Origin: an uncultured Pelagibacteraceae bacterium
GTDB taxonomy: Bacteria; Pseudomonadota; Alphaproteobacteria; Pelagibacterales; Pelagibacteraceae
Length of the DNA stretch: 64,000 nucleotides
Assembly (NCBI GenBank): GCA_902611465.1
Contig: CACLZS010000001.1
Span: forward strand, 72,636-136,635
Direction: 5' to 3'
Below the pieces are notes generated by a model that was given only the letters and a program-made list of their open reading frames with translations, was not told the origin of the DNA and did no database searches. Numbering within the stretch: the stretch's first letter is position 1; every line of letters begins with the position of its first letter. The position numbers were made by a program, and so were the translations under genes. Shown here piece by piece: positions 1 through 64,000 of this stretch.

Positions 1-1848
1 GCAGAAAAAATTAGCAAGTCTCTATCAAAGCAAGCTTTATTAATAAGCGTTGATGGAGAATTAAAAGACTTAAATCATAGTATTTACAAAGACTCTTCAA
101 TTAAGATATTTACATCAAAAGATAAAGAAGGGTTAGAGACTATAAGACATGATACTGCTCACATACTCGCTATGGCAGTTCAAGAATTATTTCCAGGGAC
201 ACAAGTTACAATAGGGCCAGTTATTGAAGATGGCTTTTATTACGATTTTGCAAGAAAAGAACCTTTTACAACAGAAGATTTAGAAAAAATTGAAAACAAA
301 ATGAAAGAAATAGTAGATCGAGATGAAAAAACTTACAGAGAGGTTTGGAAAAGAAATGATGCTATCGAACATTTTAAAAAAAAGGGAGAAATATATAAAG
401 CTGAGATAATAGAAAGTATTCCAGAAGGTGAAGATGTGTCCTTATATTTTCATGGAGATTGGCACGATTTATGCAGAGGCCCTCATTTAAGTTCAACTGG
501 CAAAATTGGCAAATATTTTAAATTAACAAAAGTCTCAGGTGCTTATTGGAGAGGCGACTCTAATAATGAAATGTTGCAAAGAGTCTACGGAACAAGTTGG
601 TCTACGCAAAAAGAATTAGATGATTATTTAAACAGAATAGAAGAAGCCGAAAAAAGAGATCACAGAAAAATTGGTAAAGAAATGGATTTGTTCCATTTCA
701 GAGAAGAAAGTCCCGGATCTGTATTTTGGCATCAAAAAGGTTGGAGTTTATTCCAAAAACTTATTTCATATATGAGAATGAAACAAGAAACAGCAGGGTA
801 TCAAGAAATAAATACTCCAGAAATATTAGATCGCTCACTGTGGGAGAAATCTGGTCATTGGGAAAAATTTGGAGCCAATATGTATACTTCTACTACACCT
901 GATGAAAAAGTATTTGCAATAAAACCAATGAATTGTCCAGGTTGCGTTCAAGTTTTTAATCAAGGTTTAAAAAGTTATCGAGATTTACCACTTAAAATGT
1001 CAGAATTTGGAAAGGTTCATAGGTATGAACCATCAGGTGCACTTCATGGGTTGTTGCGTGTTAGAGCTTTCACTCAAGATGATGCACATATTTTTTGTAC
1101 TGAGGAACAAATTACTGAAGAATGTTTAACTGTAACTAATTTAATTTTGGAAATTTATAAAGATTTAGGATTTGAAGAAGTAATTTTAAAATATTCTGAT
1201 AGACCAGAATTAAGAGTTGGTGATGATCAGGTTTGGGATAAATCAGAGGCCGCTTTATTAGAAGCAATTAAAGCAACAAAATTAGAATATTCTATTAATA
1301 AGGGTGAGGGCGCTTTTTATGGTCCAAAAATAGAATTTGTTTTAAGAGATGCAATTGGAAGAGATTGGCAATGTGGAACTTTACAAGTTGATCTTAATTT
1401 ACCAGGTAGATTAGGTGCATCTTTTGTAGATAGCGATGGAAATAAAAAAGTACCAGTCATGCTACATAGAGCTTTATTTGGGTCATTAGAAAGATTTATA
1501 GGAATTTTAATTGAAAATTATTCAGGGAAATTACCTTTTTGGCTTTGTCCAGTTCAAACAATAGTAATTCCTATCTCGAGTGATTTTGATGATTATGCAA
1601 AAGTAGTAAATAGCCATTTAAAAAAAGCAGGTATTTCTTCTGAAGTAGATTTAAAAAATCATAATTTAAATTATAAAATAAGAGAACATTCATTAACTAA
1701 AGTTCCAATGCTACTAATATGTGGAAAAAAAGAAGTTGACAGTAACACAGTAACTATTAGAAGATTGGATTCTAAAAAACAAGAAACTATGGATTTAAAA
1801 GAATTCTTAAAAAAATACTCTGCTCTTAATAAAGCACCTTCAATCTAA
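1..1848 (+). CDS. thrS: threonyl-tRNA synthetase (5'-truncated by window edge)
   Basis: Frame open from base 1; motifs DLCRGPH, RDHRK, KPMNCP, LLRVRAFTQDDAH, FYGPK, HRA-GS-ERF. Confidence 0.98.
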   Translation, partial: AEKISKSLSKQALLISVDGELKDLNHSIYKDSSIKIFTSKDKEGLETIRHDTAHILAMAVQELFPGTQVTIGPVIEDGFYYDFARKEPFTTEDLEKIENKMKEIVDRDEKTYREVWKRNDAIEHFKKKGEIYKAEIIESIPEGEDVSLYFHGDWHDLCRGPHLSSTGKIGKYFKLTKVSGAYWRGDSNNEMLQRVYGTSWSTQKELDDYLNRIEEAEKRDHRKIGKEMDLFHFREESPGSVFWHQKGWSLFQKLISYMRMKQETAGYQEINTPEILDRSLWEKSGHWEKFGANMYTSTTPDEKVFAIKPMNCPGCVQVFNQGLKSYRDLPLKMSEFGKVHRYEPSGALHGLLRVRAFTQDDAHIFCTEEQITEECLTVTNLILEIYKDLGFEEVILKYSDRPELRVGDDQVWDKSEAALLEAIKATKLEYSINKGEGAFYGPKIEFVLRDAIGRDWQCGTLQVDLNLPGRLGASFVDSDGNKKVPVMLHRALFGSLERFIGILIENYSGKLPFWLCPVQTIVIPISSDFDDYAKVVNSHLKKAGISSEVDLKNHNLNYKIREHSLTKVPMLLICGKKEVDSNTVTIRRLDSKKQETMDLKEFLKKYSALNKAPSI

Positions 1849-2394
1849 GTGGCAGATTTTAAACAAAATTATTTCCAGAGAAGAACAAAATCTAGAGGTC
1901 CTAGAACAAATCAAAGAATAACTTCACAAGATGTTCAAGTTATAGCAAGCGATGGTGATAATTTAGGAATTCTAAATTTACAAGATGCTATTAATAGAGC
2001 TAAGGAACAAGGTTTAGATTTAATTGAAATCGCTCCTAATGCAAAACCTCCTGTGTGCAAAATTATGGATATGGGAAAATATAAATATGATGCACAAAAA
2101 AAAGCAAACAAAGCAAAGAAAAAACAGAAAAAGATTGAACTAAAAGAAATTAAATTACGACCAGTTACAGAAGTTCACGATTATTCATTTAAAATAAAAA
2201 ATGCACAAAAATTTATTGCAAAAGGTGACAAGGTAAAATTTACAATTAGGTTCAAAGGTAGAGAACTTCAGCATTCTAGTTTAGGGCATGAGCTTATGGA
2301 TAAGATAAAAATAGATATGGAAGCAATTGGACGTGTAGAACTTCAGCCAAAGTTTGATGGCAAGCAAATGATCATGGTTATTCAGCCTTTATAA
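1849..2394 (+). CDS. infC: translation initiation factor IF-3
   Basis: LDLIEIAPNAKPPVCKIMD and GDKVKFTIRFKGRE motifs; follows thrS; GTG start abuts the thrS stop. Confidence 0.97.
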   Translation: MADFKQNYFQRRTKSRGPRTNQRITSQDVQVIASDGDNLGILNLQDAINRAKEQGLDLIEIAPNAKPPVCKIMDMGKYKYDAQKKANKAKKKQKKIELKEIKLRPVTEVHDYSFKIKNAQKFIAKGDKVKFTIRFKGRELQHSSLGHELMDKIKIDMEAIGRVELQPKFDGKQMIMVIQPL

Positions 2395-2407
2395 GCTATA
2401 TTTGTAG

Positions 2408-2436
2408 TTGTAAATTAATAACAATATTTGTATAAC
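2408..2436 (+). promoter_or_regulatory. putative sigma70 promoter for rpmI-rplT
   Basis: TTGTAA-17 nt-TATAAC, 13 nt before the rpmI ATG. Confidence 0.6.
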
Positions 2437-2449
2437 CCCCACAAAAATT

Positions 2450-2656
2450 ATGCCTAAATTAAAAACAAAAAGTTCAGCAAAAAAAAGATTTAAAGTATCT
2501 GCAAGAGGAAAAGTTATAACTGCTCAAGCGGGTAAAAGACATGGTATGATAAAAAGAACTAATTCACAGATAAGAAAGCAAAGAGGAACTACAATACTAT
2601 CTAAACAAGATGGAAAAATTGTAAAATCTTACATGCCGTATAACTTAAGAGGATAA
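2450..2656 (+). CDS. rpmI: 50S ribosomal protein L35
   Basis: [16 protein letters not shown]-terminus; infC-rpmI-rplT order. Confidence 0.97.
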
Positions 2657-2657
2657 A

Positions 2658-3014
2658 ATGGCTAGAGTAAAAAGAGGTGTAACAAGCAGAGCAAAACATA
2701 AAAAAGTATTGAAAGCTGTTAAAGGTCAGTGGGGAAGAAGAAAAAACACTATAAGAGCAGCAAGACAGGCTATGGAAAAAGCTATGCAGTATGCCTACAG
2801 AGATAGAAGAAATAAAAAAAGAGATTTTAAATCGCTGTGGATTACGAGGATTAATGCTGGAGTAAGAGCTGAGGGTATGACTTATTCCAAGTTTGTAAAT
2901 GGTTTAAGCAGATCTGGTATTAAAATTGACAGAAAAATACTTGCTGAAATTGCTTATGATAGTCCTGAAGCATTTAAAACTATAGTTAAAAAAGCTCAAG
3001 CAGCATTGAATTAA
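2658..3014 (+). CDS. rplT: 50S ribosomal protein L20
   Basis: [22 protein letters not shown] motifs. Confidence 0.98.
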
Positions 3015-3057
3015 TATTCATTGTTGTTTTTCTAGAGTTAACAAATATTCTACAAAT

Positions 3058-4125
3058 ATGTCCGATATTAAAAAAATCAAAGATGATTATTTGAATAAAT
3101 TAAATAATGATTTGAATATTGAAAGTTTAAATCAAATAAAAACAGAATTATTTGGTAAAAATGGAAAGATTTCTAATTCTTTTAAAAAATTAGGATCTTT
3201 ACCAAATGATGAGCGAAAAAAATTTGCATCGGATTTAAATTCAATAAAAAACGAACTTCAAGATAAGATAAATTCTAAACTTCAAGAAATTGAAACAAAA
3301 GAGATTAACTCTAAACTTGAAAATGAAAAAGTAGATGTAACATTACCTGAGAGAGAATTTAGTCGAGGAAAAATACATCCTGTTTCACAAGTAATTGACG
3401 AGATATCGTCAATATTTTCAGAAATTGGGTTTAGCGTTGAAGAAGGGCCAGATATAGAGAATGAGCATTATAATTTTACTGCATTAAATACACCTGACAA
3501 TCATCCAGCGAGAGATATGCATGATACTTTTTATATAGACAATAATAAAGAATTATTATTAAGAACTCATACTTCTCCAGTACAAGTTAGAACAATGCTA
3601 AATGGAAAACCTCCATTTAAAATTATAGCTCCAGGCAGAACATATAGATCTGACAGTGATCAAACTCATTCTCCTATGTTTCACCAAGTTGAAGGTCTTC
3701 ATATAGATAAAGACATAAACATGGGTCATCTAAAAGGATGCTTGAATTATTTCATAAAATCATTTTTTGAAGTGGATAAAATAAAAATGAGATTCAGACC
3801 TAGTCACTTTCCTTTCACTGAACCATCTGCAGAAGTAGATATTGGTTATGAGATAAAAGATGGAAAAATAGTAATTGGAGAAGGAGATAAATGGTTAGAA
3901 ATTCTTGGTTGTGGGATGGTGCATCCCAATGTACTTAAGAATGTTAAAGTAAATCCAGATAAGTACCAAGGTTATGCTTTTGGGATTGGTATAGATAGAC
4001 TTGGAATGCTTAAATATGGAATCAATGACTTAAGAGCTTTTTTTGAGACTGACTATAGATGGCTTAATCATTTTGGTTTTGATCCATTGGATGTTCCATC
4101 AAATTATAGAGGTCTTAGCAGATGA
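3058..4125 (+). CDS. pheS: phenylalanyl-tRNA synthetase alpha subunit
   Basis: [36 protein letters not shown]. Confidence 0.98.
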
Positions 4126-6530
4126 AATTTACCATAGGTTGGTTAAAGGAGCACTTAGACACTCAAAAGAAAGATAACGAGTTAATTGAAAAACTAACAG
4201 ATATTGGTCTGGAAGTTGAAAGTTTTGAAAATCTAAGCTCTGGATTAGACAGTTTTAAAGTAGCAAAAATTATTAATGCTGATCAGCATCCGAATGCAGA
4301 TAGACTGAGAATATGCGATGTTGATATTGGGTTAGATGATACTGTTAAGGTAGTATGTGGAGCACCAAATGCAAAAAAAGATCTTCTTACTGTTTATGCA
4401 GGTCCAGGATCAATAATTCCAAAAAATAACATGAAACTCTCAGTTAGTAAGATTAGAGGTGTTACTTCCTATGGAATGCTGTGTTCAGAGTCTGAACTTA
4501 ACTTATCAAATGAAAGTGAAGGAATAACAGAACTAACAACTAGTAAATACTCTGATAAAATTGGTAAAAATTTTTTTCAAAGTAATACTGAAAAAGTTGT
4601 AGATTTATCAATTACACCTAATCGTCCTGATTGCTTGGGGGTAAGAGGTATAGCTAGAGATCTTGCTGCTGCTGGAGTTGGTAAATTAAAAAAAATTTCA
4701 CTTAAAAATATTAAAAAAAATGGATCACAAAAAATTAAAGTTTCAATTACAAAAGATAAAAATCAAGGTTGTACTGTATTTGGTAGCTGTTTAATTGAGG
4801 GTGTTACTAATAAAGAAAGTCCTCAATGGCTTAAAGAAAAAATTATTTCACTTGGTCAAAAACCAATTTCAGCAGTTGTTGATATTACAAATTATGTGAT
4901 GTTAGATTTAAATAGACCACTTCATGCATATGATGCAGATAAAATTGATAAGGAAATTATAGTAAGAAATTCAAAAAAGGGTGAAACTTTTGAAGCTCTT
5001 GATAACAAAGAGTATAAATTAGATGATGATATGTGTGTTATCTCTGATAAATCTGGAGTTTTAGGCTTGGGAGGAATCATTGGAGGAACACGTTCTGGAA
5101 CTGAAATTAATACTAAAAATATTTTATTAGAATCCGCCTATTTTATCCCTAGATCAATTAGAAAAACTTCAAAATTATTAAATATTGATACTGATGCAAA
5201 ATTCAGATTTGAAAGAGGGATTGATCCTCAATCGATCGAATTAGGTTTGTCAAAAGCTGCTGAATTGATATCTGAGATTTGTGGCGGTAAAATAAGTAAT
5301 TTTGATATTCAACAAACCGATAAGCATGAAAAGAATAAAATTAAATTTAATGTCTCTTTATTTGAAAAAATAACTGGCTTTAAAGTAAATGATAATGAAA
5401 TAATTAAAATTTTAACCGATCTAGGATTTGAAGTTTCAAAGGAAAAATTTGAATTAGATTTAAAAATACCTACTTGGAGACCTGATATAACTCAACCAAT
5501 TGATATAGTTGAGGAAATAGTAAGAATTAAAGGATATGAGAACATAGAAACCTTACAACCTGAAAAAACAAAAATAAAAGATACTTTAAATGCACAACAA
5601 AAACTTTTTCACTTTCTTCAACGTTCTGTGGCATCTAAAGGATATTTTGAGACTGTAACATGGTCATTCACAGACTCAAAAATAAACAAACTTTTTAGAG
5701 AAAATCTAAAAGAAATTAAAATAGTAAATCCAATAAGTTCAGAATTAGATGTTCTACGAAATTCAATTTTCACAAATTTGACATTTTATTTAAAGAAAAA
5801 TTTAGACAGAGGATTTAAAGATATTTCACTGTTTGAAATTGGTCCAATTTTTAAGGGTAGTAAGCCAGGCGAGCAATCGACGATAATTGGTGCAATAAAA
5901 TCAGGAAAAGTATCAAGATTAAACTGGAACGAAAAAGATAGGATAGTTGATGTTTTTGACGTTAAGAAGGATGTAATTCAGACACTAGTCGAAGCTGGAT
6001 ACGATAGGCAAAGTTTTTTTGTAAGAGATAAATCTCCTTCATATTATCACCCAGGCAAATCTGGCTCAGTCTATCTTGATAAGGAGGAAATAGACCCTGT
6101 TGCTTATTTTGGTGAAATACATCCAAATATTTTAAAAAAACTTGATATTAAAACTGAAGGTCTGGTTGGTTTTGAAATTTATATAGATTATCTAAGGGAG
6201 CATAAAACAAAACTTAAAGACCTAAAAACAAATTTTGAGTACTCAGATTATCAAAAATCAGAAAGAGACTTTGCATTTGTTGTAGATAAAAATATTAAGG
6301 CACAAGATTTAATAGAAATAATATCATCAATTGATAAAAATTTAATAAGATCTATAAAAATTTTTGACATTTATGAGGGTGAAAATATTCCTCAAGATAA
6401 AAAGTCGATAGCTCTAAATATAACAATTCAATCATCTAAAAAGACATTAGAAGAGAGTGATCTTGAAAAAATTAATAAATTAATTATTTCAACTGTAGAG
6501 ACTAAATCTGGCGCAAAAATTAGATCTTGA
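4122..6530 (+). CDS. pheT: phenylalanyl-tRNA synthetase beta subunit
   Basis: [28 protein letters not shown]; C-terminal anticodon-binding domain. Confidence 0.98.
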
Positions 6531-8342
6531 ATGTCCACTGAAATTGATAATATCAGAAATTTTGCAATAATCGCTCATATTGACCATGGTAAGTCAACTA
6601 TAGCAGATAGAATTATACATAGATGTGGTGGCTTGACAGACAGAGAAATGAAAGCCCAAGTTCTGGATTCAATGGATATTGAAAGAGAGAGAGGTATAAC
6701 TATTAAGGCACAAACGGTAAAATTAAATTATAAATCTAAAGATGGAAAAAATTATATTCTAAATATTATAGATACCCCAGGTCATGTTGATTTTAGTTAT
6801 GAAGTAAGTAGATCTTTATATGCTTGCGAAGGTTCAATATTAATTGTGGACAGTACCCAAGGAGTTGAAGCTCAAACATTAGCTAATGTTTATCAAGCTC
6901 TTGATATAAATCATGAAATAATACCAGTTTTAAATAAAATTGATTTACCAGCTTCAGATATTGATAGAACAAATAAACAAATCGAAGATGTAATAGGTAT
7001 TGATACATCCAACGCAGTTCCATGTTCTGGAAAAACTGGTGAAGGAATTGACGATATCTTAGAGCAAATTATTCAAACATTGCCAGGTCCAAAAGGTAAA
7101 AAAGATCAAAAATTAAAGTGTTTATTAGTGGATAGTTGGTACGATACGTATTTAGGCGTAGTCATTCTAGTAAGGGTAATTGATGGAAAAATTAAAAAAA
7201 ATATGAAAATTAAAATGATGTCAACAAATCAAGAGTATTTTGTTGAGAAAGTAGGTGTTTTTACGCCTAAACCAAAAGACATTGATGAACTGAATTCTGG
7301 AGAGATTGGATTTATCACAACAGGTATCAAAGTTTTATCAGAAACAAAAGTTGGAGATACAATTTGTGATGCATCCAAACCACTATCAGAAACTTTACCT
7401 GGTTTTAAGCCGAGTAAACCAGTAGTGTTTTGTGGATTATTTCCTGTCGACAGCTCTGAGTATCAAAAATTAAAAGACGGATTAGCTAAATTAAAATTAA
7501 ATGATTCTAGTTTTTCCTTTGAGCCCGAATCTTCTTCAGCCTTAGGTTTAGGTTTTAGGTGTGGTTTTTTAGGTTTATTGCACTTGGAAATTGTTACGGA
7601 AAGACTTGAAAGAGAATTTGATATAAATCTATTAACTACAACTCCTGGGGTTGTATACAAGATCCATATGAACAATGGCGAGATAAAAGATTTACAAAAT
7701 CCATCAAGTTTACCAGATCCAACTTTGATAAAATTAATTGAGGAACCTTGGATTAAAGCTACAATTATTACTCCTGATCAGTATCTAGGCCCTATAATGA
7801 AAATATGCCAAGATAAAAGAGGAATTCAAACAAATTTAAGTTATTCTGGAAGTAGAGCAGTTGTAAATTACGAATTACCATTAAATGAAATTGTATTTGA
7901 TTTTAATGATCGATTAAAATCGATGACAAGTGGATATGCAAGCTTTGATTATGAAATTATAGGTCATAGAGAAGGCGAACTTGTAAAAATGGGTATTTTA
8001 GTAAATACAGAACCAGTTGATGCCTTAGCTATGATGATACATAAAGATTTTGCTCAAAAAACTGGACGAGAAGTTTGCGAAAAATTAAAAGACTTAATAC
8101 CAAGACATAATTTTATGATACCAATTCAAGCAGCAATAGGGGGTAAAATTATTGCGAGAGAAACGATAAAAGGATTTAAAAAAGATGTCCTAACAAAAAT
8201 TCATGGTGGTGGTGCAGTCGATAGGAAAAGAAAACTATTAGAAAAACAAAAAAAAGGAAAAGCAAGAGCAAAACAATTTGGAAAAGTTGAAATCCCACAA
8301 GAAGCATTTATTGGTGTACTTAAAATATCAAAAGAAAAATGA
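6531..8342 (+). CDS. lepA: translation elongation factor 4 (LepA)
   Basis: [29 protein letters not shown]. Confidence 0.98.
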
Positions 8343-9121
8343 CTAAAATTTTAATATTTTTTTTATTATTATTAAATTTAATTCTATTATATTTATTAAA
8401 TAAAAAAAAAATTAAAAATTTTTTTTATAAAAGTAAAATTCAATTAGTTGAATTGGATCGTGTAGATGAAATTTTTTTAAACAATAAAATTGATAATAAT
8501 TTGCATGGACCAAAACAAGAGGTAATTGTAAAAAATTTTTGTATCCAGGGAAATAATAATATTGTTGGAATTACTTCAGACTATGAGGCATGGATTATTT
8601 CATCTTTAAGTAAAATTAGTAATAACATACTTGAATTTGGAACCTGTAGTGGAAAAACTACATATTTAATGGCTTTAAACTCTCCAGATCAGGCTAAAAT
8701 AACCACTTTAACTCTTAGTCCACAAGATTTGAAAGGAATTAAAAAAAATAAATTTGATAATAAAGTTTCATATAGAAATTTAATCAATGAAAGTATTTAT
8801 AATAAATTTCTTTTTTCTAGCACTAAGTATGAAAATAAAATTGATGTAATCTTCCAAAATTCACTCAATTTAAATGAGAAATTGTTTCTTAAAAAATTTG
8901 ATTTAATATTTATTGATGGTGGTCATACTTACTCAATCGTTAAAAGTGACTCAGAAAAATCATTTAAAATGTTGAAATCAAATGGAATTATTTTATGGCA
9001 TGATTTCGTTCCTGGAAAAGAATCGGCAAAGAACGTTGTAAAATATATTAACACTATTTCAAAAGAAAAAAAAATATTTCATATAAATAATACGTCACTT
9101 TGCTATTATAGAAAAAAATAA
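8339..9121 (+). CDS. membrane-anchored class I SAM-dependent methyltransferase (Methyltransf_24-like)
   Basis: N-terminal hydrophobic segment; ILEFGTCSG motif I; [10 protein letters not shown]; ILWHDF. Confidence 0.8.
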
Positions 9122-9125
9122 TCAA

Positions 9126-9215
9126 GGAGAGGTGGCCGAGTGGTTGAAGGCGCACGCTTGGAAAGCGTGTATAGGGGAAACTCTATCATGGGTTCGAATC
9201 CCATTCTCTCCGCCA
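9126..9215 (+). tRNA. tRNA-Ser(GGA)
   Basis: Cloverleaf GGAGAGG/TCTCTCC, anticodon arm CACGC-TTGGAAA-GCGTG, long variable arm, TTCGAAT, encoded CCA. Confidence 0.97.
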
Positions 9216-10004
9216 TTAATTTTTATTAATAAAGTAATAATCAAAATCAATTTTCATTAATTCTATAAATTTAAATTCAAATAATTTTTTTTTTACTAAA
9301 ATTTCATTTTTTGGTAGTATTTCAACTTGTAAAATTATTTTATTTTTTGTAAATAAATTAATAAATCCTTCAAGAACTTGTAACTCATGACCTTCAACAT
9401 CTATTTTAAGAAATATAACTTTATTTTGAAATTTTAAGAAATCATCACCTTTTTTAAAATTAGCTTCTAACAAAAATTTATTTTTTAAATCATCAGATTT
9501 ATTTAGAACTCCAAAACCCCCTAATTGAGTATAATTATTTTTAATTAAAGCTTTCATTTTAAGATTGGTATTTTTATTAGATAATCCAAAATTATATAAA
9601 TTTATATTTTTAATATTTTTTTTATCTTTATTTATTGAAATATTAAAAATAAATTTATCGTATGATAATTTTATTGGTTCAAAACTATAAATTTTTAAAT
9701 TACTAAATTCTTTTGCGTGTATTAAAGAATATACTCCACAATTTGCACCTATATCAAAATATATATTTGCACAATATTTAGTAATTAATTTGATTGAAGT
9801 ATTTATTTGATCATTTTCATAATAATCAAATAATATAATTGATTTATCAACAGGTTCATTAATATCTAAATTAAATTTAACACCTTTAAACTCAAGTAAA
9901 AATCTTTTTTTTTTTATTAATTTAAAAATTCTTGTAGATAGTGATGAATAAAGTCTTTTTATTATTGGAATTTGTCGTAATATCCTTTTAAAATTTAATA
10001 ACAT
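9216..10004 (-). CDS. FkbM-family methyltransferase
   Basis: [32 protein letters not shown] motifs. Confidence 0.88.
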
Positions 10005-10124
10005 CTAATTTAATTAAAATATTTTTATATTTATCAAATTTATATTGATTTTGCTCATCTTTTTAAGTTTTTTATTTGATTGTGGAAATTATAAATAACC
10101 TTTTTTAATTAAAAAATGTTATAA

Positions 10125-12200
<2,076 letters not shown>

Positions 12201-12203
12201 TTA

Positions 12204-13481
12204 ATGGGAATAAGTATCAATTCCAAATCATCTCATTTAAACAAAATTACATACGTTAATTTAAGATGGATAGGTGTAATAGGGCAATTTATTACTATAA
12301 ATGCTGTTGCATTTTTATTTAAATTTGAATTTAATTTTTTACTAGCAAATATAATAGTTTTATTTGGTGCCTTAAGTAACATTTTTCTGTTCTATTTTTT
12401 TAAAAAAAATCAATTGCAAGAAAATATATCGTTAACTTTTCTTACTCTTGATATTATACAATTGAGTTTTTTACTTTATTTAACTGGTGGTATAATAAAT
12501 CCATTCTCGATATTTTTAATAATACCAAGTATTTTTGCTTCAAATACCTTAAGTATTAAAACAAATATTTTATTAATATTTTTGACAATTTTTTCAATAA
12601 TTTTACTTACCTTCTTCCACCAAGAATTACCTTCGCCATTAAATGAATATATTTTTAGTAATTACTATTATTTTTCAGTTCCTATTGCCTTAATTATTGC
12701 ACTTATTTTTTTAAGTTTTTTTGCTTTAACATTTGGGAATGAGTCAAAAGTTAGAAAAGATGCATTAGACAAAATTCAGGAAGTTATTTCTAAAGAGAAT
12801 GAGCTAGTATCATTAGGTGGACAAGCTGCAGCAGCTGCTCATTCTTTAGGCACACCACTTTCTACAATAAAAATTATTTCTCAAGATTTGTATAATAATT
12901 TTAAAAACAATAAAGAATTAAAAAAAGATGTTGAACTGCTTGTAAGTCAAGTTGATCGATGCAATGAAATATTGAAAAAATTATCTTTAAATCCTGTTAT
13001 TGAAGATGATTTTATAGATAAGAATATTACTCTACACAATTATGTGAAAGAAATTGTGAACTCTTTTAAAGAAATATCAGATAAAAATTTTATCATTAAT
13101 ATTGAGCAGAATTATAATTCTTTTGAAGTTTCAAAATTAATTGAAGTTGTTTATGGTATAAGAAATTTTATTGGAAATGCAAATAAGTTTGCAAATAAAA
13201 ATATTTATATTTCAATAACAAGTGATAGTGAAAACTCTTCGATATCTATTGAAGATGATGGTCTGGGATTTCCAAAAGATATATTAACCAAAATTGGGGA
13301 TCCATATATAAAATCATTACAATCTAACAATAAATCAAAAGCAGGATTGGGCTTAGGAATATTTATAGGTAAAACTTTATTAGAAAAAAATAAGGCAAAA
13401 CTTTTAATTAGGAATTCAGAGACCAGAGGTGGTGCTGAAATTAAAATACAGTGGTCTAATAAAGATTTAATTAGTATTTAG
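12204..13481 (+). CDS. regB: RegB/PrrB/ActS-family redox sensor histidine kinase
   Basis: LRW in first TM, about 6 TMs, quinone-binding [19 protein letters not shown]-box, redox Cys in DRC, G1/G2 boxes. Confidence 0.9.
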
Positions 13482-15271
13482 TGAAGCTTTTTATTTTCAA
13501 ATAGTCCACTTAATTGATCTATCATAACATCGCCAAGTTCTTGTACATCAGAAATTTTGATAGCTTTTTTATAATATCGGGATACATCATGACCAATTCC
13601 TATAGCTAATATTTCTACTTCACTTTTATTCTCAATAAATTTTACAATTTTTTTTAAATTTTTTTCTAAAAAATCTCCTGAATTTACTGACAATGTTGAG
13701 TCGTCGACTGGTGCGCCATCTGAAATAACCATAAGGATTTTTCTTTCCTCTTTTCTTTTCTTTAGTCTATTAAATGCCCATGTTATTGCTTCGCCATCTA
13801 TATTTTCTTTTAATAAACCCTCTTTTAGCATCAATCCCAAATTTTTTTTTGATTGTCTCCAATGAGAATCAGCACCTTTGTAAATTATGTGTCTTAAATC
13901 ATTAAGTCTTCCAGGATTTTTTTTTTTACCCAACCTATTCCATTCTTGGCGGCTTTTGCCACCTTTCCAATTTTTCGTAGTAAAACCTAGAATTTCAACT
14001 TTAACTGAGCATCTTTCTAAAGTTCTGGATAAAATATCAGCACATATTGCTGCTATTGTTATAGGCCTTCCTCTCATTGATCCAGAATTATCAATTAAAA
14101 GAGTTACAATTGTATCTTTAAAGTCTAAATCTTTTTCTTTTTTAAATGATAATGAATTATATGGATCAATGATAATTCGAGGTAACTTTGAACTATCTAA
14201 CAATCCTTCTTCTAGATCAAATTCCCATGATCGATTTTGTTTTGCCATTAATTGTCTTTGTAATTTATTTGCCAACTTAGTAATTAAATCTTGAAAACTT
14301 GTAAGCTGTTGATCTAAATTTTTTCTGAGTTTTTGAATTTCCTCAGCTGTATCTAAACTTTCTGCTTTCGCAACTTCATCAAATTCAGTAGTAAATATTT
14401 TATATTCTTTATCACTTATACTTAAATTTTTTTTTTGTATAATATTTTCTGACTCTGTGTCTTCATTATTTTCACTACCAAGTTGATCCTCAAGTCTAAA
14501 CTCATTTACGTCATCCTCACTATCCATTCCCTGACTTATATTTTCATCTTCACTTGTTTTACTTGAGTCATTATTATCTTTGTCTTCATTGTTATTAGAA
14601 TTATTATGATCCTGCGTATCATCATTTTCTTCATTTTCTTTTTCAGTTGTGTCATCATTTTCAAATATATCCATACTTTCCAAAATTTCAGAAAATTTAG
14701 CGTTATATACTTCTTGATTTTCTAGATTTTGTTTTAAAAACTCAAAGTGTTTGTCTATTGACTTATTAAAATCTTTCTCCCAAAATTTAAGAATTTCTTT
14801 ATTTTCTGGGTATAATTCGACATCAAAAAACTTGTTTGTCATATAAATTTCAAAAGCATCTATAATATTTGTATCTTCCTTTTTTGTTATTTTTTCTTTT
14901 TTCAAATATTGAAGTCTATTTTTGTAATTGTCTTTGAAATTTTTAGAAATTCCTTTTAGCATCTCTGAGCCAAGTAATTCATACCTTACCTTTTCTGCAA
15001 GCTGGTAGAGTGTTCTGCATGATGGATTCTGTGGGTTGTTTTTATCTAATAATTTTCTGTTTGAAAATCTTGTTTTTAAAGCCTCAGAATCTGTCTCAGC
15101 CCTTAGTTTTTTAAATTGATTTTTATCATTAATATTTTCAATTTCTCCAATATCATAAACTTTTTCGTCATTTTTTTTATTTTTGACAGCTTTATAGTCA
15201 TCTGAAATTACTTTGTAAGTTGATTGAAGGGCTTGTTTAAATTTTTCTTTAATACTATCTTCTTTGTTCAT
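13478..15271 (-). CDS. cobT: CobT-family vWA protein (cobaltochelatase subunit-like)
   Basis: Acidic linker, [38 protein letters not shown]; start placed at ATG 15271 overlapping the cobS stop. Confidence 0.9.
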
Positions 15272-16245
15272 TAAATTTGAATATTGATCATTGACTCTGG
15301 CAGTTCTTCCCCAAAACATCTTTGATAATATTCAGCAATAGTATTCTTTTCAGCATCATCACATTTGTTTAAAAAAGTTACTCTAAATGCATATCCAATA
15401 TCTTTGAAAATTTCTGAATTTTCCGCCCAATGTAAAACTGTTCTAGGACTCATTACTGTCGATATATCACCTGCCATAAAACCTTTCCTCGTAAGTGAGG
15501 CTACTTTTATCATATTTGAAACTTGCTCTTTACCTTTGGGATTATTTAAATTTTTATTCTTACCTAATATAATTTCCATTTCTTTATCTAAACTAAGATA
15601 GTTTAAAGTAGATACAATATTCCATCTATCCATTTGTCCCTGATTAATTTGTTGTGTCCCATGATATAATCCGGTTGTATCACCTAGCCCAACAGTATTT
15701 GTTGTTGCAAAAAGTCTAAAAAATTTATTTTGTTTAATTACTTTATTTTTGTCTAATAGAGTAAAACTACCTTCTGACTCAAGTACTCTCTGAATAACGA
15801 ACATTACATCTGGTCTTCCAGCGTCATATTCATCAAAAACTAAGGCCACAGGATTTTGAATTGACCAAGGTAATATTCCCTCTTTAAATTCAGTTACCTG
15901 TTTACCATCTTTGATTACGATTGAATCTTTTCCTATTAAGTCAATCCTACTAACATGACTATCGAGATTAATTCTTATACAAGGCCAGTTTAGCCTAGCA
16001 GCAATTTGTTCGATGTGAGTCGACTTACCAGTTCCATGGTATCCTTGGATTAAGACTCTTTTATTAAAAGAAAATCCTGACAAAATAGCTAATGTAGTAT
16101 CTTTATCAAACTTATAAGTTTTATCGATCTCCGGGACATACTCACTTGATTTTGAAAATGCATCAACTTCCATATCACTTTCAATACCAAAAGTTTGTTT
16201 TATAGATAATTTAATGTCAGGGGTATGGTTAATATTTGGTGTCAA
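15271..16245 (-). CDS. cobS: CobS-family MoxR AAA+ ATPase
   Basis: GYHGTGKS Walker [12 protein letters not shown] Walker [16 protein letters not shown]. Confidence 0.93.
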
Positions 16246-16762
16246 TTTTATCCTTATATGTATTTTTTAATTGAGTGTAAGCTAAAGTTATTACTTTAAG
16301 CTTGTCTTCAAATTTTTTATTTCCAGAATTCATATCAGGGTGAAATTTTTTGACAAGCTTTTTAAATTTTTCTTGTACTTTTTCCCATTTTAATCCAACA
16401 CTGATACCTAATATATTAAAGGCTTTTAAATCATTATTATTAAATTTAAACTTATTCATATTATTAAAATCATTATTAAATTTAAATTTATCCATCTCAT
16501 CTTTTAAAGCATTGCTCCAAAGAACTTTAAAAAAATTATCAGATGAACTAAAACTTTGTGTTGGTTTGTGCCAAGTCATGTCAGACCTTAAAAAATCAAC
16601 TATTTGTTGATCACTCATACCTGTAAAATAATTCCAACTTTTATTAAATTCTTTAACATGGTTTAAACATAGTAATCTATAATCTTTGCTATTGTCTCTT
16701 TCTTTAGGTGCTTTAAAAAGACCTTCCTCTGAGCAATTATTCCAATCACAAATATTTTTCAT
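16229..16762 (-). CDS. J-domain protein (C-terminal J domain)
   Basis: N-terminal C-x4-C...CLNHVKEFNKSWNYF and C-terminal HPD motif; usual neighbour of cobS in alphaproteobacteria. Confidence 0.88.
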   Translation of the reverse strand: MKNICDWNNCSEEGLFKAPKERDNSKDYRLLCLNHVKEFNKSWNYFTGMSDQQIVDFLRSDMTWHKPTQSFSSSDNFFKVLWSNALKDEMDKFKFNNDFNNMNKFKFNNNDLKAFNILGISVGLKWEKVQEKFKKLVKKFHPDMNSGNKKFEDKLKVITLAYTQLKNTYKDKIDTKY

Positions 16763-16782
16763 GATGTATAATACTTTATAAA

Positions 16783-17043
16783 ATGAATATTAATCAACTA
16801 ATGGAAACTGTAGAAAAAAAAATTTTGTCGCAGGATTGTATTTCAAAAGTTTATATAGAGGATAAGTCATTTTTGCACAAAAATCATAAATCTAATGAAA
16901 ATGGAAAATTTCACATTGTTCTTTCGATTGAGTCTGATGAGTTAAAGAATAAAAGTAAGCTATACTCAACAAGGTTTATCTATAAAATTTTAGATAATGA
17001 ATTAAAAAATTATATTCATTCATTGCAGATCAAATTAATTTAA
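16783..17043 (+). CDS. bolA: BolA-family protein
   Basis: EDKSFLHKNH, FHIVLSI, IHSLQI pattern; divergent from the J-domain gene. Confidence 0.8.
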   Translation: MNINQLMETVEKKILSQDCISKVYIEDKSFLHKNHKSNENGKFHIVLSIESDELKNKSKLYSTRFIYKILDNELKNYIHSLQIKLI

Positions 17044-18138
17044 ACTGTTAGAAATATATTTTTTTAAATTTGAAGGACTGATCTGAAAGTCAACTATTAT
17101 CTTTCCAAAATCTTTTATTAAAATTAGGTTAATGTTGTTTGAATTATTTTTCTTATCGCTCCTCATATAGTTCATAATTTTAGATACATGTTTTTTTTTA
17201 AACAATTTTTCAATTTTTGGTTTCATCTCAATTTTATTAATATGATTTATAATAATATTAAATTTTTGTTTTGATAAAAATCTTCTTTTAAAACTAAATT
17301 CTACCGCATTTTTAATACCTAAAATTACAGCTTCTCCATGATTTAATTTTTTAGAAAAGCCCAAAGCAGACTCATAAGAATGAGCAAAGGTATGACCTAA
17401 ATTTAATACTTTTCTATAGTTCTTCTCGTTCTCATCTTTTTCCACAACTCTTTTTTTTAAATTACAGCTTTTAATTATTGCTCTTTCAATAAAAGGTGAT
17501 TTTAATTTTAAAATTTTATTTAAATTTTTATCTAAATAGAGAAAATTATTTAAATTATCTATAATACTACTTTTTAATATTTCAGCATATCCACAAATAA
17601 TTTCTCTTTCTGGTAAAGATGCTAAAATATTCATGTCAGAAACAACTAAATTAGGCTGATAAAAACTTCCAATCAAATTTTTTCCAAATTTATTATTTAC
17701 ACCTGTTTTGCCTCCTATGGATGAGTCTACTTGAGATAGTAAAGTTGTGGGAATATTTATGAATTTCATGCCTCTTTTAAATGTACTAGATGCGAAACCA
17801 ACTATATCTCCAATAATTCCTCCACCAAAAGAAACAACACAGTCTTCTCTATTAAACCTATTTTCAAATAAAACTGTATGAATTTTTTCAATTGTTCGGT
17901 AATTTTTGTTTTTTTCTGATGCTGTTAATTCTATTTTAAAAAGTTTATTTATTTTTAACTTTTTGTATAAAATTCTTTTAAACTTTTGAGGAATATTTTT
18001 GTCTGTAACAATTAAACATTTATCAAATTTTAAATGATTAGCTTTTAAAATTTTATCAATTTTACCTATTAAATCTCTTCCAATTACAATTGGGTAGTTC
18101 TTAGTGCTTGTTTTAATTGAAATTTTATTTGTATTCAT
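17035..18138 (-). CDS. aroB: 3-dehydroquinate synthase
   Basis: GGGIIGD, PTTLLSQVDSSIGGKTG, LNLGHTFAH, HGEAV. Confidence 0.97.
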   Translation of the reverse strand: MNTNKISIKTSTKNYPIVIGRDLIGKIDKILKANHLKFDKCLIVTDKNIPQKFKRILYKKLKINKLFKIELTASEKNKNYRTIEKIHTVLFENRFNREDCVVSFGGGIIGDIVGFASSTFKRGMKFINIPTTLLSQVDSSIGGKTGVNNKFGKNLIGSFYQPNLVVSDMNILASLPEREIICGYAEILKSSIIDNLNNFLYLDKNLNKILKLKSPFIERAIIKSCNLKKRVVEKDENEKNYRKVLNLGHTFAHSYESALGFSKKLNHGEAVILGIKNAVEFSFKRRFLSKQKFNIIINHINKIEMKPKIEKLFKKKHVSKIMNYMRSDKKNNSNNINLILIKDFGKIIVDFQISPSNLKKYISNSLN

Positions 18139-18637
18139 AAATATTTAATATCTTATTTATAATTTCAACTTTGTCTAATTTATCACAATTAATCCTGTAA
18201 TTCGACATGCTATAAAATTTTGATCTTTCTTTTATTAAATTATTAATTTGACTCCTGGTAAGATTTATTGCCAATGGTCTTTTCTTGCTCTTATATATCC
18301 TTTTTATTATTGTTTCATTTTTCCAATCTAGCCAAAAAGATAAACAATTTTTCTTACACATTTTTCTGATTGAGGCATTTATAAAACCTCCTCCACCTAA
18401 AGATATTACAGAATTTTCTGAACTAAGAAATTTTAAAGATATTTTTTCTTCAATTTTACGAAAATATTTCTCTCCATATTTAGTAAAAATTTCTGATATT
18501 TTAGAATCTTCAGTTTCTTCAATTTTTTGATCAATATCAATAAATGTTAAGTTTAATTTTTTTGACAAAATTTTGCCAATTGATGATTTTCCAGATCCCA
18601 TCATTCCAATTAATACAATATTTTTATTTGATTTCAT
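18125..18637 (-). CDS. aroK: shikimate kinase
   Basis: GMMGSGKS, GEKYFR, SLGGG, RPL. Confidence 0.96.
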   Translation of the reverse strand: MKSNKNIVLIGMMGSGKSSIGKILSKKLNLTFIDIDQKIEETEDSKISEIFTKYGEKYFRKIEEKISLKFLSSENSVISLGGGGFINASIRKMCKKNCLSFWLDWKNETIIKRIYKSKKRPLAINLTRSQINNLIKERSKFYSMSNYRINCDKLDKVEIINKILNIYEYK

Positions 18638-18692
18638 GAGTTTCTATATTGAAAAAACACAAATATGTCTTATTTTGAAATTAATAAATTAT

Positions 18693-18875
18693 ATGCAATT
18701 TACAAAAAATACAAGTAAAGACAAAATTTTTAGCTTAGGGACAATTTTAAAAATTATAATTGCAATTTTCATAATTGTATTTGGCATTATTATGATTAAC
18801 CAGATTAATTTGCCCGCTCCAGACAAACAAATTGAAAAAATTCTACCAAATGAAAATTTCAAAACAATTAAGTAA
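18693..18875 (+). CDS. small single-pass membrane protein
   Basis: 60 aa from ATG 18693 with one hydrophobic helix then PAP...IEK; overlaps the next gene; the ORF-track start at 18573 lies inside aroK. Confidence 0.65.
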   Translation: MQFTKNTSKDKIFSLGTILKIIIAIFIIVFGIIMINQINLPAPDKQIEKILPNENFKTIK

Positions 18876-20586
18876 GATTTTAATTTCTGCTTCTTTTTTT
18901 TTGATTGTTCTATCAGCTCAGGCTCAGGAAGTTAAAGAGATTTGGTCAGAAATAGAAAAAAAAGAGATTAAAAATACTGAATCAAAAAATAATGTAGGTA
19001 CATCTATTAACACAGGTCAGCTTGAAGGTGTTAAATTAAAACTTTCTGATGAGAATATTGTAGTAGATCAAAATTTAGATAATTCTAATATTTTATTAGC
19101 TGGATTATTTGACCCTGATGACAATGATCTAAACCTAGATATGTGGTCAAAGACTGATGGAATAAAAATTAAAAAGTTACTGGAAAAAATACAGTCTAAA
19201 AATTTATCAAGTTTCTCTGAAAGGTTAATGGATGTAGCATTGTTAACAAACTCTTATGTTCCAAATCAAAATTTTTCATTAAATGAATTCGAAAATTTTA
19301 CACTTGACCATCTAATTAAAAAAAAAGATTTTGATTTAGTTGAAGAATTTATTCAAAAAAATTCATCAATAAAAGATAAAGAAAGACTCATAAAACATGT
19401 AGCTGATTATTATTTGTCGTTAAACAAAATAGAAAATTCATGTTCTGCTATTGATAGTTTAAGTTTAATAACTGATGAATACTTAACATATTTCAAAATT
19501 TATTGTTTAATAACTCAGAATAAAAAAGATGAGGCTCAGTTGTTGTTTGATCTTAACTCTGAGCTAGATTCTTTGAATGACTTTTTTGTTAAAAAGTTTG
19601 AAGTATTGATGGGATATGAGGATAATAACTTTATATTGTCTGATGAAAATGTTCTTTATTTTCACCTATCTCACAAAACAGATAAGAATTTTTTATACTA
19701 TCCATCCGTAGATTCTGATGAATTTATTTGGAAATATTTGTCTAACTCGAATTTGCTTAAAAATTTAAATGATTTTAATCTCAGTGATATTGATCAGGTT
19801 AAGTTTTTAGAGAAAGCAACTAGTGAAGGTATTTTTGATGAAAGCGATCTGTTGAACTTGTACAAAAAATTCCAATATGAAATTGATGATCTTATTAATT
19901 ACGAAGACGCATTAAAAAACTTACCAGATTATAAAGGAAGGGCTTTAATGTATCAGAGGTTTTTATTAACAGATAATCTAGAAAATAAACTCTCATTATT
20001 GTCAAAATTGAATAATTCCTTCGAAAACTCAAATTATAAAAAATCATTTGACGATCAACTATCTAAGTTATTAAAAAAAATGGACAAAAAAGAAATTCCC
20101 CCAAAGTTTTCTGACTTCTATCAAACCAATCTAATTACTGAGGAAAATAGAAAAAATAAAATTAAGTTTAATAATGAAGTTTTTCATCAATCAAAAGTAT
20201 TAAATTATTTTTTGAACAAGCAAAGCTTACCTAAAACACAAAAATTAACTGACAATTTGTTATCAAAGATGAAAAAAGATAAAAATTACTCTTTTAACTT
20301 TAAAGATGTTGTATTACTACAATCATTGAGATCAGATGGAATTCAAATAGATCAAATTGATGAACTTTCTCAATACAAATCTGAATTAAATTCAGAAATT
20401 GACAAAATGATTGAGAATAAGGAATCTGGCATGATACTATTAAAATTAGTTGAGATTATTGGTGAAAAAGAATTGAATGAATTAAACAGTGAGTCACTAA
20501 ATTTTGTAATTGAAATTATGAATAGAACAAAATTAATTAGCTTGAGAAACGAACTATTGTTGGAAATTCTTCCATTAAAAGTTTAA
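18850..20586 (+). CDS. exported hypothetical protein (about 578 aa, helical)
   Basis: Signal-peptide-like MKISKQLSKILISASFFLIVLSAQA; long open frame; no catalytic motif recognised. Confidence 0.75.
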   Translation: MKISKQLSKILISASFFLIVLSAQAQEVKEIWSEIEKKEIKNTESKNNVGTSINTGQLEGVKLKLSDENIVVDQNLDNSNILLAGLFDPDDNDLNLDMWSKTDGIKIKKLLEKIQSKNLSSFSERLMDVALLTNSYVPNQNFSLNEFENFTLDHLIKKKDFDLVEEFIQKNSSIKDKERLIKHVADYYLSLNKIENSCSAIDSLSLITDEYLTYFKIYCLITQNKKDEAQLLFDLNSELDSLNDFFVKKFEVLMGYEDNNFILSDENVLYFHLSHKTDKNFLYYPSVDSDEFIWKYLSNSNLLKNLNDFNLSDIDQVKFLEKATSEGIFDESDLLNLYKKFQYEIDDLINYEDALKNLPDYKGRALMYQRFLLTDNLENKLSLLSKLNNSFENSNYKKSFDDQLSKLLKKMDKKEIPPKFSDFYQTNLITEENRKNKIKFNNEVFHQSKVLNYFLNKQSLPKTQKLTDNLLSKMKKDKNYSFNFKDVVLLQSLRSDGIQIDQIDELSQYKSELNSEIDKMIENKESGMILLKLVEIIGEKELNELNSESLNFVIEIMNRTKLISLRNELLLEILPLKV

Positions 20587-20601
20587 AATACTTCATCAAT
20601 C

Positions 20602-21123
20602 ATGACAATAAAAACCATTATAACTGAACCTAATGAGATTTTAAGACAAGTCTCAAAACCAGTACAATCAGTGGGTAATGAAGAAAGAAAGTTAATGGAT
20701 GACATGTTGGAAACAATGTATGCAGCTAATGGTATTGGATTAGCAGCAATTCAAATTGGTATTCCTAAAAGGATTATAGTAATGGATATTTCAAAAGGTG
20801 GAGAGAAAAATCCAATGTATTTTGTAAATCCAACAATTAAAAACAAAGATAAAGAAAAAACAACATATGAAGAGGGATGTTTATCCGTCCCAGATTATTT
20901 CGCGGAAGTTGATAGACCTAAATATTGTGAGGTTGAATATTTAGATTATAATGGAGAAAATAAAATTTTAGAAGCTGATGGGCTCCTTGCAACTTGTATA
21001 CAGCACGAAATGGATCATCTTGAAGGAATTTTATTTATAGACTACTTATCAAAATTGAAAAAAACAATGATTGTTAAAAAATTATCAAAAAGAAAAAATC
21101 CTCCTGATAGAATTATTGTTTAA
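20602..21123 (+). CDS. def: peptide deformylase
   Basis: GIGLAAIQ, EGCLS, QHEMDH. Confidence 0.98.
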   Translation: MTIKTIITEPNEILRQVSKPVQSVGNEERKLMDDMLETMYAANGIGLAAIQIGIPKRIIVMDISKGGEKNPMYFVNPTIKNKDKEKTTYEEGCLSVPDYFAEVDRPKYCEVEYLDYNGENKILEADGLLATCIQHEMDHLEGILFIDYLSKLKKTMIVKKLSKRKNPPDRIIV

Positions 21124-22043
21124 TGAGCAAAAAAATTGCTTTCATGGGTACCCCCACCATTTCTGGGCAAATACTTAAATCATTATATCAAAATGGTTTT
21201 GATATTGAGGTTGTTTATACTCAACCACCTGTAGCATCAAATAGAGGACATAGATTAAATAAGTCACCCGTTCATATAATGGCTGAAATATTAAATATTC
21301 CTATTAGAACTCCAATAGTATTAGATGACCTTGAAGAAAAAAAATTCCTTGAAAAACAAAATATAAGTTTGGGTATTGTTGTTGCTTATGGGCAGATTCT
21401 TAAAAAAGATATTTTAGCAATACCAAAATATGGATGGATAAATATTCATTATTCACTTTTACCAAAATTAAGAGGTGCAGCTCCCATTCAAAGGGCAATT
21501 ATGAATAATGAAAGATCAACAGGTATTTCTATTATGAAAATTGATGAAGGTTTAGACTCTGGTCCCGTCTGTAATCAATATTCATTAAATATTTTAGAAA
21601 ATGAAAATAGTGAGGATTTATCTCAAAGATTAAGTAATTTAGCATCTGAAAAAATACTACAAAATATTGATGATATATTTGATAACAAAGTGCATTTTAA
21701 ACAACAAGATCATAGTAAATCTACATATGCAAAAAAAATTAAAAAAGAAGAAGGAAAAATAAATTGGGAGGACAGTAATTTAAAAATAATTGGAAAAATT
21801 AATGGTTTATATCCTAATCCAGGAGGTTGGTTTGAATTTAAAGGTGAAAGATATAAGATACTAAAAGCAGAAAAATCAATTTTAAGTGGAAAATCAGGGT
21901 ATGTCTTATCAGATAATTTTGAAATTGGTTGTGGTGAAAATTCAATAAAGATCATTGAGATACAAAGACAAGGTAAAAAAGTTCAAAAAACTAAGGAATT
22001 TCTGCGTGGTAGCCAAATTACCAAAGGCACTGATTTGAATTAA
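21123..22043 (+). CDS. fmt: methionyl-tRNA formyltransferase
   Basis: FMGTP, VVAYG, NIHYSLLPKLRGAAPIQ. Confidence 0.97.
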   Translation: MSKKIAFMGTPTISGQILKSLYQNGFDIEVVYTQPPVASNRGHRLNKSPVHIMAEILNIPIRTPIVLDDLEEKKFLEKQNISLGIVVAYGQILKKDILAIPKYGWINIHYSLLPKLRGAAPIQRAIMNNERSTGISIMKIDEGLDSGPVCNQYSLNILENENSEDLSQRLSNLASEKILQNIDDIFDNKVHFKQQDHSKSTYAKKIKKEEGKINWEDSNLKIIGKINGLYPNPGGWFEFKGERYKILKAEKSILSGKSGYVLSDNFEIGCGENSIKIIEIQRQGKKVQKTKEFLRGSQITKGTDLN

Positions 22044-22045
22044 AC

Positions 22046-22786
22046 ATGTTCAGATATCAAATTCTAGTAGAATATGTTGGATCTTCTTTCATAGGTTGGC
22101 AGGTACAAACAAAAGGCAAAACTATACAAGGATTAATCCAAAAAAAAATTTCATATCTTTTAAATGAAAAAATTACACTTATTGGTTCGGGAAGAACAGA
22201 TACTGGTGTTCATGCAATTGAGCAATCTGCACATTTTGATGTCACTGAAAAAATCCAAAATTTAAACAAATTTTTAAAATCAATTAATTATTTTTTAAAT
22301 AAATACGAAATAGCCATTTTAAAAATAAAAAGAAAAAATATGAAATTCCATGCACGTTTTTCTGCGAAAGAGAGAATTTATAAATATATTATTTTTAATC
22401 AATTGAGTAAACCTATCCTTGAAAATAAGCGAGGATGGTTTGTTATTAAAAAGCTTGAATTAGAAATAATGAAAAAAGCAGCAAAAAAGTTAGTTGGAAC
22501 TCATGATTTTTCAACTTTTAGAGCATCTGGATGTAATTCAAAGAGCCCAATGAGATCAATTAAATCAGTTAAAATAAAAAAGATAAAAAATAAAATTGAG
22601 TTAGAGTTTAGATCTAAATCATTTTTAAAACAACAAGTTAGATCAATGGTTGGTTGTTTAAAATATATTGGTGAAAAAAAGTGGACATTAAAAAAATTTA
22701 CAAGTGTTATTAAATTAAAAAGTAGAAATTTATGCGCACCACCAGCACCAGCAGAAGGATTATTTTTGAAAAAAGTTTTATACTAA
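22046..22786 (+). CDS. truA: tRNA pseudouridine(38-40) synthase
   Basis: GWQ, GRTDTGVHA, FHARF, GTHDFSTF. Confidence 0.97.
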   Translation: MFRYQILVEYVGSSFIGWQVQTKGKTIQGLIQKKISYLLNEKITLIGSGRTDTGVHAIEQSAHFDVTEKIQNLNKFLKSINYFLNKYEIAILKIKRKNMKFHARFSAKERIYKYIIFNQLSKPILENKRGWFVIKKLELEIMKKAAKKLVGTHDFSTFRASGCNSKSPMRSIKSVKIKKIKNKIELEFRSKSFLKQQVRSMVGCLKYIGEKKWTLKKFTSVIKLKSRNLCAPPAPAEGLFLKKVLY

Positions 22787-23256
22787 TTTTTCCTATTACC
22801 CATTGAGAATTTTTTATTAATTCTCCATCTTGACTCTGCTCTTACAATATAGCCACAACAATTTTTTGACTTACATTTACAAGGAAATTGTTTGTAATCT
22901 TTATCATAACCAAACCCATAATCACAAGTTAACTCCTCACCTTTTTTAATATCTTTTATAGCCTTAACCCAAATTTTAAGGCCCTTACCATCGTAGTCAC
23001 AGTTATTCTCACATGAGTGGTTTATTAGACCAGCTGTATTCCATGGGAAATCTCCATCGAGATCATATCTTTTATTTACTGTAAATAAGTATATTGGTTT
23101 ACTATTGTCGTATTTATCAGAATTCTCAGTTTGCTTTTTGGTAATTAATTTTCCAATGTAATCTATTATTTTTTCACCTTCTTTTATATCTCTTGTGGCG
23201 TAAAGTCCTTTACCTTTTTTATCAATATCAGACTTTTTAATCCTATATAATTTCAT
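22783..23256 (-). CDS. SET-domain protein-lysine methyltransferase-like protein with post-SET cysteines
   Basis: GKGLYA, INHSC, ELTCDY and CKCKSKNC post-SET motif. Confidence 0.92.
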   Translation of the reverse strand: MKLYRIKKSDIDKKGKGLYATRDIKEGEKIIDYIGKLITKKQTENSDKYDNSKPIYLFTVNKRYDLDGDFPWNTAGLINHSCENNCDYDGKGLKIWVKAIKDIKKGEELTCDYGFGYDKDYKQFPCKCKSKNCCGYIVRAESRWRINKKFSMGNRKN

Positions 23257-23287
23257 ATCTTTGTGTTTATTGATTAAAAAAATATTA

Positions 23288-24217
23288 TCAATTAAATTCT
23301 ATCAACGCATCAACATGCCTTTGAGTACTATTTTGTAAGGCTTTAAGATCATAACCACCTTCAAGAATTGAAACAACTTTACCATTACAAAAAGATTTAG
23401 AATATTCTAAAGTCCTTTTGGTAATTTTATAAAAATCCTCTGTACTTAATCTCATTTGTGCTAACGGATCGTCAATATGTGCATCAAAACCCGCAGAAAA
23501 TAACAAAAATTCAGGTTTAAACTGCTTTATTTTAGTTAAAACATTTTCATAAGCATTTAAATATACTTCAGATGTTGTTCCAGCTTCTAGTGGAATATTT
23601 AATACATTATTAAATTTTCCATTTTCCTTATTTGAACCTGAGCCGGGGTAATAAGGGTATTGGTGAGTAGAAACATATAATACCTTTTCATTATCATAAA
23701 AAATATCTTGAGTTCCATTACCATGGTGAACATCAAAATCAATTATTGCAATTTTTTTGTATTTATACTTTTCAATTAAGTAATTAGCACCAACGGCTAC
23801 ATTATTATAAATACAAAATCCCATAGCTTTTTCTTTTTCTGCATGATGACCCGGAGGTCTTACAGCACAAAAAGCATTCTTAAATTCTTTATTTTGTACT
23901 CCATCTATTGCTGTAATAATTGAACCTACTGCATCTTTAGTAGCATCTTTACTACCAGGGGAGATAATTGTGTCACCATCTAAAAATACTAATCCTTTTT
24001 TTGGAAAAGACTGTTTAACATGATTAATATAATCTATTGAATGTGTTTTATTTAAAAAAAATTCATCAAATTTATTTGGTTTTTTCCATATAAGATTTTT
24101 GTTATCTACTTTTTTAAAGTTATCAATTATTGCGGTAACCCTATCAATTTTTTCTGGATGACCATTCCCGGTATTATGATTTTTATAAGTATCTGAAGTG
24201 ATTAGACCAGTCTTCAC
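23288..24217 (-). CDS. Zn-dependent histone-deacetylase-family amidohydrolase
   Basis: HPE, RPPGHHA, GFCIYNN, DFDVHHGNGTQ, SAGFDAH, LEGGY. Confidence 0.95.
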   Translation of the reverse strand: MKTGLITSDTYKNHNTGNGHPEKIDRVTAIIDNFKKVDNKNLIWKKPNKFDEFFLNKTHSIDYINHVKQSFPKKGLVFLDGDTIISPGSKDATKDAVGSIITAIDGVQNKEFKNAFCAVRPPGHHAEKEKAMGFCIYNNVAVGANYLIEKYKYKKIAIIDFDVHHGNGTQDIFYDNEKVLYVSTHQYPYYPGSGSNKENGKFNNVLNIPLEAGTTSEVYLNAYENVLTKIKQFKPEFLLFSAGFDAHIDDPLAQMRLSTEDFYKITKRTLEYSKSFCNGKVVSILEGGYDLKALQNSTQRHVDALIEFN

Positions 24218-25371
24218 TTAAAATAATTTTTTAAAATTTTTGAATATATTAAACTCAATTTTTTTAAGTCAGTTAGTGAGACAGCCTCATCAACTTTATG
24301 CATAGTTTTTCCTACTAAGCCAAATTCTAAACAAGGAGCTATTTTCCTAATGAACCTTGCATCTGATGTTCCTCCAGTAGTTGAAAGTTTAGGTTTTATT
24401 TTAGTAACTTTTTTTATAACATTTTGTATCATAAATGTTGTACTATTAGGCTTTGTAAGGAAAGCTTCACCTGAAACACTGTAATCAATTTTATACTTAG
24501 ATTTAGTTTTATTATATACTTTTTTTAAAATTTTATTAATTTTTTTTTTAATGGAATTTGAAGTATGCATATTATTAAATCTAATATTAAATGAAGCACA
24601 TGCAAGACCTGGAATTACATTGTCTGCGGTATTATTTATATTAATTTTTGTAATTTCAAGATTTGTTGGTTGAAAATCCTTCGTCCCTTTGTCAAATCGT
24701 ATATCTTTTAGTTCTTTAAGTACTTTAACTAGAGCAGTCGAAGGGTTATTTGCTCTATGAGGATATGCTACATGCCCTTGAACCCCTGTAATTGTTAATC
24801 GACCGTTCATACTTCCTCTTCGACCAATTTTGATCATTTCACCTAATTTATTAGGATTAGTTGGTTCTCCAACCAAGCAAAAATCTATTTTCTCCCGTTT
24901 CTTTTTTAAATAGTCTACAACTTTCTTGGTTCCATTAATGGCAACACCTTCCTCATCTCCAGTGATTAAAAGACTTATCGATCCATTAAATCCTCTATTT
25001 TTTTCAAGAAAAACGCTTATAGCAGACACAAATGCAGCTATTGAGCTTTTCATATCATTTGCACCCCTTCCAATTAAATGTCCATTTTTAATTGATGGTT
25101 TAAATGGATTTACTGTCCAATCACTTAAATTTCCAGCAGGAACAACATCAAGATGTCCAGCATAACAAAAATTAGGACTTTTTTTCCCTAATCTTGCATA
25201 TAGATTTTTAACTGGAGCATTTCCTTTTTCTTTGAACTCTAGAATTTTAGTTTTAAAGCCAAGTTTTTTCAATTTTTTTTCCAAAAATTTCATTATTCCA
25301 GCATCTATAGGAGTTACAGTTGGAAATCTAATTAGCTCTTTAGCTAACTGAAGTTCATTTATAATTTTCAT
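24214..25371 (-). CDS. dapE: succinyl-diaminopimelate desuccinylase
   Basis: GHLDVVP, GRGANDMK, GDEEG, GEPT, GHVAYP, GGTSDARF. Confidence 0.96.
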   Translation of the reverse strand: MKIINELQLAKELIRFPTVTPIDAGIMKFLEKKLKKLGFKTKILEFKEKGNAPVKNLYARLGKKSPNFCYAGHLDVVPAGNLSDWTVNPFKPSIKNGHLIGRGANDMKSSIAAFVSAISVFLEKNRGFNGSISLLITGDEEGVAINGTKKVVDYLKKKREKIDFCLVGEPTNPNKLGEMIKIGRRGSMNGRLTITGVQGHVAYPHRANNPSTALVKVLKELKDIRFDKGTKDFQPTNLEITKININNTADNVIPGLACASFNIRFNNMHTSNSIKKKINKILKKVYNKTKSKYKIDYSVSGEAFLTKPNSTTFMIQNVIKKVTKIKPKLSTTGGTSDARFIRKIAPCLEFGLVGKTMHKVDEAVSLTDLKKLSLIYSKILKNYFK

Positions 25372-25376
25372 CGAAA

Positions 25377-26204
25377 CTATTCTCTCAGGAGATCGTTAAT
25401 AGAAGTTTTAGATCTTGTCTTTTCATCTACTTGCTTAATTATTACAGCACAATATAGTGAAGGTGCAGTTGGGTTATTTTTATCAGGAAGTGAACCTGGT
25501 ACTACAACTGAATAAGGAGGAATTTTTCCATAAGTAATTTCTCCAGTTTTTCTATTAACAATTTTTGTAGATTGTCCTATGTACATGCCCATACTCAGTA
25601 CAGATCCTTCTCCTACAATAACACCTTCTACAACTTCAGACATTGCACCTAAAAATACATTATCCTCGATAATAGTTGGCAGAGCTTGTGCAGGTTCTAA
25701 AACTCCACCCACACCTGAACCTGCTGAGATATGACAATTTTTTCCAATTTGGCTACAACTTCCTGCTCTTGCAAATGTATCAATCATTGTTCCTTCATCT
25801 ATGTATGCCCCAATGTTAACGTAGCATGGCATTAAAACTGCATTCTTTCCAACAAAACTTCCTTTTCTTACTGGAGAGTTAGGTACCATTCTAAAACCCG
25901 CTTTCTCATGATCTTCTTTTGTCCATCCTGCAGTCTTACCCTTTAGTAGATGAGCTTTATCATACCAACTACTATATGGACCGTTCAAATTCTCCATTGG
26001 ATATAATCTAAAACTTAACATGATTGCCTTTTTCAAATGTTGATGAGTTATCCATTCACCATTAATTTTTTCAGCAACTCGTGACTTTCCACTATCTAAA
26101 TCATCAATAACTTGATTTATTGTATCTTTTAAAGACTGATCTGAAGAAGGATTAATTTGATCTCTTTTTTCCCAAGCTTCATTTATTAAGTTTTCTATAC
26201 TCAT
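25377..26204 (-). CDS. dapD: tetrahydrodipicolinate N-succinyltransferase
   Basis: Hexapeptide repeats, VNIGAY, GGVLEP, KTSINDLLR. Confidence 0.96.
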   Translation of the reverse strand: MSIENLINEAWEKRDQINPSSDQSLKDTINQVIDDLDSGKSRVAEKINGEWITHQHLKKAIMLSFRLYPMENLNGPYSSWYDKAHLLKGKTAGWTKEDHEKAGFRMVPNSPVRKGSFVGKNAVLMPCYVNIGAYIDEGTMIDTFARAGSCSQIGKNCHISAGSGVGGVLEPAQALPTIIEDNVFLGAMSEVVEGVIVGEGSVLSMGMYIGQSTKIVNRKTGEITYGKIPPYSVVVPGSLPDKNNPTAPSLYCAVIIKQVDEKTRSKTSINDLLRE

Positions 26205-26207
26205 AAT

Positions 26208-26870
26208 TTATGAGTTTTTTAATATCCTTATTTCTTTTAAAAATAAAGAGAGATTTTCTATTTTATAGTCAATATAGTCTTTATCAGATTCTTTTTTACC
26301 CCAATATTCATTATTGATTAGCCAAACTGTAGTAGCTCCTCTTTCTTTTCCAATTGACAAGTTTTTTGCAATATCTTCAATATAAATTGTTTCTTTTGGG
26401 TCAATATCAAATTTTTTTACCATCAGATCGAATGCTTTCGCTGCAGGTTTTGGGCTATATTCCGCATCAACTATATCAAATACATCCTCGAATAGATCAT
26501 CAATACCCAAATGTGTAGTTATATTATTAACATGCTCACTAGAACCATTGGTAAAAACAAACTTTCTTAAATCCAACTTCTCTATTTCACCTCTCAAAAC
26601 AATGTCTTTTTCCATAAAAGATAGGTCAATGTCATGAACAAAATTTAAAAATTCTTTAGGAGGAATATCGTGATGTATCATTAATCCATTTAGACTTGTA
26701 TTATATTTATGAAAGTAGTTAGTTTGTAACTTTTTAGCTTCGACTAAGTTAATTTTTAATTTTTCAGAAATGTATTGTGTCATTCTTTTGCTTACTTGAC
26801 CAAATACAGATTCTAAATCCTGATAGAGAACTCCATCACAATCGAATAATATATTTTTTATATTTTTCAT
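26208..26870 (-). CDS. pyrimidine 5'-nucleotidase (HAD family)
   Basis: FDCDGVLY, FTNG, PKP, IEDIAKNL; typical argB-dapD neighbour. Confidence 0.85.
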   Translation of the reverse strand: MKNIKNILFDCDGVLYQDLESVFGQVSKRMTQYISEKLKINLVEAKKLQTNYFHKYNTSLNGLMIHHDIPPKEFLNFVHDIDLSFMEKDIVLRGEIEKLDLRKFVFTNGSSEHVNNITTHLGIDDLFEDVFDIVDAEYSPKPAAKAFDLMVKKFDIDPKETIYIEDIAKNLSIGKERGATTVWLINNEYWGKKESDKDYIDYKIENLSLFLKEIRILKNS

Positions 26871-27715
26871 TTTCTTATTAATGTACCAGCACCTTTGTCT
26901 GAGAATAATTCAAAAAGAATTGAATGTTTTTTTCTTCCATCAATAATTCCAACACCTGTAACTCCATTCATTACTGCATCTAAGCAAGTGTTGATTTTAG
27001 GAATCATGCCCTCTGTTATAATTTCATTATTTATCATCTCTAAGATTTCTGAGGATGTAATTTCCGTAATGAGTTTTTTTTCTTTATCTAGTACACCTTC
27101 AACATTTGTCATTAATAATAATCTTCTACATTTCAAAGATTTAGCTATAGCACCAGCTGCTGTATCTCCGTTAATATTAAATGTTTGATTATTTTTACCT
27201 AATCCTAAAGGTGATATAATTGGAACTGAATTTACCTTAATTATATCTTTTATAATATTTGTATTGATTTTACTTGGTTTTCCAACGAATCCAAGTTCTT
27301 CTGTTTCTGGAATAACTTCAATAACATTATTTTTTTTTGTGTTTATCGAGACTGCATTTGATCCTTTTTCAATTAAAGAATTAACAATGTCCTCGTTAAA
27401 ATCAATAAGGACATCTTCAACTATATTTATAATTTTTTCATCTGTAACCCTTAAACCTCTAATAAATTTTGATTGAATATTTGATTTTTCTAATTCTCTT
27501 TTAATTCTAGGACCACCTCCGTGAACTATTATTATTGATAATCCTAACTTATTTAGAATACTTATATCTGAAATAAAATTGTTAAAAATATTTCTATCAA
27601 TAAAAACGTTTCCTCCATATTTAATAACTATTAATTCATTCTTATATTTATCTATATATTTTTTAACTTCTTCGATGGAAGGACCATCTTTTGGTACTAT
27701 TTTTTCTATTTCCAT
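26867..27715 (-). CDS. argB: acetylglutamate kinase
   Basis: VIKYGG, VHGGGP, GLRVT, NINGD, GMIPK. Confidence 0.96.
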   Translation of the reverse strand: MEIEKIVPKDGPSIEEVKKYIDKYKNELIVIKYGGNVFIDRNIFNNFISDISILNKLGLSIIIVHGGGPRIKRELEKSNIQSKFIRGLRVTDEKIINIVEDVLIDFNEDIVNSLIEKGSNAVSINTKKNNVIEVIPETEELGFVGKPSKINTNIIKDIIKVNSVPIISPLGLGKNNQTFNINGDTAAGAIAKSLKCRRLLLMTNVEGVLDKEKKLITEITSSEILEMINNEIITEGMIPKINTCLDAVMNGVTGVGIIDGRKKHSILFELFSDKGAGTLIRK

Positions 27716-27720
27716 TTCTA

Positions 27721-29403
27721 TTAAACAGTTTTGACAGTCGTTCTTTTGATTATTATGTACTGTTGTGCCATTGTTAAAATGTTATTTATAGTCCAGTAAA
27801 TAACTAGTCCTGCCGGAAAAGGAGCTAGTATTACAGTCAAAAATAATGGAAAGAACATGAATATTTTTGCTTGAACAGGATCAGGAGGCGTTGGATTTAA
27901 TTTCTGCTGCATCCACATTGAAACGCCCATTAAGCATGGCCATACACCTATCAGTAAAAAAGAAGGAGGATCCCATGGAATTAGTCCAAATAAATTAAAT
28001 ATGGATGTAGGATCTCTTTCACTTAAATCTTTTATCCAACCAAAAAATGGCTGATGTCTCATCTCAATTGTTACAAACAAAACTTTATAAATTGCAAAGA
28101 AAAAAGGTATCTGTATAAAAATTGGTAGACACCCACTTATTGGATTAACTTTTTCTCTTTTGTATAATGCCATCATCTCTTGTTGGAGTTTCATTTTATC
28201 TTCTTTATGCAATTCTTTCAGTCTTGTCATTTCTGGCTGAAGAACTTTCATTTTAGCCATGGACCTAAATGAGTAATTTGCAAGTGGAAAAAATGCTAAT
28301 CTTATACAAGCAGTTATCATTATAATTGCTATTCCAAAATTGCCAGCTAGATTAAAGAAATATTGAATTGCAAAGAATAAAGGTTTCACAATGAAGTAAA
28401 ACCATCCCCAATCTATTGCTAAATCAAACTTATTAATATTTTCACTCTCAGCATATCCATCAATAACGTTAACTTCTTTTGCGGCAATTATTAACCTAAT
28501 TGAGTTACTTTTTGTCTCGTTTGCTCCAACTTCTGTTGCATTAGTCTCAATAAAATTTGCTCTGAACTTATTTTTGTAATCAAAATCAGATCTAAAACTT
28601 TTATCTTTTTCGGGTATAAGACTAGTAAGCCAATATTTATCAGTTATACCTAGCCATCCAGATTGAGCATTTTTAGAATATTTTTTTTCCTCAATATCAT
28701 CATAATCCTCTTCAACTAATTGATCGTCAAAAACTCCAATCAAACCCTCATGCAAAATATAAAAATTAGTTACATCAGGGGCTACATTTCTAATAATTTG
28801 TCCATATGGATAAAAGTTATAAGTTTTATCCGAATTATTAATTATCGTTTGTTTGATGTTAAAAAGATATTGTTTATCTATGCTTATTTCTTTTAAGAAT
28901 TTAATATTTTGATTGTTAGTCCAACTTAATATCACTGGTGAACTAGGTGTGAGTTTGTTACTTCCTTCAATGCTCCAAAGAGATTTTGAGTTTGGTAAAT
29001 CAATATTTTTGTTAGTAGTTGCCCATCCAGTCTCTACATAGTATCCATTATTAGACTGTTTAGGATTTAATAAGATTACATTATCATCTCCATTTAAAGT
29101 ATTTGTATAATTTTTAAAAGTTAAGTCGTCTATTGAAGATCCAATTAATGAAATTGAGCCTCTAATTTTGTCATTTTCAAAAAGAACTCTTTCATTTTCT
29201 TTTAAAGCATCATTTCTAGATATTTTAATTGTTTCTTCGTCCTGAACTAATGATGGTGCATCCGTTGAAGAATTTTCACTGGTAATATTTTTGTCATTTG
29301 AAATACCTTTTTGGTCTACTACTGCTGGAGCAAAAAATAAACTATAAAGTATTATTACTGCTGCACTCAGAGATATTGCAGCAATTACATTTTTTGTATC
29401 CAT
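27721..29403 (-). CDS. yidC: membrane protein insertase YidC
   Basis: IDWGWF, NPISGCLP, WIKDLS, GLVIYW. Confidence 0.97.
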   Translation of the reverse strand: MDTKNVIAAISLSAAVIILYSLFFAPAVVDQKGISNDKNITSENSSTDAPSLVQDEETIKISRNDALKENERVLFENDKIRGSISLIGSSIDDLTFKNYTNTLNGDDNVILLNPKQSNNGYYVETGWATTNKNIDLPNSKSLWSIEGSNKLTPSSPVILSWTNNQNIKFLKEISIDKQYLFNIKQTIINNSDKTYNFYPYGQIIRNVAPDVTNFYILHEGLIGVFDDQLVEEDYDDIEEKKYSKNAQSGWLGITDKYWLTSLIPEKDKSFRSDFDYKNKFRANFIETNATEVGANETKSNSIRLIIAAKEVNVIDGYAESENINKFDLAIDWGWFYFIVKPLFFAIQYFFNLAGNFGIAIIMITACIRLAFFPLANYSFRSMAKMKVLQPEMTRLKELHKEDKMKLQQEMMALYKREKVNPISGCLPIFIQIPFFFAIYKVLFVTIEMRHQPFFGWIKDLSERDPTSIFNLFGLIPWDPPSFLLIGVWPCLMGVSMWMQQKLNPTPPDPVQAKIFMFFPLFLTVILAPFPAGLVIYWTINNILTMAQQYIIIKRTTVKTV

Positions 29404-29406
29404 AAA

Positions 29407-29649
29407 TTACTTTTTCTTTTTAACTGGATCAAATCCCTCTCCACCACCCAAAATTTTTATCGGATGACAACTAAGTATTCTTTTAAATCCATTAATACTT
29501 CCTTTTAAAATTCCATTCTCTTTTATGTTTTCAATAAAATAATCAGAACATGTTGGAAGATATCTGCAATTATTACCTAGATACGGAGATATAAGTATTT
29601 GATAAAACCTTATAATCTTGATCATTAAAAATTTAATACAATTGGTCAT
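29407..29649 (-). CDS. yidD: membrane protein insertion efficiency factor YidD
   Basis: YQ-ISP, CRYLPTCS, RILSCHP, GFDPV. Confidence 0.95.
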   Translation of the reverse strand: MTNCIKFLMIKIIRFYQILISPYLGNNCRYLPTCSDYFIENIKENGILKGSINGFKRILSCHPIKILGGGEGFDPVKKKK

Positions 29650-29987
29650 TTAATTTTTTTAAAGTCTTCTAATGTTGCGTTTTTTATTGTTTCATAAGGA
29701 TCTTTGCTAACAGATATTCTTGCAATCAATAAGTAACAGTAATTAAGATTAATGTTAATTGATTTTACAGCTTCATTCATAATATTTCTTAGTCTTCTTT
29801 TAATTCTGTTTCTTGTTACTGCATTTCCAATTTTTTTTTTGGCTACAAAACTAATATTTAATCTATTATTATTTTTATCAGAAAGTTTTTTAAAGAAAAT
29901 TGTTAAGTATTTGTTAGAAATTTTTTTTCCACTCAGAATAGACTTAAAATCCTCATTTTTAGAAAGGCTAACAATCTTGTTTTTCAT
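29646..29987 (-). CDS. rnpA: ribonuclease P protein component
   Basis: KKKIGNAVTRNRIKRRLR RNR motif. Confidence 0.95.
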   Translation of the reverse strand: MKNKIVSLSKNEDFKSILSGKKISNKYLTIFFKKLSDKNNNRLNISFVAKKKIGNAVTRNRIKRRLRNIMNEAVKSININLNYCYLLIARISVSKDPYETIKNATLEDFKKIK

Positions 29988-30124
29988 TAAGCGTTTGTTA
30001 ATTTTTTTCTTCCTTTAGCTCTTCTTCTTTTTAATACTTTTCTTCCACCCTTTGTCTTTTTTTTAGCTCTAAAGCCAACAGCCTTTTTTCTTTTTCTATT
30101 ACTTGGTTGATATGTACGTTTCAT
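29987..30124 (-). CDS. rpmH: 50S ribosomal protein L34 (45 aa, absent from ORF track)
   Basis: Hand translation [45 protein letters not shown]; stop overlaps the rnpA ATG. Confidence 0.96.
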
Positions 30125-30206
30125 TGTTGTTAAATTAATGTTAAATTTCGGTAGTTATACAAATATATATATATAAGTACAGCGATTTTTAATAAGTTAA
30201 AAATCA

Positions 30207-30926
30207 ATGAATAGAGAAAAAAAAATTAAACTATTTTTAGGCTCTGCCTACATTTTGATAGTATTTGTTTTTTTATTGATTTTTTTTAACAACTTTTCTT
30301 TTCAGGATTTTTCAAGTTATGAATTAATAAGAGAAAATAGAGAAGCTTTAGAAAATATTAAAAATAATAATATTTTTTTATCAAGTATTATTTTTTTAAT
30401 AGGTACCATAGTCTGGGTTCTCTTATTAGGATTTGGATCACCAGTATTTCTAGTTGGTGGTTTTATTTTTGGAAAATGGTTAGGAACTTTACTAGTAGTT
30501 TTCGGGTTATCTATTGGCGCAACACTTCTTTATATGTTTGCAAATTATTTTTTTAAAGATTTGGTTGAGGAAAAATTTTCAAATCGTTTTAGTAATTTCA
30601 CTGAAAAGTTTAAAAAGAATGAGTTTGTTTTTTTTCTAATCTATAGATTTATAGGTGGCATTCCTTTTTTTATTTCAAATATTCTACCGACAATATTTAA
30701 TGTTAAAGTTAGAAATTTCTTTCTAGGATCAATAATTGGAATGACTCCACAATTATTTGTTGGAGCATCTCTTGGCGCTGGTTTGAGTAAGATATTGGAG
30801 GAAAATTCTGAGGTACCAAGTGTTTTAGAATTAATTTTTTCTCCTGATATTTATTTACCAATTCTGGGAATTATAGTTTTAGTTATAATTGGGTTTTTGC
30901 TAAAAAAAAATTTTTATACAAAATAA
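30207..30926 (+). CDS. TVP38/TMEM64 (VTT, DedA-superfamily) membrane protein
   Basis: GGFIFGKWLG, GATLLY, RFIGGIPF, FFLGSIIGMTP. Confidence 0.85.
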   Translation: MNREKKIKLFLGSAYILIVFVFLLIFFNNFSFQDFSSYELIRENREALENIKNNNIFLSSIIFLIGTIVWVLLLGFGSPVFLVGGFIFGKWLGTLLVVFGLSIGATLLYMFANYFFKDLVEEKFSNRFSNFTEKFKKNEFVFFLIYRFIGGIPFFISNILPTIFNVKVRNFFLGSIIGMTPQLFVGASLGAGLSKILEENSEVPSVLELIFSPDIYLPILGIIVLVIIGFLLKKNFYTK

Positions 30927-30929
30927 TAG

Positions 30930-31004
30930 TGGTGCCCTCGACGAGAATCTAACTCGTAACTGACCCTTACCAAGGGCCTGTTTTAACATTAAAACTACAA
31001 GGGC
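30930..31004 (-). tRNA. tRNA-Thr(GGT) with non-canonical D and T loops
   Basis: Reverse complement GCCCTTG...GGCCC-TTGGTAA-GGGTC...ACGAG-TTAGATT-CTCGT-CGAGGGC-A-CCA; all four stems pair. Confidence 0.88.
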
Positions 31005-31099
31005 ATTTTTTAATGATAATTAGTGTATAAATTAAAATTTTTCAAATTATTGCCTTATTTTTTTTTAAAAATGGGTTATATCTATTTAAGGAAAATGTT

Positions 31100-31297
31100 A
31101 TGGGAATTCACTACACATATGGAGCAAATAAAAATGCAAAGCTCATGGAGAAAAAAGCTAAAAGAGAGAAAAAGCTTGCACAAAAAAGAGCAAAAAAACA
31201 GGTTAAAACTGGCCCAGTAAAAATTGAAGAAGACAAAACAATTCCTCTTGATCAGGTTATAACACTTGATCATCTTACAAATCCTGACAAAAAATAA
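31100..31297 (+). CDS. small basic hypothetical protein (65 aa)
   Basis: AAGGA upstream; Lys-rich helix; heads a tightly packed run leading to dcd. Confidence 0.65.
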   Translation: MGIHYTYGANKNAKLMEKKAKREKKLAQKRAKKQVKTGPVKIEEDKTIPLDQVITLDHLTNPDKK

Positions 31298-31300
31298 ATA

Positions 31301-31405
31301 ATGAGTTCAAAAAAGAATAATTTTAGTAAACTTGAACTTGCTTTAAGAAAAAATTTAAAAAAAAGAAAAGAATTTCAAAAAAAAACTAAGAAAAAAAATA
31401 AATAA
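31301..31405 (+). CDS. small Lys-rich protein (34 aa, absent from ORF track)
   Basis: [34 protein letters not shown]; TAATG overlap with dcd; L-x2-ALR-x-NL-x2-RK pattern recalled from small ORFs near alphaproteobacterial murA. Confidence 0.65.
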
Positions 31406-31959
31406 TGTCAGTTCAATCTGATAAGTGGATTATACAAATGGCCAGAGAAAATGACATGATCTCTCCTTTTGAAGACAAACAAGTTAGAGGAGATAAAATA
31501 TCATTTGGTGTCTCATCATATGGTTATGATGCGAGAGTTTCTGATGAATTTAAAATTTTTACCAACGTAAATTCCGAAATTGTAGATCCAAAAAATTTTA
31601 AATCTTCAAATTTTATTACAAAAAACTCATCTGAATGTATAATACCACCCAATTCATTCGTATTAGCGAGAACAGTAGAATATTTTAAGATTCCTAAAAA
31701 TGTTTTGGTTATATGTTTAGGAAAATCTACATATGCAAGGTGTGGAATAATTGTCAACGTCACACCTCTCGAACCAGGTTGGGAGGGACATGTAACATTA
31801 GAATTCTCTAATACAACACCGTTACCAGCAAAAATTTATGCTAATGAAGGAGTTGCTCAATTTGTTTTTATTAAGGGCAATGAGGATCCAGCTGTTTCAT
31901 ATGCAGATAGAAATGGTAAATATCAGGGCCAAAAGGGAGTTACACTTCCAAAAATATAA
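31405..31959 (+). CDS. dcd: dCTP deaminase
   Basis: [29 protein letters not shown]. Confidence 0.96.
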
Positions 31960-31961
31960 TA

Positions 31962-33224
31962 ATGGACAAATTTATTGTTAAAGGTCCTTGCAAAATAAAG
32001 GGCGAAATTTCAATTTCGGGTTCAAAAAATGCTGCTTTACCAATTTTAGCATCGACAATCTTATTCGAAAAAGAGGTCATAATAAAAAATTTACCACGTG
32101 TTAAAGACATAGATACAATGATAAATCTTTTAAAATCTCTTGGCTCTGAAATAAAATTTAATAAAAATAGAAAAATTGTTAAAATAACAAAGAAAAAAAA
32201 GCAAAATTTTTTTGCATCATATTCACTTGTTAGAACGATGAGAGCTGGAATATTAGTTTTAGGAGCACTTGTTGCCAAACATCAAAAGTCTATAACTTCT
32301 TTGCCTGGTGGCTGCCTTATAGGGGCAAGACCTGTAAATTATCATTTGAATGCACTTAAAAAACTTGGAATGAAATATGATATTAAGAAGGGCTATATCC
32401 ACGCACATACGAAAGAAAAACTCAAAGGTGCAAAAATTAGGTTTTCAAAAATTAGTGTTGGAGCAACTGAAAATACAATTATAGCCGCATGTTTAGCAAA
32501 TGGAATTACCATTCTTAGAAATTGTGCAATTGAACCAGAAATAATTGATTTAATAAATTTTCTAAAATCAGGTGGTGCAAAAATAAAATTTATAGGCAAA
32601 CGTGCTGTGAAGATAGAGGGTATTAAATCTTTAGAAAGTACAAGTTATTCAGTGATGTCAGATAGAATAGAAACAGGAACTTTTTGTGTAGCAGCATGTT
32701 TAACTGGAGGTAATTTAAAAATAAATAATTTTGACCCACAAATTATAAAAACAGAATTATCATTACTAAAAAAAGTTGGAGCAAAAATTAAAGTAACCAA
32801 AAAACAAATTCATATATCTGGTCCAAAAAAAATCAAAAATTTAACCAATTTAGTTACTAAAGAATATCCAAACTTTCCTACAGACCTGCAAGCACAGTTT
32901 ATGGTTCTACTTTGCAAGGCTAAAGGTAAAAGTTCAATAACTGAGAGTATTTTCGAAAATAGATTTATGCATGTAGCTGAATTAAGAAGATTAGGTGCTG
33001 AGATTTTAATTAAAAAAAATAAGGCATTTATTTCAGGCAATACTAACTTTCAAGCTGCTGAATTAATGTCTAGTGACTTAAGAGCTTCAGTTGCATTAGT
33101 TTTAGCTGCAATAGTTGCCACAGGTTCGTCTACAATTAATAGAATTTATCACCTTGATAGAGGATATGAAAATATAGAGAATAAGCTAAGAAAAGTCGGA
33201 GTAAACATTCGACGTGTTAATTGA
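31962..33224 (+). CDS. murA: UDP-N-acetylglucosamine 1-carboxyvinyltransferase
   Basis: GSKNA, LPGGC, SVGATEN, FPTDLQ, DLRA, HLDRGY. Confidence 0.98.
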   Translation: MDKFIVKGPCKIKGEISISGSKNAALPILASTILFEKEVIIKNLPRVKDIDTMINLLKSLGSEIKFNKNRKIVKITKKKKQNFFASYSLVRTMRAGILVLGALVAKHQKSITSLPGGCLIGARPVNYHLNALKKLGMKYDIKKGYIHAHTKEKLKGAKIRFSKISVGATENTIIAACLANGITILRNCAIEPEIIDLINFLKSGGAKIKFIGKRAVKIEGIKSLESTSYSVMSDRIETGTFCVAACLTGGNLKINNFDPQIIKTELSLLKKVGAKIKVTKKQIHISGPKKIKNLTNLVTKEYPNFPTDLQAQFMVLLCKAKGKSSITESIFENRFMHVAELRRLGAEILIKKNKAFISGNTNFQAAELMSSDLRASVALVLAAIVATGSSTINRIYHLDRGYENIENKLRKVGVNIRRVN

Positions 33225-33631
33225 TGGAAAACCAATATTTAAAAAAGATAATTGCACAAACTCCTGAAGATCTTCATATCATTTCAGCTTGCTGCTCTGA
33301 GGGTAAAGTTAACATTGACGATGTTAAATATTTAGCTTCTAATAAAATTTTCCTAATTTCAATAGCAAGATTTAGTAAAGAAGAAGAAAATAAAAATAAA
33401 TTGATAAACAGTATTATCAAATTTGAATTTATTAATTCCTCAAAATCTAAGAATATAGACCAAAATGACACTAATTTAACATTAGAACTATTAACAATTG
33501 ATATTTTTAAGAAAGGGGAGAATTTTGAAATAACTATGTTATTTTCGAAAAATAGAATTATAACTCTTGCCGCTGAAGTAATTGAAGTGACATTAGAGGA
33601 TCAAAAAATAGCAAATGATAAAAATAATTAA
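33224..33631 (+). CDS. DUF2948-family protein
   Basis: A-x3-DL-x-IISA N-terminus and EVIEVTLED C-terminus; murA-hisD context. Confidence 0.75.
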   Translation: MENQYLKKIIAQTPEDLHIISACCSEGKVNIDDVKYLASNKIFLISIARFSKEEENKNKLINSIIKFEFINSSKSKNIDQNDTNLTLELLTIDIFKKGENFEITMLFSKNRIITLAAEVIEVTLEDQKIANDKNN

Positions 33632-34880
33632 TTGTAATAAAAAAAATTACTTAAATATTTTAACAAAATTTTTAGATCTAAGAAGGTCTGAAAAAAAAAA
33701 TGAAAATAAAATAATATCTAAAATTTTAAAAGATATTAAGAACAATAAAAATAAAAGTCTTATAAAATATGAGAAAAAATTTAGTAAAAATAGTCAAATT
33801 AAGCCAAGTATTAAGCAAATTAATAAAGCAATTAAATCTTTAGACCCTAAGATTAAAAGAGCTATAGATTTTGCTTACAAACGGATACTCAAATTTCACA
33901 CCTTACAAAAAACTAAAGATATTTTTTATAAAGATAATCTAAATAATTTAATTGAATATAAATATGTACCAATTCAATCGGTTGGTATTTATGTCCCAGC
34001 AAACTTGCCATCTACATTATTAATGAATGCTATTCCGGCAAAAATTGCAGGTGTTAAAAGAATCGTACTAGCAAATCCAAAAAATAATGGAAATTTAAAT
34101 CCTGCGGTTTTGTATGCTGCAAAAAAATTAGGAATTAATGAAATTTATTCAATGGGAGGCGCACAAGCTATAGGTAGTTTGGCTTATATTCAAAAAGTAA
34201 ATAAAATTGTTGGTCCTGGCAATATCTTTGTAGCTGGTGCTAAAAGACAAGTTTTTGGAGATGTAGGCATTGAAGGAATGATTGCAGGCCCATCTGAAAT
34301 AACAATATTAGCAGACAGCAAAACTAGTTTAAATGAAGTTACCACATCTATGATTGGTCAGGCAGAACATGACTCAAATTCACAGTGTATATTAATTACC
34401 AAGGATTTAAATTTGATTAAAAAATTTAAAAAAGAATTAGAATTAAAATTGAAACAGATACCAAGGCAAAGTATTGCCACTAAAAGTATAAAAAGTAACG
34501 GACTAATCTTAAAAGTATATAATGATAGACAAATTATTGATGCAATTAATGAGATAGCTCCTGAACACTTAGAAATAAATGTTGGCAATTATAAAAAGTA
34601 TAAAGATAAAATTGTTAATGCGGGAAGTATTTGTATAGGAAAATATTCTCCTATGGCATTAAGCGACTATGCTGTTGGGACAAATCATGTATTACCAACT
34701 AATGCATCAGCTAAATTTTCTTCAGGGTTAAGTTTAAGTGAATTTTATAAAAAAATTAGCCTTATAACTCTTTCAAAAAAAGGTGTTGAGAAAATAGGAG
34801 AATACGCTACACATCTCGCTGAGTATGAAGAATTAAAAGGTCATGCTTTGAGTATAAAATCTAGAATAAATAAGGAGTAA
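33615..34880 (+). CDS. hisD: histidinol dehydrogenase
   Basis: GGAQAI, VGPGN, AGPSE, QAEHD, APEHL, GTNHVLPT. Confidence 0.96.
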   Translation: MIKIINCNKKNYLNILTKFLDLRRSEKKNENKIISKILKDIKNNKNKSLIKYEKKFSKNSQIKPSIKQINKAIKSLDPKIKRAIDFAYKRILKFHTLQKTKDIFYKDNLNNLIEYKYVPIQSVGIYVPANLPSTLLMNAIPAKIAGVKRIVLANPKNNGNLNPAVLYAAKKLGINEIYSMGGAQAIGSLAYIQKVNKIVGPGNIFVAGAKRQVFGDVGIEGMIAGPSEITILADSKTSLNEVTTSMIGQAEHDSNSQCILITKDLNLIKKFKKELELKLKQIPRQSIATKSIKSNGLILKVYNDRQIIDAINEIAPEHLEINVGNYKKYKDKIVNAGSICIGKYSPMALSDYAVGTNHVLPTNASAKFSSGLSLSEFYKKISLITLSKKGVEKIGEYATHLAEYEELKGHALSIKSRINKE

Positions 34881-34886
34881 CAAAAT

Positions 34887-35102
34887 TTGTCGAAACAAGA
34901 TTTATTGGAATTTAAAGGTAAAGTAATCGATTTATTACCTAATGCCATGTTCCGAGTAAAGCTTGAAAATAATCATATTGTTACAGCTCACACAGCTGGT
35001 AAGTTAAGGAAGAATAGGATTAGAGTTCTTCAAGGTGATAATGTAACAGTCGAAGTAACACCTTATGATTTGACAAAAGGAAGAATTATTTTTAGGTTTT
35101 AA
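34887..35102 (+). CDS. infA: translation initiation factor IF-1
   Basis: [18 protein letters not shown]; AAGGAG RBS; TTG start. Confidence 0.97.
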
Positions 35103-35107
35103 ATAAT

Positions 35108-35183
35108 GGCTTCGTAGCTCAGTTGGTAGAGCAGAGCCCTGAAAAGGCTTGTGTCGCTGGTTCGAGTCCCGCCGAAGCCACCA
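35108..35183 (+). tRNA. tRNA-Phe(GAA)
   Basis: GGCTTCG/CGAAGCC acceptor, GAGCC-CTGAAAA-GGCTT anticodon arm, TTCGAGT, CCA. Confidence 0.96.
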
Positions 35184-35214
35184 TTTTAGAAATAAAACCT
35201 TGCAGCAAAAATGC

Positions 35215-35266
35215 TTGCATTCAATTTTAAAATCTAATAACTATCCCGCTAGCTGAAGTTTAGCTA
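35215..35266 (+). promoter_or_regulatory. putative csp promoter and 5'-UTR hairpin
   Basis: TTGCAT-17 nt-TAACTA, then TAGCT-GAAGTTT-AGCTA hairpin at 35250-35266. Confidence 0.4.
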
Positions 35267-35301
35267 AGTTTAATATAATAAAGAAAGAGTAAAAAAAAAG
35301 T

Positions 35302-35514
35302 ATGAGTACATTAAAAGGAAAAGTAAAGTGGTTCAACGGTAAGAAGGGCTACGGTTTTATAGAAAGAGAAGACGGAGAAAAAGATTGTTTCGTTCATGCA
35401 AGCGCAGTTCGTGAAGCAGGACTTCGTTTTTTGAATGAGAACGACGCTGTAGAATTTGAAATTCAGGATGGAGACAAAGGTCCAAGCGCAGTGAATTTAA
35501 AGAAAACTTCTTAA
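35302..35514 (+). CDS. cspA: cold-shock protein
   Basis: GKVKWFN, KGYGFI (RNP1), FVHAS (RNP2), KGPSA. Confidence 0.95.
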
Positions 35515-35534
35515 AATTTATTTCATTTAAAATT

Positions 35535-35581
35535 TTGTATAGGAATAAAAGTAGGTAAACCCTATGAATATTCCTATACAA
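35535..35581. terminator. long inverted repeat downstream of csp gene (terminator or 3' stem)
   Basis: TTGTATAGGAATA/TATTCCTATACAA 13-bp stem plus inner GTAGG/CCTAT; no U-tract, so function is uncertain. Confidence 0.5.
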
Positions 35582-35622
35582 TACATACTTGCATTTTAAG
35601 TCTAAAATGCTATTCAACCTCC

Positions 35623-35697
35623 ATGATTAAAAATAGTAAAATTTTAGTATCTCACAAAAGACATCATTTTCATGCTGGCTTGCAGCTAGCTATTTAA
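35623..35697 (+). CDS. candidate histidine leader peptide (24 aa)
   Basis: MIKNSKILVSHKRHHFHAGLQLAI, 4 His in 7 codons, directly upstream of tRNA-His-hisS-hisZ-hisG; promoter-like TTGCAT-16 nt-TATTCA ends 6 nt before the ATG. Confidence 0.65.
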   Translation: MIKNSKILVSHKRHHFHAGLQLAI

Positions 35698-35745
35698 CTA
35701 TTTTAAAATTTAAATTTAACTCTAATTAGTATAAAATAATAATAG

Positions 35746-35820
35746 GCCCTGGTGGTGAAATGGTTATCACGAAAGTTTGTGGAACTTTAGTTTTTGGTTC
35801 AATTCCAAGCCAGGGTACCA
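35746..35820 (+). tRNA. tRNA-His(GTG), alphaproteobacterial G1:U72/A73 type
   Basis: GCCCTGG/CCAGGGT-A-CCA, AAAGT-TTGTGGA-ACTTT anticodon arm, TTCAATT T loop. Confidence 0.95.
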
Positions 35821-35824
35821 AAAA

Positions 35825-37219
35825 ATGAATAAAGAAAATAAATTAATACCTGGGTTGCCCTCAGGATTTGAAGATCGTTGGGATAAGAAACTTCTTCTCA
35901 AAAAAAAGCTGTTATCAGTAATTGAGAATAATTTTATTAAGTTTGGTGCTGAACCACTCGAAACACCATCGTTCGAAATCAGTGAAAATATAGGATCTTT
36001 TCTAGCAGAAGATGAAGCTAATCCTATGTCTGATGTATTTTTATTTAAAGATGGAGATAAAAATATTACCCTTAGATATGACCTATCTAGCCCTCTAGCA
36101 AGATTTGTTGCTCAAAATAATCAAGAGTTGCCTTCAATTTATAAAAGATATGCTATTCAAAATGTATTTCGTAACGAAAAGGCAGGCAATGGAAGATATA
36201 GAGAATTTTTGCAGGCAGATTTTGATATTGTAGGTAATGTTAGTTCATCACAAGCTAACGCTGAACTTTGTAATTTAATTTCAGCAACACTTTTAGAATG
36301 TGGATTAAAGAAAGATCAGTTTACGATCAATGTAAGTAACAGAAAAATAGTTCAAGGTTTACTAGATGAATTACAAATAACTGAGGAAAAACAATTAAAA
36401 GTTATTAGGGCAATTGATAAACTTGATAAGCCTGGATTTGGAATAAAAGGTGTAGAGGACCTTTTGAGAAAGGAAAGAAAAGACACTAGCGGTGCTATTA
36501 CAAAAGGTGCAGACTTAAATGATAAGCAGGTTTCTAAAATATTAGATTATTTAAAAATTAAAGATTTAAATGAACTGAAACAAAATTTAAAAAATTCACT
36601 ATCGCAAGAAGGAATCAAAGAATTAGAAGACTTTTTTGAAATCCTTAGATATGGATCAAACTTAGATAAAGTCAAAACCAACTTCACAATTGTCAGAGGC
36701 TTGGCGTATTATTCTGATTTCATCGTTGAAACTAATTTAAATTTTAAAGTTACAAATAATAAAGGTAAAGAGGTAGATATTGGGAGTATTTGTTCAGGTG
36801 GAGCCTATGCACAACTTATATCAAGATTTAAAGGAGTTGATATTCCAGGTACAGGTATAAGTTTTGGTGTAGATAGACTTTTGTTTGCATTAATGCAATT
36901 AGATCAGTTTCAATTAAACGAACAAAAACCAGTTTTAGTGTGTGTGATGGATCAAAAATATTTAAAAAACTACTACGAAATTTTAGATCTTTTAAGACAA
37001 AACAATATTAATTCAGAAATATTTTTAGATACCAAAAAAAATCTTGGTAAGCAGCTTACTTATGCAAACAAACGCCAATTACCAGTTGCAGTAATCTGTG
37101 GAGAAAATGAATTTAAAGATAATACAGTGACAATTAAAAATTTAAAGGGTGTAAAGGGTGAGAACAATAAAACAATTCCCAAGAAAGAATTAATAAATGA
37201 AGTCAAAAAACTTATCTGA
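35825..37219 (+). CDS. hisS: histidyl-tRNA synthetase
   Basis: LRYDL, FRNE, GRYREFLQADFD, IVRGLAYY, GISFGVDRL; start moved to ATG 35825 because the ORF-track start lies inside the tRNA. Confidence 0.96.
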   Translation: MNKENKLIPGLPSGFEDRWDKKLLLKKKLLSVIENNFIKFGAEPLETPSFEISENIGSFLAEDEANPMSDVFLFKDGDKNITLRYDLSSPLARFVAQNNQELPSIYKRYAIQNVFRNEKAGNGRYREFLQADFDIVGNVSSSQANAELCNLISATLLECGLKKDQFTINVSNRKIVQGLLDELQITEEKQLKVIRAIDKLDKPGFGIKGVEDLLRKERKDTSGAITKGADLNDKQVSKILDYLKIKDLNELKQNLKNSLSQEGIKELEDFFEILRYGSNLDKVKTNFTIVRGLAYYSDFIVETNLNFKVTNNKGKEVDIGSICSGGAYAQLISRFKGVDIPGTGISFGVDRLLFALMQLDQFQLNEQKPVLVCVMDQKYLKNYYEILDLLRQNNINSEIFLDTKKNLGKQLTYANKRQLPVAVICGENEFKDNTVTIKNLKGVKGENNKTIPKKELINEVKKLI

Positions 37220-38246
37220 AAATATACTTAAATCTTTAAAATCAAGTGGATTTGATTATATAGATTTAGATACAGTAATTCCAACCAATCTAATTCTCGA
37301 GAGATCTGGGGAATCATTTAGAAGTTTAATTTTTTCATTTATGGATCAGAATGGAAAGGAAATTTGTTTAAGACCTGACTTAACCATTGCCTCTTGTATC
37401 AAATATCTCAATCAAAAAAAAAAGAGTTATTCAAAAGTATATTATAATGGTCAAGCTTTCAGAAAAGTTCAGAAAAAAAATGACAAAATTATAAGAGATC
37501 AGATAGGTTTTGAGATCATAGGATCAAAAGATGAAAAGAGAGATGACAGGCAAATAATAAATACTGGTATTAAAGTTTTAAATAAATTTAGATATAAGTC
37601 TGGGAGTATAACAATTGGAAATGTAGAAATTTTTCATTTGTTGATAAACAAATTAGATATTCCAAAAAGGTGGAAACTTAGATTGCAAAGACATTTTTGG
37701 CGAGAGGCTTATTTTAATGAATTATTGAGACGACTAGAGACAAATTCAGATGTTGATGAAACTATCGTTGAGTTGGATAAAAAAAGATATTTTAAAATGT
37801 TTAAACAAAATCAAAACAGAAATATAGCAGGACGTTCCTTAAGAGAAATATTAATCAGATTTGATAATAAAATTAAAGATCCTAGAAGACAAATAAAAGG
37901 TCAAAATGTAGTAAAGATTATAAGGGAATACTTAAAAATAAACTGCAAAATGAGTAATGCAGCAACCATTCTTAATGCTTTTTTTAAAAAAAATAAAATT
38001 AATCTAACTGTTGGAAAAAATTATTTTCCAATCACAAAAGATAAGGTTTCAAAATTAAATGTAAATTTTTCATCTTCTTTTGGAAGACATTTAGAATATT
38101 ACACTGGGATGGTATTTAAAATTACGATAAATTCAAACTTTAGAAAAATTCAAGTTAATGGAGGTCGTTATGACAATCTTATTTCTGATTTAGGATCTTC
38201 AAAAAAAATCCCAGCAGTTGGAGGTGCAATAAGTTTAAATGATTAA
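37197..38246 (+). CDS. hisZ: ATP phosphoribosyltransferase regulatory subunit
   Basis: LRPDLT, QIGFE, YYTGMVF, GGRYD; between hisS and a short hisG. Confidence 0.92.
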   Translation: MKSKNLSENILKSLKSSGFDYIDLDTVIPTNLILERSGESFRSLIFSFMDQNGKEICLRPDLTIASCIKYLNQKKKSYSKVYYNGQAFRKVQKKNDKIIRDQIGFEIIGSKDEKRDDRQIINTGIKVLNKFRYKSGSITIGNVEIFHLLINKLDIPKRWKLRLQRHFWREAYFNELLRRLETNSDVDETIVELDKKRYFKMFKQNQNRNIAGRSLREILIRFDNKIKDPRRQIKGQNVVKIIREYLKINCKMSNAATILNAFFKKNKINLTVGKNYFPITKDKVSKLNVNFSSSFGRHLEYYTGMVFKITINSNFRKIQVNGGRYDNLISDLGSSKKIPAVGGAISLND

Positions 38247-38916
38247 AATTGGTATTCCAAGCAAGGGTCGATTAAGAAAGGATACCTTAAATATATTTAA
38301 AAGTAAAAAGCTCAAAATTCTATCAGAAAGAGGCGATAGGGATCTCTTTGGATATATTAAAGGAAATAAAAATATTAAAATTATTTATCTTCATGCGAGA
38401 GAGATTATAGAAAGATTGGGTGATGGATCTCTAGATATTGGTTTTTCAGGATATGATTTATTAAAAGAGGGTGAATTAAATATACAAAACAAAGTCACTA
38501 TTGCTAAAAAGCTAGAGTATGGACATGCAACTTTAGTATTAGCTGTGCCAGACGAGTGGATTGATATTCAGACACTAGCTGATTTAGAGGAAATTTCATT
38601 TGATTTTAAAGATAAAAAAAAAAGTAGAATGAGAGTTGCAACAAAATATCCAAATCTAACTAGAGAGTTTTTATTCTCAAAAGGTGTAACTCAATTTAAA
38701 TTAGTCCCCTCTCTTGGGGCAACAGAGGTATATCCATTTACTGGTTCATCAGAAATTTTATCAGATATAACTAGTACAGGTGAAACTTTACGTGCGAATA
38801 ATTTAAGAGTCTTAAAAGATGGAAATATTCTTAAAAGTACTGCAATTTTAATGTTTAATAAAAAATTGAGTAACAAAAAAGGTTTGAAGAAAATTTTAAA
38901 CTTGCTTAGCTCTTAA
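38239..38916 (+). CDS. hisG: ATP phosphoribosyltransferase (short form)
   Basis: PSKGRL, VATKYP, GATE, DITSTGETLRANNL. Confidence 0.96.
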   Translation: MIKIGIPSKGRLRKDTLNIFKSKKLKILSERGDRDLFGYIKGNKNIKIIYLHAREIIERLGDGSLDIGFSGYDLLKEGELNIQNKVTIAKKLEYGHATLVLAVPDEWIDIQTLADLEEISFDFKDKKKSRMRVATKYPNLTREFLFSKGVTQFKLVPSLGATEVYPFTGSSEILSDITSTGETLRANNLRVLKDGNILKSTAILMFNKKLSNKKGLKKILNLLSS

Positions 38917-38938
38917 CTCTCACTATTATCTTAAATCT

Positions 38939-40036
38939 ATGGATACGATTCTATTGATAATCTTACTTTTATTGCTTGGTGCAACTCTAGGGGTCTTATA
39001 CCTAAATTTAAGGACAAAACCTAAAGAAGAGACTGAGAATAAAGAAGTTGAGGAAATAGCTAACTTAAAGTCAGAAATCGTTTCTTTAAAAGAAACTTTA
39101 AATAATACTATTAATAATTCATTAGGCTCAATGTCTACTTCATTTAATAATCTTTCTACAGGTGTCACTAAAGATATGACAGAAGCTTTAACTAAAGTAG
39201 ATGAAAAAGTTGGTAATTTTAACCAACAAGTACAGTTATTGAATCAGAGCCAAGAGGGTATTAGTAAAATTTTAGCAGGGGTTAAAAAATATGGAACACT
39301 TGCTGAATTTAGTTTGGATGCTTTAATTAAAGATTTATTACCAGCCTCTCAATTCATGACTAATGTTAAAATGAAAGAGGATACAAGTGAAAACGTTGAA
39401 TTTGCAATTAAACTTCAAGGTGATGTCATGGTTCCAGTAGACTCCCATTTCCCAGTTGAAAAATTTAAGGCAATTACTGATGGATATGATGCAGATGATA
39501 AACGAGCTGTTGCGGATGCAAGAGCAAAATTAGCATCAGCCTTCAAAGCTAAAGCTAAAAGTGTAAATGAAAAATATATAGTCCCACCAAAAACTACGGA
39601 TTTTGCTATCGTTTATGCACCAACTGAGAGTTTATATAAAGAATTGACTGAGTATCAAGATCCAAGCACAAAAGAATTATTAACTCAAGAATTAATGAGG
39701 AAACACAAAATTGTAATTTGTGGACCAAACACTTTATCTGCTTACCTGCAGTCTTTGCACATGGGTTTTCAATCGCTCAAAGTCCAAAAGGGAGCAACTG
39801 AAATATATACTCATTTAAAAACTATTAGCACACGGTTTTCAAGACATTTTGACAATATTATAGTCTTGAATAAAAAACTAGAAGAGGCAATGGCTGTTGT
39901 TAATAAGTTTGGAATGGATGCAAGATCTATTACGAGAACTTTGGAAAACATAAAAGATCCAGAGCAGTTCGAAAAAGCTCTTAAAACAGACAATGTAGAA
40001 AAACTTGAAGATCTTCCTAGACAAGCCAAAAAATAA
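38939..40036 (+). CDS. rmuC: RmuC-family protein (TM anchor, coiled coil, nuclease-like domain)
   Basis: N-terminal TM, G-x2-AE-x2-L, VEFAIKL, PVDSHFP, KYIVPPKTTDFA, PTESLY, GPNTLSAYL. Confidence 0.9.
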   Translation: MDTILLIILLLLLGATLGVLYLNLRTKPKEETENKEVEEIANLKSEIVSLKETLNNTINNSLGSMSTSFNNLSTGVTKDMTEALTKVDEKVGNFNQQVQLLNQSQEGISKILAGVKKYGTLAEFSLDALIKDLLPASQFMTNVKMKEDTSENVEFAIKLQGDVMVPVDSHFPVEKFKAITDGYDADDKRAVADARAKLASAFKAKAKSVNEKYIVPPKTTDFAIVYAPTESLYKELTEYQDPSTKELLTQELMRKHKIVICGPNTLSAYLQSLHMGFQSLKVQKGATEIYTHLKTISTRFSRHFDNIIVLNKKLEEAMAVVNKFGMDARSITRTLENIKDPEQFEKALKTDNVEKLEDLPRQAKK

Positions 40037-40072
40037 ATTTAATTTAAATTTAATTTCTCATATAAGAAATGC

Positions 40073-40759
40073 ATGAAATGGAAAAATAAATTTAATTATC
40101 CAAAGTCCACAAGGTCAATTGAGGATGGTTATAGGAAATACTTTTTAGGAGAGGAAAAACTTCCAAGTGTAACAACAATTTTAAGCGCTACCAAATCTGA
40201 GGAAGAAAAAGCCGCTTTAGCGAACTGGAGGGAAAGGGTAGGCTTTAAAGAAGCTAATAGAATTAAAACAGAAGCATCTTCAAGAGGTACATCAATGCAC
40301 TCATATATAGAGGATTACTTAAGAGGACGTATCAATGAAAGTTTTTTTGAAAGTAATGAACAATATAAAAATATGGCCAAAGAAATAATTGAAAAAGGTA
40401 TAGATAATAAATTAGATGAAATTTATGGAATTGAAGAAACATTGTATTATCCTGAACAATATGCAGGCACAGCTGACTTAATTGGTGTTTATCAGGGAAA
40501 TGATGTTGTAATCGATTTTAAACAAAGTAATAAACCGAAAAAAACAGATTATATTCAAGATTATTTTTTACAACTTGGAGCATATACTCTAGCTCATGAC
40601 GTTGTTCATGGAACAAAGATGAAAGCTGGGATAATTTTACTTTGTACAAAAGATATTTTGTTTCAGGAATTTAAAATAGAAGGTGCAGAATTAGAGATGT
40701 ATCAAAATTTATTCTTAGGCAGGGTCAAAAAATTTTATGAAATGAATAATATAGCTTGA
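40073..40759 (+). CDS. PD-(D/E)XK (RecB-type) exonuclease, phage/MGME1-like
   Basis: LPSVTTIL, RGTSMH, E...YAGTADL, IDFKQS, QLGAY; no Cas4 cysteines. Confidence 0.85.
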   Translation: MKWKNKFNYPKSTRSIEDGYRKYFLGEEKLPSVTTILSATKSEEEKAALANWRERVGFKEANRIKTEASSRGTSMHSYIEDYLRGRINESFFESNEQYKNMAKEIIEKGIDNKLDEIYGIEETLYYPEQYAGTADLIGVYQGNDVVIDFKQSNKPKKTDYIQDYFLQLGAYTLAHDVVHGTKMKAGIILLCTKDILFQEFKIEGAELEMYQNLFLGRVKKFYEMNNIA

Positions 40760-40883
40760 CTTTAACAGACCATTTCATAGAAGAGATAAAACTAACTAGA
40801 AGCTACTTGTTTAGATGCAACGGTTTAGTCTTAAAAAACTTTCCAAAAACCCATCAAAACTTAGCTAATTTAAGGTTAAAAAT

Positions 40884-42317
40884 ATGAATTTAGCAATTTG
40901 GGATATAGAATCATCAAGTGCGAGTACTGATTTCGGTAGCATAATAGAAATCGGAGGAATTTTAGTAGATGAAAACTTCAAAGAGAAAGACCGATTTAAT
41001 TTAAGGTGCAGTCTGCCTGAAGGGGAAATATTTCAGGCTATGGCCTTAATAGTCAACAAGACATCGATAAAACAACTTACTCAAACAAACCTAAGTCATT
41101 ATCAAATGTTGGGGGAAGTTGAAAAAATTTTTAAAAAATGGAGTCCTGCAATATTTTTAGGTTGGAGTAGCCTTAATTTTGATGAAGAGATGATAAGAAA
41201 AGAGTTTTTTAAAAATATTAGATATCCTTATATTACTAATGCAGCGCCCAATAAAAGACATGATGGTATAAATATTGCAAGAGCTGCTTATGCAGTTGAT
41301 CCTACAATTCTAGAAACAGAAATTAATGAAAAAAACAATCCTGTATTTAAACTGGCATCTTTAGCTCAAATGCAAGGAATTGATGCAAGTGATGCTCACT
41401 CGGCACTTGCTGATGCCGAATTAACTGCAAAAATTTTAAAGATTGTTAAAAAAAAACAAGAGCATACTTGGGACTTATTTTTAAGAACTGCAAATAAATC
41501 AGATACAGAAACTATAATGAAAAAGGGAGAAGTGGTGACTCTAAACGAATATTATTATGGTAAATCTAGACTTCATTTAGTTGTACCACTACACCCAAAA
41601 CATTGTATGCACCCAATTTACCAAGGATGGTATTATTCCATAGATTTAAGAACTGAAATTCAGCCTTTAATAAATAAATCAATAAATGAATTAAAAACAG
41701 AGATGAAAAAATCTCCAAAATTTTTAAGAACAATACGTGCAAATAAAGCACCTATTATAATCGATGGAAAGTATGGAATGAATGTAGAACCTTATAACAA
41801 ACTTGATAAAAATGTAATTAAAAAAAGAGCAGAATTTGTTCAAAATAATGAACAGTTTTCTCAAAATATTTTAACAGCTTTAAGAGAAGTAGCAGAGGAA
41901 AAAGAACAATCGAAATCCCAAGAAGATATTTATGCAGAAGAAAGTATTTATACAAAATTTACTTCAAACAAAGATACTGCTCTTTTCCCAACTTGGCATG
42001 CAGCACCATGGAAAGAAAAATTAAATTTATTAGATAAATTTGATGATGATAGATTAGTTGGATTTGGTAAAAAAATAATATTTCAGGAGGCCCCAGAAGT
42101 TTTACCAGAGTCAATGTATAAATCTATCAGGAGAGAAATTGCAAAAAGAATATTAAGTGAAAGAAAAGAGAAATGGTGGACAATACCTACTTTATATAAT
42201 GAAATTGATACTTTAAGAGAGAAATATACTAATGAAAATGATAACGAAAAATTAGCTCTCTTAGATGAATTTAATACCTATGCAATGTCTATTCAAAAAA
42301 AATACGAGAATGTTTGA
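40884..42317 (+). CDS. sbcB: exodeoxyribonuclease I (DEDDh)
   Basis: ExoI WDIES, ExoII NFDEEMIR, ExoIII AHSALAD, FKLASL, ANKAP; 477 aa. Confidence 0.88.
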   Translation: MNLAIWDIESSSASTDFGSIIEIGGILVDENFKEKDRFNLRCSLPEGEIFQAMALIVNKTSIKQLTQTNLSHYQMLGEVEKIFKKWSPAIFLGWSSLNFDEEMIRKEFFKNIRYPYITNAAPNKRHDGINIARAAYAVDPTILETEINEKNNPVFKLASLAQMQGIDASDAHSALADAELTAKILKIVKKKQEHTWDLFLRTANKSDTETIMKKGEVVTLNEYYYGKSRLHLVVPLHPKHCMHPIYQGWYYSIDLRTEIQPLINKSINELKTEMKKSPKFLRTIRANKAPIIIDGKYGMNVEPYNKLDKNVIKKRAEFVQNNEQFSQNILTALREVAEEKEQSKSQEDIYAEESIYTKFTSNKDTALFPTWHAAPWKEKLNLLDKFDDDRLVGFGKKIIFQEAPEVLPESMYKSIRREIAKRILSERKEKWWTIPTLYNEIDTLREKYTNENDNEKLALLDEFNTYAMSIQKKYENV

Positions 42318-42383
42318 TGTATAAAATTAAATTTATGCATTTTTAACTATTGAATAAATAAAAATAATTTATATAAAACTTAT

Positions 42384-42701
42384 ATGGCAACAGTAAAATC
42401 TACAGACGAAAGTTTTGATCAATTAGTTAAAGATAATAAGATATTAATTTGTGATTTTTGGGCAGAATGGTGTGGTCCATGCCATATGGTAGCTCCCAGC
42501 CTAGAAGAAATTTCAAATGAAATGTCTGACCAATTATCTGTAGCTAAACATAACATTGATGAAGAGCCAAATACGCCAACAAAATATGGTGTTCGAGGAA
42601 TTCCTACTATGATTTTGATGAAAGATGGAAATCATGTTTCAACTAAGGTCGGAGCGGTTCCAAAAAGTGAAATTGTTTCTTGGATAAAAGAAAATATCTA
42701 A
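42384..42701 (+). CDS. trxA: thioredoxin
   Basis: DFWAEWCGPC, GIPT. Confidence 0.97.
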   Translation: MATVKSTDESFDQLVKDNKILICDFWAEWCGPCHMVAPSLEEISNEMSDQLSVAKHNIDEEPNTPTKYGVRGIPTMILMKDGNHVSTKVGAVPKSEIVSWIKENI

Positions 42702-43963
42702 TTTAAGCTTAAAATTTCTCCAGCAAGATATAGTGAACCAACACACAGTATAATAGTGTTTTCATTTTTTGATAACGATTTTATACTTTCTTCAATGCCA
42801 TTAGAAAGTTTTAGATTTAATTTTGAATTATCTAACTTTTTTTTAAAATCTTCCTTTGATATTGTTCCATCCTGATTAGGAATATCGATTAAAGTAATTG
42901 AATTTACTATATTTTCAAAAGCTTTTATAAATTCCACATGTTCTTTGTCTTTCATCATACCTACGATAAGGTTTGCTTCTTCATTTTGATTTTTAATCCA
43001 ATTAGCAATAGAAAGACTTGCGCTAATATTGTGACCACCATCTATTACCAGTTTATTATTTCCAGCAATATCTTTTAGTTTACCAGATTTTATTACTTCT
43101 AGTCTTCCTTTTAATGAAATATTTTTGATACCATTTCTAATATATTCATCTTTAATATTAAAAATTTTTCTTGATGCAGCAATTGAAGTACTAATATTAT
43201 AAAGCTGATGATCACCAAGAATACTTGGTTCAGGTAATACCAATTCTCCTAATCCATCTTGATATTGAATTAATCCATTTTTAGACTTTGCAATATTAAA
43301 GTCTTTTCCAAAAAAATATTTATTAGAAGTGTTTTTTTCTAAAGATTTATCTATTTTATCTCTTATTTCACTATTTACTTGTTTATTAATAAATATATTT
43401 GAGTTTAAAAGCTTAGCTGTTTTTTCATATATTACCCCTTCAATTGATTTATTTTCAAGCCATTGAAAGTGATCATTATGAATGACACCAATGAGTGTCA
43501 TTAAATTTTCTTTAAATACATTTGTACTATCAAATTGATGAAATAATCCTGCTTCTATTATATTTATATTATCTTTGAAATTCTCAGCATATTTTAAAAA
43601 TGCACATGTTAAAATTTCAAATAATGTTGCATTGTCATCTCCTAAAATTTTTTCAACATCAGTAAGTAATTCTATTAAATCTTCTTCATTGATCTCCTTA
43701 TCTTCAAAAACGTATCTTTCTGTATAAGAGAGAAGGTGGGGAGAAGTGTAAAGATTAGTTTTATGTCCAGCTAGGTTTAGTATTGACTTAAGACTATAGC
43801 ACATGCTTGCTTTAGCATTAGTTCCAACAACTGTGATAACGTTTTTTAATTTATCTTGTGGATCACCCAGTTTTTTTAATAGATTAAAAGTTCTTCCTAG
43901 AGATAAGTCTAGTTTTTTTTTATGATGCTTCTCTAGTTTGGATATTAGTTTCTGAAGTTTCAT
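42698..43963 (-). CDS. folC: folylpolyglutamate/dihydrofolate synthase (diverged)
   Basis: GTNAKAS, YTSPHL, TLFE, DSTN, GRLE, DGGHN, GSLYLAG; downstream of accD. Confidence 0.9.
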   Translation of the reverse strand: MKLQKLISKLEKHHKKKLDLSLGRTFNLLKKLGDPQDKLKNVITVVGTNAKASMCYSLKSILNLAGHKTNLYTSPHLLSYTERYVFEDKEINEEDLIELLTDVEKILGDDNATLFEILTCAFLKYAENFKDNINIIEAGLFHQFDSTNVFKENLMTLIGVIHNDHFQWLENKSIEGVIYEKTAKLLNSNIFINKQVNSEIRDKIDKSLEKNTSNKYFFGKDFNIAKSKNGLIQYQDGLGELVLPEPSILGDHQLYNISTSIAASRKIFNIKDEYIRNGIKNISLKGRLEVIKSGKLKDIAGNNKLVIDGGHNISASLSIANWIKNQNEEANLIVGMMKDKEHVEFIKAFENIVNSITLIDIPNQDGTISKEDFKKKLDNSKLNLKLSNGIEESIKSLSKNENTIILCVGSLYLAGEILSLN

Positions 43964-44849
43964 TTAAATTTTCTAAATGTATATCAGAATTTTTTCTAAG
44001 TAATATCGATAGAAGGTTGCCAACTTCTTTTTGTATATCTTTTCTATGCACTACTCTGTCGACAAAGCCATGTTTCTCAACAAATTCAGCTGTTTGAAAA
44101 TCAGAACTTAATTCCTCTTTAACAGTCGCTTGAATTACCCTTTTTCCTGCAAAGGCGATTAGACAGCCAGGTTCTGCCAGATGAATATCCCCTAACATTG
44201 CAAAAGAGGCAGTTATTCCACCAGCGGTAGGATCCGTAAAACACACAATGTAAGGTAAATTATTATTTTTAAGTTCGTTAATTGCAAGCGTTGTTCTAGT
44301 CATATTTGCTAAAGCAATTGTAGACTCGAACATTCTTTGTCCACCTCCACAAGGAAAAAATAAGTAAGGCGTTTGATTATCTATTGCATGTTGTACTCCA
44401 TAAATTATTGCTTCTCCCTCAGCAGCTCCAACCGAACCTCCAATAAAATCAAAGTTTATTGCACCTGCTGTTACTTCTATTCCATTTATTTTTCCTTTAG
44501 CAATCATTACTGCACAATTTTGGTTTGTCTTCTTCCTCGCAATTTTAAGTCTGTCTTTGTAAGATTTTGTATCAACCCAATTTAAAGGATCTTCTGTAGG
44601 TATAGGTGTTTCTAAGATTTGATAAGCGTTTTTACCGAATATTATATCAAACCTTTGTCTACAACTAATTCTATGATGCTTTCCACAAAGATTACAAACC
44701 CATAAATTATTCTCTAAATCTTTCTTCAATATTGGACCTTTACAACAACTAGTCCAATCTGAATTTGCTATATCTTCTTTTGATGGTCTTTTTCTTAGTA
44801 CCTTCTTAATTTTTTCTCCAAAATTTATAGCTTTTGTTAACCAATTCAT
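43920..44849 (-). CDS. accD: acetyl-CoA carboxylase carboxyltransferase beta
   Basis: Zn-ribbon cysteines, FIGGSVG, GGQRMFE, PTAGGITASFA, FAGKRVI. Confidence 0.95.
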   Translation of the reverse strand: MNWLTKAINFGEKIKKVLRKRPSKEDIANSDWTSCCKGPILKKDLENNLWVCNLCGKHHRISCRQRFDIIFGKNAYQILETPIPTEDPLNWVDTKSYKDRLKIARKKTNQNCAVMIAKGKINGIEVTAGAINFDFIGGSVGAAEGEAIIYGVQHAIDNQTPYLFFPCGGGQRMFESTIALANMTRTTLAINELKNNNLPYIVCFTDPTAGGITASFAMLGDIHLAEPGCLIAFAGKRVIQATVKEELSSDFQTAEFVEKHGFVDRVVHRKDIQKEVGNLLSILLRKNSDIHLENLNETSETNIQTREAS

Positions 44850-45646
44850 GATATTTTTTTTCTTAGTTTACTAACTATCTTACTTACATTTATGACAGGA
44901 TTTTGTCTATTGTTTAAACTTCTAGTAATTTCTTTACAAATTTGACTTCCAACAACAAGTCCATCTGTATTTTTAAAATTTGATATAGTTTTTTCAGTTA
45001 TCCCAAAGCCAATAACACAATTTTTTTTAGGACTTATTTTTTTAATTTTATTATAATTAGCTAATATTTTTTTTGGAGAAACTTTTAGCTTTCCTCCTGT
45101 AGTAGACAGCATGCTTATATAGTAAATCATATCATGAGAATCTTTTGTAATACTTTTTAGTCTTTTATTAGATGTTGTAGGAGATAATAATTGGATAAAA
45201 TTAATTGAATTTTTTTTACATTTCTTTGAAAAAATTTTGTTTTCTGGCCATGGTAAATCAACTACTATTAAACCATTAACACCTGATTTTTTACATTTTT
45301 TTAAAAAATTATTTTCACCATATTGGAAAATCATATTATAGTAACCCATAAATATTACTGGTTTTGAATTTTTACTTTTTTTAAAATCTCTTACAATTTT
45401 AAAAATATCATTCATCTTAATACCATTTTTAATCGCTCTATAAGCACTAGTTTGAATTTGTCCTCCATCTGCTACTGGAGTATTATGAGGTACACCAACT
45501 TCTAAAATATCAGCATAATTTGAAATCGCTTTTAAAATCTCTAAAGATTGCTTCTTTGAGCTATCACCAGCCACAGTATAAGTAAGTAACGCTGGTCTTT
45601 TCTCTTCTTTCGCTTTTTTAAATGCAAGGCTAATTGGATTTGACAT
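44846..45646 (-). CDS. trpA: tryptophan synthase alpha subunit
   Basis: LEVGVP...PVADG (catalytic Glu/Asp), MGYYN, VDLP, GFGI, VVGS. Confidence 0.93.
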   Translation of the reverse strand: MSNPISLAFKKAKEEKRPALLTYTVAGDSSKKQSLEILKAISNYADILEVGVPHNTPVADGGQIQTSAYRAIKNGIKMNDIFKIVRDFKKSKNSKPVIFMGYYNMIFQYGENNFLKKCKKSGVNGLIVVDLPWPENKIFSKKCKKNSINFIQLLSPTTSNKRLKSITKDSHDMIYYISMLSTTGGKLKVSPKKILANYNKIKKISPKKNCVIGFGITEKTISNFKNTDGLVVGSQICKEITRSLNNRQNPVINVSKIVSKLRKKIS

Positions 45647-46874
45647 ACTTCTTTCCCAACTTTTTTTCTAAAATTCCACGGTCTTTGTATGCATCTCCGC
45701 AACTATTAATAATTACAACTGTATCCTTGCTCAATTTTTTTGCTTCCTTAATTGCAACCGAGAATGCGTGACTTGGTTCAAGAGAGGGTCTTAAATTTTC
45801 ATATTTTGTAACTATTTGGTATGCTTTTAAAGCCTCTTCATCACTAGCTGCTGTATACCTTGCGCGCTTTGTATCTTTTAAGAAGCAATGAAGTGGTGAA
45901 ATTCCAGGATAATCAAGACCTGCAGATATTGATTCAGTTTCCTCAATCTGACCATCGCTATTTTGATTTACATATTGTGCAGCACCATGAAGTATGCCGA
46001 TTTTTGAACCATAAGTTAAAGGAGCTGCATGCCTTTTGCTTTTACTTGGTCCTCCAGCCTCAACCCCTATAAACTCAACTTGTTTTTTATCATAATCCAT
46101 AAATTCATTCCAAAACCCAAAACTTGAGGAACCTCCTCCCACACAATTATATAATTTAATTTTTTTAGGGACTTCACCAAATTCATTTAATAATTGAACC
46201 TTAAGTTCTCTAGATATTTGACTAGTACTCCAACCACAAATTCTAACAAAAATTGCGGGTCCTACAGTACTTCCTACACACATTGCCGTTGTATCACAAT
46301 TTGCAACCCAAAATCTCATACATTCAGAAACAGCATCCACAAGTGTTTGACTTCCTGAATATACAGGAATTACATCTGCACCATTTTTCTTCATTGCTTT
46401 AACATTCGGTTGTTGTCTCTTTATGTCTTTTGCACCCATAAAAATTTTACATTTTAAACCAAATTTTTTGGCCGCCATGCTTAACATCTTGCCAGCGTAA
46501 CCGGCACCGGTGTCTCCAATTATTACTTTCTTTCCAGACCTTTTTGCCAGTAAACAATGTACAGTTGCATTATATATTTTGTGAGCTCCACCGTTAGCAT
46601 CAGAAACAACCTTTGACCAAATCTGTGCTCCACCAACATGTTTTGTTAAATTATTTAACTTAATAAACCTTGTCGGTGTTCCAATCCAATTTTTGAAATA
46701 TTTATCTCTTTCTTTAATAAAGTTTTTGTCATTTTTTAATTTATTAAATTGTATTTCAAGATCTTCTATTGGTTTCTTAAGTGTTTCAGGCACAAAATTT
46801 CCCCCAAATTTTCCACCCCAAAAACCTAGTCTATCTCCTTGATCTATAACTGGAATTCCTTTTTTAAGTTTCAT
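45630..46874 (-). CDS. trpB: tryptophan synthase beta subunit (diverged active site)
   Basis: FGGNFVPE, GAHK (PLP lysine), CVGGGS, SISAGLDYP, LEPSHA; trpF-trpB-trpA order. Confidence 0.9.
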   Translation of the reverse strand: MKLKKGIPVIDQGDRLGFWGGKFGGNFVPETLKKPIEDLEIQFNKLKNDKNFIKERDKYFKNWIGTPTRFIKLNNLTKHVGGAQIWSKVVSDANGGAHKIYNATVHCLLAKRSGKKVIIGDTGAGYAGKMLSMAAKKFGLKCKIFMGAKDIKRQQPNVKAMKKNGADVIPVYSGSQTLVDAVSECMRFWVANCDTTAMCVGSTVGPAIFVRICGWSTSQISRELKVQLLNEFGEVPKKIKLYNCVGGGSSSFGFWNEFMDYDKKQVEFIGVEAGGPSKSKRHAAPLTYGSKIGILHGAAQYVNQNSDGQIEETESISAGLDYPGISPLHCFLKDTKRARYTAASDEEALKAYQIVTKYENLRPSLEPSHAFSVAIKEAKKLSKDTVVIINSCGDAYKDRGILEKKLGKKYVKSN

Positions 46875-47487
46875 TTTTAATCGCAAAATTTAATAGTTTG
46901 TTAATTTTTTTTAAATCCTTTTTACCTTCTTCATTTTCTAATGAACCGCTTAGATCAATGTAGTAATCTTTATTTTTAAAATTAGGAATATCTTCTATTT
47001 TTATATTTCCAGCAATCATTTTATTTACTGTATCAGGTACAGAATTTAATAATTCATGATTAAATCCAATTGATTTCTCGTAGCCTTTTCCATCAAAAAG
47101 AATTAAATCTGAAACTTCATCATAATCTTTATATATATCGACGTCCTTTTGACTATTAATTGTTAGAGCAGTAATAACTTTGACATTATATCTTTCCTTA
47201 ATTGCTTTTGTCTTTTCAGGACTTACATCATACAGTTGATAAAAGTCAAAATTTAGTTCTTTAATTTCCTCTAATATTTTATTATTTGGATCGACTAAAA
47301 CAGCTACAAAACTAGTCTCTTTTTTTTTTATATTAACTAATTCTTTTAATTTCTTATATTCTACATATCTTCTACTTTTTTTGTAATTACCAATAAAGCC
47401 AACAAACCTCGGAGGAAATTTATGATTTAGAATGTAGTTTAAAGTCTCAAGATCAGAGACCCCACAAATTTTTATTCCTTTGACCAT
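46864..47487 (-). CDS. trpF: phosphoribosylanthranilate isomerase
   Basis: IKICG, VGFI, QLY, LFD; position before trpB. Confidence 0.88.
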   Translation of the reverse strand: MVKGIKICGVSDLETLNYILNHKFPPRFVGFIGNYKKSRRYVEYKKLKELVNIKKKETSFVAVLVDPNNKILEEIKELNFDFYQLYDVSPEKTKAIKERYNVKVITALTINSQKDVDIYKDYDEVSDLILFDGKGYEKSIGFNHELLNSVPDTVNKMIAGNIKIEDIPNFKNKDYYIDLSGSLENEEGKKDLKKINKLLNFAIKNET

Positions 47488-48158
47488 TATTTTAATAGAT
47501 TGATTAAGTTTTGAAGATTATTTTTAATATTTCCTTTGGTAATTGGCCTACCAATTACTAACCAGTCACTTCCATTTTTATACGCCTGTTTTGGCGTTAA
47601 AGTTCTTTTCTGATCATCAACATTAGAGTTAAATCTTATTCCAGGTGTTATTATTTCTTTTTTAAATACTTTCCTGACAATATTTACTTCTTTTGGGCTG
47701 CATACTATTCCATCTAATTTTGCTTTGTGTGCTAATTTAGCTTGTTGAAGAACTATTTGTTGAACTTTCTTATTATAACCAATTTCTTTTAATGACCGGT
47801 TATCGTGTGAAGTGAGGATTGTTACCCCTATTAATTTACTTTTGCCCGAAACTTTTTTAGCTGCCTTTAATGCATTCAGACCAGAACTTATGTGAATTGT
47901 TATATAATTAAACTTTAAATCACTTACTGATTTTATTGCAGATACACAAGTATTTGGAATATCAGCTAATTTATAATCACCAAAGGTGGTTACATTTTTT
48001 AAATTTGATATAAACGATCTACCCTTTTTTGAATTAAGAAATTCTAAACCAAATTTATAACCTATTTTTAGTTTTGAATTTTTTGTTTTTTTTATTATAT
48101 TTTTTACTTTATTTATATTTATACTGTCACAGGCTACAAAAATTTTATTTTTTTTCAT
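47487..48158 (-). CDS. pyrF: orotidine-5'-phosphate decarboxylase
   Basis: DYKLADIPNT, VTILTS, TPGIR, DDQKR, VIGRPI. Confidence 0.96.
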   Translation of the reverse strand: MKKNKIFVACDSININKVKNIIKKTKNSKLKIGYKFGLEFLNSKKGRSFISNLKNVTTFGDYKLADIPNTCVSAIKSVSDLKFNYITIHISSGLNALKAAKKVSGKSKLIGVTILTSHDNRSLKEIGYNKKVQQIVLQQAKLAHKAKLDGIVCSPKEVNIVRKVFKKEIITPGIRFNSNVDDQKRTLTPKQAYKNGSDWLVIGRPITKGNIKNNLQNLINLLK

Positions 48159-48435
48159 TGATTTTTTTTGCCCATTCTTTTGATATTTTGAATAATATTG
48201 ATTTTTTTTCTGGAGTACTTACTTTTTGATTTGTTTTTGGATTTCTTGAAATTCTTGCTTTTTGTAATCTAGGCTCAAAAGAAAATAGTTCTCTTAACTC
48301 AACTCTTTCACCTCTTCTTAATGATTCTTGTATCTCATATACGCAAATATCAAATAGTTTTATTAAATCTTTTTTTAAGAAATTTGGGTAATTATTTCCC
48401 AATTCTTTGATTAAATCTGATTTAACTACTGCCAA
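48145..48435 (-). CDS. ihfB: integration host factor beta (HU/IHF family)
   Basis: KSDLI, GERVELR, RNPKT; downstream of rpsA. Confidence 0.85.
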   Translation of the reverse strand: MAVVKSDLIKELGNNYPNFLKKDLIKLFDICVYEIQESLRRGERVELRELFSFEPRLQKARISRNPKTNQKVSTPEKKSILFKISKEWAKKINEKK

Positions 48436-48437
48436 TT

Positions 48438-50177
48438 TTACTCGTTATCCTTATTCTTTTTTTTATCATCTAATTGTTCTGAGAGAGATGAGAATGGAAG
48501 GTTTTTTCCACTTAATGGGCTAGAATGTTCTTTTATCGCTTTAGCATTCATTATTTCTTCAAGCAGTTTTATACTTAAAGATACTTTTCTCTTATCAAAG
48601 TTTAATTCAGATATGGCTGCATCTATTCTCTCTCCTCCTACAAATCTTGAAGGTCTTGCATCTGAACTACTCATAGCTATTTGTGATTTTTTGATTAGAA
48701 TTTCAATTTCGCAATCCTCTGGTTTTACAATTAGGCCTTTGTTATCTGATGAAATCACCTTTACAGTAATTGCATCATTAATCTTTTTATCTTTAAACCA
48801 ATCAAATGGGTCTGCTTGTAACTGTTTTAGTCCAACTCTTACTTTTTGGTCAGTTTTTTTTATTTCTAAAATTTTTACTTTTAAATCATCGCCTTTTTTA
48901 TATTTTTTTAGCTCTTCTTCGGGTTTTCCAGTATATGAAAGGTCATTAGAGTGTAAAAATCCATCAATATCAAAATCTTCTAATTTTAGATAAATAGCAT
49001 ATTCATTTAAATTATTTACCTTCCCGTTTATTTCTGATCCAACTGGGTAGCTTCTTTCTAGTTTTGAATAAGGGTTTTCCTGAGTAAGTCTATGTGAAAT
49101 TGCTACTCTTCTCTTTTCTTTGTCTATCTCATTTATAATACAATCTATTTGATCACCTACAGAAAACATTTTTTTAGGAGATATATTTTTTTTTGTCCAG
49201 CTAATCTCGCTACTATGAAGTAAAGTGCTTAGTCCAGGCTCTAATTCACAGAAACAACCATAGTCAGTAATTTTGACGACTTTCACTTTATATTTACTTC
49301 CTATTTGGTAATTCGATATATGTTCAAAAGGATCTGGAGAAAGTTGTTTAAGAGAACATCCGACTTGTAACTTATCCATATCTATAGAAATTATTTTTAA
49401 ATCATGCTTTTCACCAATATTAAAAATTTCATCTGGATGATTTACTCTGCTATAACTTATTTCTTGAAGATGACAGAGTGTATCTATTGTTCCTTCTGGT
49501 GTGTTAACTTCAAAAAAACATCCAAAAGATGAGTAACCTTTTACAACAGCATCTTTTATAATATCACCTACCTTAAATTTTTCTATAATTTTAGCTTTAT
49601 CCTCTTTTTTACTTGAGGAAACTACTTGTCTTCTTGATACAACGCTGTTTCCTCGCACCATATCAAGTTTTATAAGTGCAAACTTTTGTTCAACACCGAT
49701 TAAATGGTCAATATTTTTAATAGGTTTATCCGAAATTTGAGACCCAGGACAAAACATAAGCGAACCAGTTTCAATGTGTTCAACAATTACTCCACCCTTA
49801 GTTTTTTGTGTAATTTTTCCGTCTATTAGTTCATTATTCTCATAGCACTTAACTAATTTATTCCATCCTTTAATTTTCTGAGCTTTTAACGCTGAGACAA
49901 TTACATCACCGTTTTTATCCTCTATTTTTTCTAACAAAACAGATATGATTGAACCTTCTTTAACATCTTCCATGCCTATCATTTTAATCTCATTTACATC
50001 AATTACAGGCTCGCTTTTCAAACCCTGAATAAATAAAAAAATATACTTGTTTGTTATTTTTGTAACTTTGCCATCAATAATCTTTCCTTCTTCAATTTTA
50101 CTTTTTGATAATTGATTACTTAGTAATTTTTCAAATTGCTGTTTTGCTGGTGATGATAAGTCTGAGTAAATTTCCAT
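48438..50177 (-). CDS. rpsA: 30S ribosomal protein S1
   Basis: Repeated S1 domains (LHSSEISW, LSIKL); cmk-rpsA-ihfB order. Confidence 0.95.
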   Translation of the reverse strand: MEIYSDLSSPAKQQFEKLLSNQLSKSKIEEGKIIDGKVTKITNKYIFLFIQGLKSEPVIDVNEIKMIGMEDVKEGSIISVLLEKIEDKNGDVIVSALKAQKIKGWNKLVKCYENNELIDGKITQKTKGGVIVEHIETGSLMFCPGSQISDKPIKNIDHLIGVEQKFALIKLDMVRGNSVVSRRQVVSSSKKEDKAKIIEKFKVGDIIKDAVVKGYSSFGCFFEVNTPEGTIDTLCHLQEISYSRVNHPDEIFNIGEKHDLKIISIDMDKLQVGCSLKQLSPDPFEHISNYQIGSKYKVKVVKITDYGCFCELEPGLSTLLHSSEISWTKKNISPKKMFSVGDQIDCIINEIDKEKRRVAISHRLTQENPYSKLERSYPVGSEINGKVNNLNEYAIYLKLEDFDIDGFLHSNDLSYTGKPEEELKKYKKGDDLKVKILEIKKTDQKVRVGLKQLQADPFDWFKDKKINDAITVKVISSDNKGLIVKPEDCEIEILIKKSQIAMSSSDARPSRFVGGERIDAAISELNFDKRKVSLSIKLLEEIMNAKAIKEHSSPLSGKNLPFSSLSEQLDDKKKNKDNE

Positions 50178-50833
50178 TAATAATTAATTTTTTTATCCAT
50201 AATACTTTTTATCTTTTTAAAGCAGGACTTCTTACTTAATTTAGTAGTATTAATCAAGATAGAATCTTTTGTTTTTTTTAACGGTCCATATTTTCTTTCT
50301 TTATCTGATTTGTCCCTTTTTCTAAGGCTTTTTAATACTTCATTATAACTGATTTTTTTATTTAACTCCTTATATTCATAGAATCTTCTATTTGCTCTTG
50401 TCTTAATATTTGCGGTAATAAAAAACTTAAACATCGCATCTTTTACCTGAACAGTAATTATATCTCTGCCATCCAATACAGACCCTTTATATTTTTTTGG
50501 AGGATTGTATGCGCACTTCTGTTGAAACTTGTGTACTATGCTTCTGATTTTTTTATCCCTTGCAATTTTTGATGCTGAAAGTGCAACTTCATTAGACAAT
50601 AAAGATTTATTTTTTAACTTTTTTAAATTTAAAGTTTCAATTCTGTGTTTAACCAAATTATATGTAAATTTATTTCCAAATTTAAGTTTTAAATTTCCTA
50701 TATATCTATAAATTTTTCCTGTATCTAAATAAAATAATTTATAATGTTTTGATATCAATTTAGCCTGTGTTCCAGCACCAGCGGCGGCTGGTGAATCTAT
50801 TGCAACTGTAATTATATTCTTTCTTCTTTTCAA
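50177..50833 (-). CDS. cmk: cytidylate kinase (atypical P-loop)
   Basis: VAIDSPAAAGAGT, LDTG-x2-YR, DGRDI, RA-x-RR, RD-x2-D-x2-R...PL; aroA-cmk-rpsA order. Confidence 0.9.
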   Translation of the reverse strand: MKRRKNIITVAIDSPAAAGAGTQAKLISKHYKLFYLDTGKIYRYIGNLKLKFGNKFTYNLVKHRIETLNLKKLKNKSLLSNEVALSASKIARDKKIRSIVHKFQQKCAYNPPKKYKGSVLDGRDIITVQVKDAMFKFFITANIKTRANRRFYEYKELNKKISYNEVLKSLRKRDKSDKERKYGPLKKTKDSILINTTKLSKKSCFKKIKSIMDKKINY

Positions 50834-52155
50834 TTTATAGTTGCTCCAAGAAATTTTAAGATTTTAAGAAAATTAGGAAATGAGGTATTGGCACTTTTTT
50901 TTTCATTAATTTTCCAATTTCCTCCTAAAGTTAAAGCAGCTATACAGGATAGAAAAAAAATTCTATGATCTTTTAAATAATTTCTTATTTCAAAATTTTT
51001 AGACAATGTTATTTTGGGATTACCATGAATATTTATATTATTTTTAAACCTTTCAACTTTAATACCAATTAATTTTAAAAATTTTACTGCTAAATCTAAT
51101 CTTTTTGATTCTTTTTTATTCATTTCACCCAGGTCTTTAAATTTTGATACACCATAGGCCTTTGCAGCAACAAGAAAAATAATTAAAAATTCATCAATTG
51201 CTGAACTATTAAACTTTGATGGACAATTTATTGAATTCAATTTTGTAATACTTTTAACATAAATATCAGCCACTTCTTCACCTTTGTAAAATTTTTTATT
51301 TTTGACCTTTATTTTCGCTCCCATCTTATTAAGGATTTGAATAATTCCGATTCTACTTTTGTTAACATTAACACCTTCAATTACAATTTTAGATTTCTTT
51401 GAAAGAAGAGTAAGTACAATAAAAAATGATGCTGAGCTAATATCCCCTGGCACTTTGTATTCAAAAGATTTAAATTGTTTTAATCCATCTATAAATATTT
51501 TATCTATTTGTCCTTTTTTTTGAACTCTAATTGGATAATTAAATGATTTTAACATTAATTCAGTGTGATTTCTTGAGACTTTTGAATTTATAATCGTAGT
51601 TCCAGGTGTATTTAAAGCACTTAAAATAATGCAAGACTTAACTTGCGCACTACCAATGGTTTCATTGTAAGTAATTGGTCTTAAAAAATCTGTTCCTATT
51701 ATTTCAATTGGTAGAGAATTATTTTTACTTTTAATATTAACCCCAAAAAGTTTTAGAGGTTTTATAACTCTTGAAAAGTCCCTTCTAGATAAGCTTTTAT
51801 CGCCTTTCATTTTTACAATAAATTTAGACTTTACGAGTAAACCCAAGATTAATCTTGCTAATGTACCTGAGTTTCCCGCATTTATAGTTGTATTTTTTTT
51901 AATATCGAAACCATTTAATCCAAATCCTTTTATATAATATATTTTGTTCTTTTTTTTATAATTTATTCCTAGTTTTTTTATTGTTTTGAGTGAATTTAAT
52001 ACGTCTTCAGACTCCAGCAGATTTGAAATCTTAGATGTACCCACTGCTTGCGAAGCCAACAGTATAGATCTAATTGAAATACTTTTATCAGAACCAACTT
52101 TTATTTTCTTATCAAAGCTTTTGATTTTTTTTTTTATTACAATATACTTTGACAC
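50830..52155 (-). CDS. aroA: EPSP synthase
   Basis: DKSIS, GNSGT, SAQVKS, RNHTE, PGDISSA, KES, DHRI. Confidence 0.96.
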   Translation of the reverse strand: MSKYIVIKKKIKSFDKKIKVGSDKSISIRSILLASQAVGTSKISNLLESEDVLNSLKTIKKLGINYKKKNKIYYIKGFGLNGFDIKKNTTINAGNSGTLARLILGLLVKSKFIVKMKGDKSLSRRDFSRVIKPLKLFGVNIKSKNNSLPIEIIGTDFLRPITYNETIGSAQVKSCIILSALNTPGTTIINSKVSRNHTELMLKSFNYPIRVQKKGQIDKIFIDGLKQFKSFEYKVPGDISSASFFIVLTLLSKKSKIVIEGVNVNKSRIGIIQILNKMGAKIKVKNKKFYKGEEVADIYVKSITKLNSINCPSKFNSSAIDEFLIIFLVAAKAYGVSKFKDLGEMNKKESKRLDLAVKFLKLIGIKVERFKNNINIHGNPKITLSKNFEIRNYLKDHRIFFLSCIAALTLGGNWKINEKKSANTSFPNFLKILKFLGATIN

Positions 52156-52160
52156 TTAAA

Positions 52161-52937
52161 TTATTTTATTTGAAATTCTTCACCAAAATAAGCAGAACGT
52201 GCACTAGAATCATTTACTATTTCATCTGGACTTCCTGATGCAATAATTTTGCCATTTGATAATACAATTGCTCTATCAACACAACTTAACAAATCTCTAG
52301 CTTGATGATCACAAACTACTACTGTAATTCTGTCTAAAGATTGTAGATTTACAATAATTTCTTGCAGCATTTTTATTGTAAGAATATCTAAGGCTGCAAA
52401 AGGTTCATCTAGAAGTAAAATATTTGGATCATTAATTAAAGCCATCGATATTACTAATTTTTTCTTTTGACCACCTGATAGATGCTTTGCCTTTATTTTT
52501 AGTAATGGATCGAATTCAAATTGCGAAATAATTTTTTCAATTTTTGTTATTCTTAAGTTTTTATCTTTAATATGAATTTCTGCAACTAGATTTAAGTTCT
52601 CTACTAAACTTAGATCTTGAATAAATCCTCCATACTGAGGAACGTATCCTAATTTAAATTTAGTTGCTCTTTCATAAATAGGGATATTTGTACAATCATT
52701 TCCATTTATAAAAACCCTTCCATAACTTGGGTCTTTTAAACCAGTTATAATATGAAAAATAGTTGACTTACCTACACCATTAGGTCCTAACATCCCAAGA
52801 ATTTCTTGTTTGTTTATTATTAAATCTAAACTATTTAGAATTTGTCTCTTATTGTAAAACATAGATATTTTATCAAGCTTTAAGATCTCTTCTGTTTCTT
52901 TAAATTTTTTTATTCTAAATTTTTTAATCAATGCCAT
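52161..52937 (-). CDS. lptB: LPS export ABC transporter ATPase
   Basis: GPNGVGKST, LSGGQ, LLDEPFA, DHQAR, YFGEEF C-terminus. Confidence 0.92.
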   Translation of the reverse strand: MALIKKFRIKKFKETEEILKLDKISMFYNKRQILNSLDLIINKQEILGMLGPNGVGKSTIFHIITGLKDPSYGRVFINGNDCTNIPIYERATKFKLGYVPQYGGFIQDLSLVENLNLVAEIHIKDKNLRITKIEKIISQFEFDPLLKIKAKHLSGGQKKKLVISMALINDPNILLLDEPFAALDILTIKMLQEIIVNLQSLDRITVVVCDHQARDLLSCVDRAIVLSNGKIIASGSPDEIVNDSSARSAYFGEEFQIK

Positions 52938-53767
52938 TAGTTGCTTATAACTTCAATTTTTGTATTTATACTTTCAGGATTAATATTTATATCTTTTGTT
53001 TTCAAGTCAAATTCTACTATTCCAGCTTTCATAGTTGATTTAGGGTCAGTAATTATTACATCATTATAAGCAATTGCTTTATTTGTACTCATATTGATAT
53101 CAAAATTTACACACGAAATTTTCTTGTCTTGATAATCTATTATTACATTTTCATAAAATTTTGAGTCTAAATTTGAAATATTGTACTCAGCATAATCAGA
53201 AGTTATAAAAATCGTATCTCTTTTATCAGATTTAATTTCACCTCTCACGTTTTCTAAGTCTAATATATTTTTATTTGTATTGTTAGTTTTACCTGAATTA
53301 GCAAGAAGTCGGAATCTGTTACCCCCTTCATCCACTGATGTATATTCAACGTCTTTTACAAAGTTTTTAATTTCTTTATCTTTATCTTCTAGTTTAATTT
53401 TTTTTATTTCTTTTTTTTCTATTCGTTTAGCTTCTTCTTTTTTTTTATCTAATTCATTTTTTTTATTTTTTTTTATTTCTTCATTTTTATTTAAAGTTTT
53501 TTTTTCACTTTCCAAAATGTTTGTTTCTTCTACAGTAATTTTTTCATTAATTTTTGTTTGTAATTTTTTACTAAGATTATTATTTTTTGACTCTAATTCT
53601 AATATTTTTTTTTCAAGATCTAATAATTTTTTATTTTCGATACCCTCACTTAATTTAATTTCTTCAACAACTTTTTTTTTTTCATCAAAGTATTTAAAGT
53701 ATACTGAACCTACAATAATCAGTATTAATAAAAGAATTACAATTTGAATGAGAGATTTAAATGACAT
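52937..53767 (-). CDS. lptC: LptC-like LPS export protein with long charged coiled-coil linker
   Basis: N-terminal TM, about 110-aa E/K-rich segment, beta-rich C-terminal domain; kdsD-x-lptB context. Confidence 0.7.
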   Translation of the reverse strand: MSFKSLIQIVILLLILIIVGSVYFKYFDEKKKVVEEIKLSEGIENKKLLDLEKKILELESKNNNLSKKLQTKINEKITVEETNILESEKKTLNKNEEIKKNKKNELDKKKEEAKRIEKKEIKKIKLEDKDKEIKNFVKDVEYTSVDEGGNRFRLLANSGKTNNTNKNILDLENVRGEIKSDKRDTIFITSDYAEYNISNLDSKFYENVIIDYQDKKISCVNFDINMSTNKAIAYNDVIITDPKSTMKAGIVEFDLKTKDININPESINTKIEVISN

Positions 53768-54748
53768 TTACGTTATGTTTGCATCTAAGATGTTATGTAT
53801 ATGAATAAAACCAATTGTTTTATTTTTATTTTTATTCTGATGCACACATAAACTTGTAATTTTTTTATTGTTCATTATTGAGAGAGCTTCAACAGCTAGC
53901 ATATTTTTGTCAACACTTAATGGTTTTCTTTTCATAACTTTTTTAATTTTTAGATTTTTAAAATCTTTATTCATATTTGATATTCTCTTTAAATCACCAT
54001 CAGTAATAATGCCTGTAGTATTTTTATCATTATTTTTTACAACTAATGTGCCCAGACCTTTTCTAGTAATAGTTTTTAATGCAATTTTCATGCTTAGATC
54101 TTGATTTATAAATGGAATTTTATTTCCATAAATCATTAAATCTTCAACAGTTTTAAGTTTTATTGAAAGGGTACCACTCGGATGAAATTTTTTGAAATCA
54201 ATTTTGCCAAATTTTTTATATTGCATGCATGTTATCGCAATTGCATCACCTAGTGCAATTTGTACAGTGGTTGATGATGTTGGAACAAAGTTACCTGGCC
54301 CAGCCTCTTTAACTAATGGTAATAAAAATGATACATCTGCATTCTTATATAAAATTGAGTCTTTTTTAGAAGTGATACCAATTAATTTTATATTTTTATT
54401 ACGTGATGAGTATTGAATTATATTTTTTAATTCTTCGCTTTGTCCACTCAGACTAATTAATATTATGATATCATTAGAGGTAACCTGCCCCAAGTCGCCA
54501 TGACTTGCATTTGAGGCATCAAGAAAGAAAGAAGGTGTACCCGTAGATGATAATGTTGCCGCCCACTTTCTCCCTATAATTCCACTTTTTCCAACTCCTG
54601 AAATTATAATTTTGCCGTTCTTACAATTAACAATTGTTTTTATAATTTTTTCAAAAGAACTTCCTATGCTAGATTGAAGTTTTTTGAGAGATGCAAATTC
54701 AAGTTTAATTACGTCCTTAGCAATATTTAGTAATTTTTTATCTTTCAT
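53768..54748 (-). CDS. kdsD: arabinose-5-phosphate isomerase (KpsF/GutQ)
   Basis: GVGKSG, STGTP, HGDLG, PTSST, HPSG, CBS pair; start placed at ATG 54748. Confidence 0.93.
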   Translation of the reverse strand: MKDKKLLNIAKDVIKLEFASLKKLQSSIGSSFEKIIKTIVNCKNGKIIISGVGKSGIIGRKWAATLSSTGTPSFFLDASNASHGDLGQVTSNDIIILISLSGQSEELKNIIQYSSRNKNIKLIGITSKKDSILYKNADVSFLLPLVKEAGPGNFVPTSSTTVQIALGDAIAITCMQYKKFGKIDFKKFHPSGTLSIKLKTVEDLMIYGNKIPFINQDLSMKIALKTITRKGLGTLVVKNNDKNTTGIITDGDLKRISNMNKDFKNLKIKKVMKRKPLSVDKNMLAVEALSIMNNKKITSLCVHQNKNKNKTIGFIHIHNILDANIT

Positions 54749-54749
54749 T

Positions 54750-55361
54750 TTAATGTGACCAGACATCATCTTTAAAAGATGCAAAATCTAACTCAACTCT
54801 TGTATTTATGAATTTAATTGTTTTCTCATAAAGATCTAATCTATTTTCTCTTTCTAATATATTCTTTAATCCATCAAAAATTTTATGTAAATAAAGAACA
54901 TCCTGAGCGCAATATTTCAACTGCTTGTCAGAAAGATTCCCTCCAAAATAAGATGTCTGCAATTGTTTACTTATATCTATACCTATAAATTCTTTTATTA
55001 AATCCTTTAAACCATGCTTATCTGAATAACTTCTAGCAATTTTACTCATTATTTTTGTGCAATTAATATTTTCCACGTTTACATCTAAATATTTTTTAAT
55101 AAACAAAAGATCCGCTCTGGCATAATGGAACAATTTGCCTATTTTTTGATTTGTAAGGATTTTTTTTAAATTTGGGGCATTATAATTATCTTTATCTAGT
55201 TGGATAATGTGAGCATCGTTATTACCTGAGGATATTTGAATTAAGCATAGTCTATCTCTTTCAACATTTAATCCTGTAAACTCACAATCAATGGCAATCT
55301 TGTCACTGAACTTTATTTCATCTGGTAAATCTTTTTTATGTAATTTAATATCTAAATTCAT
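54750..55361 (-). CDS. rnd: RNase D-like 3'-5' exonuclease (short form)
   Basis: AIDCE, RLCLIQ, FHYARAD, YCAQDV. Confidence 0.88.
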   Translation of the reverse strand: MNLDIKLHKKDLPDEIKFSDKIAIDCEFTGLNVERDRLCLIQISSGNNDAHIIQLDKDNYNAPNLKKILTNQKIGKLFHYARADLLFIKKYLDVNVENINCTKIMSKIARSYSDKHGLKDLIKEFIGIDISKQLQTSYFGGNLSDKQLKYCAQDVLYLHKIFDGLKNILERENRLDLYEKTIKFINTRVELDFASFKDDVWSH

Positions 55362-55379
55362 TAATAGGTATATATATAT

Positions 55380-56345
55380 ATGAAAAATCAGGATTCAATT
55401 TTAATATTTGGTTCTTCTGGACAAATTGGAAAGTCATTAATAAGAATCTTTACTAAAAACAACTATAGAGTTATTGCAGTAACTAGAAGTATTCATCGAA
55501 AAGGTTACCAAATAAAAACTCAGTCCAACTATGGGTATCTCGAGTTGGAGGAAGTAAATTCATTTAACGAAGAAAATATATCAAGATTAATGAAAAAGTC
55601 TTCTATATGTATAAATTTAATCGGTATTTTATATGAAAAAAAAGAAAACCAGTTTGATTTAATACATTCACATTTACCATCTTTGCTCTCAAAAATGGCC
55701 TCTAAAAACTCACTCAGTCAATTTATTCATTTATCTGCTTTAGGAATAGAGTCTGCTAGTGATAGTGAATATGCAAAAAGTAAACTAAGTGGTGAAAATA
55801 AAGTAAAACAAAATTTTCCAAACTCTGTAATTTTGAAACCATCAATTGTATATTCAGTAGATGATAATTTCACAACAAACTTTATGAGTTTATTAAGTAA
55901 ACTTCCAATAATGCCGTTATACTATAATGGAAAAACTAAATTCACTCCTATTCATGTCACCGATCTTTCACATATAATTTTTAAAATTGTAAATAATAAA
56001 GTTATTGGACAAACGATAGAATGTATTGGTCCTGAAGTATTTACATTTAAAGAGATAATATTAAAAATTTTAAAATCAATAAATAAAAAAAGACTTTTAT
56101 TTTCCTTACCTTTGCCTTTAGCAAAGTTAAATGCTAAGTTATTTCAATTAATGCCAAAACCACTTCTTACCCTTGATCAATTAAGATTACTAAAATATGA
56201 CAATATTGTATCAAAAAAATATAAAACCAACTTTGATTTAAAAATGCATGCTAATAAAAAATTTGATGAAGAAATAAATCGTTACAGTTATAATTGGACA
56301 ATTGGAGGTCAATTTTCAAAAAAAGAAATTGATAAATTAAATTAA
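55380..56345 (+). CDS. complex I NDUFA9-like atypical SDR
   Basis: IFGSSGQIG, INLIGILYE, HLSALG, YAKSK, PSIVY. Confidence 0.85.
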   Translation: MKNQDSILIFGSSGQIGKSLIRIFTKNNYRVIAVTRSIHRKGYQIKTQSNYGYLELEEVNSFNEENISRLMKKSSICINLIGILYEKKENQFDLIHSHLPSLLSKMASKNSLSQFIHLSALGIESASDSEYAKSKLSGENKVKQNFPNSVILKPSIVYSVDDNFTTNFMSLLSKLPIMPLYYNGKTKFTPIHVTDLSHIIFKIVNNKVIGQTIECIGPEVFTFKEIILKILKSINKKRLLFSLPLPLAKLNAKLFQLMPKPLLTLDQLRLLKYDNIVSKKYKTNFDLKMHANKKFDEEINRYSYNWTIGGQFSKKEIDKLN

Positions 56346-56602
56346 TGTTAGCAAATACAATTTATTTAGTAGTATTTATTATTTTAGCTTTTGTTTTGTC
56401 TATTGCTGTAAAAGCTATAACTAGAGGAGTCGAAGCAAAGCAAACATTAAAAGAAGAAAAAAATTTGCAAGTAAATAAAGAAGAAAATGAAATTTCAAAT
56501 ATAGAGATAGTAAAACAATTAAAAGAATTAAAAGATCTTCATGATAAAGGAGTTATTTCTAATGATGAATTTCAAAAAGCCAAAGAAAAAATATTAAACT
56601 AG
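56345..56602 (+). CDS. SHOCT-domain membrane protein
   Basis: N-terminal TM; LKELKDLHDKGVISNDEFQKAKEKIL SHOCT signature. Confidence 0.85.
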   Translation: MLANTIYLVVFIILAFVLSIAVKAITRGVEAKQTLKEEKNLQVNKEENEISNIEIVKQLKELKDLHDKGVISNDEFQKAKEKILN

Positions 56603-57093
56603 GCAGATTTTACCTTTTTTTCTATAAATTTTGGAACATCATCATCTTTATCAACAACTTCCTCTTTTTTTCCTTTTGGTTGATAAACAATCATTAGGTG
56701 TAAAGGGCAATAAGAAAATTTTTCAACAGTTTTTCTTCCACAAAATGAGGAGTCCTTTTCATCTGGATGACCCTCCATATATTTACAAGTTTGCTCATTT
56801 AATTCCTCTAACTTAATATTTTTAGCTGGTTCAAAGTTTTTATCTAGAAGGAGAGTTCTAAATTTTTGCTTTCTACTTCCTTTTTTAAAGTTGTTATTTT
56901 CTTGATGCGCTTCTTTTGTAATGTGTGGTATTGTCGATCTTGTTTTAATTTTTGCAGATAAGTTTAATCTATGAGCTTTACCAATTACAGCGTTTCGGCT
57001 CACTCCACCAATTATTTCTGCAATCTGACTTGCTGTCTGACCTTTGCCCCAAAGATCTTTAAGCTTGTTCACTTTTTCCTCTGTCCAGCTCAT
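56599..57093 (-). CDS. gcrA: GcrA cell-cycle transcriptional regulator
   Basis: MSWTEE...LW-x2-G-x-TASQIA, SRNAVIGKAHRL, CKY...FCG...YCPLH; divergent from the argD operon. Confidence 0.95.
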   Translation of the reverse strand: MSWTEEKVNKLKDLWGKGQTASQIAEIIGGVSRNAVIGKAHRLNLSAKIKTRSTIPHITKEAHQENNNFKKGSRKQKFRTLLLDKNFEPAKNIKLEELNEQTCKYMEGHPDEKDSSFCGRKTVEKFSYCPLHLMIVYQPKGKKEEVVDKDDDVPKFIEKKVKSA

Positions 57094-57094
57094 A

Positions 57095-57141
57095 ATACTA
57101 TATTTAGTATAATTAAATTTAATTACAACACTATCTAGAAA
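57095..57141. promoter_or_regulatory. candidate tandem NrdR boxes over gcrA promoter
   Basis: ATACTATATTTAGTAT (57095-57110) and CAACACTATCTAGAAA (57126-57141), offset 31 bp; compare consensus acaCwAtATaTwGtgt. Confidence 0.6.
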
Positions 57142-57220
57142 TCATAATAAATAGTCTTTAACAAGCATTTTTTTATGTTTTTTAACAATTATCAAAAAAA
57201 AAGTTTATTAATAAATACTT

Positions 57221-58033
57221 ATGGTTGAATTACAGAAAAAATATCAAATTGGTATAAGAAGATTTGGAATTATAAACTGGGTAGGAACTTATTCTTTATT
57301 TAAAAAAGAAGTTTTAAGATTTCTTACAGTATCAGGCCAAACTTTGTTTGGTCCAATATTGACTAGTATGTTATTTTTAACAGTTATTTCTTTAGCGATT
57401 GGTGATCAAAGAGCTGATGTACTAGGAGTTTCATATATAAAGTTTTTAGCAGGTGGTTTAATAATGATGCAAGTAATTCAACAAAGTTTTGCTCATTCAA
57501 GCTCATCATTAATGATGGGTAAGATGATGGGTACAATTACTGATGTTGTACATAGTCCTTTATCATCATCAGAAGTAGTTTTTGCAATAACATTTGCTTC
57601 TGCTGCAAGAGGCTTGCTCATCGCATTGTCTTCAACTTTAATATTTATCTTTTTTATAGATTTATCAATTCAAAATTATCTTTTATGGTTTGTATATTTG
57701 TTACTAGGCGGATTAGTGATGGGATCACTGGGTATTATAGTCGGCCTATATGCGGATAAATTTGATCAAATGAGTACCGTTACAAATTTTATTATTGTAC
57801 CATTAAGTTTTTTAAGTGGCACTTTTTACAGTATTGATAAATTACCTAATTTTTTAAAAGCTCTAAGTAATTATAATCCTTTTTTTCATATGATAGATGG
57901 ATTTAGATATTCATTTATTGGTCAATTAGACGGATCGATAACATTTGGTATTACGCTGCTAACTTTTTTAAGTTTGGTTATTACTTACCTTGCATACATT
58001 CTGGTACACAAAGGTTACAAAATTAAATCATAG
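57221..58033 (+). CDS. ABC-2 type transporter permease (YadH-like)
   Basis: KEVLRF, about 6 TMs, PLSFLSGTFYS, NPFFHMIDGFRY. Confidence 0.88.
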   Translation: MVELQKKYQIGIRRFGIINWVGTYSLFKKEVLRFLTVSGQTLFGPILTSMLFLTVISLAIGDQRADVLGVSYIKFLAGGLIMMQVIQQSFAHSSSSLMMGKMMGTITDVVHSPLSSSEVVFAITFASAARGLLIALSSTLIFIFFIDLSIQNYLLWFVYLLLGGLVMGSLGIIVGLYADKFDQMSTVTNFIIVPLSFLSGTFYSIDKLPNFLKALSNYNPFFHMIDGFRYSFIGQLDGSITFGITLLTFLSLVITYLAYILVHKGYKIKS

Positions 58034-58039
58034 TATCAA

Positions 58040-59209
58040 ATGAGTTCTTTAGCCAAAAATTATAAAAGAAGAAACTTATCCTTCAATAAAGGTAAAGGAT
58101 CTTTTTTGTACACAAAAAGCGGAATAAAGTATTTAGATTTTGTACAAGGAATTGCTGTTAATTCTTTAGGTCATGCAAACCCGAATTTAGTAAATGCAAT
58201 AAATAGACAATCAAAAAAACTTTGGCACGTTTCTAATTCTTTTATTATTCCTGAAGGTGAAACGTTAGCAAAAAAATTAACCAAGAAAACTTTTGCTGAT
58301 GCTGTTATTTTTCAAAATAGTGGAGCAGAAGCTACAGAGGCTGCCATAAAAGTTGCTAGGAGATATTTTTATTCAATAGGGCAACCAAAAAAAAATAGAA
58401 TTCTATGTATAAAAAATTCATTTCATGGAAGAACTATCGCAGCAATAAATGCTAGCGGATCAAAAAAAATGGTAGAGGGATTTGGCCCAAAAGTGGGAGG
58501 ATTTGATCATTTTAAATTTGGCAACCATAATGAATTGAAAAGAAAAATTACAAGTAAAACTGCTGCTATAATGATTGAACCAATAATGGGCGAGGGAGGT
58601 ATTAAAGTCATACCTTCATGGTGTCTTAAAGAATTGAGAAATATTTGTAATCAAAAAAAAATTCTTCTAATTTTAGACGAAGTTCAGTGTGGAATTGGCA
58701 GATCAGGTAAGTTTTTTTCATATGAATATGCAAACATAAAGCCAGATATAGTTCCAATTGCAAAAGGAATTGGAGGTGGGTTTCCAATAGGTGCAGTGTT
58801 AATGACAAAAAAAGTTTCAAAGGCTATGGTTCCAGGTACACATGGATCTACTTTTGGCGGAAACCCTTTAGCAATGTCAGTTGGTAATGCTGTAATGGAT
58901 GAAATTTTCAGAAAAGGCTTTCTTTCAAAAGTTAAAAGTAATTCAAAATATTTTATTTCAGAATTAAATAAAATTAAAATCAAATTTCCAAATATTATTA
59001 AAGATATAAGAGGATTAGGATTAATTCTGGGAATACAATTACATCATGACCAGACAAAATTCATACAAAGTTTAATGAAAAATAAACTTCTAACAATTAG
59101 AGCAGCTGAAAATGTTATAAGAATTTTGCCTCCATTAAATGTTAATAAAAATGAAATAAATTTAGCTTTAAAAATTATCAATAAAGTTTGCGAAGGATAT
59201 AAAAAATAA
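58040..59209 (+). CDS. argD: acetylornithine aminotransferase
   Basis: NSGAEA, FHGRT, EPIMGEGG, DEVQCG, AKGIGGG, HGSTFGGN. Confidence 0.95.
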   Translation: MSSLAKNYKRRNLSFNKGKGSFLYTKSGIKYLDFVQGIAVNSLGHANPNLVNAINRQSKKLWHVSNSFIIPEGETLAKKLTKKTFADAVIFQNSGAEATEAAIKVARRYFYSIGQPKKNRILCIKNSFHGRTIAAINASGSKKMVEGFGPKVGGFDHFKFGNHNELKRKITSKTAAIMIEPIMGEGGIKVIPSWCLKELRNICNQKKILLILDEVQCGIGRSGKFFSYEYANIKPDIVPIAKGIGGGFPIGAVLMTKKVSKAMVPGTHGSTFGGNPLAMSVGNAVMDEIFRKGFLSKVKSNSKYFISELNKIKIKFPNIIKDIRGLGLILGIQLHHDQTKFIQSLMKNKLLTIRAAENVIRILPPLNVNKNEINLALKIINKVCEGYKK

Positions 59210-60141
59210 TGAAAAACTTTATTCATATTAGAGATATTCCCCTAAAAGATTTAAAAAAAATTATTTCTGATGCAAAAAATAGAAAATCGAAAAGAAAAAA
59301 ATTAAATACCCTTGATCCAGACAAAGACTCACCTTTAAAGGGTAAAATTCTTTTACAGATGTTTGAAAAATCTAGCCTTAGAACTAGATTAAGTTTTTAT
59401 TTAGCTATTAAACAATTAGGTGGAGGATCTTTAACTTTAAGACCAGAGGAGTTGCACCTAGGTATTGGTGGTGAAAGTATAGCAGATACATCTAAAATTT
59501 TATCAACTTATGGTAATGCTTTTATGTTGAGAACAGATTCGGATAAAAAATTAGATCAATTCAAAAAATATTCAAGTATACCAATAATTAATGGACTAAG
59601 TCCATCCTCACATCCCACTCAGGTTTTGTCAGATATTTTTACTATTCAAGAAATTAAAAAGAAAAGTATTTCAAAATTAAAAGTATGTTGGATAGGAGAT
59701 GCTAACAATAATATGATGAATAGCTTAGTAGAAGCTTGCATAAAATTCTCTATTTCTCTAAATATTGCATGCCCTAAAAGCTATCAACCAAATAAAAAAC
59801 TTATTTCTTTGATAAAAAAACAAAAAGGAAAAATAAAAATTTTCAATAAAAAAGAAATAGCCATTAAAAATTCTGATGTTGTAATGACAGACAAAATCAT
59901 TTCTTTAAATGATAAAGTGAATAAGAAAAAGAAAATTAAATCATTTAAAAATTTCAAAGTTGATACAAAAACTATGAATTTAGCCAAGAAAGATGCAATA
60001 TTTTTACATTGTCTACCAAGAGGAAATGAAGTTACAGAAGAAGTATTTCTTGGGAAACAATCTAAAGTGTGGCAACAAGCTCTAAACAGAATTTATGTTC
60101 AAAAGAGTATTTTATTATATTGTTTTGGCAAACTAAGGTAG
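59209..60141 (+). CDS. argF: ornithine carbamoyltransferase
   Basis: FEKSSLRTR, GESIADT, INGLS...HPTQ, HCLP, QALNR; follows argD. Confidence 0.9.
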   Translation: MKNFIHIRDIPLKDLKKIISDAKNRKSKRKKLNTLDPDKDSPLKGKILLQMFEKSSLRTRLSFYLAIKQLGGGSLTLRPEELHLGIGGESIADTSKILSTYGNAFMLRTDSDKKLDQFKKYSSIPIINGLSPSSHPTQVLSDIFTIQEIKKKSISKLKVCWIGDANNNMMNSLVEACIKFSISLNIACPKSYQPNKKLISLIKKQKGKIKIFNKKEIAIKNSDVVMTDKIISLNDKVNKKKKIKSFKNFKVDTKTMNLAKKDAIFLHCLPRGNEVTEEVFLGKQSKVWQQALNRIYVQKSILLYCFGKLR

Positions 60142-60663
60142 TTGCAATGGACTATCAGCATTAGCATTCATATATAGAATTACTGAAGCTCTATCTTTCT
60201 CTTTTTTTAATCCTGCGAAAGCCATTTTGGTACCCTTTATATATGAAGCAGGTTTTATTAAAAAACTATTCATCTCTTGGAACGTCCAATCTTTTCCAAA
60301 TGCTATCAAGGCTTTTGAATATTTGTAATCTTCCAAAGCACCCATATTTCTACCTAGCACATTATAAAGTGCTGGACCAATATTATTTCTTCCACCTTTT
60401 TTAATCGAATGACATGCACTACATTTCTTAAAAACTTTCTTTCCATGATCAACACTTCCCATGGCTAATAGAGCAGATATATCAACTGTTTCAACTGCTG
60501 CGGAAGCTTTGGCACTATCTGTTTCTGCAAATTCAACTTTATATGCTGATTGACTTGGCTTCTCTACGTAATAGATAATGTCTGAAATTTTAGTTATTCC
60601 AAATATAACAACAAAAATTACTACTACAGCTGCTATAATTTTATTAATTTCAAATGAGTCCAT
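60133..60663 (-). CDS. cycM: membrane-anchored cytochrome c (CycM/cy type)
   Basis: MDSFEINK N-terminal TM, CSACH heme motif, GPAL, GTKMAFAG. Confidence 0.9.
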   Translation of the reverse strand: MDSFEINKIIAAVVVIFVVIFGITKISDIIYYVEKPSQSAYKVEFAETDSAKASAAVETVDISALLAMGSVDHGKKVFKKCSACHSIKKGGRNNIGPALYNVLGRNMGALEDYKYSKALIAFGKDWTFQEMNSFLIKPASYIKGTKMAFAGLKKEKDRASVILYMNANADSPLQLP

Positions 60664-60729
60664 GATTTTTAATTATTATCCTCGTATAACATGTTAAACA
60701 AAAAAAAAACTAAATTTAAATTTAATTAT

Positions 60730-60746
60730 TGCGTCTGAAAGACGCA
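60730..60746. promoter_or_regulatory. candidate RegA/PrrA binding palindrome
   Basis: TGCGTCT-GAA-AGACGCA, i.e. GCGNC-N5-GNCGC, GC-rich within an almost pure AT spacer. Confidence 0.6.
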
Positions 60747-60759
60747 TAATACTTAGTTT

Positions 60760-61497
60760 ATGAGCAATACAGTAATTTTAATCCCTTCAAGATTGGCTGC
60801 AACAAGATTACCAAATAAACCTTTATTAAAAATCAATAATATTTCAATTATCAATCATGTTTACAAAATTGCAAAATCATCTCTTATTGGAGAAAGTTAT
60901 GTTGCAACAGGTGATAAAGAAATATTTGAAGAGGTCAGTAAGCTTGGAGGAAAATGTATTTTAACCAAAAAAGATCATAAAACTGGAACTGACAGAATTT
61001 TTGAAGCTTATCAAGAGTTAAGAGATGACAATATTGAATATGTAATAAATCTTCAAGGAGATGAACCAATGCTTGATATTGAAGATGTGCATAATCTCCT
61101 AAAAAAAACTATTGAAAAAAAATCTAAAATTTCAACATTAGCCTGTCAAATTGAAGACGAAAAATTTTTCTTAAATAAAAATATTGTAAAAGTAATTACA
61201 AAAGAAGAACTTCATCAAAATAATCTATCAACAGCATCATCATTCACTAGAGAAATTGAAAATACTCAAAAAAATATTTATCACCATATTGGAATTTATA
61301 TTTATAATGTTTCATATTTAAAAAAGTTTGTGCAATTAGAGCAAACTCAGAATGAGAAATTGCAAAAATTAGAGCAATTGAGACTAATAGATAATAATAT
61401 TGAAATAGATGTAGGATTAGCGAAAACTAAACCAATTGGTGTAGATACAGCTGAAGATTATCTAGAAATAAAAAAAATTATGGAATATAAAAATTAA
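60760..61497 (+). CDS. kdsB: 3-deoxy-manno-octulosonate cytidylyltransferase
   Basis: IPSRLAATRLPNKPL, TGTDR, NLQGDEP, HIGIY, LEQLR, GVDT. Confidence 0.96.
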   Translation: MSNTVILIPSRLAATRLPNKPLLKINNISIINHVYKIAKSSLIGESYVATGDKEIFEEVSKLGGKCILTKKDHKTGTDRIFEAYQELRDDNIEYVINLQGDEPMLDIEDVHNLLKKTIEKKSKISTLACQIEDEKFFLNKNIVKVITKEELHQNNLSTASSFTREIENTQKNIYHHIGIYIYNVSYLKKFVQLEQTQNEKLQKLEQLRLIDNNIEIDVGLAKTKPIGVDTAEDYLEIKKIMEYKN

Positions 61498-61500
61498 ATT

Positions 61501-62328
61501 ATGAAAATTGCTTATCAAGGTGTTGCAGGAAGCTACAGCGAAAGTTGCGCTAAAAAAATGTATCCAGAGAGTGAAACAATACCCTGCAAAACATTTGATG
61601 AATGCTTTGAAAGATCTAGTGAAGATAATTCAATTAAATCTTTAATTCCAGAGTCAAATAAAACAACTGGAAATATTGGCGTCGAGTATTTAATCTTTAA
61701 ATACAGATTAAATATTTATGCAGAGCATTTTTTTCCAATTAATCATAATCTTTTAGGATTAAAAGATTCAAATATAGAAGACATAAAAGATGTTTACTCA
61801 CATGCACAGGCATTAAGCCAATCTTCAAGTTTTATTAAGAAAAAAAAATTCATAGAAAATGTTAGAGCAGATACAGCTGGTTCAGCAAAATTTGTTTCAG
61901 AAACTAAAGACAAATCTAAAGCTGCTATAGCTTCTAGTCTTAGTGCAGAAATATATGGTCTTAAAATTCTACAAGAAAATATCCAAGATGATAAAGATAA
62001 CGTGACTAGATTTTTATTATTTGGTAAAGATATTTTTCAGCCAGATTTTTCTAATGATAATCACATAACATCAATATTATTTAAGTTAAAAAATAAACCT
62101 GCTGCTCTTTATTCTGCACTGTCAGGATTTGCAATAAATGGAGTTGATATGAGTAAACTACAAAGTTTTCCTGAAAAGAACTCATTTTCCTCATATTTTT
62201 TTCTATGTGATATTGATGGACATATAGAATCCCCTAAAATCAAAAACTCACTTGAGGAATTGGGTCTGCATTGCCAAGATATGCACGTTCTAGGTGTTTA
62301 TAAATCTGATAAATTTAGACAAAAATAA
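61501..62328 (+). CDS. pheA: prephenate dehydratase (PDT + ACT)
   Basis: AYQG-x2-GSYS, SHAQAL, DTAGSA, NVTRF, C-terminal ACT domain. Confidence 0.92.
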   Translation: MKIAYQGVAGSYSESCAKKMYPESETIPCKTFDECFERSSEDNSIKSLIPESNKTTGNIGVEYLIFKYRLNIYAEHFFPINHNLLGLKDSNIEDIKDVYSHAQALSQSSSFIKKKKFIENVRADTAGSAKFVSETKDKSKAAIASSLSAEIYGLKILQENIQDDKDNVTRFLLFGKDIFQPDFSNDNHITSILFKLKNKPAALYSALSGFAINGVDMSKLQSFPEKNSFSSYFFLCDIDGHIESPKIKNSLEELGLHCQDMHVLGVYKSDKFRQK

Positions 62329-62341
62329 ATTTATAACTTTC

Positions 62342-62371
62342 TTGTAGAATAGAAATTTTTATTGATATAAT
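62342..62371 (+). promoter_or_regulatory. sigma70 promoter of SRP RNA
   Basis: TTGTAG-18 nt-TATAAT with extended TG; -10 ends 6 nt before the RNA 5' G. Confidence 0.7.
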
Positions 62372-62377
62372 AAAGTT

Positions 62378-62464
62378 GGAGGCCAATCAGGTGGTGGTAC
62401 CACAAATCCCCCAGGATCGAAAGATAGCAAGGGTAGTGAGTATTTTCCAGGTTGGTTGGTCTCC
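62378..62464 (+). ncRNA. ffs: signal recognition particle RNA (4.5S)
   Basis: Terminal stem GGAGGCCAATC/GGTTGGTCTCC; helix-8 CAGG-ATC-GAAA-GAT-AGCA; directly upstream of dnaX. Confidence 0.9.
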
Positions 62465-62470
62465 TTAAAA

Positions 62471-64000
62471 ATGACAGAAAATTCAAAAGTACTAGCATTA
62501 AAATATAGACCTCAAGTATTTGAGGATTTAATTGGCCAAAAAATTATTGCTGAAACAATTAAAAATTCAATAATTTCAGACAAGTCACCTAATGCATTCT
62601 TGTTTACAGGTATTAGGGGTGTAGGAAAAACAACTTTCGCAAGAATAGTTGCAAAATCATTAAATTGTGAGCATGGAATTGAAAACATGTGTAAGAAAAA
62701 ATGTAGTAACTGTGATTCAATTACAAACTCAAATCATATTGACGTTTTGGAAATGGATGCTGCAAGTAAGACTGGCGTTGATGATGTCAGAGAGCTTATT
62801 GAATTTTCAAGATATGGACCAACAACCGCTAAATATAAAATATTTATTATTGATGAAGTTCATATGTTAAGTAAGCAAGCATTTAATGCACTTTTAAAAA
62901 CATTAGAGGAACCACCAAAATATTTAAAATTTATTTTTGCAACAACTGAAATCAAAAAGATACCTGTAACGGTAATTTCAAGATGTCAGCGTTTTGATCT
63001 CTCTAGAGTGAAATCTGAGGAGCTTTTTAATTATATAAAAATGATTAAAGATAAAGAAGGCGGTAAAGTTTCTGATGAAGCTTTAAAATTAATTGTTAAA
63101 ATTTCAGAAGGATCAGTTAGAGATGCATTATCTTTGTTAGATCGTGGACTTGTAGCTAATCAAAATGATGAGGAATTAAATCTAGACAAAGCACAAAGTA
63201 TTTATGGATACTTTGATAAAAGTTCTCTGATAGAGTTAATTAAAAATCTGTTTAGTGGTGATGAAAAAAAAGTATTTGAGTTGTATAGAAAGATTTACGA
63301 TTCTGGTGTAGATCCAAAAATCTTTTTGAATGATTTCCTTGAGGTCTTATATTATCTAAAAAATATTAATTTTATAAAATTAGATGGAAATAATTTTTCT
63401 TTAAATGATCAAGATTTTAGTAATCTTTCAACAATATCTGAAAATTTAGATTCCAAGGACATAATCCTTTTTTGGCAATTTACCCTTGATACAATTGAGG
63501 AAATTAACATTGTTTCAAATCCAAATTTATCAGTCGAAATGTTCCTTTTCAGATTAATGAGAATAAAAGGTTTTAAGGAGAAAGATGATGAGGAAAACTT
63601 CACTGAGAAAAAACAAGATACTTTAATTAAAAAACCTGAAAAAAAAATTTCAAATAAAACAATAGATCAAATCAAAAATGTTTCTCAACAAGAAAAAATT
63701 GAACCAAATTTAAATAAAGATGAAGTAATTAATGAACTTAAAATTGGTTCATTTGAAAGTTTGATAAATTTATGTACAGAAAGAAAAGAAGCTAAGCTTA
63801 AATATGAGCTTGAAACTAATACAAATTTAGTTTCATTCTCTGAGGGTTTAATAGAAATATCTTTTAATGAAAACTTAGACAAAGACTTTATTAAAAATCT
63901 ATCTAACAAACTGTACGAATGGACATCTAAGAGATGGATTATCTCTCTATCAAAAAACCAAGGGCAAATTTCAAAAAAAGAAAAAAATAAAATTGATGAG
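62471..64000 (+). CDS. dnaX: DNA polymerase III subunit gamma/tau (3'-truncated by window edge)
   Basis: Hand translation LALKYRPQ, GIRGVGKTT, Zn cysteines, IIDEVHML, SRC; missing from ORF track because no stop lies in the window. Confidence 0.96.
   Translation, partial: MTENSKVLALKYRPQVFEDLIGQKIIAETIKNSIISDKSPNAFLFTGIRGVGKTTFARIVAKSLNCEHGIENMCKKKCSNCDSITNSNHIDVLEMDAASKTGVDDVRELIEFSRYGPTTAKYKIFIIDEVHMLSKQAFNALLKTLEEPPKYLKFIFATTEIKKIPVTVISRCQRFDLSRVKSEELFNYIKMIKDKEGGKVSDEALKLIVKISEGSVRDALSLLDRGLVANQNDEELNLDKAQSIYGYFDKSSLIELIKNLFSGDEKKVFELYRKIYDSGVDPKIFLNDFLEVLYYLKNINFIKLDGNNFSLNDQDFSNLSTISENLDSKDIILFWQFTLDTIEEINIVSNPNLSVEMFLFRLMRIKGFKEKDDEENFTEKKQDTLIKKPEKKISNKTIDQIKNVSQQEKIEPNLNKDEVINELKIGSFESLINLCTERKEAKLKYELETNTNLVSFSEGLIEISFNENLDKDFIKNLSNKLYEWTSKRWIISLSKNQGQISKKEKNKIDE

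What the first reader, a model, noticed from the sequence alone, without database searches (positions are those of the whole stretch)
35589..38916. His-rich leader peptide upstream of tRNA-His-hisS-hisZ-hisG: an attenuator that includes its own tRNA
Seen: TTGCAT-16 nt-TATTCA (with TG extension) ends 6 nt before ATG 35623, suggesting a leaderless start. The ORF encodes MIKNSKILVSHKRHHFHAGLQLAI, with 4 His in 7 codons. A GC-rich hairpin, GCTGGC-TTGCA-GCTAGC (35674-35690), begins right after the last His codon and is followed by TATTT. Then come tRNA-His, hisS (4 nt after the CCA), hisZ and hisG. Established: His-codon leader peptides drive ribosome-mediated attenuation of his operons. Inference: a ribosome stalled on the His codons would mask the hairpin 5' arm with no separate antiterminator, co-regulating the tRNA, its synthetase and the committed biosynthetic step in one feedback loop. 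I do not recall a described attenuator with the cognate tRNA as first cistron, but could not search.
Basis: partly seen in the sequence, partly recalled or inferred. Interest (0 to 1): 0.72.

Follow-up and report, generated by a model that had tools for sequence, protein, structure and literature searches.

The report
Histidine-sensing leader before SAR11 tRNA-His operon
A tiny histidine-rich reading frame butting against an RNA hairpin sits in front of the only histidine tRNA gene found, its charging enzyme and the first histidine-synthesis enzyme of this SAR11 ocean bacterium and its relatives; it is likely a ribosome-based histidine sensor simpler than the textbook one, though the tRNA probably also has a promoter of its own.

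Summary
Observation confirmed and not chance. A short ATG frame with 1-6 His codons, usually 30-37 nt behind a TTG (-35), precedes hisS in 117 of 117 SAR11-type loci examined and 80 of 80 further Pelagibacteraceae loci. His codons are frame-specific (195 vs 11 and 23) and swap CAT/CAC. In the family, one His codon abuts a hairpin whose variation keeps pairing. So a His-tRNA-sensing leader is very likely (about 85%). The proposed mechanism is only partly supported: the U-tail is weak or absent in many lineages, no conserved antiterminator was found, and the stop codon lies in or beside the hairpin, so any ribosome masks it and dwell time must be the signal. I favour Rho-dependent attenuation (inferred, untested). 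The claim that it gates its own tRNA is weakened: a second promoter-like element with fixed spacing sits just before the tRNA, and a sister family keeps the leader without the tRNA. No Rfam/Pfam match; not found in 9 paper searches. This scan found the same element before on other SAR11 DNA.

The parts
35302..35514 (+). cold-shock protein gene (CspA family) upstream; not part of the element
   Evidence: Csp models match below their cut-offs; absent before the leader in several relatives
35535..35581 (+). strong hairpin at the 3' end of cspA, without a U-tract on this strand
   Evidence: region z -5.85; tail AATACATA
35589..35616 (+). P1, predicted leader promoter: TTGCAT -16 nt- (TGC)TATTCA; predicted start at or next to the ATG
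   Evidence: TTG 30-37 nt before the leader ATG in 112 of 117 loci; TA-rich box 22-27 nt after TTG; start site not measured
35623..35697 (+). His leader ORF, 24 codons; His codons at 35653, 35662, 35665, 35671
35650..35673 (+). His cluster, C-rich and G-poor; candidate Rho loading site (inferred)
   Evidence: across 95 distinct leaders the last 21 nt to the key His are 29% C, 9% G
35674..35690 (+). conserved hairpin abutting the key His codon; predicted pause or 3'-end element
35691..35745 (+). unstructured, G-depleted spacer between hairpin and tRNA
   Evidence: G 1.4%, C 8%; fold z mean +0.75, 0 of 78 below -2
35709..35737 (+). P2, promoter-like bipartite element: TTTAAA -17 nt- TAAAAT, overlapping TAGTAT 35727-35732
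   Evidence: TANNATAA in 77 of 78 distinct spacers, no TTG 21-25 nt before it; T-rich half fixed in register in 67 of 77
35746..35820 (+). tRNA-His(GTG), A73 type; only copy found in the 80%-complete genome
35825..37219 (+). hisS, histidyl-tRNA synthetase; ATG 4 nt after CCA
37197..38246 (+). hisZ, ATP phosphoribosyltransferase regulatory subunit
38239..38916 (+). hisG (short form), ATP phosphoribosyltransferase

Best explanation
The frame at 35623-35697 is a conserved histidine-codon leader that likely works as a ribosome dwell-time sensor of charged tRNA-His and would gate read-through into tRNA-His-hisS-hisZ-hisG, probably through Rho. Shown: the ORF, the frame-specific His codons, the key His codon fixed at the hairpin's 5' edge, the stop in or just behind the hairpin, the C-over-G unstructured RNA, the gene order, and a rho gene. 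Inferred: (1) transcription from P1 starts at the AUG and a 70S ribosome loads at once; (2) with histidine plentiful the ribosome finishes and leaves within about 25 codons, the hairpin refolds and may hold RNA polymerase, and Rho loads on the bared His cluster and spacer and ends the transcript before or in the tRNA; (3) with charged tRNA-His scarce the ribosome lingers on the His codons, covers that RNA, melts the hairpin when the last His codon is in the A site, and polymerase reads on; (4) a weak second promoter P2 just before the tRNA likely gives a basal supply of the essential tRNA and synthetase, so the leader adds a starvation boost rather than acting as the sole gate; (5) tRNA excision would release a hisS mRNA with a leader of at most 4 nt. 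My odds: His sensing of some kind 0.85; this Rho-type version 0.5; P2 active about 0.55.
For: Leader in 117 of 117 loci (107 of family f1 in 12 genera, the window's own included; 10 of sister family f2) and 80 of 80 named Pelagibacteraceae loci. His in the 7 codons before the key His: 195 in frame, 11 and 23 in the other frames, 10.6 expected; CAT/CAC interchange at every His position (key His 76/19) (95 distinct sequences). Unbiased best hairpin has a His codon ending 0-2 nt from its edge in 97 of 107; control codons 11 of 1454. Stem 100% paired in 20 and 10 distinct rows; 18 of 140 cells are G-U wobbles and none a mismatch, which points to a + strand RNA helix; 2 cells with double changes. 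Peptide length (19-38 aa in f1, 11 in f2) and residues after the His vary; stops move into the loop in L210 and L239, so the product matters little. For Rho: weak U-tails, C-rich U-free tail in f2, spacer G 1.4% against 7% in the P1 spacer, no G at all in 48% of post-hairpin 40-mers against 5% of AT-rich genome 40-mers, rho in 5 of 5 genomes; uORF-shielded Rut sites are a known design (tnaC, speFL, cruR; PMC12360218 passages). RNA-library contigs bridge leader, tRNA and hisS (X1 35392-36034; X3 35296-35843).
Against: No histidine response, start site, 3' end or ribosome footprint was measured. The stretch behind the stop is short (42-69 nt in all f1 loci but one), below the 70-80 nt usually quoted for Rho (recalled), unless the ORF itself serves. 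One large lineage has only 2 His codons (37 of 117; one locus has 1) and a U-rich tail (7 of 9 nt) that could terminate intrinsically. U-less hairpins also end cspA in the window's lineage and three other genera, so lack of U is not special to the leader. G-depletion could partly reflect P2. In L184 (1 of 80) a 1-nt deletion takes the key His out of frame. The contig bridges may come from cspA read-through or DNA and show no single transcript. Kin are not independent, so counts overstate.
Confidence: 0.5

Rival explanations
1. One reading: the hairpin with its AU tail is a weak intrinsic terminator. Polymerase pauses at the tail; a replete ribosome finishes and leaves, letting the hairpin close, while a ribosome held on the last His codon keeps the 5' arm melted.
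For: Key His fixed at the hairpin edge; its distance to the end of the tail (about 30 nt) suits a closely coupled ribosome (geometry recalled); U-rich tails in the 2-His lineage; SAR11-type 3' hairpins often lack long U runs.
Against: Median -7.7 kcal/mol against -14 for cspA hairpins; 16 of 66 with 6 or more U; tails such as CAATAGAA in other genera; 0-1 U in f2. Stalling on the upstream His codons would leave the hairpin free and give the wrong sign.
Confidence: 0.22
2. Control is after transcription: the stalled ribosome shields the 5' end of the precursor from RNase J or RNase E, or changes tRNA processing, so more tRNA and hisS-hisZ-hisG message survives.
For: RNase J-family gene in 4 of 5 genomes (not found in the 80%-complete own genome); AU-rich unstructured spacer; hisS ATG 3-7 nt after CCA in 102 of 107 and 4 nt in 80 of 80 loci ties its translation to tRNA processing.
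Against: tRNA excision would cut the leader off the hisS message, ending any protection; f2 has the leader and hairpin with no tRNA behind it.
Confidence: 0.1
3. The ORF is a small independent gene (a His-rich peptide or small RNA with its own 3' hairpin), and P2 alone drives tRNA-His-hisS-hisZ-hisG regardless of histidine.
For: P2 is conserved in register and lies where other tRNA promoters of this genome lie (TTG 37-41 nt before several tRNAs); tRNA-His precedes hisS with no leader in L153 and L156.
Against: The peptide shares little but His across genera and varies from 11 to 38 aa; it stays in front of hisS when the tRNA is elsewhere (f2) and when cspA is absent; His codons directly before histidine genes would be a coincidence; P2 has no TTG in 77 of 77.
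Confidence: 0.13

Closest known systems
his operon leader hisL of E. coli and Salmonella (Rfam His_leader; accession RF00514 from earlier scan notes and recall)
   Same: [quoted passage not shown]
   Different: No Rfam or Pfam match; 1-6 scattered His rather than a run of seven (recalled); one small hairpin, no conserved antiterminator, no strong U-tract; apparently leaderless; first downstream gene is tRNA-His, then hisS.
uORF-dependent Rho attenuators tnaC, speFL, cruR
   Same: A ribosome held on a short ORF shields a Rut site next to or inside the ORF (PMC12360218 passages); here C-over-G unstructured RNA lies in and behind the ORF and rho is present.
   Different: Those stall through the nascent peptide and a small ligand; here the signal would be hungry His codons and the peptide is not conserved. 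Rho dependence is not shown here.
His leader peptides before hisS* and hisZ in bacilli (Naville and Gautheret 2010, PMC2965389)
   Same: His-codon ORFs before hisS-family genes, predicted attenuators (passages).
   Different: Found through intrinsic terminators, in Firmicutes; no tRNA gene mentioned in the passages read.
uORFC-8-2, Cys leader before cysS in Rhodobacterales (Brewer et al. 2021, PMC8632094)
   Same: Alphaproteobacterial leader ORF with cognate codons before an aminoacyl-tRNA synthetase (section read).
   Different: Two stems and a U-run intrinsic terminator; cysteine; no tRNA.
Leaderless polycysteine sORF attenuators of mycobacteria (bioRxiv 10.1101/834739)
   Same: Leaderless short ORF that senses a charged tRNA and controls the operon behind it (passages).
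   Different: Works by hiding the next gene's SD in a long duplex; here the next cistron is a tRNA and the structure is one 17-nt hairpin.

Membership tests
hisL-type classical attenuator | leader ORF enriched in His codons, conserved at codon level | tested here: met
hisL-type classical attenuator | located before histidine biosynthesis genes | tested here: met
   hisZ and hisG follow in 75 of 80 loci, hisZ alone in 5 loci shorter than the full flank
hisL-type classical attenuator | match to the Rfam or Pfam leader family | tested here: not met
   (8 relatives, only tRNAs)
hisL-type classical attenuator | mutually exclusive antiterminator and terminator helices | tested here: not met
   hairpin probability above 0.7 in 74 of 78; with the 5' arm masked the 3' arm pairs at median 0.35; a competing upstream helix only in L059, L065, L066
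hisL-type classical attenuator | intrinsic terminator: stable stem plus U-tract | tested here: not met
   (none found in window); 16 of 66 with 6 or more U, median -7.7 kcal/mol; one lineage is borderline
hisL-type classical attenuator | read-through rises on histidine limitation | not testable with these tools
   needs cultures or reporters
uORF-dependent Rho attenuator | C-over-G unstructured RNA in or next to the uORF | tested here: met
uORF-dependent Rho attenuator | rho gene in the genome | tested here: met
   5 of 5 genomes over the TIGR00767 cut-off
uORF-dependent Rho attenuator | enough ribosome-free RNA for Rho loading | tested here: inconclusive
   42-69 nt behind the stop (89 in L102), 106-206 nt from ATG to tRNA; the length needed is recalled
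uORF-dependent Rho attenuator | termination depends on Rho | not testable with these tools
   needs bicyclomycin or in vitro transcription
leaderless sORF attenuator (mycobacterial type) | transcript starts at the AUG | tested here: inconclusive
   promoter spacing fits, no SD in 117; only contigs, no raw reads, were available
leaderless sORF attenuator (mycobacterial type) | sORF pairs with the SD of the next gene | tested here: not met
   next cistron is a tRNA; the window fold shows no such duplex

The most novel reading that the evidence does not exclude
SAR11 runs a minimal, leaderless, single-hairpin histidine attenuator that sets the supply of its only tRNA-His, and tRNA excision then releases a near-leaderless hisS-hisZ-hisG message, so one ribosome sensor controls tRNA, synthetase and the committed biosynthetic step, with P2 silent or minor.
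Probability: 0.3. Interest if true: 0.75.

Novelty: new variant of a known kind. Interest (0 to 1): 0.52.

Why it matters
SAR11 has streamlined genomes with little known regulation; an amino-acid attenuator kept across the order in about 120 nt would add a control layer that one published screen could not see, because it removed tRNA-containing intergenic regions (PMC2704228, Table 1 legend). It would be a compact test case for attenuation by ribosome dwell time without an antiterminator, and, if P1 read-through matters for the tRNA, a rare case of a tRNA gene under a leader that reads that same tRNA. The ratio of leader to read-through RNA could report histidine or nitrogen status of wild cells. 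The principle (cognate codons in a leader before synthetase and biosynthesis genes) is long known, which caps the surprise.

Tried and rejected
Rfam and Pfam: nothing for the leader. Wider class: of 28 new hisS-like loci from other alphaproteobacterial genomes (35 of 121 genomes matched) I read 27 (one from an unpublished genome left out); none had a comparable His cluster with TTG spacing and hairpin by eye; only ATG starts within 450 nt were listed, so this is 'not found with this query'. Other leader peptides in the own genome: no convincing second case among 189 candidates (crude masking, 80% complete). An AU-rich second stem in the spacer: 0 of 78 with z below -2; rejected. Spacer motif CCAC pairing with the anticodon loop, or a DnaA box: present in 34 of 78 distinct spacers, mostly one genus, absent from the window, and by eye not covarying with the loop in L102, L105, L110; rejected as part of the mechanism. 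Correlation of U-tails between cspA and leader hairpins: weak (rho 0.23, n 87, kin not independent); not used. RNA data: only contigs were served, so no starts, ends, strand or levels; a control gap between divergent genes (18641-18702) was uncovered in 4 of 4 runs, but depth there is low and a hole proves nothing. Covariation is thin: no double changes in A2, shuffles uninformative there; 5 of 500 shuffles reach the score in A3; rows were chosen by stem class after a joint alignment came out gappy. A viral-contig pattern scan did not run, so phage copies are unexamined. Three papers could not be read: Wang et al. 2007 on SAR11-type tRNA-His, a 2004 comparative survey of attenuators in proteobacteria, and Turnbough 2019; I recall that comparative surveys of 2004 and 2010 list candidate attenuators before hisS, unverified here.
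Full report
Observation. The closest named relatives are Pelagibacteraceae, SAR11. On its own the hairpin is weak (-8.2 kcal/mol) and not above shuffles. The tRNA-His is the only one ARAGORN finds in the 80%-complete genome.

Conservation. I collected hisS loci from related genomes: 119 loci, of which two were dropped because the contig ended; these cover well under half of the 238 matching genomes, plus 10 genomes of a sister family. All 117 carry a short ATG frame with His codons (1 His: 1; 2: 37; 3: 35; 4: 34; 5: 8; 6: 2), and 112 have TTG 30-37 nt before the ATG (the ORF was picked by TTG spacing first, then by His count). None has an SD-like word before the ATG. Eighty further named loci, mostly close kin and possibly overlapping the first set, all have it. 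Selection acts on His codons: 195 in frame against 11 and 23 out of frame, with CAT and CAC interchanged (95 distinct sequences), while peptide length and flanking residues change freely. One locus, L184, has a 1-nt deletion that puts the key His out of frame.

Hairpin. In all 107 family loci a hairpin of at least -5.3 kcal/mol abuts a His codon (anchored on His, so partly circular). An unbiased search gives the same in 97 of 107, against 11 of 1454 control codons. Stems are 100% paired; changes are G-U wobbles valid on the + strand RNA plus two double changes. The hairpin dominates the fold in 74 of 78 leaders and no conserved competing helix appears when its 5' arm is masked. The stop codon begins 6 nt (52 loci), 18 nt (16) or 21 nt (39) after the key His, that is in the loop or just behind the stem. 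A ribosome that runs through therefore covers the hairpin too; what differs with histidine can only be how long it stays.

What stops transcription. The tail is a poor U-tract: 16 of 66 distinct leaders have 6 or more U in 8 nt, against 41 of 80 cspA hairpins, which are also about twice as stable. Several genera have 2-3 U and the sister family has 0-1 U and a C run. The His cluster is 29% C, 9% G; the next 40 nt have 1.4% G and do not fold. Rho is present in 5 of 5 genomes. This fits uORF-shielded Rho termination as described for tnaC, speFL and cruR (PMC12360218, passages), so I rank it first, as inference. Against it: the post-stop stretch is short, one lineage has a U-rich tail, and U-less hairpins also end cspA in the window's lineage.

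Is the tRNA gated? Any P1 transcript that reaches hisS must pass through the tRNA, and RNA-library contigs of two studies bridge the region, which shows no single transcript. But the spacer holds a bipartite element, TTTWAA then TANNATAA, whose inner spacing is fixed (67 of 77 in register, at most 21 at any shift; pattern derived from the same data) while its distance to the hairpin varies from 23 to 44 nt. It lacks TTG in all 77, so it may be weak or not a promoter. In the sister family the leader lies directly before hisS; in L141 and L147 tRNA-His sits about 1.4 kb upstream behind an opposite-strand gene. In two other alphaproteobacteria tRNA-His precedes hisS without a leader. The leader thus tracks hisS-hisZ-hisG, and the tRNA is likely a partial passenger. 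hisS starts 3-7 nt after CCA in 102 of 107 loci and 4 nt in 80 of 80, so its translation probably follows tRNA excision (inference).

What is known. No Rfam or Pfam family matches. Nine full-text searches returned no description of this element or of a leader-peptide attenuator before a tRNA gene; most subscription papers are outside the library and I opened no supplements. Seen as passages: PMC2965389, PMC4117421 (leader peptides and leaderless mRNAs are common in Caulobacter), PMC2704228, PMC3937112 (SAR11 tRNA-His with A73 and no G-1), bioRxiv 834739, PMC12360218, PMC4833913; PMC8632094 as passages and one section. Ribosome geometry, Rho length needs and alphaproteobacterial -10 boxes without the last T are recalled. 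This scan reported the same element on other SAR11 DNA at least five times, and His leaders before tRNA-His in CPR bacteria; these notes were read after my conservation test and are not counted as evidence.

Verdict. A real, order-wide His-codon leader with an abutting hairpin: works like hisL, is not a member of that family by structure, and is best filed as a new variant of ribosome-mediated amino-acid attenuation. Function untested; Rho-type mechanism 0.5; full gating of the tRNA 0.3. Interest 0.52.

Noticed in passing
L031-L120, tRNA-His genes: tRNA-His is unusually divergent within one genus (30 distinct sequences in 107 loci), some with non-standard T-loops that ARAGORN misses at default score; leader class and tRNA type occur in mixed combinations, hinting at swaps of tRNA or hisS behind a retained leader. 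No tree was built.
   Followed up: partly
window 35591-35610: Perfect 8-bp inverted repeat across the P1 spacer; kept only in some relatives. Possibly a by-product of the promoter boxes, possibly an operator.
   Followed up: partly
window 35535-35581: The strong cspA 3' hairpin has no U-tract in this lineage and in genera g5, g7, g9, but has one in others; RNA-library contigs run across it, so cspA may read through into the leader.
   Followed up: partly
L077, L092, L098, L100, L102 (after CCA): A few lineages insert 16-29 nt, some with a small hairpin, between CCA and the hisS ATG.
   Followed up: no
L059, L065, L066 leader: An upstream segment can pair with the hairpin's 5' arm and outcompetes the hairpin in folding; not seen in other lineages.
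   Followed up: partly
L102, upstream of tRNA-His: About 38 extra nt with a hairpin between the P2-like element and the tRNA.
   Followed up: no
G000 tRNA-Leu, -Arg, -Val, -Lys, -Pro, -Met: Several other tRNA genes have an ATG 1-7 nt after their 3' end; whether these open genes was not checked.
   Followed up: no
many g1 spacers, e.g. L038, L103: A CCAC motif 20-30 nt before the tRNA in 34 of 78 distinct spacers, absent in the window; unexplained.
   Followed up: partly
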